Positions 1 to 32,774 of a stretch of DNA of 32,774 bases are shown here, piece by piece. The translations under genes were made by a program, and so were the position numbers. The notes beneath the pieces were generated by a model that was not told where the DNA came from, did not search any database, and saw only the letters and a program-made list of their open reading frames with translations. The number at the start of each line of letters is the position of its first letter. The first letter of the stretch is position 1. Source of the stretch: Candidatus Doudnabacteria bacterium (GTDB taxonomy: Bacteria; Patescibacteriota; Doudnabacteria; UBA920); the NCBI GenBank assembly GCA_903913365.1, contig CAIWKW010000060.1, forward strand, positions 1 to 32,774, written 5' to 3'.

Positions 1-501
1 GCCAAAAATTATTTCCAAAATTCTGCTGGCGTTCAATTTTTTCTGTTCTTCTTCTGAGGCCAAAAGTTTCAGCAAAGCCCCGTAATCTTCCTCTTTGGTC
101 ACTCTAATAATTTCGTCCTGGGCTATTTTTGGCCTTAAAACTTTGCTGTAAAATTTTAGGGTTTGATTCAAACTGCGCTTGGAAATAAAATACAGGCTAA
201 TTTTATTTTTTTTGGAAAGCTCTTTCAGTTTTTCAAGCAATAAAGGATGGCTGGGATTGGTGGTGGCAATCCTTAAATCGTTCAGTTCTTTATAAAAAGG
301 TACGGCACCCATTTCCTTGGCTTCCTGTTCGGAAAACATACCTAAAACGCTTAAGTCCACGGGAAAATTATGTAAATCAATATAAGGCAAGCCCAAAGAC
401 CCGGCCTGAGTCTGGGTTTCTTCTTCTTGCATTTTACGATTTAAATCATCCAAGCTTTCCTGAAGTTCCTGGGGGGTGCTGGATAAAAATTTGTTGGACA
501 T
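1..501 (-). CDS. GspE/PilB-family secretion / type IV pilus assembly ATPase, N-terminal part only (gene runs off the window start)
   Basis: Absent from the ORF track because there is no stop in the window. My reverse-strand translation from the ATG at 501..499 is open for 167 codons down to position 1: MSNKFLSSTPQELQESLDDLNRKMQEEETQTQAGSLGLPYIDLHNFPVDLSVLGMFSEQEAKEMGAVPFYKELNDLRIATTNP...ASRILEIIFG. This is typical of the GspE/PilB N-terminal domain. Confidence 0.65.
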   Translation of the reverse strand, partial: MSNKFLSSTPQELQESLDDLNRKMQEEETQTQAGSLGLPYIDLHNFPVDLSVLGMFSEQEAKEMGAVPFYKELNDLRIATTNPSHPLLLEKLKELSKKNKISLYFISKRSLNQTLKFYSKVLRPKIAQDEIIRVTKEEDYGALLKLLASEEEQKKLNASRILEIIFG

Positions 502-642
502 TTTGTTTCCTTTCAAGCTAAAAAATATTAATTGAGCTTGAAGTTAGGCTATTTTTTTGTTAACTATCTTATTAATATTATATCACAAGAAAAAAAACCA
601 TCCTATAAAATGCGGCTGGCCTTAGCTATTGCTACAGGGCTA

Positions 643-1803
643 TTAATTATTGTTAAAAAAAGTTTTTATGGCCGCTAAAAAATGCTCTTCCTGATGTTCA
701 ACAGAGGACCCGGAAAATTTCTCTTCATAAACCCGGTAATTGCCCAAAATTAAACCTAACGGCTTGGCCTGACCGCCTAAAAGCTGTAACAGTTTTTCCG
801 AAGCAACCTGCTCATGAACTGCAAAAAGCAAATTAACTTCTCCTTTTACCGGTTCGGATACCAACCCCAATATTTTATAGCCGCTCAAATTCTCGGCAAA
901 TTCTTTTAAGGTAGAAAAAATCTCCTTTTCATCGCTTCCCGATTTCTCAAAATCCGTTGCCGACAAGACCGAATAAATAATTTTCTCGTCTTCCAGAATC
1001 TTCATTTTTGCCAAGGCCCTGCCCCAAAGCTTAAGCAAAGACAAAGGCTTGGTTTTATAAATATGCTTAATAATTTCCTGTTGCCTGCCGCCAAGAGAAA
1101 CCAAATCGCTGGCTTTCATAAAAGAACGGGGCGTGGTTTGTACGTGCTGAAAACTTTGTGTTTTTGTGATAATACCGGTTAAAAGACAGGTGGCGATATC
1201 TTCGTCTATTAGTTGAATCTCGTAAGCCTGAAACAGTTCCGCCAAAATTTCAGCCACCGATGTGGCAACAATGTCAACCAAATTTATAACACCAAAATAT
1301 TCGTTATCTGCTTTATTATCAATGTTAATTTTTGGGGTTTCAAAAAACAAATCCGGATGCTTTTCTTGAATTATCCCAAAATCTTCCAGCGATTTTGCCC
1401 CGAGTGTTATAATTAAATCCACCGGATATTTTTCTTGAGAAAAACTTAAATCGGACGGAATAAATTCCTGATTTTTTGATTTTATGTAAATATGAACTTT
1501 TTCTTCGGCTGTCTGATAGCTGATTTCCTCAACTTTTTTTACAGATGAATCCACGGTAATAACCAAAGTTTTACCGCCATCCAGTTTATTCTTTATTAGT
1601 TTGGCGCCTGGCAAAAATTTTAAATTTTCATTAACAACCCCGCCGCTTATGACATCGGCCTCTTTTTGCAATTTTTTCAAAAATAACGCCAAAGCTAAAC
1701 CGCTGGCCACACTGTCCGCTGTTAGGCTCTCGGGCAATAAAATTAAAATTTTACCGCTCTTTTTTATTAAATCAAAAGTTTGCTGCTGAACAGTTTGCTC
1801 CAT
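643..1803 (-). CDS. DHH/DHHA1-like (NrnA-like) protein with apparently degenerate catalytic motifs
   Basis: 386-aa ORF. The N-terminus (KILILLPESLTADSVASGLALALFLKKL) parallels the NrnA motif region HxxPDGDxxGS but lacks the Asp/His residues. I saw no clear DHH or GGGH motif. Confidence 0.45.
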   Translation of the reverse strand: MEQTVQQQTFDLIKKSGKILILLPESLTADSVASGLALALFLKKLQKEADVISGGVVNENLKFLPGAKLIKNKLDGGKTLVITVDSSVKKVEEISYQTAEEKVHIYIKSKNQEFIPSDLSFSQEKYPVDLIITLGAKSLEDFGIIQEKHPDLFFETPKINIDNKADNEYFGVINLVDIVATSVAEILAELFQAYEIQLIDEDIATCLLTGIITKTQSFQHVQTTPRSFMKASDLVSLGGRQQEIIKHIYKTKPLSLLKLWGRALAKMKILEDEKIIYSVLSATDFEKSGSDEKEIFSTLKEFAENLSGYKILGLVSEPVKGEVNLLFAVHEQVASEKLLQLLGGQAKPLGLILGNYRVYEEKFSGSSVEHQEEHFLAAIKTFFNNN

Positions 1804-2013
1804 AATCCTTTAAAATACTGGTTAACTCTCCCTGTTTTAGCTTATCTTTTTTATCTAAATCAACCGATTGATTAACCATTATATCCAATTTTACTTAAAG
1901 CGTCAATCCAGGTAAAATACATCTATACAGCCCAAAGTTAATGGCCGCAAACCCGTGCGGAAAATCCTATTTTTTTATAAACCTTTCCGGTTTTTTTGTG
2001 AGCCCAATACCCC

Positions 2014-2415
2014 ATGGACAGACCTCAAATTATTCCACTAAACGAGATTCCAAAAGCCAGCCGAGAAATTGCCCAAAAACTTAAGGGTGGAGAAATTTTG
2101 GCTTTGGTCGGTCCTTTAGGCAGCGGCAAAACCACTTTTACCAAAACCTTGGGGAAAATTTTAAAAATCCGGCAAAAAATCACCAGTCCAACTTTTGCTT
2201 TAATGCATAATTTTTCCGGCCAACTGAAATCCGGAAAAAAAATTCAAATTTACCATTTGGATTTATACCGAATGAAAAATTTTAAAGAAGCTAAGGCGCT
2301 GGGAATTGAGGAATTTTGGGGGAAACCCGACACCCTGACAATTATTGAATGGGCCGATAAGATAAAAAAAAATCTGCCAAAAAAAGTTAAATTAATAAAC
2401 TTTTTCTTACGGTGA
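2014..2415 (+). CDS. tsaE: tRNA threonylcarbamoyladenosine (t6A) biosynthesis ATPase TsaE
   Basis: 133 aa with P-loop GPLGSGKTTFTK, SPTFAL and HLDLYR motifs, characteristic of TsaE/YjeE. Confidence 0.85.
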   Translation: MDRPQIIPLNEIPKASREIAQKLKGGEILALVGPLGSGKTTFTKTLGKILKIRQKITSPTFALMHNFSGQLKSGKKIQIYHLDLYRMKNFKEAKALGIEEFWGKPDTLTIIEWADKIKKNLPKKVKLINFFLR

Positions 2416-3653
2416 ATAAAAAACCTTTAAAAAAATACTTAATTCTTTTGGTTGTTCTTTTTGGTCTTTTTTCCGGAAATAAAACCAAAGCCCAACAAAA
2501 TACTGCCGCTGCCGGCAATGCCGGCGGTTTTGTGTTTACTTACAAAAATCAAAATTTTTCCGTTGACCAAGCCGGCATAGACTCATGGAAAAGTTCGCAG
2601 GAAATTAACAGTCCGTTAATTTTTTTGAAACTTCCACTGGGTCCATTAGGTCTAATAGCCAACTCAACAGGAAAAAATTTGCCCGAAAAAAGCAACAGCA
2701 AAATATTTTATTTCAATTTAAATAAAATCTACACTTTTATAAAACAGCTCTCTCCTAAAATTAACGTTCCTTCCGTTGAGCCGGTTTTGAAAATTCAGGA
2801 CAATCGGGCAACTTCGTTCACCCCTCCTCAAACCGGCCTGGAAATTAATATTTACTCCAGCACCCTGGCAGCGGAATCCGTTTTGGAAAATGGGGGTAAT
2901 AATTTGGAACTAAAAATTTCCGAATCGCCGCCAAAAACTTCTTTAAGCGAATTAAACGGCCTGGGAATAAACGAACTGGTGGGTGAAGGCGTTTCCGCCT
3001 TTAAAGGAAGCCCGAACAACAGGAGACATAACATTGCCGTGGGCTTGGAAAAGTTTAAAGGTATAATTATTCCGCCAAATGAGGAATTCAGCTTTAATCA
3101 ATACCTGGGGCCGGTAACGGCTGAGGTCGGTTTTTTGCCCGAGCTTGTTATTAAAGGGAGCGAGGGCACTATCCCCGAGCTGGGCGGAGGGCTATGCCAG
3201 GTTTCCACCACTGTTTTTCGCGCAGCAATGTCTGCCGGATTTCCAATTACCGACAGGCGCAACCATGCTTATGCGGTTCAATACTATTCCCCGCAAGGAA
3301 CCGATGCAACCATTTATCCCGGCTCGGCAGATTTAAAATTTATAAACGACACACCGGCATCAATTCTTGTTTGGGCCTACGAGAAAGACCCTAATACTTT
3401 AATTTTTGATTTTTACGGCACAAAAGACGGGCGCCAAGTAACTTTAGAAAAACCCATTGTCTACGACAAACAAGCCGACGGCTCAATGAAAGCAACTTGG
3501 ACCAGAATAATATTAAAAAACGGGGAAACTTCTACCAGCACTTTTAAATCGGTTTATCAACCGCCTGCTCTATTTCATAAAACCGAAAATTTTGTTTCTT
3601 CAACGGGTACCATTGTCAGCAGTTTAAAACCCCCTGCTGTTAAAGCCCAGTAA
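2412..3653 (+). CDS. VanW-family protein with N-terminal signal/TM segment
   Basis: 413 aa. GTG start overlaps the tsaE stop (GTGA). The C-terminal region GGGLCQVSTTVFRAAMSAGFPITDRRNHAYAVQYY is the VanW domain signature. Hydrophobic N-terminus LILLVVLFGLFSG. Confidence 0.8.
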   Translation: MNKKPLKKYLILLVVLFGLFSGNKTKAQQNTAAAGNAGGFVFTYKNQNFSVDQAGIDSWKSSQEINSPLIFLKLPLGPLGLIANSTGKNLPEKSNSKIFYFNLNKIYTFIKQLSPKINVPSVEPVLKIQDNRATSFTPPQTGLEINIYSSTLAAESVLENGGNNLELKISESPPKTSLSELNGLGINELVGEGVSAFKGSPNNRRHNIAVGLEKFKGIIIPPNEEFSFNQYLGPVTAEVGFLPELVIKGSEGTIPELGGGLCQVSTTVFRAAMSAGFPITDRRNHAYAVQYYSPQGTDATIYPGSADLKFINDTPASILVWAYEKDPNTLIFDFYGTKDGRQVTLEKPIVYDKQADGSMKATWTRIILKNGETSTSTFKSVYQPPALFHKTENFVSSTGTIVSSLKPPAVKAQ

Positions 3654-3792
3654 TGCTTAAGTCGGTTGGCCTGCGGACCCAAAATATAGTAAACTATGTT
3701 TAAGAAATATTCTTTTACCGGTCCCACCAAAGAATCAAGTGCGCACCCCGCAATTTAAAACATCATTGTAATCGACTTGTGCTTTAACTTAT

Positions 3793-4833
3793 ATGATTCA
3801 ATCTAATACAGACGAAAAACCGAACAACAACCCCGCAGAGTTAGAGGAAGAAGAAATTGTCATAGAACAAACCTTAAGACCTCAAGGGCTGGATGAATAT
3901 GTTGGCCAAACCGGGGTAAAAAACAATTTAAAAATAATAATACAAGCGGCAAAAAAACGCGAAGAAATTCTTGAGCATTTATTGTTTTATGGTCCTCCTG
4001 GTTTGGGAAAAACCACCCTGGCGTTTATTGTGGCCAAAGAGATGGGGAAAAACATTAAAGTTACTTCCGGACCGGCCATTGAAAGAGCCGGGGACTTAGC
4101 CTCGCTCTTAACCAACCTCAGCGAGGGAGACGTATTATTTATAGATGAAATTCACAGGCTGAACAAAGCCGTGGAAGAAGTTTTGTACCCGGCCATGGAA
4201 GACTATGTTTTGGATATTATTTTGGGTAAGGGCCCGGGCGCACGCAGCATTAGAATGGAGTTGCCAAAATTTACTCTAATTGGGGCCACAACCCGCATTG
4301 GACTAATCTCTTCGCCTCTTCGAGACAGATTTGGAGCGACCTATCGCTTGGAGTATTACCCCAAAGAGGATTTAGAAAAAATTATTTTTAGAAGCGGACA
4401 GATTTTAGGCGCTGAAATAAACCAACCGGCCGCCGAAGAAATGTCCGGACGCAGCCGTTTTACCCCCAGAATAGCCAATCGGCTCCTTAAAAGAGTCAGA
4501 GATTTTGCCCAAGTCCAAGGCCATGATACAATTAATTTAGACATAACAAAACAGGCTCTGGATTTACTTGAAATCGACAATCTGGGATTGGATAAAAATG
4601 ACCGCAGAATTCTGGAAACCCTTATCAATAAATTTTCCGGCGGACCTGTTGGCTTAAATACCCTGGCCGCCGCCACCGGCGAAGAAGAAGACACCATTAC
4701 CGATATCCATGAACCCTTTTTAATTAGACTTGGCCTAATCGCCAAAACCCCAAAAGGACGAGTTGCCACAGAAGCAGCCTATAAGCACCTAAATATTCTT
4801 GAGCCTGCCAGCAGGCAAAAAACATTGTTATAG
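3793..4833 (+). CDS. ruvB: Holliday junction branch migration ATPase RuvB
   Basis: 346 aa with Walker [12 protein letters not shown], Walker [11 protein letters not shown] and the conserved LRPQ.LDEYVGQ N-terminus. Confidence 0.95.
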
Positions 4834-4933
4834 TAAATGAGCAAAAATGACAAAAACGACGGAAATTAAAAAAATTATGGACCCAACATTTTTGTCACTT
4901 TTGTCATTTCTTTAATTTTTGTCATTTCTTTTT

Positions 4934-5146
4934 ATGAATCTCTCCAACCCCACCAACCTACTAATTGCCGGAGTCTATTATGTTTTAACCGGAATTTTAA
5001 CTTTCTTTTCGGCTTTTGGCATATATATATTAATTCGCTACGGTAAATCAACCCCGCTGGCCTTTACAGTTTCGGTTATTTATGGATTTTTGTTTTTGAC
5101 AATCTTGGCACAAAGCTACAACACCCTAAACAGTCTCTTGGCCTAA
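4934..5146 (+). CDS. Small hydrophobic membrane protein (two predicted TM helices), unknown function
   Basis: The ORF track starts at TTG 4919. The ATG at 4934 (MNLSNPTNLLIAGVYYVLTGILTFF...) is the more plausible start. Both the call and the start are uncertain. Confidence 0.4.
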   Translation: MNLSNPTNLLIAGVYYVLTGILTFFSAFGIYILIRYGKSTPLAFTVSVIYGFLFLTILAQSYNTLNSLLA

Positions 5147-5152
5147 TAATTT

Positions 5153-5698
5153 ATGCATAAACTTTTTCCCAGTCAATTAGCGGACGAACAAATTTACCTT
5201 ATCATTAGAGAGGATTGGGTTTATTTATTTTTAAAAGTTTTGGTCTGGATATTTTTTGCTTCAGCCCTGGTTATGTTTAACCGGTTTGCCAATGCCAATC
5301 TTCCTGATTTATTTGTAGGCACTTGGGGGCAAATTACTTCTCTTTTTTCCCAGGTTTATACGCTATTTTTAACCTTAAGCCTATTCTTAATTTTCGTTTT
5401 TCATTACTTGAGCATCCAGATAATCACCGGCATTAGAATTGTTGACATAAAACAAGAAGGCCTTTTTTCTCACACAATTTCCGAACTACACATAGACAAA
5501 ATAGAAGACGTTACCAGTGAAACCAACGGACTGCTGGGAAATATTTTCGGCTACGGCAATGTTTTTGTTCAAACCGCGGGGACCGTAGAGCGCTTTGAGT
5601 TCATCAACATCCCCGATCCGGCCGGAGTGGAAAAACTGATTTTGGATCTTTACGAAAAAAATTCCAATTTTGCAAAAGATGCGGAAAACAACTCCTAA
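5153..5698 (+). CDS. Membrane protein, possible bacterial PH-like (YdbS/YdbT-type) domain
   Basis: 181 aa with two hydrophobic helices followed by a soluble beta-rich C-terminus. The family assignment is only by resemblance. Confidence 0.35.
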   Translation: MHKLFPSQLADEQIYLIIREDWVYLFLKVLVWIFFASALVMFNRFANANLPDLFVGTWGQITSLFSQVYTLFLTLSLFLIFVFHYLSIQIITGIRIVDIKQEGLFSHTISELHIDKIEDVTSETNGLLGNIFGYGNVFVQTAGTVERFEFINIPDPAGVEKLILDLYEKNSNFAKDAENNS

Positions 5699-5795
5699 TA
5701 TCAATTAATCTCAAACAATATCTAATAATATCTTATTATCTTTTTATACAAAATGATACTTATGGATACTAATAGATATTTATGGATACTAAAAA

Positions 5796-6872
5796 ATGTA
5801 CGCTTTAATTGTTGCCGGAGGCAGCGGCACGCGTCTTTGGCCGGTTAGCCGGAAAAAAAACCCAAAACAACTGCTTAAATTTGTCGGCGATAAAACATTA
5901 CTCGAGCTGACTTTTCGCAGACTTCAAAAGAAATTTCCTGCCCGGAATATTTTTGTTGCCACCACAACCAAGTACGCTAAGCTGGTACAAAAGCAATTGC
6001 CCAAGGTTCCAAAAAACCATTTTTCCCTGGAACCGGAAATAAAGGACCGAGGGCCGGCCATTGCTTTGGCGGCTCTAATAATGCATCACCACAACCCTGA
6101 CTCAAGCTTTATAACCGCCTGGTCGGACCATTACATAAAAGACGAATCCGCCTATTTTCAGATTTTAAAAGATGCTGAAAACTATTTAAAACTCGACCCG
6201 GGAATTTTTTTAACAATTGGCGCGCAGCCGACCTCGGCCCACACAGGCCTTGGTTATATTGAAAAAGGTAAACTGATTAAAAATTCCCAGGGAACGGATA
6301 TTTATAAAGTAAAGAGATTTAAAGAAAAACCGGATAAAAAAACCGCGGAACGGTTTATAAAAAGCGGAAAATTTTTATGGAACACCGGATACTTTATCTG
6401 CAAATCCGCCACGCTTCTGGAATTATACAAAAAACACTTACCAGAGGTTTATAACCTGCTCCTAAAAATAAAACCTTTTATCGGTACCGGCAAGCAGCAG
6501 GAGAAGATAAATCAATTTTATACCCTAATGCCCAAGGTTGATATTGAACGGGGCTTAATCGAAAAACTGAGCAATGTGGGGGTGTTGCCTGCCACGTTCG
6601 GCTGGGCGGATATTGGCAGCTGGAAAGTTATTAAAGATGTCCTGTCCGAAGAAAATGAGAACCTGACCAAAGGTAATGTGGTAAGTCACAATACCAGCCG
6701 CAGCTTAATATACAACCATGAAAAAAAACTGGTTACGGTTGTAGGCTTGGAAGACTTAATAGTGGTAAACACCAAAGACGCCCTGCTAATAGCCAGCAAG
6801 CAAAACAGCGAACAAGTAAAAGAACTGGTGGAAAAAATGAAACAGGATAAAAAGCTTCTGAAATATTTATAG
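5796..6872 (+). CDS. Mannose-1-phosphate guanylyltransferase (NTP_transferase family)
   Basis: 358 aa. N-terminal ALIVAGGSGTRLWPVSR nucleotide-binding motif and GYFICK/WNTGYF region typical of ManC/CpsB-type enzymes. Confidence 0.85.
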   Translation: MYALIVAGGSGTRLWPVSRKKNPKQLLKFVGDKTLLELTFRRLQKKFPARNIFVATTTKYAKLVQKQLPKVPKNHFSLEPEIKDRGPAIALAALIMHHHNPDSSFITAWSDHYIKDESAYFQILKDAENYLKLDPGIFLTIGAQPTSAHTGLGYIEKGKLIKNSQGTDIYKVKRFKEKPDKKTAERFIKSGKFLWNTGYFICKSATLLELYKKHLPEVYNLLLKIKPFIGTGKQQEKINQFYTLMPKVDIERGLIEKLSNVGVLPATFGWADIGSWKVIKDVLSEENENLTKGNVVSHNTSRSLIYNHEKKLVTVVGLEDLIVVNTKDALLIASKQNSEQVKELVEKMKQDKKLLKYL

Positions 6873-6887
6873 CCAAATTTTTAAAAT

Positions 6888-6910
6888 CCCCCGCTAAGCG
6901 GGGGTTTTTT
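6888..6910 (+). terminator. Rho-independent terminator after the guanylyltransferase gene
   Basis: cccccgc-taa-gcggggg stem-loop (6888-6904) followed by T6 (6905-6910). Confidence 0.8.
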
Positions 6911-7002
6911 GAAGTTTAAAATACAAGTCCGGACAGTTTAACCCGGGTAAGTTGGGAAAATAATATTAATTCAGAACCTTAAGGTTCAGGGAACAAAAAA
7001 TT

Positions 7003-7728
7003 TTATCTTATTTCTTTCCACTCATCATCGGCTGAATGGTTAAAAATGACCAGGGAAAGCCAGTTCTTTGACCACTGCCACAAAAGCTTTGGCCAGCCTA
7101 TGGCATGGGGCCTGCGGCCCGTATGGTAAACCAAAAGTCTTGGATCGGTTTTAGTATGGCCAACTTTTATCAAACGCCTAAATAAATCCTGGTCTTCGTC
7201 CACAGCAAGATCTTCCCGATAACCTTTTATCTTTTTAAAGACCGAGGTTTTTATCATGCCAAACTCTCCGCAACCCGCTCCGGTTTTAAAAATATTGTTA
7301 TGTAAACTAAATGACCAGTTGGAAAGTATACCGTAGCCGATTTTATCGCCTATTGTTTCCATTTCAGGAAAAACTTTTAACCAGCCACCCACGGCGACCA
7401 GTTGGTCATCGGTTCTAAAATGGTTCATCGCTCTTTCAAAAAATTTATCAATATTAAAAATATAAACATCCGCGTCCAAAAACACCAAAAACTCACCCGT
7501 TGCCACAGCAGCTCCGGCATTGCGCCCCTGGCCTATGGTTTGCCTAACCGGCACCAAATGCTCTACCACCTTATCCGCAAGCCCCCTTGCCAAACTTACT
7601 GTTTTGTCTTTGCTCCCGCCGTCGGAAACAATAATCTCATACTCAAAATTCTTTATTTCTTTCAGGTTGCCAAGCACCTTGGTAATTACCTTTTCTTCAT
7701 TGAGCGTAGGAATAATAAATGAAATCAT
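7003..7728 (-). CDS. Family 2 glycosyltransferase
   Basis: 241 aa with ISFIIPTLNEE N-terminus, SDGGSKD and FLDAD (DxD) motifs. Confidence 0.85.
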   Translation of the reverse strand: MISFIIPTLNEEKVITKVLGNLKEIKNFEYEIIVSDGGSKDKTVSLARGLADKVVEHLVPVRQTIGQGRNAGAAVATGEFLVFLDADVYIFNIDKFFERAMNHFRTDDQLVAVGGWLKVFPEMETIGDKIGYGILSNWSFSLHNNIFKTGAGCGEFGMIKTSVFKKIKGYREDLAVDEDQDLFRRLIKVGHTKTDPRLLVYHTGRRPHAIGWPKLLWQWSKNWLSLVIFNHSADDEWKEIR

Positions 7729-7811
7729 AAATATTTGTTATCTATATAAATGAGCCGGACCACATTTGACCTTTAGCACGGCCCCCGGGAGTTCCTCAAA
7801 AAAGCAAACCC

Positions 7812-8417
7812 TTACAAATCTCTCTTCAAAAACTGGCCCTTAAAATAGCGCCCGGCTCCGTAAAGTGCAAGAATAACAATTATAGTTAAACACGCAACGA
7901 AAGCTATTTTAAAACCTTTACCGATTAAAGTATAAACTTGGCCAAAAAAATAGCCCAAAAGCAATAATAATCCAGTCCAAACAAACCCTCCCAAAAAATT
8001 AAACAGAGCGTATTTTTTAAAAGATACCCTGACCATGCCGGCAGCAATTAAGGTTGCCAAGGCAAAACCAAACCCCATGGTAATTTTAGAAATAAATAAA
8101 ATTTTTGTCTGATGTTTTTTAAAAAACTTTTCAATTTTTTCTAACAACTCAGGCGTTATACTGAGATACTTACCCCAGCGCAACGCAAAAGGACGACCGC
8201 CATAAAAACCCACGGCATACCAACCCAAATCCGCCACAAAATCACCCAACATTAATGTTAAATAAATAGGCCAAAAATAAAAAAGACCCAGCCTTAATAA
8301 AGCCCCGCTGGCCACCATAACCATCGGGCCTTCAATAATTGCCAGAAAAAAAGTCAGCACATACCGGTAATAAGAAAGACCGGAAAGAAAATTTTGAACA
8401 ATTGCCACAATGGGCAT
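7812..8417 (-). CDS. DedA/VTT-domain membrane protein
   Basis: 201 aa, polytopic. The GDFVADLGWY and FISKITMGFG regions resemble the DedA family. Confidence 0.65.
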   Translation of the reverse strand: MPIVAIVQNFLSGLSYYRYVLTFFLAIIEGPMVMVASGALLRLGLFYFWPIYLTLMLGDFVADLGWYAVGFYGGRPFALRWGKYLSITPELLEKIEKFFKKHQTKILFISKITMGFGFALATLIAAGMVRVSFKKYALFNFLGGFVWTGLLLLLGYFFGQVYTLIGKGFKIAFVACLTIIVILALYGAGRYFKGQFLKRDL

Positions 8418-8509
8418 ACGTAATGAGTTACTATTTTACCTGCCTTTGCCAAACCTTATGTTAAAATCACTTGTCTAATTTTACAACCTTTTCCCATATC
8501 TGGCCAATC

Positions 8510-8827
8510 TTACACCTCTGTATAAATGGCAAAAACCACTGCTTTTCCTAAAGCCTGATTCAAAGCGAATATAATCCTTTTCGACAATAGGGTTATTTTT
8601 GAGGCCACCTCACGCGAAAGGCAGGCAATTTTTAATACGCCATTTTTGAAATCCAGCACCTGAGTCAGCTCTTTTACACCGTCTACAAAAGCTTCGGCAA
8701 CCGTATGCCAATGCTTGGCGGTTTTATATTTATAATAGGCTGTTTCCAAATGATACTGCTTGGCGGTTTTATTAATCATTTTATCTATTTTTGCAAAACC
8801 GACATGGCTATTGATTTTTGAATTCAT
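8510..8827 (-). CDS. DUF721 / DciA-like protein
   Basis: 105 aa immediately downstream of recF. Pattern W..VAEAF....ELTQVLDFKNGVLKIACLSREVASKI....KRII.ALN fits DUF721, which commonly follows recF. Confidence 0.6.
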   Translation of the reverse strand: MNSKINSHVGFAKIDKMINKTAKQYHLETAYYKYKTAKHWHTVAEAFVDGVKELTQVLDFKNGVLKIACLSREVASKITLLSKRIIFALNQALGKAVVFAIYTEV

Positions 8828-8841
8828 TTTGTTTCAAAATT

Positions 8842-9948
8842 TTAATTTTCCAATTGTTTTTCCTGCTCCTCTTCCTCAACCACAGCCGGGGTTAGTGTTA
8901 TATGCTGCGCCGGCATCTCCAAAGGATGGGTAGTGGTAATAAACGTTTGAAATTTTCCCTGTAAATATTTCAATAAAAAGGTTCTTCTGGTTTCGTCCAG
9001 TTCCGATAAAACATCGTCTAAAAGCAAGATTGGTTTTTCCTCACCCTTGCTTAAATACTCGAGCTCAAGAATTTTTAATGCCAGCACCTGGCTTCTGAGC
9101 TCTCCTCTTGAAGAAAAAGGCGACAAAAATAAACCATCGCTCTTTAACGAAAAATCATCTCTATGCGGTCCAACCAAACAAGACGCCAGTAATTTTTCTC
9201 TTGATGACAAGGCCAGCAGTTTTTCTCTAAAACTTTGGCTTATTTCGGCAACCGCATCACCGGGCAGGGTTTCATAACTAACTTCCACCGGGCGGTGAAA
9301 ACCGGAAATTGTCGTGTAAACATCGGCAATGCCGGTGTTCAAAAAGTTAACGAAAGTTTTTCTTTCCGCAATTATGAAACTGCCCAAGCTCACAAGCTGC
9401 TCATTCCAAACATCCAAATCAAGCCCGTTATTCCTCCCGGCTTTAATATCCTGAAGTAATTTATTTTTTTGAAAAAGTACTTTTTTATATCTTCCCAAAG
9501 CATCCAAATACTCCGGATTTTTCTGAGAGAGAACCATGTTTAAATATTTTCTCCTGGATTCCGGAGTTTTTGTAAACATATCCACATCAGTTGGATCAAA
9601 TATCACCACACTAATAAAACCTTGCGCCTGCCTTCTTTTGGTTTTAACTCCGTCAATCAAAAAGTTGGCGTAAATTTTTTCCCTTTTTTCCAAAAAAATA
9701 TTGAGGGTGTGGCTTTGACCTTCCTTTTCCAAAACCAGACCGAGCTCCAAAGAGTTGGAGTTTTTTAAAAAAATAAATTCCGTGTCGTCACGAAAAGATT
9801 TAAACAGTGAGGCAAAATAAACCGATTCCAAAAGATTGGTTTTTCCCACAGCGTTTGGCCCGGTCAAAATTATTGTGTCCCCGGTTATATCAATATTTAA
9901 GCTTGGGTAATTGCGAAAATTCTTTATTTGAATATTTTTTATCTTCAT
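8842..9948 (-). CDS. recF: DNA replication/repair protein RecF
   Basis: 368 aa with Walker A GPNAVGKTNLLES, the signature region and Walker B ILLLDDVLSELD. Position downstream of dnaN supports the call. Confidence 0.95.
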   Translation of the reverse strand: MKIKNIQIKNFRNYPSLNIDITGDTIILTGPNAVGKTNLLESVYFASLFKSFRDDTEFIFLKNSNSLELGLVLEKEGQSHTLNIFLEKREKIYANFLIDGVKTKRRQAQGFISVVIFDPTDVDMFTKTPESRRKYLNMVLSQKNPEYLDALGRYKKVLFQKNKLLQDIKAGRNNGLDLDVWNEQLVSLGSFIIAERKTFVNFLNTGIADVYTTISGFHRPVEVSYETLPGDAVAEISQSFREKLLALSSREKLLASCLVGPHRDDFSLKSDGLFLSPFSSRGELRSQVLALKILELEYLSKGEEKPILLLDDVLSELDETRRTFLLKYLQGKFQTFITTTHPLEMPAQHITLTPAVVEEEEQEKQLEN

Positions 9949-10038
9949 TTAAGTAAAAGTTATCTTAAACGCTATTAATAACACTGTGTTAAACGCCGGC
10001 GCTTATACGGCACTATTGCTATAACACCTATTCCACTT

Positions 10039-11139
10039 TTATGATTTTATCGGCATAACCAGATAAACATAATCCGTTCTACCTTCTGGCACCAAAAGGC
10101 CGGGGGAATTGTCATCTATGGTCTTTATTATAACATTATTCGACTCAATACTTCCCAAGCTTTCCAAAACATAATGATGGTTAAAAGTTATTTCACACCC
10201 GTCCCCGTCAATTTTTGAAGGCAGCTCTACAACGCTTTTTCCCAAATCAGCCGATTCCGCAGTTAGAATTAACTGTTGTTTTTTTCCGGAAAACTCAAAC
10301 TTAATACTGTTTGTATTCCTACTGAATATTGAGGCCGCTCTAAGAGCACTTACCAACTGACTTTTATCTGTGGTGGTAATGGTTTGAAAGTTTGTTGGAA
10401 TTATCTGCTTATAATCAGGGTACGACCCATCAACCAACCTGCTTATTATTTGGGTTTCGTTAAAACTTACCGCTGCTTGAGTTTCGTTAAAAACAATTTC
10501 CAATACACCTTTTTGAAGACCGATAATTCTTGAGATTTCCGTTACTGTTTTTTGGGGTATTATTACCGGGTTAAGTTGTGAATTATTTTTCAGGTCCATT
10601 GTTTTCTCCGCAAGTCTATACCTGTCTGTGGCAGCAACTTTCAGTTCTCCCGGTTTCTCAGAACCCATATAAATTCCGCATATTTCCTGCTGGGTTTGAT
10701 TAGTCGAAGCGGCAAACACCACCTGGTCAATGGTTTTTTTAAATTCTTGGGCATCCAAGCTAATTTTACTACCACCTTCTAATTTTGGGATTAGTGGGAA
10801 CTCTTCCGGTGGTGAGGTTTTTAAGTTGGTGTGATAGTTTTCCGTTTCTATTTTCAGGCTTTCTTTTTCTGTTTCCAGAGTGATATTCTTATTTGGCATG
10901 TTGTTTATAAGGTCGGTAAAGGTTTTGCTTGTAACCGTTGTTTCACCCTCTTCTTCTACCTTACCTCTTATTTGGGTTGTTATTGCCACCTCGAGGTTGG
11001 TTGAAGATATCTTCATCACCCCGTTTTCTGTTTTCAGTAAAATATTTCCCAGAATAGGGAGGGTGTTAGAGGAAGAAATAATTCTTCCTGTTACAGACAA
11101 ACCGTTTTTTAGGTTTTCCTGGGTGCATATTATTTTCAT
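10039..11139 (-). CDS. dnaN: DNA polymerase III beta sliding clamp
   Basis: 366 aa with typical N-terminus MKI.C....L......V..I.S......IL.NILL. Located between dnaA and recF. Confidence 0.95.
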   Translation of the reverse strand: MKIICTQENLKNGLSVTGRIISSSNTLPILGNILLKTENGVMKISSTNLEVAITTQIRGKVEEEGETTVTSKTFTDLINNMPNKNITLETEKESLKIETENYHTNLKTSPPEEFPLIPKLEGGSKISLDAQEFKKTIDQVVFAASTNQTQQEICGIYMGSEKPGELKVAATDRYRLAEKTMDLKNNSQLNPVIIPQKTVTEISRIIGLQKGVLEIVFNETQAAVSFNETQIISRLVDGSYPDYKQIIPTNFQTITTTDKSQLVSALRAASIFSRNTNSIKFEFSGKKQQLILTAESADLGKSVVELPSKIDGDGCEITFNHHYVLESLGSIESNNVIIKTIDDNSPGLLVPEGRTDYVYLVMPIKS

Positions 11140-11330
11140 ATACCTGTTGTTAATAAATTAATTTATATAAAGTCTGTTATTAATATAATAGCTGTTGATT
11201 GGTGGATAAGATAAAAAACAGTTTTATTTAAAGGGTTAATCTTTCTGCTTGTTTGTTGTTTGTTCGGTGTATATCTTTTGGTAAACGGTTTTGTTGTGTG
11301 GTGGTTTTTAGTTTTTCACACAATTTTTAT
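11140..11330. other. dnaA-dnaN intergenic region with DnaA-box-like 9-mers (possible oriC module)
   Basis: ggtggataa at 11201-11209 (reverse complement TTATCCACC, 1 mismatch to TTATCCACA). tttttcaca at 11312-11320 (1 mismatch to TTATNCACA). AT-rich context. Confidence 0.4.
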
Positions 11331-12683
11331 TTAAGTGAACAATTTATCAAGGATTAAATCCACCTCTTGTTTGAACACCTGTTTATCTAATATCATGTTT
11401 TCCACTTTGTCCACAGCGTGCATTACGGTAGTGTGGTCCCTCCCCCCAAAAAAGTCGCCAATTGAGGGAAAAGAATTATCTAACTCTTTTCTGATTAAAT
11501 ACATCGCAATTTGCCTTGGCTTAACAAATTCTTTTTTTCTGGATTGCTTTATTAAATCATCCATGCTGATGTTATAAAATTCAGCCACAGATTCGGCAAT
11601 TTTTTTTATTGAGGTAACGCGTTTTTTTGCGCTGACAATACTGGCAAGAATGGTTTTTGCCTGCTCAAGAACCAACCCTTTGTTTTCCATTTGCTGGTAA
11701 ACTGCCAGGCGGTTCAGGGCTCCCTCAAGTTCTCTGATGTTATTTAAAACATTTTCAGCTATATAAAACAAAATATCTTCGCTTATACTTACCCCTTTTT
11801 TCTCCATTTTATTGCGCAGTATGGCTATTCTGGTTTCCAGATCGGGTGGTTGAATATCGGCTACCATCCCCCATTCAAAGCGGGATATTAACCTTTGCTC
11901 GATAGCCGGAATTTCTTTCGGTGGTCTGTCCGATGTGATGATTATTTGTTTTCCTTTATCGCGGAGTTCGTTGAAAGTGTGAAAAAACTCTTCCTGGAAA
12001 CCTTCTTTGCCGGCCATAAATTGAATATCGTCAATTAATAAGGCGTCGACATTGCGATATTCTTTTTTAAACTCATCCATCTTTTTTTGGGCAATAGCGT
12101 TAACGTAGTCATTGGCGAATTTTTCGCTGGTAACATATAGAATTTTAGCTTTCGGATTGTTTTGCAACAACCCGTGTCCGGCTGCGTGCATTATGTGGGT
12201 TTTACCAAGACCAACCCCGCCGTATATGAAAAGAGGGTTGTATTGTGTTCCTGGGTTTTTGGCAACCGATTGGCTTGCGGCATTGGCCAGTTCATTATTT
12301 TTTCCTATTATAAGCGTATCAAAAGTATATTTTGGGTTTAGCCCTGAACTGGTTTCAAGTAAGCCATTTTTTCCCATTGGTTCTTCTGTTTGTTGTCTGG
12401 GGTTTTGCTTGGTTTGCTGAATATTTACCGGTTTTGAAGCATTCCCAACCTGGTATTTAATTTCTTTTATTTCCGGGGCCAATGATTTTAAGGCTTTTAA
12501 AATTTCGTGGTGGTATTTGGCAGCTATCCAATCTCTGTTGAAAGCACTAGGGACAATAATTGTAATGTGGTCTGAGCCACGTTCCGCAATGCTGGTGTTT
12601 TTGAACCAGGTATTAAAATTAGCTTTGCTTAAAGAAATTTCCATGCTACCTAAAATTGCCTGCCATAACTGTTGATTGTTCAT
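11331..12683 (-). CDS. dnaA: Chromosomal replication initiator DnaA
   Basis: 450 aa with N-terminal LWQ..L......S...F.TW, AAA+ Walker A GGVGLGKTHIMHA, Walker B LLIDDIQF and the C-terminal DnaA-box-binding region (GGRDHTTVMHA). Confidence 0.97.
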   Translation of the reverse strand: MNNQQLWQAILGSMEISLSKANFNTWFKNTSIAERGSDHITIIVPSAFNRDWIAAKYHHEILKALKSLAPEIKEIKYQVGNASKPVNIQQTKQNPRQQTEEPMGKNGLLETSSGLNPKYTFDTLIIGKNNELANAASQSVAKNPGTQYNPLFIYGGVGLGKTHIMHAAGHGLLQNNPKAKILYVTSEKFANDYVNAIAQKKMDEFKKEYRNVDALLIDDIQFMAGKEGFQEEFFHTFNELRDKGKQIIITSDRPPKEIPAIEQRLISRFEWGMVADIQPPDLETRIAILRNKMEKKGVSISEDILFYIAENVLNNIRELEGALNRLAVYQQMENKGLVLEQAKTILASIVSAKKRVTSIKKIAESVAEFYNISMDDLIKQSRKKEFVKPRQIAMYLIRKELDNSFPSIGDFFGGRDHTTVMHAVDKVENMILDKQVFKQEVDLILDKLFT

Positions 12684-13028
12684 TGTGTTTGGTGTTTTTG
12701 ATTAAGTGGTTTTTTATCGGCGCCCCAGCCGGGGGATTTTTTCAAGTTATCAATACTTATTCTAACAGGGACTTATCAACATGTAAATTGATGAAAAATG
12801 AGCTTGTTTAAAAGGTATTATCTTAAGCTTGTTAACAAACTGTGGATAAAGTGTTCCTATGCAACAGACCAATTTTTTTTATTAATTACTGTTGACTATT
12901 TGGGACTTTTTCTTTATAATTATTTAAGATATTTTATAATCCGAATACATAAAAAGGGCAATTCCGGGAATATTTTTTTATATTAACCCGCAAAGCTTTT
13001 TTATATTTGGGAAAGCGGAATTTTTTTT
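12684..13028. other. dnaA-rpmH intergenic region: candidate oriC / dnaA control region
   Basis: Perfect DnaA box tgtggataa at 12841-12849 (reverse complement TTATCCACA). One-mismatch box ttatcaaca at 12773-12781. A/T-rich tract at 12871-12890. Canonical origin gene order. Confidence 0.55.
12892..12920 (+). promoter_or_regulatory. Sigma70-type promoter for the rpmH operon
   Basis: TTGACT (12892-12897), 17-nt spacer, TATAAT (12915-12920). Confidence 0.6.
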
Positions 13029-13163
13029 ATGAAGCGAACTTATCAGCCAAAAACCAAAAAAAGAGTTAGGGTTCACGGTTTTTTAAAGCGTATGCAAAGT
13101 AAAACCGGACGCAATGTTCTTTCTAGGCGCAGAGCAAAGGGCAGAAAAAAGCTAACCGTTTAA
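13029..13163 (+). CDS. rpmH: 50S ribosomal protein L34
   Basis: Below the ORF-track size cutoff. My translation is [44 protein letters not shown], a canonical L34 upstream of rnpA. Confidence 0.95.
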
Positions 13164-13206
13164 TTTTTGGGCAAACCCTATTTGTATTTAACCCTTTTGC
13201 ATTATT

Positions 13207-13548
13207 ATGCTAAAAAAAATAAATAGATTGTCTAAAAGGGGTGATATTCAAGCGGTTTTTACAAGAGGGAGGATTTTTTTTAATCCTTATTTTAACGTAA
13301 AATCGTTAGCGTCAAAATCAGGGAAGCGTTTCGCGATAGTAATTTCCACAAAAGTATACAAGAAGGCTGTTCTGAGGAACAGACTTAGGAGGGTTCTAAG
13401 GGAGTGCCTTAAAAATAATCTGTTGAATATTAAAAGCGGTGATTATGTTATTATTGCTAAGCCAAAGGTTTCTTCAATAACTGAGACGGAAGCATTAAAG
13501 AACTTTTCATTGGTTTTTTCCAAGGTAATAAATGACAGAAGATATTAA
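13207..13548 (+). CDS. rnpA: Ribonuclease P protein component
   Basis: 113 aa, basic, with LRNRLRRVLRE (RNR motif). Position after rpmH. Confidence 0.9.
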   Translation: MLKKINRLSKRGDIQAVFTRGRIFFNPYFNVKSLASKSGKRFAIVISTKVYKKAVLRNRLRRVLRECLKNNLLNIKSGDYVIIAKPKVSSITETEALKNFSLVFSKVINDRRY

Positions 13549-13819
13549 AAATTTCTTTTCTTTTCTTTGTAGCCTCCCTAAGCGCATGGTGGTTCTTTTA
13601 ATTTTGGCTTATCAGGCAACCCTTTCTCCGGATCATGGCTGGCTAAAAGAAAAATATCCTCACGGATACTGCCGTTTTTATCCTTCTTGCAGTGAATATT
13701 CGAGAATATCAATTAATAAGTTTGGTTTGGCAAAAGGCTTGTTTTTGTCCGTTGCCAGGCTGCTAAGATGCCATCCTTGGGCTGAGCCAAGGGTTGACTC
13801 TGTGCCGGAACGATTTTAA
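13532..13819 (+). CDS. yidD: Membrane protein insertion efficiency factor YidD
   Basis: 95 aa with CRFYPSCSEYS....KFG..KG......RLLRCHPW signature. Overlaps the rnpA end. Confidence 0.9.
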   Translation: MTEDIKNFFSFLCSLPKRMVVLLILAYQATLSPDHGWLKEKYPHGYCRFYPSCSEYSRISINKFGLAKGLFLSVARLLRCHPWAEPRVDSVPERF

Positions 13820-13824
13820 TTCTC

Positions 13825-14550
13825 ATGAATTATCTCTATCTAGTTTATTCAGACCTTATTTACAGGCCAATTCTAAACTTATTGGTATTTTTTTATAATA
13901 TTATTCCCGGCCATGATATTGGGGTTGTCATTATTGTATTGACCGTTGTTATTCGCTTGCTTCTGGCCCCGAGTTTCCATCATTCCCTAAAGAGCCAGAA
14001 AGCGATGAACGATTTGCAACCAAAGCTTAATGAGCTTCGTGAGAAGTATAAGGACAATAAAGAAGCCCAGGCAAAGGCTATGATGGATCTTTACAAAGAG
14101 CATAAAATAAATCCAATGGCTTCCTGTTTGCCGATATTGCTTCAGCTGCCTATTCTTATCGGCTTGTACCAAGCTTTTAGAGTTGCTTTGAATCCTTTAA
14201 TCGATATTAAAATAAGATTGGCCGGTTTATACAGTTTTGTTCATCTTCCGGCAAATATAAATCCAAACTTTTTTAAAATTATTAATTTGTCAAAGCCGAG
14301 CGTAGTTTTGGCTGTATTGGCAGGCGCGGCCCAATTTTGGCAGTCAAAAATGATGATGCCAAAAATTTCCGGGCAGTCGGATGCCACCACCAAAGCCCTT
14401 AGCATGCAGACTACTTACGTTTTGCCGGTGATTAGTATAATCATTGCCTTAAAATTGCCAGCCGGATTGCCGCTTTACTGGATTGTGACCACTTTGTTTG
14501 CCGTGGCCCAGCAATACTATATAATGAGAAATAAAGCAACTAACAACTAG
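13825..14550 (+). CDS. yidC: YidC/Oxa1-family membrane protein insertase (short form)
   Basis: 241 aa with LKSQKAM..LQPKL.ELREKYKDN, NPMASCLPILLQLPI and PAGL.LYW motifs. Confidence 0.9.
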   Translation: MNYLYLVYSDLIYRPILNLLVFFYNIIPGHDIGVVIIVLTVVIRLLLAPSFHHSLKSQKAMNDLQPKLNELREKYKDNKEAQAKAMMDLYKEHKINPMASCLPILLQLPILIGLYQAFRVALNPLIDIKIRLAGLYSFVHLPANINPNFFKIINLSKPSVVLAVLAGAAQFWQSKMMMPKISGQSDATTKALSMQTTYVLPVISIIIALKLPAGLPLYWIVTTLFAVAQQYYIMRNKATNN

Positions 14551-14622
14551 TTGGTAGTAAAGTAGATGGTAGCCAAACTGTTTGGCTAACCACTACCCAC
14601 TACTTCCTACTCCCCTAACGTT

Positions 14623-15105
14623 ATGACCGATTATAACAAGATAGAAATAGTAAAAAACATAATTGCTGAAGTTTTAGAAAAATGCGAGATAAAAGCTTCT
14701 GTGGAGTTTGAAGAAAGCATTACCAAGGGTTTGGTTTTTAATATTAGTACGCCGGACTCCTATCTCTTAATTGGCAGGCAGGGAGCCACACTGCATAGTT
14801 TTCAAATTCTTGTCCAGTCGTTGGCTGTAAAAAAATTAATGGGCCAGCAGGGACAGAGCGAGCCGTTTTGGTTCACAGTTGATGTGGATGATTACAAAAG
14901 AAAGCGCGAATGGTTTTTAAAAGAAACCGCCAAAGCGGCCGTGGACAAAGCCAAAATGACAGGCCGGGCCCAAGCGCTGGAACCCATGCCCAACTACGAA
15001 CGCCGCCTGGTCCACGCTTACTTGCAAGAACATTGTCCGGAAGCGGAAAGCAGCAGTATTGGCGATGACCCTTACAGAAAAGTGATTATCAGAATAAAAA
15101 AGTAG
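14623..15105 (+). CDS. jag: Jag/KhpB-type RNA-binding protein (KH + R3H domains)
   Basis: 160 aa. C-terminal R3H motif region LEPMPNYERRLVHAYLQEH. Position after yidC. Confidence 0.8.
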   Translation: MTDYNKIEIVKNIIAEVLEKCEIKASVEFEESITKGLVFNISTPDSYLLIGRQGATLHSFQILVQSLAVKKLMGQQGQSEPFWFTVDVDDYKRKREWFLKETAKAAVDKAKMTGRAQALEPMPNYERRLVHAYLQEHCPEAESSSIGDDPYRKVIIRIKK

Positions 15106-15124
15106 TTTTACAGCTTTACAGTAA

Positions 15125-15164
15125 ATCTTCTGTAAAAATCACGGCCGTGATTTTTACAGAAGAT
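15125..15164 (+). terminator. Perfect 40-bp palindrome followed by a T-rich tract; terminator of the rpmH-jag operon
   Basis: atcttctgtaaaaatcacgg/ccgtgatttttacagaagat is an exact reverse complement. Downstream sequence is agttttaaccttttttt. Confidence 0.7.
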
Positions 15165-15182
15165 AGTTTTAACCTTTTTTTA

Positions 15183-15218
15183 TTTAAAACCCCTCCAAGT
15201 GAAGCGAGGGGTTTTAAA
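15183..15218. terminator. Second hairpin between convergent genes (bidirectional terminator candidate)
   Basis: tttaaaacccctc (15183-15195) pairs with gaggggttttaaa (15206-15218). A/T runs on both sides. Confidence 0.6.
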
Positions 15219-15239
15219 TTGGTAGTTTATAAAATATTA

Positions 15240-15710
15240 TTAGCGAACAATCATTTTTAAAATTAAGTTTCCCAGAAGCTTGCTGCCGGCAATAATTGCT
15301 ATGGCAACCAACAAGTGTCTTATTATTTGCTGCCAGTGATTTATTTTTTTGCTTTTGGCGATTAAATAACTTAGGATGGCGAGCAAAAGCAAACCCCAGA
15401 CAGAGGAAATAATAAAAGCGGTTAGTGAAGAAAAAGATAAAACAATTAACACAAAAGTAGTCACAAGCAGCAATCTGACAAAAAAATTTCCATATGTAAA
15501 TGAATTAACGTCTCTGTCGGAAGCTCCTTCGGATTCTTTGTATATATGAAGGCCAAGGGTGTCGGAAATGTTATCCGCAACAGCAATAATTAACAGGCCG
15601 GTAACTATGCCTGTCTTGGCAGTATCCCCTTGAGTCAGCCCGGCAATCAATCCCATACTGGTGGTAATTGCCGCTGTGGCGCCAATGCTGAATTTATTTA
15701 TATTTATCAT
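15240..15710 (-). CDS. VIT1/CCC1-like membrane protein (short form)
   Basis: 156 aa, polytopic. GATAAITTSMGLIAG and AVADNISDTLGLHIYKESE resemble VIT-family segments. Confidence 0.45.
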   Translation of the reverse strand: MININKFSIGATAAITTSMGLIAGLTQGDTAKTGIVTGLLIIAVADNISDTLGLHIYKESEGASDRDVNSFTYGNFFVRLLLVTTFVLIVLSFSSLTAFIISSVWGLLLLAILSYLIAKSKKINHWQQIIRHLLVAIAIIAGSKLLGNLILKMIVR

Positions 15711-15767
15711 TTTGAAGATTGTCGATTTTAATTTAAATAATTTTTGCTGATTTTGTCGGCTGAACAG

Positions 15768-17097
15768 TTAATATAAAGCCAGTACTATCCAAAATACCAT
15801 GGCCAAGTCGTTTTTAAAATAGGGATTGTCGACCAGGCCTTGGAAGATAATGGCAATAAGGAAGAGAGCTACGGATAAGGCAATCGTCTTGTGATAATTC
15901 TCAGTTTCGACCTCTCTGTCACTCGGCCGTCGTAAAGATCTCCCGTAGGGAGACACTCGTGACATCCCCCCTTGCCAGTCCTCGACTCTGAGGGACGAGC
16001 CCTCAGGCTCGGACTCGAATGAGGGGAGAAGGGCTCTGGGGCGAAGACCTCGGTAAATAAATATCCAGGCCAGGCCGATAAAACTGATAAGGCCGAGTAG
16101 TCCGGTTTCCACCCAAAAGTCCAAAAAAATATTATGGGGAAAATTGTGGGTGTCGGTAAGACCGGGGTCTGTGTTTAAGGTCTGCCAATTTTTACCAAAG
16201 CCCGTAAGGCCAATGCCAAAGACCGGGTTTTCTTTAATTGCCTTAATCCCCGTGTCCCAGAGTGAGAAGCGGGAGACAGCCGATTTTTTCGCCGTACAGG
16301 GGCAAAAGGAAGCGCCAGCGGAGGTTTGGCACGGAGACAATAACAATAACTATAACAATAACCGATGCGAAGAAAATTTTTCTAATTTTTTTGTCAGCGG
16401 CAACAATTAAGTAGATTCCCATGGCCGCGGCGAGCCCGAGCCAGCCGGCGCGTGACAGGGAAAGGAGAAGGCCAGCACCGCCGAGAAGCCAAAGAATAAT
16501 TTTAAAACATTTAACCTTTGATATTTGACCTTTGACAGATTGCGTCAAATCAGGAATCAAAAAGGCCAAGAGAGGAGCGCACCACAGGGCATAAAAATTT
16601 GGGTGAATGAAAAAGCTTAAGGCGCGTTTTGGTTCGTCGCTGTTGCCCCACCAGGCTGGTGGCAATCCGAGCAGGGTAAAGTACTGCAGCGCTCCGTAAA
16701 TGCCGGCAAGGGCAAGTAGCAAGTAGCAAGTGTTAAGTAGCAAGGTTTTAGATTTTGGGCTTTTATGGAAAACAAAGTTTGCAATAAAAAACAGGGAAAT
16801 GGGCTGGAGGAATAAAACAATGAATTGTCCTAGATTGGCACGATCCGCTCCCCCGGCAAATAGCCCCACAAGGCCGGATAAAAAAAATAAAACGATGAAA
16901 AACAGAACTTTTTTATCAAGGGTTTTTATTAATCTGAAAAATTCTGGTAACTGTTTTTTTACCAGCAGAAAAATAAAAAATATTAGCCAGACAAAAAAGA
17001 CCCAGAGCATTAATACATCTGCCGGTAAATGCAAAACACTAAGCTTAAAAACATAAGCCGGGGTCAGAATAAAAGTCAGCAAAACTAAGTATTGCAT
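15768..17097 (-). pseudogene. O-antigen ligase / Wzy_C-like polytopic membrane protein, interrupted by a +1 frameshift (track ORFs 16243..17097 and 15768..16346)
   Basis: The upstream ORF carries LSLSRAGWLGLAAAMG (Wzy_C-like). The downstream ORF carries SRFSLWDTGIKAIKENPVFGIGLTGFG...HNIFLDFWVETGLLGL, the typical ligase C-terminus. Removing one A from the A6 run (T6 on + strand, 16284-16289) joins them as ...LLPLYGEKSAVSRFSLWD.... Confidence 0.7.
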
Positions 17098-17195
17098 ACG
17101 TAATAGATATTAATTGATATTGGGATATTAAGATATTGTTTGTGGCGACCAGTTTCAATTAATATCTATAATATCCATCAATATCGAGATTTTGG

Positions 17196-20042
17196 CTATG
17201 GTACGCTGGAGCGGATTTTTTTTGACGTTACTCCTTCCGTGGTTTTGGCGTAAATTTGATAATTGCCGCTTGGGGGAGGGTTTTGCCAGCTGAGAGTATA
17301 GGAATAACTGTTTACCAAATGGTCAACGTTTGTGGCCGCGCCGATTAAGGTTTCCTGTCCGCTTTGGTCTTGGTAGAAAAAACTTACATTACTGTAAAGC
17401 TTGTTGCTGGAAGCTGTTAGATTTACCGGAAATTGCAGCAGGCTTTGGTCGGAAGGTTGATCCAAATTAAGCGGCGAGTTGGCTTGAACTGTTATGTTGG
17501 AGCTGGTGTCTCCGGTTGCCCCGCTACTGTCCACAACGTGGATGGCCAGGACATGCGGACCGTCGCTTAAATTTTTACTGACTGTAAAAACAAATGGCTG
17601 TGATGTCATACTTTGATAAAACAAGCCGTCTATGGACAAATCCATTCTGGAAATAGGGCTTGAGGAAAAAGCGTTTACGGTAACCTTAAAAGGAATTTGA
17701 GAAATTATCGAACCGTCGGCCGGGTCCGCAATGGTTGCGGAAGGTCCTTGTCCGCTGTTGTTTTGCCCAATAATTTGGGATCCTCCCGGTGGGTAAACGT
17801 AGCCATTGCCAATAGCCCACTGCACAACAGGGTCTTCCCAGTTTGGGTTATTCGGCATTTCGCTGTGAAGATTGGTGTAGGGTTTGTAAATAATGTTTCC
17901 CGGCGAGGTGAGGCTAGTGGCTGGTAGTCCGGTGGCTGAATCAAAACCGACTTTTACGTGCAGGCTGTCATAAGCCACAGGCGTAGAATAGTCGGCGAAA
18001 GTTTCGGATTTTGTTTCCGGCGTGGCATCGGTTGGCAGTTTTCCGGAAACACTGTCCACTGTAATTTGTTGAATACCTTGAGGCACGGTAAATGTTTCTG
18101 CCGGGGTTCCGGCCAAAGCTTGCTGCATAAAGTCGTGCCAAATTGGTGCGGCCACAACCACGCCGTCAGCTCCTTTGGTTAGCAGCGTGCCGTCGTTATT
18201 GCCTGCCCAAACGCCGGCAACTAAAGAGGGTGTAAATCCTAAAGTCCAACCGTCTTTCCAATTTTGAGTCGTACCGGTTTTTGCCGCTACTGTTCTGTCG
18301 GATAAAATAAGTGGAGAATTTGAGCCGAAAACAAAACTGCGGGCGCTGTTGTCTGTCATAATACTTATCAGTTCATAGGCTGCTTCGGGGTCTAATACGG
18401 TTTGTGGTTTGCTTTGATATTGTTCCAAAGTTTGTCCTGCTTTGTCCAGAATTTTTAAAATTGGTGTTTCGGGATTTTTTATTCCTTCATTGGCCAAGAC
18501 CGAATAGGCGGCAACATGATCAAGCAGCCTTACTTCGCATCCGCCTAAAACTAAAGACAGTCCACAATCAGCCAAAGGGCTGGTAATTCCCAGGTCGTGG
18601 GCGGTTTGAACGGCGTTATTAACACCAACCAAGGCCAGAGTTTTTACTGCCGGAACGTTTAAGCTCCCGGCCAGCGCTTGCCTCATGGAAACCGGTCCGT
18701 ACTCTTTGCTATTGTAGTTGTGGGGAATATAATCTTTACCGTTGTAGGTTCCAAAATTTGTGACAACGTCAACCAGCATGGAAGCCGGAGCAAAGCCAAA
18801 ATCTTTTTTAAAAGCCGTTACATAAACGTATGGTTTAAAGCTGCTGCCTGGTTGTCTTTGTGAAAGGGCTACATTCACGTTGGGTTCGAACCAGCAATTT
18901 TTCCCCGGGGTGCAGCCTTTGGGTTCTGAGTCGCCAAAATAATCTTTGCTGCCTACCATGGCTAAAATTTGGCCCGTTTTCGGATCTATTGCCACTAAGG
19001 CCGCGTTATGGGCATTGTATTTTACGCTGGTTTTATCAACGTCATTTTTAACCACGGTTTCGGCAATTTGCTGAAGTTTTGGGTCCAGCGTGGTGTAAAC
19101 TTGCAGGCCTCCCTGCTCCAGGGTAATTTCGCCGTACTTGCTGGATAAATAATCTTCCACCCAAAGCACAAAGTGCGGAGCTTTTATGCCGTTTGTGGCC
19201 AGTGAGAATTTTACGTTTTCTGCTTTGGCTTTTTGCTCCTGATCCTGAGTAATGTAGTTTTGCTGCTGCATTGCCAAAAGTACTTGATTTTTTCTGTCTG
19301 TTAGTGCTTGCGCATTTGGCCCCAAGGGGTTGTAGAAGCTCGGAGCTTGAACCAGCGCGGCCAGGTAGGCGCTTTCCGCCAAGTCCAGTTCCGAGGCCTG
19401 TTTGTTGAAGTAAGTCTCGCTGGCAGCTTGAATGCCGTAGGCATTGTGGCCGTAAGGGATTTCATTTAAATAAAACTGTAAAATTTGGTCTTTGGAAAAA
19501 CGCGCATCAATGGCAACGGCTAAAATGGCTTCCCGAATTTTTCTGTCCCAGGATTTATTGTCGGTTAGGAGTGCGTTTTTTACGAACTGTTGGGTAATGG
19601 TGCTGGCACCCTGGCTCTTGCGTAAAGTTAGAACGTCGGCAATGGCGGCACGGGCGATTCCGGTAAATGAAATACCGCCTTCTTTATAGAAGTTTTTGTC
19701 TTCAATGGCAACTGTGGCATTTTTAGCGTTCGGCGAAATTTGGTCCAAGGTGACTTGAGTGCGCTTGTATTCGCCGTGAATTTCATAAAGCAGGCTGCCG
19801 TCGCGGGCAAAAATTTTTGTGGATTCAGGCACATCTCGATTAAGAAGTTTGCCAGGATCCGGCAGGTCTTTGGTGTAGTAAAGAAATAAGACGGCCACAA
19901 GCAAAATTCCCAAAGCAAAAATTCTGAACAGCCAAGTCAGCACTGTTTTAAGGTTCCATTTGAATTTCCATTTTTTTGCCCTAACTTTTATGTCTTTGCT
20001 TGTGGAAGTTATTTTGGGCGGTTTGTAGCTGTAAACACGCAT
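17196..20042 (-). CDS. Class A penicillin-binding protein (glycosyltransferase + transpeptidase) with long C-terminal beta-rich extension
   Basis: 948 aa. GT51 motifs EDKNFY and RKIREA.LA. Transpeptidase motifs SSFKP, SLN and KTGT. N-terminal TM helix. About 230-aa C-terminal extension. Confidence 0.95.
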   Translation of the reverse strand: MRVYSYKPPKITSTSKDIKVRAKKWKFKWNLKTVLTWLFRIFALGILLVAVLFLYYTKDLPDPGKLLNRDVPESTKIFARDGSLLYEIHGEYKRTQVTLDQISPNAKNATVAIEDKNFYKEGGISFTGIARAAIADVLTLRKSQGASTITQQFVKNALLTDNKSWDRKIREAILAVAIDARFSKDQILQFYLNEIPYGHNAYGIQAASETYFNKQASELDLAESAYLAALVQAPSFYNPLGPNAQALTDRKNQVLLAMQQQNYITQDQEQKAKAENVKFSLATNGIKAPHFVLWVEDYLSSKYGEITLEQGGLQVYTTLDPKLQQIAETVVKNDVDKTSVKYNAHNAALVAIDPKTGQILAMVGSKDYFGDSEPKGCTPGKNCWFEPNVNVALSQRQPGSSFKPYVYVTAFKKDFGFAPASMLVDVVTNFGTYNGKDYIPHNYNSKEYGPVSMRQALAGSLNVPAVKTLALVGVNNAVQTAHDLGITSPLADCGLSLVLGGCEVRLLDHVAAYSVLANEGIKNPETPILKILDKAGQTLEQYQSKPQTVLDPEAAYELISIMTDNSARSFVFGSNSPLILSDRTVAAKTGTTQNWKDGWTLGFTPSLVAGVWAGNNDGTLLTKGADGVVVAAPIWHDFMQQALAGTPAETFTVPQGIQQITVDSVSGKLPTDATPETKSETFADYSTPVAYDSLHVKVGFDSATGLPATSLTSPGNIIYKPYTNLHSEMPNNPNWEDPVVQWAIGNGYVYPPGGSQIIGQNNSGQGPSATIADPADGSIISQIPFKVTVNAFSSSPISRMDLSIDGLFYQSMTSQPFVFTVSKNLSDGPHVLAIHVVDSSGATGDTSSNITVQANSPLNLDQPSDQSLLQFPVNLTASSNKLYSNVSFFYQDQSGQETLIGAATNVDHLVNSYSYTLSWQNPPPSGNYQIYAKTTEGVTSKKIRSSVP

Positions 20043-20140
20043 TATTGTATGAAAATAGTTATAAAGTTATCCTTTAAAGAGGTTCTGGATGAATTATACC
20101 CGTTTTTCCGGTTTAAGAAAAATGCTATAATAGAGCTAAA

Positions 20141-21334
20141 TTGAAGATTAAAGATTTTAGATTTATGAATGATCCAATAGATGAGTTATTAAATCGCGGG
20201 GTGGAGGAAGTAATCGATAAAAAAGAGTTGGAGCAGCTTTTAAGATCCAAAAAAAAGCTGAGGATAAAATTGGGAATAGACCCAACATCCCCCAATATCC
20301 ATATTGGCCGAGCAGTTGTTTTGTGGAAGCTGAAGGCTTTTCAAGAACTGGGTCATAAAGTGGTTTTTATTGTTGGTGATTTTACAGGTTTAATCGGCGA
20401 TACTTCCGATAAAGAATCCGAAAGGCCGATGCTTAGCGAAACCGTGGTAAAGAAAAATTTAAAAACTTATTTTGAGCAGGCTTATAAGATACTCGACAAA
20501 AAAAAGACAGAGGTGCATTATAATTCCAAATGGCTAAAAAAGTTAGGTTTTGCCGAGGTGGGAAAGCTTGCCGATTTGTTCAGCTTGCACGAGTTTGAAG
20601 CCAGAGAAAATATTTCCAAAAGATTAACGGCCGGGAAAAGAGTCTCTTTAAGAGAATTACTTTATCCTTTAATGCAGGGGTACGACTCAGTTGCTATAAA
20701 AGCTGATGTTGAACTTGGCGGCACCGATCAGAGGTTTAATCTTTTGGCCGGCAGAACCATTTTACCTGCCTATGGGCAAAAACCGCAAAATATTTTAACC
20801 ATGCAGCTTATGGAAGGGATAGACGGGCGCAAGATGTCTTCTTCCTGGGGCAATGTTATTAATATTACCGAAGAGCCGAACAATATGTTCGGCAAGGTCA
20901 TGTCCATTCCCGATGAATTGATAAAAAAATATTATTTACTGGCCACGCGGACTCCCCTGCCGGAAATCGAGAGAGTGGCGATGGAACTCAAAAACCCGCG
21001 AGACCAAAAACTTTTACTGGCTCAGGCCATTACCTCCTTGTATCATGGAGATAAAGCCGCTATGCTGGCAAAAGATAACTTCATCGATCAGTTCAGCAAA
21101 GGAGAATTGCCAAAAGATATAGAAGATAAAAAAATTCCCGCCGGCGAGTATTCATTGACGGAACTTTTGGTTTTATGCAAACTGGCTTCCAGTAAGTCGG
21201 AAGCAAGAAGATTGATAGCTCAAAAAGGAGTAAGGGTTAATCAAGAAGTATCGGCCGAAAAAAAACTGGTTTTGGACGGCAAGATTGAATTTTTGTTGCA
21301 AGTTGGGAAAAGGAAGTTTGTCAGAATAATTTAA
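20141..21334 (+). CDS. tyrS: Tyrosine--tRNA ligase
   Basis: HIGH-type motif (PNIHIGR), KMSKS-type motif (KMSSS), C-terminal S4-like domain. The track start is TTG 20141; ATG at 20165 (MNDPIDELL...) is an equally plausible start. Confidence 0.9.
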   Translation: MKIKDFRFMNDPIDELLNRGVEEVIDKKELEQLLRSKKKLRIKLGIDPTSPNIHIGRAVVLWKLKAFQELGHKVVFIVGDFTGLIGDTSDKESERPMLSETVVKKNLKTYFEQAYKILDKKKTEVHYNSKWLKKLGFAEVGKLADLFSLHEFEARENISKRLTAGKRVSLRELLYPLMQGYDSVAIKADVELGGTDQRFNLLAGRTILPAYGQKPQNILTMQLMEGIDGRKMSSSWGNVINITEEPNNMFGKVMSIPDELIKKYYLLATRTPLPEIERVAMELKNPRDQKLLLAQAITSLYHGDKAAMLAKDNFIDQFSKGELPKDIEDKKIPAGEYSLTELLVLCKLASSKSEARRLIAQKGVRVNQEVSAEKKLVLDGKIEFLLQVGKRKFVRII

Positions 21335-21344
21335 GATTAGGGTG

Positions 21345-21451
21345 TTGCAAAGAGCGCCTTTGCGCTGTTGGCATTTATATAATAGTTGCCGCGATTGAAA
21401 TTTGAATTCAATTTTAACTTATCATGCTATGCGCAAAGGTGCTCTTCGCAA
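21345..21451. repeat. 107-bp element bounded by 21-bp inverted repeats (MITE-like or long hairpin RNA)
   Basis: ttgcaaagagcgcctttgcgc (21345-21365) versus gcgcaaaggtgctcttcgcaa (21431-21451): 19 Watson-Crick pairs, 1 G-U and 1 mismatch. AT-rich core containing the palindrome ttgaattcaa. Confidence 0.55.
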
Positions 21452-21475
21452 TCGGAGCCGAACAAGTTTTAAAAC

Positions 21476-21506
21476 AAAAAACCCTGGCAAGAGGCCAGGG
21501 TTTTTT
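21476..21506. terminator. Bidirectional rho-independent terminator
   Basis: A-run, then ccctggc-aagag-gccaggg (21482-21500), then T6 (21501-21506). Serves tyrS (+) and the micro-ORF (-). Confidence 0.8.
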
Positions 21507-21523
21507 GCGATGATTTTTAAATA

Positions 21524-21622
21524 TTACATTAAATCGTCGTCTTTTTCCTCGTCATCGTCATTTGGATTAACAATTACACCGCCATCGGTGTCGTCATCGT
21601 CTTCCATGTCGTAAGAAAACAT
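21524..21622 (-). CDS. 32-aa hyper-acidic micro-protein (hypothetical)
   Basis: My translation is MFSYDMEDDDDTDGGVIVNPNDDDEEKDDDLM. GAGGAGA SD (reverse complement of 21631-21637) lies 8 nt upstream of the ATG. The terminator at 21476-21506 lies just downstream. Confidence 0.45.
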   Translation of the reverse strand: MFSYDMEDDDDTDGGVIVNPNDDDEEKDDDLM

Positions 21623-21745
21623 TTTTTTGTTCTCCTCTGCCCGCATTGCTTGCGGGATATAATTTAATTTCTAATGCCCTTTTAGGGCTTGCCGAAATTA
21701 TATCAATCGGGTTTTTTTGTGTCTAGCTAAGATATCCACCAGGGC

Positions 21746-22243
21746 TTAAATGCGGAGTTTTTGGTTTTTACCAAAATAATGGCCTGCGCATAGAGCAATG
21801 GCCAAAGCGTCTGCAGCATCGTCCGGTTTGGGAATAGACTTTAATTTAAAGGTTTTTTGCACCACAAACTGCACCTGCTTTTTTTCCGCTTTGCCGTAGC
21901 CGCAAATAAAGCTTTTTACCTGGAGCGGAGTAAATTCATAAATCGGCAGTTTAAATTTTTGGGCAATAAATAAAATTACTCCCCTGGCCTGGGAAACCGT
22001 CATTACGGTTTTTTGGTTGGTGGTAAAAAATAGCCTTTCTATTCCCATGGCATCGGGCTTGTATTTTTTTATCAGGCTTTCAATGTCCGCTCCCAAAATT
22101 GCCAAGCGCTCGGCATCGGTCAATTTTTTGTCCGTGGCAATAACGCCAAAATTAACCAGCGCAAAATCGTTAGTCTTTAAATTTTTCTCTATTATTCCAA
22201 ATCCGGTGGTGGCGGTTCCGGGGTCAATTCCTAGGATAATCAT
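21746..22243 (-). CDS. ruvC: Crossover junction endodeoxyribonuclease RuvC
   Basis: 165 aa with MIILGIDPGTATTGFGII N-terminus and the C-terminal DAADALAIALC motif. Confidence 0.93.
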   Translation of the reverse strand: MIILGIDPGTATTGFGIIEKNLKTNDFALVNFGVIATDKKLTDAERLAILGADIESLIKKYKPDAMGIERLFFTTNQKTVMTVSQARGVILFIAQKFKLPIYEFTPLQVKSFICGYGKAEKKQVQFVVQKTFKLKSIPKPDDAADALAIALCAGHYFGKNQKLRI

Positions 22244-22267
22244 AGAAAACTAATAACAATTGATTTA

Positions 22268-22633
22268 TTACTGATAACTTTTCTTTATGTATTTTTCAAA
22301 ACCTCTTAGTTGTCGGGAAACGTTCTCAATTTTTTCAAGCAATGCTTTGTTTTGCGCCAGGTCGATGTAGTTATCGTCTAAGGCGCAATCCAAACAAGCT
22401 ACAACCTCATCTAAGGAAGTAAGCGATCTATTTATGAAATTATTTTTATCTTTTTCAGTTTTTCGATTTGAACCTTCGGCAATTTGTAAAACGACAGATA
22501 ATATTGCACGTCTAATTTGACTGGTCAAAATATATAATTCTTCTTTCGGAAAATTCTTAGTAATTTTGTTTATTTCTTGCCTCAGTACCCGGGCATCCTT
22601 ATAAACTTGCCAGCTTTGAAATCGATATGACAT
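22268..22633 (-). CDS. Four-helix-bundle protein (23S rRNA intervening-sequence protein family, TIGR02436-like)
   Basis: 121 aa. F..W.VY..A......I......FPKEE.Y.LTSQIRRA..SV...IAEG pattern. Confidence 0.7.
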   Translation of the reverse strand: MSYRFQSWQVYKDARVLRQEINKITKNFPKEELYILTSQIRRAILSVVLQIAEGSNRKTEKDKNNFINRSLTSLDEVVACLDCALDDNYIDLAQNKALLEKIENVSRQLRGFEKYIKKSYQ

Positions 22634-22660
22634 AAGCTGTTATTTGTTATTAATTTATTG

Positions 22661-23380
22661 TTATAAGTTTGCAGAAGTATGCACCGCAATCACATCTTCG
22701 TCATTTTCCAGTTCTGCGAAAAGTGCGTCCACTTTCGGTTTTTGTTCTTCGGTTAAGTCCGTGCCTTGGCTGGATTCCTGGATAATTTCGGCTCTGGCAA
22801 TTTTGGCTCCGGCTTTAATTAGTGCTTCTTTTATTTTTTGCAGATCCATGGGTTTTGTATAAACTTCCAATCCTTCTTCGGATTCACGAACATCATCAAC
22901 TCCGGCGTCAATTGCAGCAAGTTCCAGTTCCGATAAGTCTCCCCTATCTCTTTCCACCAGAATTTGCCCTTTGGTGCTAAACTGCCAGGCCACGCTGCCC
23001 TGGGCGCCAACGCTCCCGCCGTGCTCGGAAAAGATTTTACGGACATTGTTAAAGGTCCGGTTGGAATTGTCAGTTGCGGCTTCAACCAAAAACGCCGTAC
23101 CAAACGGTCCGTAGCCTTCATATATTACTTCTTTTACCGCAGCGGCTCCGGTGCCAAGCGCATTTTTAATTGCCCTTTCCACGTTGTCGTTGGGCATGCC
23201 TTGGGCTTTGGCGGAATCTATAATTGTCTTTAACTTAAAATTGGCGCTCGGGTCTCCTCCCCCGCCTTCCTTAACGGCAATGGAAATTTTTTTGGAGTAT
23301 TTGGAAAACAGCAATCCTTTTTTTTGATCAAGGACGCCTTTGGTTCTTTTAATTTGTGACCACTTGGAATGACCGGACAT
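22661..23380 (-). CDS. yebC: YebC/PmpR-family DNA-binding regulator
   Basis: 239 aa with MSGHSKWSQIKRTKG N-terminus and conserved body. Confidence 0.93.
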   Translation of the reverse strand: MSGHSKWSQIKRTKGVLDQKKGLLFSKYSKKISIAVKEGGGGDPSANFKLKTIIDSAKAQGMPNDNVERAIKNALGTGAAAVKEVIYEGYGPFGTAFLVEAATDNSNRTFNNVRKIFSEHGGSVGAQGSVAWQFSTKGQILVERDRGDLSELELAAIDAGVDDVRESEEGLEVYTKPMDLQKIKEALIKAGAKIARAEIIQESSQGTDLTEEQKPKVDALFAELENDEDVIAVHTSANL

Positions 23381-23445
23381 AGATTTGCTAATTTTTTGAT
23401 TATAGGCTAATTTATTATTGACTGAGAGTAAACGGAGGATTGGTT

Positions 23446-23709
23446 ATGTCAGAACTTGAATGGTTGATTGAGCGACTTGGTGTAACCCCAGAAGAGATAA
23501 AGGTGCTGCGTTCTCAAGAGGAAAAACACACCCTCCCATGTCATTATCCAAGTGTGGAATATGTTCTGGGAGCAAGGCTTAATGAGCAACTGAACGTTCA
23601 GTGGGCAGGATTAATTGATGCACTCAATCGGGTTCGCCGTGACAAGAAGACCTTTATAGAAAATGATTCTCTGATCAAGCAAGTTCAGGTTTTCATTCAG
23701 ACGCTTTAG
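23446..23709 (+). CDS. Hypothetical 87-aa protein (orphan, foreign-looking)
   Basis: The track ORF starts at TTG 23440. ATG at 23446 is preceded by GGAGG (23434-23438). Visibly GC-richer than its neighbours. No recognisable motif. Confidence 0.5.
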   Translation: MSELEWLIERLGVTPEEIKVLRSQEEKHTLPCHYPSVEYVLGARLNEQLNVQWAGLIDALNRVRRDKKTFIENDSLIKQVQVFIQTL

Positions 23710-23731
23710 TGTTGCACGTAGCAACGGGCAG

Positions 23732-23772
23732 AATAGGTGTTGGCAACTTGACCGCCGACACCTATTTAATTT
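23732..23772 (+). terminator. Hairpin terminator between convergent 87-aa gene and rsmI
   Basis: aataggtgt (23732-23740) pairs with acacctatt (23758-23766), followed by taattttt. Confidence 0.5.
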
Positions 23773-24524
23773 TTAAATGATACCAAGACAGTTAGTTCTC
23801 CTTTTATTGAAGGTTTCTCTTTTAGTTTCTGGAGGGCCTCGCCGGATGACCCACGAATAAACTCTTCGTGCATTTTTGTCAGCTCTCGCGCCACTACGAC
23901 TTGCGAAGAAGGAAAGGCATTGGAAATGTAGCTTAGGGTTTTTAAAATCCGTTCCGGTGATTCATAAAAAATTGCCGTGGCTTCGGCGTCAGCAGCGGCC
24001 TGTAGGGCCTCCACGGTTTTAGCTGCGGTTTTTTGTAAGAAACCCAGAAACAAAAATCTGTCCGTGGGCAAACCGCTGGCGCTTAAGGCTGTGGTTGCGG
24101 CGTTTGCTCCGGGGATTGGAATTACGGTAATATTTTCTTTAATGCATTCACGCACCAGACGAAAGCCCGGGTCGGAAATTCCGGGTGTGCCGGCATCGCT
24201 AATTAAACATCCGTCCTCTTTGTTTAATTTTCTGGTTAAGTCTTTCAGTATTTGCTGTTCGTTGTGCTCCGCAAATTGAATAATTTGTTTTTTTGCCAGC
24301 CTGGGTGTCATCCCGGACGAGTCAGACGATATTCGGGATCCAGAACTGGACTTAGGATCGGAGTCCGAAATGACACTGGAAGGAAGGCTGTCTATATGTT
24401 CGAGCAGCCTTTTGGAATAGCCGGGGTTTTCGGCAATAATAAAATCACACGCTTTTAAAGTTTCAATGGCGCGCAAAGTTATATCCCCCAGGTTTCCAAT
24501 TGGCGTGGCAACAACGTATAACAT
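23766..24524 (-). CDS. rsmI: 16S rRNA (cytidine1402-2'-O)-methyltransferase RsmI with ~31-aa internal insertion
   Basis: 252 aa with LYVVATPIGNLGDIT, AEHNE, SDAGTPGISDPG and FYESP.R motifs. Extra Ser/Asp-rich segment SLPSSVISDSDPKSSSGSRISSDSSGMTPRL compared with my recollection of E. coli RsmI. Confidence 0.9.
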   Translation of the reverse strand: MLYVVATPIGNLGDITLRAIETLKACDFIIAENPGYSKRLLEHIDSLPSSVISDSDPKSSSGSRISSDSSGMTPRLAKKQIIQFAEHNEQQILKDLTRKLNKEDGCLISDAGTPGISDPGFRLVRECIKENITVIPIPGANAATTALSASGLPTDRFLFLGFLQKTAAKTVEALQAAADAEATAIFYESPERILKTLSYISNAFPSSQVVVARELTKMHEEFIRGSSGEALQKLKEKPSIKGELTVLVSFKN

Positions 24525-24625
24525 AATTGATTGAACAAGAATTAAAAGATTTAAATGATTGACATGATTGGACTGCAGTGAATTCCTGCCATTCTTTTAA
24601 ATCATGTCAATCTTGTCAATATTTT

Positions 24626-24904
24626 TTACCAGTTTTTATCCGGAGCTTCCAAATTATAAGAGGCTTCTATAAAGTCATATTCGGCTTTAAGTTTATCCCG
24701 ATAATCTTCCAAGTCTTCTTTGCGGTCGCCTTCGGCTTCAAACCATTCGTCGTAGCTGCCTTTTAGCTCCTCATCTATATCCTGAAGGCGCGCGTAGGCT
24801 TCGGCTTCGTTTTGAGGCCCCTGCTCCAGCCATTCTTCATAAGTCATTCCCAAGCTTTTTTTATATTTATCTTCGTACAGAGCCTTTAAGTCATCTTGAT
24901 CCAT
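24626..24904 (-). CDS. Hypothetical acidic 92-aa protein
   Basis: Clean ORF, Glu/Asp/Tyr-rich helical sequence. No recognisable family. Confidence 0.5.
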   Translation of the reverse strand: MDQDDLKALYEDKYKKSLGMTYEEWLEQGPQNEAEAYARLQDIDEELKGSYDEWFEAEGDRKEDLEDYRDKLKAEYDFIEASYNLEAPDKNW

Positions 24905-24948
24905 AATATTTTTATTTAATAATTGCCTAACTATCTTACACCAAATTA

Positions 24949-25170
24949 TAAAAAAGAAAAACCCCTTATGTATTTACCAAGCCGTCAGGCTATATGGCAA
25001 ATAAGGGGTCTTTCGGAAAAGTCAAAAGAAGCTTTTGGTAACTATAAGTAATTCTTATAGCCAATCGCCTTGAAAATAGAGGCGATAATTATTCGCCCGA
25101 AGGCGAATTGTTCAAAAAACTTTAAATTGTTTTTTATTTTGGTTTCTTCTAATGAAGAACTAACTTTTCT
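24949..25170 (-). ncRNA. Candidate ~220-nt structured RNA (stand-alone sRNA, or leader of the 92-aa gene)
   Basis: Minus-strand promoter TGGACA-17-TATACT (+ coordinates 25177-25205). Hairpins at 25023-25037, 25042-25060 and 25064-25086. Hairpin at 25091-25108 carries a UUCG tetraloop on the - strand. Terminator hairpin at 24962-25008 followed by a U-run (A-run 24949-24961 on +). No ORF. Confidence 0.45.
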
Positions 25171-25214
25171 ATACTAAGTATAGCAGAAATTTTGCCTTCT
25201 GTCCAGGCCTAAAA

Positions 25215-25257
25215 ATATTAAAAATACCCGGCTGAAACTGGAGTGTTTCAGCCGGGG
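25215..25257 (-). terminator. Rho-independent terminator of the 208-aa gene
   Basis: cccggctgaaac (25227-25238) pairs with gtttcagccggg (25245-25256). On the - strand it is followed by tatttttaatattttt. Confidence 0.75.
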
Positions 25258-25287
25258 CTGCGGAATTTTTTGTGCATGGCAGTTTTG

Positions 25288-25914
25288 TTACGCCATACTA
25301 ACGACGTCAAAATGAAAACGTTCCGGCGGTAGTGCCGGATTCGGAGGAGGGCTCAAGCTGGCCCAAGCCTCGAAGGCCGTGGCGGCGATTGTGCTTTGCA
25401 TGTACATCAAAAATTGGTCCGAGAAACAACGCAGCGGCGGAGGCTGGCGGAACGCCAATCTCATGCCTACCGCGTTTTCCGGTTCAATTCCCTGCATGCC
25501 CACGGATTTGTCGCGCAGCAGCCTAACAAAATTTATCCGGCCGGCACGCGGCCAAATGTCAGGTCGCAGCAGCGGACGAAGCTCCAGACGCGTTTCAAAA
25601 GTGGTTTCGCACTGGCGAATCCACTCAAGAATGGAATCGCCCAAACGCCAGTGGTTAACAAGTCCCTGGTATTGCTCCACCAACTGCAGAGCCAACTCCA
25701 GTTTGCGCTGCTCGAGCATTGCGGAGATTTCCGGAATCTCAATTATCGGCGGGGGCAGCATGTCCTCGGTTTCTACTACTTGGCTGGCCATTTGCATGGC
25801 CTTTTCGAGTCGGTTATGCATTTGAGATGCGTGGATTAACAGCGGCGGGAGCTCATGTGTTTTGTCTCCCGGCACTTCAATAAACTCTCTTCCGCCAACA
25901 GTTACTATTGCCAT
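25288..25914 (-). CDS. Hypothetical 208-aa protein, GC-rich orphan
   Basis: AGGAGG SD 5 nt upstream of the ATG, plus own promoter and terminator. Pro/Leu/Arg-rich. No motif recognised. Overlapping antisense ORFs are a GC artefact. Confidence 0.6.
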   Translation of the reverse strand: MAIVTVGGREFIEVPGDKTHELPPLLIHASQMHNRLEKAMQMASQVVETEDMLPPPIIEIPEISAMLEQRKLELALQLVEQYQGLVNHWRLGDSILEWIRQCETTFETRLELRPLLRPDIWPRAGRINFVRLLRDKSVGMQGIEPENAVGMRLAFRQPPPLRCFSDQFLMYMQSTIAATAFEAWASLSPPPNPALPPERFHFDVVSMA

Positions 25915-25953
25915 AGTTACCTCCTGAAAATTCGGACGAAATACTTATTGCGA

Positions 25954-25982
25954 TTATAGAGTATTAAGGATTTTTTGCCAAA
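25954..25982 (-). promoter_or_regulatory. Near-consensus sigma70 promoter for the 208-aa gene
   Basis: The reverse complement reads TTGGCA, 17 nt, TATAAT. Confidence 0.65.
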
Positions 25983-25992
25983 TTTTTGAGCA

Positions 25993-26021
25993 TTGATAAT
26001 TTATTCATTATCTTTTATAAT
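25993..26021 (+). promoter_or_regulatory. Sigma70 promoter for the tRNA
   Basis: TTGATA (25993-25998), 17 nt, TATAAT (26016-26021). The tRNA 5' end lies 14 nt downstream. Confidence 0.65.
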
Positions 26022-26034
26022 ATGTAAAGCTTTT

Positions 26035-26111
26035 GGGCGTGTAGCTCAGTTGGTTAGAGCGCTTAGCTTATACCTAAGAAGTCCTAGGTTCGAGTCCTAG
26101 CACGCCCACCA
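26035..26111 (+). tRNA. tRNA-Ile, anticodon UAU, CCA encoded
   Basis: Hand-folded cloverleaf. Acceptor GGGCGTG/CACGCCC; D arm GCTC-AGTTGGTTA-GAGC; anticodon arm CTTAG-CTTATAC-CTAAG; variable loop AAGTC; T arm CTAGG-TTCGAGT-CCTAG; discriminator A then CCA. The D-arm/body is Ile-like. Confidence 0.85.
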
Positions 26112-27566
26112 TTGCTCCAAATTCATCTTTTTTGGAGCTTCAGCCATCGGCTGAAATGTTTGTTTGAACTGATAATCTTGCACTTCCTGATTTTCGACCT
26201 TAAGGTTCCAAAGTACGGAATTTAGTATTTCCTTTTTCTTGAGTGGATTACCGTTTAAGTAGTCAAAAGATGCGTAAGAGGCCTGTAATAGGGCCTTTTT
26301 AGTTTGTTCCAAAGTAGAAAGTGCCTCATCTTGAGTTCGGTTTTCCAGTTTTAAAATCCGCGCCTCGATGGATTTTATGTCTGCCTCCAGAGATAAAATT
26401 TTAGGCTTGAGAGAATCTTTAAGGCTGGGGTCAGTAGAAATTACGTCAGCGAGATTGGACAGCCTGCCCTGTTCGGTTTTGAGTAATTTAGCCAGTTCGT
26501 CTTTTTGAGTTTTGGAATTTGAGCCTTGCTGTATGGTTTGCTCTTTGGCCGACTCATAAGCCAGCTCAATATCATCGGGTTCAAGTTTGATTTTGTTTAA
26601 AACTTTAGCGACTAATTTATCGGCCGCCGTTTCGTTGAGGTATTTTTTATGCTGTTCGCATTTTCTCTTGCCGTTGGTGCAGTAATAATAAACGTGGCCT
26701 TTTTTCTCGGCGGCGGTTAAGGCACAGCCGCAGGAGTGGCAGTTCATAAATCCTCTTAACGGGTAAAAGTGGGTTTTTCTTCGTGGTCTGGTTTTGCCGG
26801 ACATCACAAACTGGGCTTGATCAAAAACGGCTTTGGTAATTAAGGGCTGGTGTATGCCCTGATACTGCTGGCCGTTTCGGGTAATGGTGCCGTAGTAAAA
26901 GGTTGTGGTTAGCAGGTGTTGCATCATAGCCTTGCTGTGCTGTTTGCCGGTCTTGCTTTTAAAGCCTTTGTTAAACATAATCTCGGCCACATCCCGCAGG
27001 GAATAACCGCCGGTGGAATAGAGCTCAAAAAGCTGTTGGATGAAAACTGATTTAATTGGGTCAACATCAATTTTTCTGCTAATGGGATTATTGGTATAGC
27101 CTATGGGAGCCTTGCCGGGAAGTTCGCCTTTTTCTAGTTTGGTTTTGTTGCCACGCTTAACATTTTTTGACAGGTCAATGCTGTATTGGGCGGCCATACT
27201 AAACTCTACGCCTGAAATCAAAGTATTGTCTTCGGGGTTGTAGGTGCGTTCGGGAGTAATGATTTTAGAAATGACATTGGTTTGCAGGAGCCACTTAATC
27301 GTTCCCTCGTCTTTGGGGTTACGGGCAAGCCGGTCAAGCTTCCAAACCAACAAGACGGAGCCGGGGTGTTTTTCAATCAGCTTAACCAGCTTTTCAAATT
27401 CAGGACGGCCGGGGTAACGGGCGGATTTACTCTCTTCAAAGATTTTATCAATTTTTAGATTATGCTCACGGGCTAAACCGGCCAGCTCGTTTCTCTGGCT
27501 CTCAATGGACAGCACTTGATGAGCGGAGTCTTCGGAAGACCTGCGGCAGTAAATTATGTTTTTCAT
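26097..27566 (-). CDS. Large serine recombinase (integrase)
   Basis: 489 aa. Resolvase-type N-terminus IIYCRRSSEDS...SIESQ...LLVWKLDRLARN, recombinase domain, Cys-rich zinc-ribbon (CHSCGC...YYYCTNGKRKC) and coiled-coil C-terminus. The last 5 codons overlap the tRNA 3' end. Confidence 0.9.
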   Translation of the reverse strand: MKNIIYCRRSSEDSAHQVLSIESQRNELAGLAREHNLKIDKIFEESKSARYPGRPEFEKLVKLIEKHPGSVLLVWKLDRLARNPKDEGTIKWLLQTNVISKIITPERTYNPEDNTLISGVEFSMAAQYSIDLSKNVKRGNKTKLEKGELPGKAPIGYTNNPISRKIDVDPIKSVFIQQLFELYSTGGYSLRDVAEIMFNKGFKSKTGKQHSKAMMQHLLTTTFYYGTITRNGQQYQGIHQPLITKAVFDQAQFVMSGKTRPRRKTHFYPLRGFMNCHSCGCALTAAEKKGHVYYYCTNGKRKCEQHKKYLNETAADKLVAKVLNKIKLEPDDIELAYESAKEQTIQQGSNSKTQKDELAKLLKTEQGRLSNLADVISTDPSLKDSLKPKILSLEADIKSIEARILKLENRTQDEALSTLEQTKKALLQASYASFDYLNGNPLKKKEILNSVLWNLKVENQEVQDYQFKQTFQPMAEAPKKMNLEQWWAC

Positions 27567-27795
27567 ATCGTTATTGATTTTTAAGAATTAGGGGGTTTTT
27601 ATTATACCCCCAAGAAACAAAACCGCCAAATATTTTTTTTACTTCGGCCTTTAAATTTTAATTTTCGTTTTTGGGGTGTGCAAGGGTAAAAATAATTTAC
27701 CTTCGTCTTAAAATATTTTTAATTCCCTTGACACCCAAAACTGCGAAAATTCTGTTTTCCCCATAATCAGTAAAAAATTAAAGGCGGTGAGAACA

Positions 27796-27963
27796 ATGGA
27801 ACTTAATCAAATGGAAATGAACACCATTAGATTCTGCTTGCAGGAACAGATAAATATCCTTATGGAAAGACGGGACAGGGTGGAAGATAAGGCACAGATT
27901 AACAAGAGAATCGGTTGGTTAATTATCGTTAAGCAGAAAATACCAAAACCAGTAAAACAATAA
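27796..27963 (+). CDS. Hypothetical 55-aa helical protein, divergent from the recombinase (possible regulator/directionality factor)
   Basis: My translation is MELNQMEMNTIRFCLQEQINILMERRDRVEDKAQINKRIGWLIIVKQKIPKPVKQ. Below the ORF-track cutoff. Weak SD (GGTGAG). Confidence 0.35.
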   Translation: MELNQMEMNTIRFCLQEQINILMERRDRVEDKAQINKRIGWLIIVKQKIPKPVKQ

Positions 27964-27993
27964 AACCAACACCCAAACAAAAACCAAATTTTT

Positions 27994-28305
27994 TTATGGT
28001 CGCTTGTCGGTATCTCTTAAATCTTTTAAACATTCCCGCTCGTCATCAGTTAAGCCAAAAAGTTGATTAAACCTCCAGCCGTCAGGAGCCTTGCCTTTGG
28101 CCTGGGACAACGGCGCTCTGGGCAGGTCAATATTGAAACGCAAATCCGGCCTGCAAGTAGGACAAACCTTAAACGGACAGCTAATCCAAGGCTGGCGGAG
28201 GTGGCGAACATATTTGCAGAATTTACAGCTACAAAGAGCGCGGCCTAAACTGCCGTCATTGTGGCTTTCATATTTCCCGATAGCTTGTGGGGTTTGATTG
28301 GCCAT
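27994..28305 (-). CDS. Cys-rich 103-aa protein (putative zinc-binding), unknown function
   Basis: CxCxxC ... Cx5CxxC pattern (CSCKFCKYVRHLRQPWISCPFKVCPTC). Immediately downstream of Rep on the same strand. Confidence 0.5.
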   Translation of the reverse strand: MANQTPQAIGKYESHNDGSLGRALCSCKFCKYVRHLRQPWISCPFKVCPTCRPDLRFNIDLPRAPLSQAKGKAPDGWRFNQLFGLTDDERECLKDLRDTDKRP

Positions 28306-28320
28306 CAGACTTTAGTTAAA

Positions 28321-29274
28321 TTAAAATGGCAAATTATAATCAGTTAGCATATCCGCAGGAGGCTGGTTGTCAGCTTGCAGTTGCGGATAATTAAAACTGA
28401 ATCTTAACGGCTGGGGGTGCTGTTTTTCTTGGATTATATTTTCCTGTATCCAGTCCACGATTTCGGGAAAGCCCTTTAAGCTGTAATCCGTTTTATCCAT
28501 AACTTGGTCAACAAAATCAAAGCCGTTCCAGACTGGGTATTTAATGTTTTTCACTTTGTGCAGGATAAGGGAAGCAGGGAGGGTGGCTTCAATATCCGAA
28601 ACCGAAGCGTCGTGCCGGAGGATTTGAGCCTCAACTAAACCAGTTGAGCGGAAGTAGTGTTTTTTACCGGCGGCGTGGTAATCACGAAAGTTCTTGCCTA
28701 AATATTTGGCCATATATTGGCCGTAGTTGCGGTCGTAAATTTTGCGGATGTCCACAATGCCAAAGCCCCAAAGTTTTTGCAGTTTTTTCTGCTCTATCCA
28801 CGGCTGGTTAAACAGCACAATGTGGAAATGAATCTTTTTGCTCTTGGGTTGAAGTTCCATAACGGCCACGTATTTAAGTTGTCCGGTCTGTTTGTCAAAA
28901 TAGTTCCAGTTAACCTTTTTAATGTAGGAGGTAAAATCCTTAACAGCTCTAGGAGCGTCTTCGGCTTGGACATTGTCTTTGTAGGTATTGGTGAAAAACT
29001 TGGCGGTTAAAGAGCCGGAGCGGTGAACACCCTCAATGATATTGGCGTTAATCAAATCAATTACCGTGTCTTGTGCCCTGTGGTAATTGGATATTTCAAT
29101 GGCTTCCGGACTTTTGGCCGGAGCGGGCAGGGGTTTGGGGCCGCCGGTTTTAGCATCAAAGACAAAACCGTCATCGTCAAACTTTGGAGGTCTTGGGCCA
29201 AAATGAACCTCGCGGGAAAAGTGTTTTATGGTTACGTGGTAACCGGCGATTTTTAGGGTATGATTGGTGAACAT
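28321..29274 (-). CDS. HUH-superfamily rolling-circle replication initiator (two-tyrosine, phiX A / phage CRI-like)
   Basis: 317 aa. Motif I FFTNTY, motif II HFHIVLF (HUH), motif III YMAKYLGK (YxxKY; compare phiX gpA YVAKYVNK), in the canonical order and spacing. Confidence 0.75.
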   Translation of the reverse strand: MFTNHTLKIAGYHVTIKHFSREVHFGPRPPKFDDDGFVFDAKTGGPKPLPAPAKSPEAIEISNYHRAQDTVIDLINANIIEGVHRSGSLTAKFFTNTYKDNVQAEDAPRAVKDFTSYIKKVNWNYFDKQTGQLKYVAVMELQPKSKKIHFHIVLFNQPWIEQKKLQKLWGFGIVDIRKIYDRNYGQYMAKYLGKNFRDYHAAGKKHYFRSTGLVEAQILRHDASVSDIEATLPASLILHKVKNIKYPVWNGFDFVDQVMDKTDYSLKGFPEIVDWIQENIIQEKQHPQPLRFSFNYPQLQADNQPPADMLTDYNLPF

Positions 29275-29473
29275 AGAAAATGAGTTGGGATTTTTCTTAA
29301 ACCCTTGGATATTATTGATTATGATATTCCATAGTATTAAGTGATACAGGACGCACGAGTGAAGCAGGCAGGTGGCAGGGCTTATTGGTTTGGCAAGAAG
29401 CCATTAAAAATTACTATGAGCCGCCGATCCCGCCGGCCTGAAAGGCCGCGGGACGCGGCGTGGCGGAAAAGTT

Positions 29474-29638
29474 TTAACTTGAGTCGCTGTGGTCGTTTGG
29501 GATGTCAGCAATGGCGCGAAACAGGTTGCCCAAATCACGCAAAAAAACCTCGGCTTGTTCCGAGGTTAATTCAATGTGATATTTCTGGGCGTAGTGCTTT
29601 TTGCACCGCTCAATTAGCTGTAGGCTAAACGCAGACAT
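29474..29638 (-). CDS. Hypothetical 54-aa protein upstream of Rep
   Basis: The track ORF (TTG 29671) was trimmed to the ATG at 29638: MSAFSLQLIERCKKHYAQKYHIELTSEQAEVFLRDLGNLFRAIADIPNDHSDSS. Function unknown. Confidence 0.35.
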   Translation of the reverse strand: MSAFSLQLIERCKKHYAQKYHIELTSEQAEVFLRDLGNLFRAIADIPNDHSDSS

Positions 29639-29879
29639 TAAAAAACCCTTTTGTAACAATGGATTACGCAAGGATTCGTTTGATAGTTTAGTAATTTAGC
29701 CTAAAGAATTTTATAATTTTGCCGATAGAGTAATTAGGTCTTTTTGCCCGTGGGGTTTACCCAGGGGTCTTTGTGCCTCGTAGCTCCGGCTTTGTAAGTT
29801 AATTTAGTGGCGGCTTGTTTGATAAGAATTTTATTATAAAATTCTTGCGTTGGATTGTTAATGAACTGATTGTAAAATA

Positions 29880-29909
29880 ATTATATACCGGGGATTATGG
29901 CGGTGTCAA
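29880..29909 (-). promoter_or_regulatory. Near-consensus sigma70 promoter for the 54-aa/Rep/Cys-rich operon
   Basis: The reverse complement reads TTGACA, 18 nt, TATAAT. Confidence 0.6.
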
Positions 29910-30007
29910 TAAAGTTTTTAAATATCCGATCTTTATATAAAAACAAATAAATCTGCTGTTTTTGTTTAAATAAAGCACAAAAGGTTATAAATAAGCCATA
30001 AATATCC

Positions 30008-30036
30008 TTGACAAGAATATAGTAGTATGCTATAAT
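30008..30036 (+). promoter_or_regulatory. Perfect consensus sigma70 promoter
   Basis: TTGACA (30008-30013), exactly 17 nt, TATAAT (30031-30036). Confidence 0.75.
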
Positions 30037-30042
30037 AATTTA

Positions 30043-30344
30043 AATTAAGGTTACCGACAGCGAACCCCCAAGTGCAACACCAATGATGAAAATCATTAAG
30101 CATTCAAGGTAAAGCAAGTATAGGAATCATCCCGTATTTACTTAGCCTTTAATGCAAAGGTGATGGAGTGGCGGTGGAATCAAAGCTATTACATCCGTTG
30201 CACTTCAAAGTTCGCTATCGGTTATTTGAAAATTTAGATTTGTTTTCCTGACAGTTTGTATCGCCTAATAAGCGGACGAGCGAGGATATCTTGTATACGC
30301 ATTTGCATATACATGAGGTATCTTTGTTCGTCCGCTTTTTGTTT
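30043..30344 (+). ncRNA. Unclassified ~300-nt structured RNA (stand-alone ncRNA or cis-regulatory leader)
   Basis: Long-range helix: 30054-30078 pairs with 30197-30221 (segments of 4+1+6+7 bp around a symmetric 6x6 internal loop). AATGAT-GAAA-ATCATT hairpin with a GNRA loop at 30082-30097. Extended hairpin at about 30100-30155. G-rich segment at 30159-30177. About 30-bp terminator hairpin at 30271-30336, then TTTTGTTT. No credible ORF. Confidence 0.5.
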
Positions 30345-30367
30345 ATAGGCGGCAAAAGGGAGGACTT

Positions 30368-30802
30368 ATGACGAACGATTTCGAGTCTATCGCAAAAGTT
30401 GCGATAGAAAAAGTGGTGGCTCAGCATCCCCACCGTAACGAAAGTTTAAGGCTGGAAGCGACATTCGTAATGGCGAAGGTCTTACAGCCAGAGAAGCGCA
30501 GAATGGCTTTCATCCTGTCGGAAAACCTTGATAGGTTGCCCGCTAGCGGAAAAGAAAGGTTCTCTCAAATATCGGTTACCGGTTGGGGAGGACATATGCC
30601 AAATCTGCCAAGTGGAACACCCGAGTACCGTTACTCGGTGTGGCGGATGTTTGAGAATGACGCCGAGCCGGTCGAAATCCACCGCTTGTCCGGGACAGAT
30701 GAAGGCGAGTACTATATGTCCCAGCTTGAAGTCAGGGACGACGGCGCCATCATCGCGTACGGCCTGGACGATAAAAAGTGGGAGTTTCCGTACGCCAAGT
30801 AA
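30368..30802 (+). CDS. Hypothetical 144-aa protein (orphan)
   Basis: GGGAGG SD 4 nt upstream of the ATG. GC-rich. No motif recognised. Confidence 0.6.
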   Translation: MTNDFESIAKVAIEKVVAQHPHRNESLRLEATFVMAKVLQPEKRRMAFILSENLDRLPASGKERFSQISVTGWGGHMPNLPSGTPEYRYSVWRMFENDAEPVEIHRLSGTDEGEYYMSQLEVRDDGAIIAYGLDDKKWEFPYAK

Positions 30803-30826
30803 TTGATAACACCCGTAGGAGGATAT

Positions 30827-31432
30827 ATGGAAAAAGTGAGATTGCTCGTAGTCGAAGATCGTCCGGAGTATCTACGCTGGGCGAAATTGGTATTTGATGC
30901 TCTGCCCAAACATAAGCCGGAGGAACAACTTTCCTTCTATAAAACGAAGGTCGAGCTGGAGAGCGTGACTTATGCCTCAACTTACGAAGAGGCTCTGGCG
31001 TCCTTGGAGACCGGCAACATTACCCACGTCATTACGGATATGTTTTTCCCTTCGGAAACCGATTGGCGGCAACACTTTACCAACGTGATGCACGACTCAT
31101 CCCGGTATGCCTTGTGCGATCACAGAGAAGAGGCTGAGAAGTTTTCCGAACTTCCTGAAAACCCCTCCGGTATCGCTGTCACCCTGGAGTGTTGGAAACG
31201 CGGAATCCCCTCAATTGTTATCTCACAGGGGAACCGGCATGTCGGCGTTTCAGGAACCCTGAGGTTTGCTCTCGAGAACATGGATTTTTTCTACGAGGGT
31301 AACATACAGGAGAGGATTTGGGTTCTGAATTTCGAAAGCAACCTGAAGCGCATCGAAATCGACAAAACGGATATCAGTTGGTGGCTAATGGCTTGGGAAC
31401 ATGTCGTCACAGGCGAACTTCACTTCAGGTAG
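30827..31432 (+). CDS. Atypical CheY-like receiver (REC)-like stand-alone protein
   Basis: AGGAGG SD upstream of the ATG at 30827 (track start is TTG 30803). RLLVVEDRPEY (beta1 acidic pair) and HVITDMFFP (phospho-acceptor-like Asp), but with a ~40-aa insertion and no output domain. Confidence 0.45.
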   Translation: MEKVRLLVVEDRPEYLRWAKLVFDALPKHKPEEQLSFYKTKVELESVTYASTYEEALASLETGNITHVITDMFFPSETDWRQHFTNVMHDSSRYALCDHREEAEKFSELPENPSGIAVTLECWKRGIPSIVISQGNRHVGVSGTLRFALENMDFFYEGNIQERIWVLNFESNLKRIEIDKTDISWWLMAWEHVVTGELHFR

Positions 31433-31450
31433 TCGCCTCGTCGCACTCAG

Positions 31451-31489
31451 GGGCGTCGCTAATGCAATCAAGCGGCGCCTCCTTTTTTA
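31451..31489 (+). terminator. Rho-independent terminator ending the GC-rich cassette
   Basis: ggcgtcgct (31452-31460) pairs with agcggcgcc (31471-31479) with 1 mismatch, followed by tccTTTTTT. Confidence 0.7.
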
Positions 31490-31505
31490 TGCTAAAATAA
31501 ATTAT

Positions 31506-32774
31506 ATGAAGCAAAGACTGAAAATTGGATATATTCCTATTTTAGACCACCTGATTTTGGGAGTAGCAGATTTCAATGACGGTGCCCATTTTGAAAACTT
31601 TGAGCTTGAAGCGGTTCGTTTTGAAAATTTGCCCACACTTGCAAACGCCTTGCAGAACAAAGAAATTGATGGCGCGTTTTGTCTGTATCCAATCATGGAA
31701 AATTTATATCGTCAGGGGTTAGATATCAAAGTGGTTTTGCTTGGACATCGCGAGGGACAAGTGCTTGTGGTAAATAACGAAATAAATTCGATTGAGAACT
31801 TACGCGGGAAAACAATTTTAATTCCTCATAAATTTTCAACCCATCATATTTTACTGCAACAAATTCTACAACAGAATGGATTAAATATTAAAAAGGACGT
31901 AACGATAAAAATCGGGTATAAAAAAATAACTGATGTCCTTGATTATTTGGAAAAAGGTGAAATCCAGGCTTTTATTATTGCTGAACCGCTTGGAACGGAA
32001 GCACGAAGAAAGAAAATTGGAAAAATTTTGGCATTATCACATAATATTAAGCTGCATCATATTGATTGCGTTTTGGTTTTAAACAGTGAGGTCTTAAATA
32101 AGAATCAGGAGGCCATAAAAGAGTTTATAGGTAGTTTGGTAAAGGCGGGTATGTTTATAAACGATTATCCCAGACAGGCCGCTGAGATTGGAGAAAAATT
32201 TTTGGGTTGGCCGAGCAAAGTTCTTTTAGAGGCATTGACCCATGACTTTGGACATATTTTATTTTGGGATTTACTACCAAGGGTGGAAGATTTTCAGGAG
32301 TTGGAAAACATTGCCGTTGACGAAATGGGTTTATGGGATTCAAAAATAGATTTGAAAAATTTTATTTTTCCGAAACTTGCCCAAGCCGCCTATCGTGAAT
32401 GGGTGATTGATACCAGAAAAGCAACAAAGGATAAAGGGTTAAACCGTTCATTGCCAGGGAGTTTTCAAGAAGCAAATAATAAATTTCAATCCCATTTTGA
32501 TTCTCCAATCTTTTTGAGCGGGATTAAAATTATATATCCGGGGGATAAATATCCGTCAAAAATATCCAAGATAGAAAAACCCGACGAGCCATACAGTGTT
32601 TTGCTAAATAACTTTATAGGGAAAAGTGAGACTGTCATCAATTCTGTACTACCTGAATTTAAAGCCTACGCGTTTGTAGATTCAAAAGATGGAATAGTAC
32701 CAGAAAAAATAATACTAAAGCTTAACAAAGAAGAAGCGGATAAATGTCTTAAGGCCTTAACTCTTGGAGAAGAA
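31506..32774 (+). CDS. NMT1/NrtA/SsuA-like substrate-binding-fold protein without signal peptide, with C-terminal extension (runs off the window end)
   Basis: Absent from the track (no stop). I checked the frame codon by codon to 32774 (423 codons). N-terminus MKQRLKIGYIPILDHLILGV... and ...IIAEPLGTEA resemble NitT/TauT-type binding proteins. AT-rich, host-like. Confidence 0.5.
   Translation, partial: MKQRLKIGYIPILDHLILGVADFNDGAHFENFELEAVRFENLPTLANALQNKEIDGAFCLYPIMENLYRQGLDIKVVLLGHREGQVLVVNNEINSIENLRGKTILIPHKFSTHHILLQQILQQNGLNIKKDVTIKIGYKKITDVLDYLEKGEIQAFIIAEPLGTEARRKKIGKILALSHNIKLHHIDCVLVLNSEVLNKNQEAIKEFIGSLVKAGMFINDYPRQAAEIGEKFLGWPSKVLLEALTHDFGHILFWDLLPRVEDFQELENIAVDEMGLWDSKIDLKNFIFPKLAQAAYREWVIDTRKATKDKGLNRSLPGSFQEANNKFQSHFDSPIFLSGIKIIYPGDKYPSKISKIEKPDEPYSVLLNNFIGKSETVINSVLPEFKAYAFVDSKDGIVPEKIILKLNKEEADKCLKALTLGEE

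What the first reader, a model, noticed from the sequence alone, without database searches (positions are those of the whole stretch)
26035..31500. Integrated rolling-circle replicon with a large serine recombinase whose stop codon lies inside tRNA-Ile
The recombinase gene (26097-27566, - strand) ends 15 nt inside the 3' end of the tRNA (26035-26111, + strand). Downstream lie a 55-aa divergent ORF, a Cys-rich protein, an HUH Rep, a 54-aa ORF, two divergent consensus promoters and a cargo cassette. AT-rich host-like sequence resumes at about 31500. A serine integrase combined with an RC Rep and no capsid or conjugation genes suggests an integrated plasmid-like or satellite-like element. Such elements are poorly documented in CPR-like genomes. 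Because the integrase C-terminus is encoded by tRNA sequence, one of two things must hold. Either the tRNA 3' end is supplied by the element, or the tRNA is itself element cargo. Under the second option the GC-rich block left of the tRNA (about 24950-26034) would belong to the same element.
Basis: partly seen in the sequence, partly recalled or inferred. Interest (0 to 1): 0.7.

Follow-up and report, generated by a model that had tools for sequence, protein, structure and literature searches.

The report
Integrated rolling-circle replicon at tRNA-Ile end
A small plasmid-like element (a rolling-circle replication gene plus a large serine integrase) sits at the very 3' end of a tRNA-Ile gene in a CPR-type bacterium, and its integrase belongs to a large, apparently undescribed clade that targets tRNA 3' ends.

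Summary
tRNA-Ile(UAU) lies at 26035-26111 (+), and a 489-aa large serine recombinase (LSR, 26097-27566, -) ends 15 nt inside it. An HUH Rep and three small ORFs follow.

The tRNA-proximal junction is a real site-specific recombination junction:
- A 4,254-bp circular relative (L088) carries Rep and an LSR with an intact attP and no tRNA.
- Three integrated relatives (L001, L004, L094) have that attP's distal half-site at their far ends.
- Their two junctions share 5-9 nt, which places the crossover at the discriminator and last acceptor bases. The element therefore supplies the CCA.
- In 8 of 8 loci checked, the LSR gene reads 13-97 nt into a convergent tRNA (Ile, Tyr, Leu, Gln, Val, Gly).
- 39% of 131 full-length cluster representatives end in a T-loop-encoded tail, against about 2% background.

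The tRNA is host DNA, not cargo.

- Homology to related elements ends near 29,650.
- A close relative of the host (L075) shares 29,912 onward but not the element.
- No distal half-site exists anywhere in the contig.

This copy is therefore probably truncated or rearranged near 29.9 kb. I class it as a new variant of a known kind.

The parts
26035..26111 (+). Host tRNA-Ile(UAU). Its 3'-terminal ~25 nt (T arm plus acceptor 3' strand, about 26087-26108) serve as the B' half of attB.
   Evidence: tRNA-Ile(UAU) genes with the same acceptor and T arm occur in large chromosomal CPR contigs.
26106..26114 (.). Inferred crossover and identity region, CCACCATTG. This is the reverse complement of CAATGGTGG, which L001 repeats at both of its junctions. 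The crossover itself is inferred within 26106-26108 (last two acceptor bases plus the discriminator). CCA 26109-26111 would then be element-derived.
   Evidence: Junction identities are L001 CAATGGTGG, L004 CTGGC and L094 TGGCTGG. Placement in the window is by analogy with L001 and was not measured here.
26112..26141 (.). P arm of attP, lying inside the 3' end of the LSR gene. It is identical over 30 nt to L001.
26097..27566 (-). Large serine recombinase (integrase), 489 aa. The last 4 codons and the stop are antisense tRNA sequence.
   Evidence: Pfam PF00239, PF07508 and PF13408. PHROG integrase at 2e-75. All family-invariant residues are present, including R8 and S10. The closest solved structure is the SPbeta integrase.
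27567..27786 (.). Conserved non-coding block between the LSR gene and the divergent small ORF. It contains a promoter-like site for the LSR (27629..27601, -) and a long imperfect hairpin (about 27660-27752) with the invariant motif TTTACCCTTG (27681-27690, -). It is a candidate replication origin and/or operator.
   Evidence: 88% nucleotide identity to L004, against 68% for the LSR gene. Aligned across five elements. ssDNA fold z = -6.3. Motif present in L001-L004 at the same place. Promoter scan.
27787..27963 (+). Small divergent ORF (58 or 55 aa), function unknown. It is conserved in L002 and L004. It is a candidate regulator or directionality factor; this is inference only.
   Evidence: No family hits.
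27994..28305 (-). Cys-rich 103-aa protein with the pattern CxCxxC...CxxxxCxxC, function unknown. It is conserved in L002 and L003.
   Evidence: No family hits.
28321..29274 (-). HUH rolling-circle replication initiator with two catalytic-type tyrosines. The motifs are HFH and YMAKYLGK.
   Evidence: PF23343 at 1.1e-18. PHROG replication initiation at 1e-25. H149, H151, Y187, Y191 and K194 are invariant in 8 Reps.
29474..29671 (-). Small ORF (65 or 54 aa) that precedes Rep in every related element. Function unknown.
   Evidence: Alignment of five elements. An internal terminator-like hairpin lies at 29567-29546.
29880..29909 (-). Perfect sigma-70 consensus promoter (TTGACA-18-TATAAT) pointing into the small-ORF/Rep operon.
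29905..29912 (.). Breakpoint. Sequence to the right is shared with relative L075 at 91-98% identity; sequence to the left is not. This is the best candidate for the present distal end of the element. No P' half-site is present here.

Best explanation
This is an integrated copy of a small rolling-circle replicon, an integrative mini-plasmid of CPR/Patescibacteria-type bacteria.

Free state. Relatives exist as 4-8 kb DNA circles that carry a small ORF, an HUH Rep and a large serine recombinase (LSR). The attP site spans the 3' end of the LSR gene.

Integration. The LSR recombines attP with the 3' end of a tRNA gene. The crossover falls at the discriminator and last acceptor bases. The tRNA therefore stays intact, with its CCA and trailer now supplied by the element. 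The last codons of the LSR gene are replaced by antisense tRNA sequence, here W-A-C-stop.

Shown:
- the domain content;
- the circular relative;
- matching attP halves at both ends of three integrated relatives;
- the family-wide fusion of the LSR gene to tRNA genes.

Inferred:
- The tRNA T-loop and T-stem act as the zinc-ribbon-domain motif of the attB half-site. It is the same motif as in attP, but 5 bp closer to the centre. This would explain why close relatives use different tRNAs.
- After excision the circle replicates through Rep, from an origin in the conserved 27.6-27.8 kb hairpin block.

This particular copy has an intact tRNA-side junction and an intact LSR gene. It has no recognisable distal half-site. 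It is most likely truncated or rearranged at about 29,905-29,912, and so probably cannot excise in the canonical way.
For: 1. Anatomy and domains.
2. L088 is a 4,375-nt contig with a 121-nt terminal direct repeat, so it is a 4,254-bp circle. It encodes a 60-aa ORF, Rep (PF23343) and an LSR 57% identical to the window's, and it has no tRNA.
3. The L088 P' arm (37 nt) finds one outstanding match in each integrated relative: L004 29/37, L001 27/37, L094 26-27/37. Background best matches are 20-23. Each match lies at the far end of the element. The attP rebuilt from the L004 junctions matches L088's attP.
4. In 8 of 8 loci the LSR ORF runs 13-97 nt into a convergent tRNA of varied isotype.
5. Tails among homologues: at least 52 of 120 close homologues and 51 of 131 full-length cluster representatives end in a T-loop-encoded tail (W/M + 4 aa + D/E-S/L-N). 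The background rate is 0.6-2%. A mutually exclusive 18% end in the attP-type tail (D/E)-V-R-T.
6. The P' arm reads GAC + 5 nt + T(G/A)GAAC. The tRNA B' arm reads GA(C/T) + TCGAAC in the same register. This is the 5-bp shift described for serine-integrase attP and attB sites (PMC3783163).
7. The Rep-LSR pairing recurs in L001-L004, L012, L088 and L091. It recurs with a Phage_CRI-type Rep in L089 and L090.
8. Right end: homology to other elements stops near 29,650, and the L075 breakpoint lies at 29,905-29,912.
Against: - No empty tRNA-Ile site and no circular form of this exact element were found.
- The window has no P' half-site and no direct repeat of the junction core downstream. The distal junction is therefore undefined and excision competence is doubtful.
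- L075 is not an empty site. Its left flank is an unrelated RHH-like gene, not tRNA-Ile. The 29.9 kb breakpoint could therefore mark a module boundary inside a larger mosaic element.
- The P arm does not show a clear inverted copy of the P' motif at the symmetric position. This weakens the zinc-ribbon-motif reading.
- The core is compositionally host-like.
- No recombination or replication activity has been tested.
Confidence: 0.8

Rival explanations
1. The element is complete and runs from the tRNA to about 31,500. The 144-aa and 209-aa GC-rich genes are its cargo, and the distal att site lies in the 31,433-31,505 spacer.
For: - The cassette 30368-31432 is the only real compositional outlier.
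- L001 has a comparable layout, with a leftward accessory operon, divergent promoters and then the Rep operon.
- L075 could carry a mosaic relative of the same element.
Against: - There is no P' half-site or core repeat near 31.4-31.5 kb.
- L075 keeps the same promoter region, leader, terminator and NMT1 flank at 91-98% identity. Next to these it has an unrelated left flank and a 35%-identical cassette gene.
- Nothing in 29,700-31,500 matches any related element.
Confidence: 0.15
2. The element is longer than 6.7 kb, and its distal end lies beyond the contig end at 32,774. NMT1 would then be cargo.
For: - No P' half-site exists within the contig.
- Relatives reach 8.0 kb.
- The window is the whole contig.
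Against: - NMT1 is compositionally host-like.
- It has chromosomal homologues across CPR genomes.
- L075 shows no P' half-site in the 545 nt after NMT1.
Confidence: 0.15
3. The tRNA-Ile is element cargo, and the GC-rich block at 24950-26034 belongs to the same element.
For: The block to the left is somewhat GC-rich (0.45), and its 208-aa ORF has no known family.
Against: - The circular relative lacks a tRNA.
- The tRNA type changes between close relatives, and conservation breaks exactly at the CCA.
- Integrated relatives have both att halves on the LSR side of the tRNA.
- The block is not a significant k-mer outlier.
Confidence: 0.02
4. The recombinase is a resolvase or invertase acting on a local segment. 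Alternatively, Rep is an IS91-like or Helitron-like rolling-circle transposase that did the insertion.
For: Weak hits to invertase and IS607 models over the N-terminal domain only. Rep is a two-tyrosine HUH protein, like the IS91 transposases.
Against: - The protein has the full LSR architecture and length.
- No inverted att-like pair flanks a local segment.
- Junctions in relatives rebuild an attP identical in layout to that of a free circle, which is conservative site-specific recombination.
- LSR-only elements without Rep use the same junction (L094).
Confidence: 0.03
5. It is a defective filamentous-phage (inovirus-like) prophage or a phage satellite, rather than a plasmid.
For: The Rep families involved (REP_ORF2-G2P, and Phage_CRI in L089/L090) are typical of ssDNA phages. 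Ralstonia phage phiRSM1 combines such a Rep with a serine recombinase at a tRNA 3' end (PMC3218068).
Against: There is no pI/Zot-type morphogenesis ATPase and no coat-like small membrane protein, in the window or in the complete circle L088. PHROGs finds only the integrase and Rep.
Confidence: 0.1

Closest known systems
Ralstonia filamentous phage phiRSM1 (serine recombinase, attB at the 3' end of tRNA-Ser), as cited in PMC3218068
   Same: A rolling-circle replicon whose serine recombinase integrates at the 3' end of a tRNA gene.
   Different: phiRSM uses a small resolvase-like recombinase and is a true inovirus with morphogenesis and coat genes. Here the recombinase is a large serine recombinase with recombinase and zinc-ribbon domains, no virion genes are present, and the host is CPR-type.
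[quoted passage not shown]
   Same: Integrative elements that pair a site-specific integrase with a rolling-circle replication initiator and sit in tRNA genes. A subgroup uses serine recombinases.
   Different: AICEs carry an FtsK-like Tra conjugation gene and mostly use tyrosine integrases with an Xis. They are 9-24 kb and actinobacterial. No tra gene is present here. That paper calls serine-recombinase integration into tRNA rare.
Listeria phage A118-type (LI) serine integrase att-site architecture (Rutherford et al. 2013, PMC3783163)
   Same: The attP and attB half-sites carry the same outer motif, 5 bp closer to the centre in attB. The P' arm versus tRNA B' arm comparison here shows exactly that offset.
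   Different: LI targets a protein-coding gene (comK). Here the shared motif coincides with the universally conserved tRNA T-loop. The pattern here is inferred from sequence only.
SPbeta integrase SprA/YokA (closest solved structures 9dxh, 9dxd)
   Same: Same domain order, and detectable sequence similarity (E = 4e-10 over residues 42-289).
   Different: It is a distant relative. SprA targets spsM, not a tRNA.
Elements whose attP lies inside a coding sequence, so that integration changes the protein's C-terminus (Myxococcus phage Mx8 int; integration-dependent immunity in mycobacteriophages). Recalled from my own knowledge and not checked here.
   Same: attP lies within the 3' end of a gene, so the free and integrated forms encode different C-termini.
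   Different: Those systems use tyrosine integrases. Whether the tail swap matters functionally here is unknown.

Membership tests
Large serine recombinase (serine integrase) | N-terminal resolvase catalytic domain with the serine nucleophile | tested here: met
   PF00239 at 3.9e-22 over residues 4-148. R8, S10 and the DRLxRN motif are invariant in 34 homologues.
Large serine recombinase (serine integrase) | Recombinase domain followed by a zinc-ribbon domain with a coiled-coil insertion | tested here: met
   PF07508 at 2.1e-13 and PF13408 at 8.9e-07. Cysteines C276, C279, C281 and C296 are invariant. The coiled-coil is only suggested, by a coiled-coil-type hit at residues 315-426.
Large serine recombinase (serine integrase) | Conservative attP x attB recombination giving hybrid attL and attR with a very short shared core | tested here: inconclusive
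   Met in relatives: L001, L004 and L094 junction pairs rebuild an attP like that of circle L088, with 5-9 nt shared cores. In the window only the tRNA-side junction is present, and no P' half-site was found.
Large serine recombinase (serine integrase) | The outer (zinc-ribbon) DNA motif lies 5 bp closer to the centre in attB than in attP | tested here: met
   The P' arm reads GAC + 5 nt + T(G/A)GAAC and the tRNA B' arm reads GA(C/T) + TCGAAC in the same register. The model is from PMC3783163. The match is a sequence pattern only, and the P arm is not clearly symmetric.
Large serine recombinase (serine integrase) | Catalytic activity and a recombination directionality factor | not testable with these tools
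The small ORFs at 27787-27963 and 27994-28305 are only candidates.
HUH rolling-circle replication initiators (two-tyrosine type) | HUH metal-binding motif and YxxKY catalytic motif | tested here: met
   HFH at residues 149-151 and YMAKYLGK at residues 187-194 are invariant in 8 Reps. PF23343 and PHROG replication-initiation families match.
HUH rolling-circle replication initiators (two-tyrosine type) | A double-strand origin with a nick site, and a free circular replicon | tested here: inconclusive
   A free circle is seen for relative L088. The candidate origin hairpin and the invariant TTTACCCTTG motif at 27.66-27.75 kb are unproven.
AICE (actinomycete integrative and conjugative element) | An FtsK/SpoIIIE-like Tra protein for conjugative transfer | tested here: not met
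   No such domain occurs in any ORF of the element.
Inovirus or plectrovirus prophage | A pI/Zot-type morphogenesis ATPase and small membrane coat proteins | tested here: not met
   PHROGs and Pfam give only the integrase and Rep. The complete circle L088 also lacks them.
Classical tRNA-targeting genomic island (tyrosine integrase) | A tyrosine integrase, and a direct repeat of the tRNA 3' segment at the far end | tested here: not met
   There is no Phage_integrase domain. No second copy of the tRNA 3' end exists in the window with up to 3 mismatches.

The most novel reading that the evidence does not exclude
A large clade of large serine recombinases uses the universally conserved 3'-terminal ~25 nt of tRNA genes as one attB half-site. 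The clade has hundreds of clusters, mostly in CPR/Patescibacteria but reaching other phyla. The tRNA segment is the acceptor 3' strand plus the T arm, with the T-loop serving as the zinc-ribbon-domain motif. Closely related integrases can therefore land at the 3' end of almost any tRNA, or even at a bare tRNA 3' fragment. Integration swaps the integrase's own C-terminal tail. Paired with a rolling-circle Rep, these integrases define a previously undescribed class of integrative mini-plasmids that may be a main vehicle of gene flow in CPR bacteria.
Probability: 0.5. Interest if true: 0.8.

Novelty: new variant of a known kind. Interest (0 to 1): 0.6.

Why it matters
- Mobile elements of CPR bacteria are poorly known. 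Serine-recombinase integration into tRNA genes is described in the literature I could search as rare, with only a few cases reported (PMC3218068).
- Here it appears to be the rule for a whole clade. There is a simple structural rationale for it, and a free circular form (L088) is available to test that rationale.
- An integrase whose target half-site is the conserved tRNA T arm could be useful for inserting DNA into organisms that lack engineered landing pads.
- For annotation, the result explains why hundreds of 'recombinase' genes in CPR genomes have odd, non-conserved C-termini that overlap tRNAs.
- It also gives a practical way to delimit such elements: search for the P' half-site.

Tried and rejected
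- Exact-protein look-ups of the window's LSR, Rep and the 208-aa ORF found no other contig.
- BLAST of the element against the phage and plasmid collections matched only the tRNA.
- A metagenome scan with the tRNA-Ile 3' half returned 12 tRNA-Ile(UAU) loci from other lineages. None was an empty site for this host and none had an LSR downstream.
- Viral-contig scans with the P-arm DNA pattern and with the L088 Rep found nothing. The Rep alignment was too divergent to seed a scan.
- A more distant NMT1 homologue (L092/L093) showed no conserved synteny with a tRNA.
- Several searches for the window's distal junction gave only background-level hits: an inverted repeat of the P arm, direct repeats of the junction core, gapped alignment to the P' arms of L001, L004 and L088, and short-word BLAST of 29,680-29,930 against all related loci.
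- I considered that the TTGAC at the 29.9 kb breakpoint was a P' remnant. It is better explained as the -35 box of a perfect promoter.
I did not run single-sequence models.
- The literature searches found no description of this clade.

Full report
**Observation.**
ARAGORN and Rfam both find one tRNA in the window, tRNA-Ile with anticodon TAT at 26035-26111 on the + strand. A 489-aa ORF on the - strand (26097-27566) carries Resolvase, Recombinase and Zn_ribbon_recom domains and matches the PHROG integrase family at 2e-75. It overlaps the tRNA by 15 nt. Its last codons, TGG TGG GCG TGC TAG, are the reverse complement of the tRNA's ...CTAGCACGCCCACCA end.

- a divergent ORF at 27787-27963 (58 or 55 aa, depending on the start codon);
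- a Cys-rich ORF at 27994-28305;
- a Rep at 28321-29274 (PF23343, 1.1e-18);
- a small ORF at 29474-29671 (65 or 54 aa);
- two perfect sigma-70 consensus promoters facing apart, at 29909..29880 (-) and 30008..30036 (+).

The rest of the window is an ordinary bacterial chromosome, with DnaA, DnaN, RecF, RuvB, PBP1, TyrRS, YebC and RsmI. Named relatives of the recombinase come from Doudnabacteria and other CPR lineages.

**The tRNA overlap is a property of a whole recombinase clade.**
Among the 120 best homologues, the conserved protein ends at a W (or M/L) codon. After that the sequence becomes unrelated between proteins. In at least 52 of them it reads four residues and then D/E-S/L-N-P/Q/L. 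That is the translation of GA(T/C)TCGAACC, the reverse complement of the tRNA T-loop and T-stem, in the register expected if the W codon (TGG) is the complement of CCA.

At the DNA level, every locus I could check shows the recombinase ORF running 13-97 nt into a convergent tRNA:

| Locus | tRNA | Recombinase identity to the window |
|---|---|---|
| L001 | Tyr | 81% |
| L002 | Leu | 62% |
| L005 | Gln | 41% |
| L013 | Gln | 34% |
| L006 | Val | 35% |
| L007 | Gln | 35% |
| L010 | Gly | 29% |

A search of 1.84 billion cluster representatives gave 1,627 proteins at E <= 1e-30. Of the 131 full-length proteins among the best 150, 51 (39%) have the T-loop-type tail. A separate 23 (18%) have a different conserved tail, (D/E)-V-R-T. 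The two never co-occur, and the background rate is 2-3%.

**A free circular relative, and att sites.**
L088 is a 4,375-nt JGI contig with a 121-nt terminal direct repeat, so it is a 4,254-bp circle. It encodes a 60-aa ORF homologous to the window's small ORF, a PF23343 Rep, a recombinase 57% identical to the window's, an HNH protein and one unknown. It has no tRNA. Its recombinase has the second kind of tail (...SDW LALFDQVGTY...). I therefore read the DNA across the end of its gene as an intact attP...agtgat TGG ctggccttgttt GAC caagt TGGAAC ttatat.

Using the 37 nt to the right of the TGG (the P' arm) as a probe gave one outstanding match in each of three integrated relatives. Background best matches were 20-23.

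| Locus | Match position | Score | Distance from the tRNA-side junction |
|---|---|---|---|
| L004 | 1706 | 29/37 | 6.15 kb |
| L001 | 3461 | 27/37 | 8.0 kb |
| L094 | 7529 | 26-27/37 | 3.9 kb |

Joining the two junctions of L004 rebuilds an attP with the same layout as L088's. Joining those of L001 rebuilds tRNA-Tyr followed by a hairpin terminator.

The two junctions of each element share a short identical core: CAATGGTGG in L001, CTGGC in L004 and TGGCTGG in L094. The overlap of these cores puts the crossover in the three bases after TGG, that is, the discriminator and the last acceptor-stem bases. The CCA (and probably the discriminator) of the integrated tRNA is therefore supplied by the element.

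In L004 and L094 the target is only a tRNA-like 3' fragment, not a complete tRNA. The 3'-terminal ~25 nt therefore appear to be enough.

**How the target may be recognised (inferred).**
In one register, the P' arms read GAC + 5 nt + T(G/A)GAAC (L088, L001, L004, L089, L091). The tRNA arms read GA(C/T) + TCGAAC. For the Listeria A118-type integrase, the zinc-ribbon-domain motif occupies base pairs 16-24 of an attP half-site and base pairs 11-19 of an attB half-site, a 5-bp shift (PMC3783163). The positions and the shift here fit that model, with the T-loop and T-stem as the zinc-ribbon motif of attB. That would explain how recombinases 60-80% identical to each other use Ile, Tyr and Leu tRNAs.

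One caveat applies. The P arm lies in coding sequence and does not show a clean inverted copy of the motif at the symmetric position. This step remains a hypothesis.

**Rep and the replicon.**
The Rep has motif I, an HUH motif (HFH) and YMAKYLGK. H149, H151, Y187, Y191 and K194 are invariant across eight Reps that are only 20-80% identical. Only four close Rep homologues exist among 5.8 billion proteins. The Rep-plus-recombinase pairing nevertheless recurs:
- in L001-L004, L012, L088 and L091, with PF23343-type Reps;
- in L089 and L090, with a Phage_CRI-type Rep.

L094 shows that the same integration module also occurs without a Rep.

The best-conserved DNA among five elements is the non-coding block between the recombinase gene and the divergent ORF (window about 27,600-27,790). 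It is 88% identical to L004, where the recombinase gene is 68% identical. It holds an invariant TTTACCCTTG motif and folds as single-stranded DNA into a long hairpin with z = -6.3. I propose it holds the recombinase promoter and possibly the replication origin. That is inference.

No capsid, morphogenesis or conjugation gene is present in the window or in the complete circle. A plasmid-like lifestyle is the simplest reading. A satellite lifestyle cannot be excluded.

**Where this copy ends.**
Homology to all related elements stops at about 29,645. L075 is a 2,954-nt contig whose NMT1-like gene is 94% identical at the protein level to the one at 31506 onward. It aligns to the window as follows:

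| Window | L075 | Identity |
|---|---|---|
| 29,912-30,053 | 180-321 | 91% |
| 30,221-30,355 | 318-452 | 98% |
| 31,469-32,774 | 945-2250 | 93% |

Left of 29,912 it has unrelated DNA (an RHH-like gene) and no tRNA. The breakpoint coincides with the -35 box of the perfect promoter that drives the small-ORF/Rep operon.

The P' probe that worked in three relatives finds nothing above background anywhere in the window; the best score is 21/37, at irrelevant places. Motif, gapped-alignment, palindrome and core-repeat searches also fail. The window is the whole contig.

My estimates for the distal end are:
- about 50%: this copy has lost its distal half-site and now ends near 29,905-29,912;
- about 15%: it extends beyond the contig;

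By tetranucleotide composition, the core 26,112-29,905 is not distinguishable from the host (16.5% of host windows are at least as distant). The 30,368-31,432 cassette exceeds every host window.

**Comparison with known systems.**
The literature I could search describes serine recombinases as integrating within genes, and tyrosine recombinases at tRNA ends (PMC5704250). It calls serine-recombinase integration into tRNA genes rare. The cases cited are Ralstonia phage phiRSM1 (a small serine recombinase, at the 3' end of tRNA-Ser) and a group of Mycobacterium AICEs in tRNA-Leu (PMC3218068).

AICEs are the closest functional analogue, since they combine an integrase with a rolling-circle Rep at a tRNA. 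They are defined by a Tra protein, which is absent here. phiRSM is a true inovirus. The large LSR discovery paper in the library does not mention tRNA in its main text. I found no description of this clade or of Rep-plus-LSR mini-replicons in CPR bacteria. The library is incomplete, so absence there is not proof of novelty.

**Verdict.**
It is wrong or unproven in extent: the tRNA and the left GC-rich block are host DNA, and the cassette up to 31.5 kb is probably not part of the element. The element itself is a new variant of a known kind. The more interesting result is the clade-wide targeting of tRNA 3' ends, for which a testable recognition model and a circular reference element are now available.

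Noticed in passing
window 30054-30220: This 167-nt insertion is absent from relative L075. It is bounded by 26-nt imperfect inverted repeats (CCGACAGCGAAC... / ...GTTCGCTATCGG) and flanked by TTA on both sides, where L075 has a single TTA. It looks like a MITE. No other copy was found in the window or in the fetched loci.
   Followed up: partly
window 30368-31432 (compare L075 478-918): This is a hypervariable GC-rich cassette (GC 0.50, and a tetranucleotide outlier against every host window). It sits between a conserved promoter and leader (98% identical to L075) and a conserved terminator and NMT1 gene (93%). The window has a 144-aa and a 209-aa ORF. L075 has one 146-aa ORF that is only 35% identical to the 144-aa one. 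No family hits were found in Pfam, PHROGs or NCBIfam.
   Followed up: partly
window 30221-30367: The 5' leader of the cassette folds into a very stable long RNA hairpin (-59 kcal/mol, z = -7.8) followed by a U-run. It resembles an attenuator or terminator upstream of the start codon. It is 98% conserved in L075. Rfam has no match at gathering threshold.
   Followed up: partly
window 25288-25914 (-): This 208-aa ORF immediately upstream of the tRNA's 5' end is GC-rich and followed by a clean terminator hairpin at about 25227-25262. It has no hit in Pfam, PHROGs or NCBIfam, and no exact copy exists in the contig collection. It is not part of the element as far as the evidence goes.
   Followed up: partly
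window 24525-24626; L003 5437-5536 and 6938-6990: A palindromic intergenic sequence lies between RsmI and the 92-aa ORF (41-nt arms, 73% complementary). It recurs at 74-88% identity at two intergenic places in the unrelated 198-kb contig of L003. It may be a REP-like or MITE-like repeat shared among CPR genomes.
   Followed up: no
window 29546-29567 (-): A terminator-like hairpin plus T-run lies inside the small ORF that precedes Rep. It could attenuate Rep transcription, as copy control, or it could be chance.
   Followed up: no
L085 around 2655 (reverse strand of the stored locus): Two tRNA-Ile-like 3' fragments lie in tandem about 20 nt apart (TTCTAGGTTCGAATCCTAGCGCGCCCA ... GTCCTAGGTTCGAGTCCTAGCACGCCCACCA). 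This looks like a footprint of repeated integration at a tRNA 3' end in another lineage.
   Followed up: no
L003 3323-4953: In this 198-kb contig, a Rep 80% identical to the window's is paired with a quite different serine recombinase. A separate 84-aa ORF, not the recombinase ORF, reads into tRNA-Lys. The Rep also appears split (518-760 and 753-1484). This may be a decaying or recombinant element.
   Followed up: no
L004 1706-7857: This AT-rich element is inserted in GC-rich DNA (MarR-like and ParB-like genes) at a degenerate tRNA-like 3' fragment. It carries a beta-eliminating lyase/threonine-aldolase-like gene as apparent cargo.
   Followed up: partly

Follow-up and report, generated by a model that had tools for sequence, protein, structure and literature searches.

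A MITE-like insert probably accounts for the structured RNA ahead of two genes at a small, fast-evolving locus of a Doudnabacteria contig

Bacterial MITEs are elements of less than 500 bp with terminal inverted repeats (TIRs) of 4–30 bp and flanking direct repeats, which settle in AT-rich intergenic sites and give transcripts with stable stem-loops (PMC10969869). Other arrangements place a folded RNA in front of a gene: in type III toxin-antitoxin loci such as ToxIN a promoter, a non-coding RNA and an intrinsic terminator precede a gene reached by read-through, and in riboswitch or attenuator leaders the folded 5′ region closes with a terminator hairpin shortly before the RBS. The locus described here, which lies in a stretch of 32,774 nt of Candidatus Doudnabacteria DNA (contig CAIWKW010000060.1; hereafter the window), has points in common with all of these. 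The original prediction took it for a single new RNA-protein system carried by a mobile element. All the features that it listed are found where they had been placed, or a few bases off, and the order of promoter, non-coding leader, terminator-like hairpin, two ORFs and terminator is real (Table 1). The region is nevertheless best explained as a composite of three units, a single new RNA-protein system finds no support as its reading, and the “structured RNA” of 30054–30224 is probably a 171-nt MITE-like insert, placed in the leader of two genes that make up a small and fast-evolving locus. The latter reading is adopted because a close relative without the insert keeps the promoter, the hairpin and the adjoining gene.

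Table 1. Coordinates of the features of the locus and of its neighbour in the window.
Feature	Position	Strand	Remarks
Adjacent integrated element, separate from the module	26097..29911	-	3.8 kb
Sigma-70-type promoter, TTGACA, 17 nt, TG-TATAAT	30008..30036	+	12/12 match
Left direct repeat GTTA (or TTA, 30051–30053), candidate target-site duplication	30050..30053	.	
Probable MITE-like insert, 167 nt (171 with one repeat copy)	30054..30220	.	Indel against L009
Right direct repeat GTTA	30221..30224	.	Single copy in L009
AU-rich leader/linker, common to the empty allele	30225..30269	+	
Long hairpin of 28 bp (2-nt bulge), GC-rich base, U-rich tail	30270..30345	+	z = -10.8
ORF144, fast-evolving orphan protein, RBS GGGAGG	30368..30802	+	Real gene
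ORF201, divergent stand-alone receiver (REC)-like protein, ATG after AGGAGG	30827..31432	+	
Intrinsic terminator of the two-gene unit	31449..31489	+	Folds

The relative in question, L009, is a metagenome contig that carries the same locus beside the same host gene and lacks the 171-nt core; it is one of only two independent alleles available for comparison, the other being that of L001, an allele of which both contigs, from sample 3300014839, break at 30251/30252. By BLAST and alignment, L009rc 180–321 corresponds to 29912–30053 of the window (91% identity), 318–452 to 30221–30355 (98%) and 945–2230 to 31469–32754 (92%), and the sole trace of the core is the 4-nt GTTA in which the first two of these segments overlap. 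The long-range helix of the original prediction can be found (arms 30053–30078 and 30197–30222, 26 nt, 81% complementary), but the gap in L009 ends exactly at its base, and because of this the helix is to be read as the TIRs of an insertion/deletion unit and not as a conserved RNA helix. Its two arms, of 25–26 nt, are CCGACAGCGAACCCCCAAGTGCAAC (30054–30078) and, as the reverse complement of 30197–30221, CCGATAGCGAACTTTGAAGTGCAAC, and their outermost 12 nt are alike but for one C/T difference (CCGAYAGCGAAC). The layout of the gap is that of a MITE-like insertion, or of the precise excision of one; a hairpin-stimulated slippage deletion between the GTTA repeats would give the same footprint, and the event may have gone in either direction. 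Without the core, L009 retains the promoter, the hairpin and an intact homologue of ORF144.

As to the definition given above, the insert measures 167–171 nt and has no internal ORF of at least 30 aa, its 26-nt arms lie within the range of about 4–30 bp, and GTTA (or TTA) flanks it twice here and occurs once at the empty site of L009; its GC content is 43% against 21–26% in its flanks within the leader. Size, TIRs, direct repeats, an AT-rich intergenic site and a transcript with stem-loops thus support the MITE-like reading. According to PMC10969869 and PMC2649163, bacterial MITEs that are co-transcribed with genes, such as the Neisseria Correia elements (CREE), ERIC, RUP and the Coxiella QMITE, are likewise small and non-coding, with TIRs of about 25 nt and a short flanking duplication, are placed in AT-rich intergenic leaders where their transcripts form a very stable stem-loop, and are polymorphic in presence among close relatives. 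Unlike these, the insert is seen as a single copy with no known cognate IS, three hairpins make up its inner part where those have a single long palindrome, and neither the TTA/GTTA duplication nor the CCGAYAGCGAAC ends could be matched to a described family. Neither a further copy of the core nor a parent IS turned up in about 81 kb of sequence, among it the window and 16 loci, with four patterns in viral_contigs and one 20-mer in metagenomes; the window itself holds no IS, and a literature search on MITEs in Patescibacteria returned nothing relevant.

The inner part of the insert (30079–30196) includes the two hairpins that had been proposed, the GAAA-capped one (30083–30098) and the extended one (30100–30155), both present in the MFE fold. 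It folds with z = -5.2 on the + strand and -2.5 on the - strand; for the core as a whole there is little to choose between the two strands, whether folded as RNA or as DNA, and G·U asymmetry leaves the strand of the core undecided. The better fold of the inner part on the transcribed strand would also suit a functional RNA. The leader in its entirety reaches -117.7 kcal/mol (z = -9.4), with core, linker and hairpin as independent folding domains that show no competing pairing in either MFE or centroid folds. These values call for a general caution, in that a transposon-like insert co-transcribed from a strong promoter can mimic a novel structured RNA, with z-scores close to -9 and a well-formed junction of several helices, and a single empty-site allele suffices to unmask it.

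The stretch of about 300 nt described as free of ORFs is indeed without a credible one (30040–30367), and the promoter deserves to be called perfect, since both hexamers match the consensus and a TG extension is added; hexamers and TG are identical in L009, and transcription would start at about 30043–30045. The absence of tandem repeats and of a known riboswitch core was likewise borne out, as TRF returned no rows for the region, a repeat search gave no tandem family and no Rfam family reached its gathering score in the leader; under permissive settings the only matches were to miRNA precursors, on the long hairpin and all far under the gathering scores. BLAST of 29950–30370 against phages and plasmids gave no match.

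The long hairpin with its U-tract, also anticipated, follows a linker that is identical to that of L009 at 39 of 42 positions (30221–30262). It consists of a 68-nt stem (30270–30337) and the tail UUUGUUUA, enclosed by an outer helix of 30262–30267 with 30346–30351. Both the base of the stem (GCGGACG/CGUCCGC) and the tail UUUUUGUUUA agree with the GC-rich stem and U-tract of an intrinsic terminator, although such terminators usually have much shorter stems, and the hairpin is read as a predicted intrinsic-terminator-like element of the leader. Here G·U asymmetry is decisive for the + strand, four such pairs existing on that strand only, with -50.2 kcal/mol on + versus -38.3 on -, that is, 12 kcal/mol apart. 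The hairpin region is identical to that of L001 (116/116 nt) and to that of L009 (93/93), showing no change where neighbouring genes have dS of 0.29–0.39, and a scan of viral_contigs with the hairpin pattern gave no match. A hairpin leader of 105–116 nt that is free of substitutions, upstream of a protein for which identity has fallen to 35%, points to a puzzling constraint.

The locus is probably accounted for by three units: (i) a very strong constitutive promoter, a short AU-rich leader and the invariant + strand hairpin with its U-tract, followed by a variable protein cassette and closed by a second terminator, in which most transcripts would stop at the hairpin, leaving the ORFs to be expressed by read-through, and in which the 22-bp uninterrupted duplex of the hairpin would suit RNase III; (ii) a non-coding insert of 167–171 nt, presumably brought in by transposition, 6–10 nt downstream of the transcription start, whose inverted repeats would pair as a result of co-transcription and so give the long-range helix and an apparent 4-way junction; (iii) and finally, the cassette itself, with the rapidly diverging orphan ORF144 and, only in some alleles, the divergent receiver ORF201. 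Co-transcripts of Correia elements have been shown to undergo cleavage by RNase III or changes in stability; effects of this kind on expression (extra RNase III cleavage, altered stability) would here be a side effect of the insertion.

Both ORFs of the cassette are real genes, as had been supposed, with dN/dS against the L001 allele of 0.27 for ORF144, which is 85% identical to P0001, and 0.08 for ORF201. The single ORF at the position of ORF144 in L009 shares 35% identity with it (E = 2e-29). No match to ORF144 was found in Pfam, NCBIfam, PADLOC, PHROGs or the PDB sequences, neither protein gave a tblastn match in phages or plasmids, and the AlphaFold models have pLDDT of 38 and 45, with Foldseek returning noise; the model of ORF144 (45) is too poor to assess a ToxN/MazF-like fold. 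The two proteins, grouped in one module by the original prediction, form no conserved pair: L009 has only the diverged homologue of ORF144, and on the contigs retrieved for six relatives of ORF201 there is no ORF144 partner. The window contains both the core and ORF201, and L009 neither, in a sample of two. The predicted downstream terminator folds, and its counterpart in L009, where homology resumes at 31469, has a different stem that still folds and is followed by the same T-tract.

The claim that the module is the cargo of a mobile element also has to be withdrawn in all probability, since relatives delimit the neighbouring Rep/serine-recombinase element in such a way that the module probably lies just outside it. 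The element contains a large serine recombinase that overlaps the 3′ end of a tRNA-Ile, a 103-aa ORF, a rolling-circle Rep (PF23343), a 65-aa ORF and a perfect promoter of its own (29909–29880). The same set of genes is found in the relatives L003–L007, of which L003 and L004 end on a tRNA, the latter with a total of 3.6 kb, and homology to L009 begins at 29912, just beyond the edge of the element. A displaced tRNA 3′ end that would mark the other border was sought and none was found.

Could the core be an ancestral functional leader RNA, one that senses a ligand or a protein, maybe together with ORF201, and that was lost from L009 along with ORF201 through a palindrome-stimulated deletion? 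This appears unlikely. The proximity of the transcription start to the closing helix (~6–10 nt), the significantly stable inner hairpins with their better fold on the transcribed strand, the joint presence and joint absence of core and ORF201, and the core's occurrence as a single copy in the searched sequence would all accommodate it; however, no Rfam match was obtained, the 25-nt closing helix with its near-identical outer 12 nt and flanking direct repeats is transposon-like, the core has no alternative pairing with the terminator hairpin, promoter, hairpin and ORF remain intact in its absence, and relatives of ORF201 occur elsewhere in unrelated contexts. A riboswitch was rejected in the same connection, as no Rfam aptamer was found and the core is missing from the homologous leader of L009, as was a terminator/antiterminator arrangement, core and terminator hairpin being independent in the MFE and centroid folds. 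Unlike riboswitch and attenuator leaders, the locus would thus have an indel for an aptamer and no antiterminator alternative, and the stem of its terminator, invariant in sequence, has the unusual length of 28 bp.

It is less probable still, and in our estimation rather doubtful, that the invariant hairpin leader is the functional RNA, forming with ORF144 a type III-like toxin-antitoxin or a defence or addiction module, in which a small RNA would be abundant and a protein effector would be expressed by read-through. The order of promoter, non-coding RNA, terminator and ORF is kept in three alleles, the hairpin is extremely conserved in sequence, ORF144 diverges fast between conserved flanks, and the GC content of the cassette (49–52%) is foreign to the host (about 36–41%). 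Against it, an invariant RNA beside a protein changed by 65% is the reverse of what co-evolution of the two would give, ORF144 is without a match in PADLOC, Pfam or PHROGs, and its model does not lend itself to comparison with ToxN or MazF. A type III toxin-antitoxin in the strict sense was rejected, there being no tandem RNA repeats in the locus and no match of ToxN/CptN/TenpN type in PADLOC, Pfam, NCBIfam or PDB, and the core being missing in the sister allele. It would be an equally long shot that the hairpin leader and the hypervariable ORF144 cassette form an undescribed locus in which an RNA controls a variable effector of defence, addiction or immunity, and to which the 171-nt core, as a mobile structured RNA domain, would have been recruited alongside the receiver-like protein. 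Least probable of all, and only barely credible, is that the structured region acts as DNA and serves the adjoining rolling-circle replicon as a single-strand origin or ssDNA initiation signal. A rolling-circle Rep gene is indeed encoded on the opposite strand at a distance of 770 nt, the core folds to a similar degree on either strand, and the minus strand has a TAGCGA motif that we take to resemble CS-6 of ssoA; yet 142 nt common to L009 separate the core from the Rep element, the 179 nt of L009 to the left of the shared stretch do not match that element, and the long hairpin folds on the + strand and not on the Rep-sense strand expected to be displaced. L004, complete at 3.6 kb, does without such a region, and the contigs of the other Rep relatives end before it, all of them 250–555 nt upstream of rep, being therefore uninformative on the RNA. 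The single-strand origin was accordingly rejected on position, since the limits that L009 and L004 set to the element leave the core outside. The MITE-like insert remains the reading that probably holds for the core.

Lastly, the description of ORF201 as an atypical receiver-like protein finds support, and from its sequence it would be a member of a divergent receiver-domain family, for which 51 representative relatives were gathered. Residues D11, D71, S133 and K180 are conserved in it, and as in REC domains (PF00072) the family keeps an acidic residue in beta1 and the Asp of beta3, the latter within DLFFPS, while beta4 retains a Ser and beta5 a Lys. PF00072 is matched weakly by 25 of 34 members (best 1.7e-5), whereas the protein of the window stays under the Pfam thresholds, with no match at E ≤ 1; the family profile matches response-regulator receivers of the PDB at about 1e-5 over beta1–beta3 only, that is, over the N-terminal half of CheY-like receivers. 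Unlike REC, the family has a variable insertion after beta3 (35–40 residues here, up to about 100 in some relatives) and the extra invariant motifs ENPSGL, SQGxRHxG and VDKxxxxTW, and ORF201 has neither an output domain nor a kinase neighbour. No member was found in viral_contigs. Those relatives with informative neighbours are chromosomal and archaeal in setting, which, for a protein encoded in a bacterial genome, suggests a transfer across domains.

The features singled out in the original prediction are real, but the RNA-protein system it proposed is unsupported, as a homologous locus (L009, a metagenome contig of 2230 nt) is without the whole 171-nt core. The promoter, TTGACA-17-TATAAT at 30008-30036, was borne out by the promoter scan at 12/12 positions, with a TG extension, and the leader after it (30040-30367) indeed holds no credible ORF. 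Folding of 30040-30350 gives -117.7 kcal/mol, compared with -68 for shuffled sequences (z = -9.4), and agrees with the earlier sketch of a long helix closing a GAAA-capped and an extended hairpin, with the long U-tract hairpin standing apart; a third, weak hairpin can be added to it. The closing helix pairs 30053-30078 with 30197-30222, an inverted repeat of 26 nt with 81% complementarity. The Rfam search that had been suggested returned no family at gathering score for the leader, and in its permissive form nothing beyond matches to miRNA precursors, which lay on the long hairpin and fell far under their gathering scores in every case; the repeat search, as anticipated, found no tandem repeats.

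L009, which turned up when metagenomes were scanned for a 20-mer taken from the hairpin start, comes from the same sample as L001, one of the two contigs of ~1 kb (L001 and L002, both beginning at window position 30251/30252) that carry the one close relative of ORF144, the orphan protein of the locus. The two upstream segments that L009 shares with the window (table) overlap by four bases, GTTA, and at this point there are 171 extra bases in the window and 0 in L009. The junctions of the window read ...AAATTAAG-GTTA-(CCGACAGCGAAC...GTTCGCTATCG)-GTTA-TTTG..., and that of L009, with a single GTTA, ...AAATTAAA-GTTA-TTTA.... The extra segment starts and finishes with the two arms of the long-range helix, which read CCGACAGCGAACCCCCAAGTGCAAC on one side and CCGATAGCGAACTTTGAAGTGCAAC (reverse complement) on the other; with TTA taken as the duplication, these ends become symmetric (CCGAYAGCGAAC). 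The GC content of the segment is 43%, versus 21-26% in the surrounding leader. Prokaryotic MITEs are defined structurally as small elements with terminal inverted repeats, inserted in an AT-rich intergenic target and flanked by a short duplication, of which the empty site has one copy, and whose transcript forms a very stable stem-loop (PMC10969869), and the properties of the extra segment fit this definition. What had been described as a structured RNA of ~300 nt is a MITE-like indel, whose inverted repeats produce the long-range helix, together with a conserved terminator-like hairpin.

Coordinates of the compared segments, the neighbouring element and the relatives of the receiver-like protein
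Feature	Location	Window positions	Identity	Content
Promoter region	L009, reverse strand, 180-321	29912-30053	91%	both hexamers identical
Linker and hairpin	L009, reverse strand, 318-452	30221-30355	98%	
Terminator 3′ arm and flanking host gene	L009, reverse strand, 945-2230	31469-32754	92%	host gene NMT1-like
Integrated element left of the module	window	26035-29911 (including tRNA)		large serine recombinase, 103-aa ORF, rolling-circle Rep (PF23343), 65-aa ORF, own perfect promoter
ORF201 relative	L010 5001-5642			archaeal chromosomal setting
ORF201 relative	L013 4001-4699			archaeal chromosomal setting
ORF201 relative	L014 3724-4422			archaeal chromosomal setting

The stem of the hairpin (30270-30337) has 28 bp, interrupted by a 2-nt bulge; its base is GC-rich, and a UUUUUGUUUA tail follows. 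Because the four G.U pairs of the hairpin become C.A on the opposite strand (-50.2 vs -38.3 kcal/mol), it acts on the + strand, the one transcribed from the promoter. Its sequence is identical between the window and L001 (116/116 nt) and between the window and L009 (93/93 nt), in contrast to the dS of 0.29-0.39 of the neighbouring ORFs and the host gene, and the requirement for a stem alone leaves this invariance unexplained. The downstream terminator differs in sequence between the window and L009, and both versions fold as a stem followed by a T-tract. The promoter scan found no promoter-like site between the hairpin and the ribosome-binding site of ORF144, and the leader folds contained no alternative pairing that competes with the hairpin. 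The strong promoter would give mostly a short terminated RNA (~130 nt for L009, ~300 nt for the window), with the ORFs expressed through read-through; the uninterrupted 22-bp duplex of the hairpin would also be a substrate for RNase III.

ORF144, with a dN/dS of 0.27 against L001, is a real gene. At the same position L009 carries a homologue of 146 aa with only 35% identity (E = 2e-29) between flanks that are 91-100% identical, so the locus acts like a variable cassette framed by conserved sequence. This cassette occupies 1113 nt in the window (30356-31468, ORF144 and ORF201) and 492 nt with one ORF in L009 (453-944 of the reverse strand), and its GC content of 49-52%, compared with ~36-41% in the host, makes it compositionally foreign. 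Both alleles (L001 and L009) are present in one metagenome sample. What retains interest here is an invariant hairpin ahead of a hypervariable gene.

Because promoter and hairpin persist in L009 along with an intact ORF, the core is dispensable for the rest of the locus, whichever way the event ran. It is probably a MITE-like insertion, although no second copy was found in the window, in 16 fetched loci, with four viral_contigs patterns or with one metagenome 20-mer. A slippage deletion between the GTTA repeats, stimulated by the hairpin as in precise transposon excision, would leave an identical footprint, so that insertion or loss can only be inferred. It is unlikely that the core is a functional RNA domain which was present ancestrally and became deleted in L009. 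The evidence on strand points both ways: for the inner 118 nt the transcribed strand gives the better fold (-36.7 kcal/mol, z = -5.2, vs -28.3, z = -2.5), a difference mostly due to one weak hairpin, whereas the closing helix is more stable as read from the minus strand, since three C.A mismatches turn into G.U pairs there, and for the whole core the strands are equal (-68.4 vs -70.6 kcal/mol).

It is very unlikely that the hairpin and ORF144 form a toxin-antitoxin-like module; ORF144 is without a match in Pfam, NCBIfam, PADLOC, PHROGs, PDB, phages or plasmids, and its structure prediction gave no usable model. A DNA-level origin of the neighbouring replicon is an extremely improbable role for the core, whose placement beside the Rep element and outside it argues against a single-strand origin. 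The module is probably not the cargo of a mobile element, as had been proposed, since it lies outside the Rep element as delimited by relatives: homology with L009 starts at 29912, left of which L009 encodes a ribbon-helix-helix-like N-terminus, and L004, a related element whose 3612-nt contig extends from a point shortly upstream of the small ORF as far as the tRNA end, is complete without it. From this homology and the extent of L004, the Rep element most likely ends near 29911, with the module adjoining.

ORF201, the receiver-like protein, has a dN/dS of 0.08 and is under strong purifying selection. A word-indexed search had suggested an orphan; an exhaustive HMMER search found 51 representative relatives, 20 of them below 1e-10. 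The family alignment shows the motifs LLVIED, YASTYEEA, DGVITDLFFPS, ENPSGL, SQGxRHxGxLGxVR and VDKxxxxTW, with D71 invariant and D11, S133 and K180 nearly so, which is the receiver-domain pattern of acidic pocket, Ser/Thr and Lys. After beta3 comes an insertion of variable length, with 35-40 residues in the window protein and up to ~100 in some relatives. PF00072 is matched weakly by 25/34 members, and the family profile finds response-regulator receivers in the PDB at ~1e-5 over its N-terminal half; Pfam has no model specific to the family. Among the contigs of six relatives, three have informative neighbours (Cdc6/Orc-like, ribosomal L1/L10/P1 and archaeal-type D-Tyr-tRNA deacylase), genes typical of archaeal chromosomes, and three are too short to place. 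Two of the three informative relatives are divergently oriented to a TrmB-family regulator gene; L014 repeats the L013 locus, and the divergent regulator gene occurs in both distinct loci. As ORF144-like neighbours are absent from all six and L009 is without ORF201, the two ORFs are not a conserved pair. The host of the window is bacterial by its genes (dnaA-dnaN-recF, a PBP1-type penicillin-binding protein, TyrRS), and the residual interest of this family is that it looks archaeal yet is found in a bacterium.

The Rep element belongs to an integrative family of ~3.6-3.8 kb (large serine recombinase, small ORF, rolling-circle Rep (PF23343), small ORF), and its relatives L003-L007 have the same gene set. 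A tRNA gene abuts the element in the three cases with sequence at that end: tRNA-Ile with anticodon TAT (26035-26111), the integration site in the window, and the Lys and Leu genes on which L003 and L004 end. The tRNA-Ile with this anticodon is an uncommon isoacceptor among bacteria. In the window and L004 the recombinase gene runs into the tRNA at its 3′ end. Every metagenome contig of the family stops 250-555 nt upstream of rep, a pattern that a mixture of integrated and excised forms could give. Upstream of rep, the non-coding stretch 29294-29408, which includes ...CCTGTATCACTTAATACTAT, is 83-94% identical across related elements, the Rep proteins being 57-80% identical, and is a candidate double-strand origin with its nick site on the rep-sense strand. 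A 430-nt gap between the recombinase and the 103-aa ORF (27567-27993), in which a promoter-like TTGACA...CATAAT occurs as well as a small ORF on the + strand (~27797-27964), is where the single-strand origin or a regulator of the element itself might be sought. Two perfect 12/12 promoters stand back to back ~100 nt apart, the leftward one (29880-29909, minus strand) having its -35 (TTGAC) at the edge of the L009 homology; ahead of the ribbon-helix-helix-like gene, L009 also has a leftward promoter-like site of its own, together with a palindrome, GTTAATACTTAGTATTAAC. Elsewhere in the window, the minus strand carries recF, dnaN and dnaA one after another (8842-13200), followed by an AT-rich gap (~12684-13206), and the region probably represents the chromosomal origin of replication.
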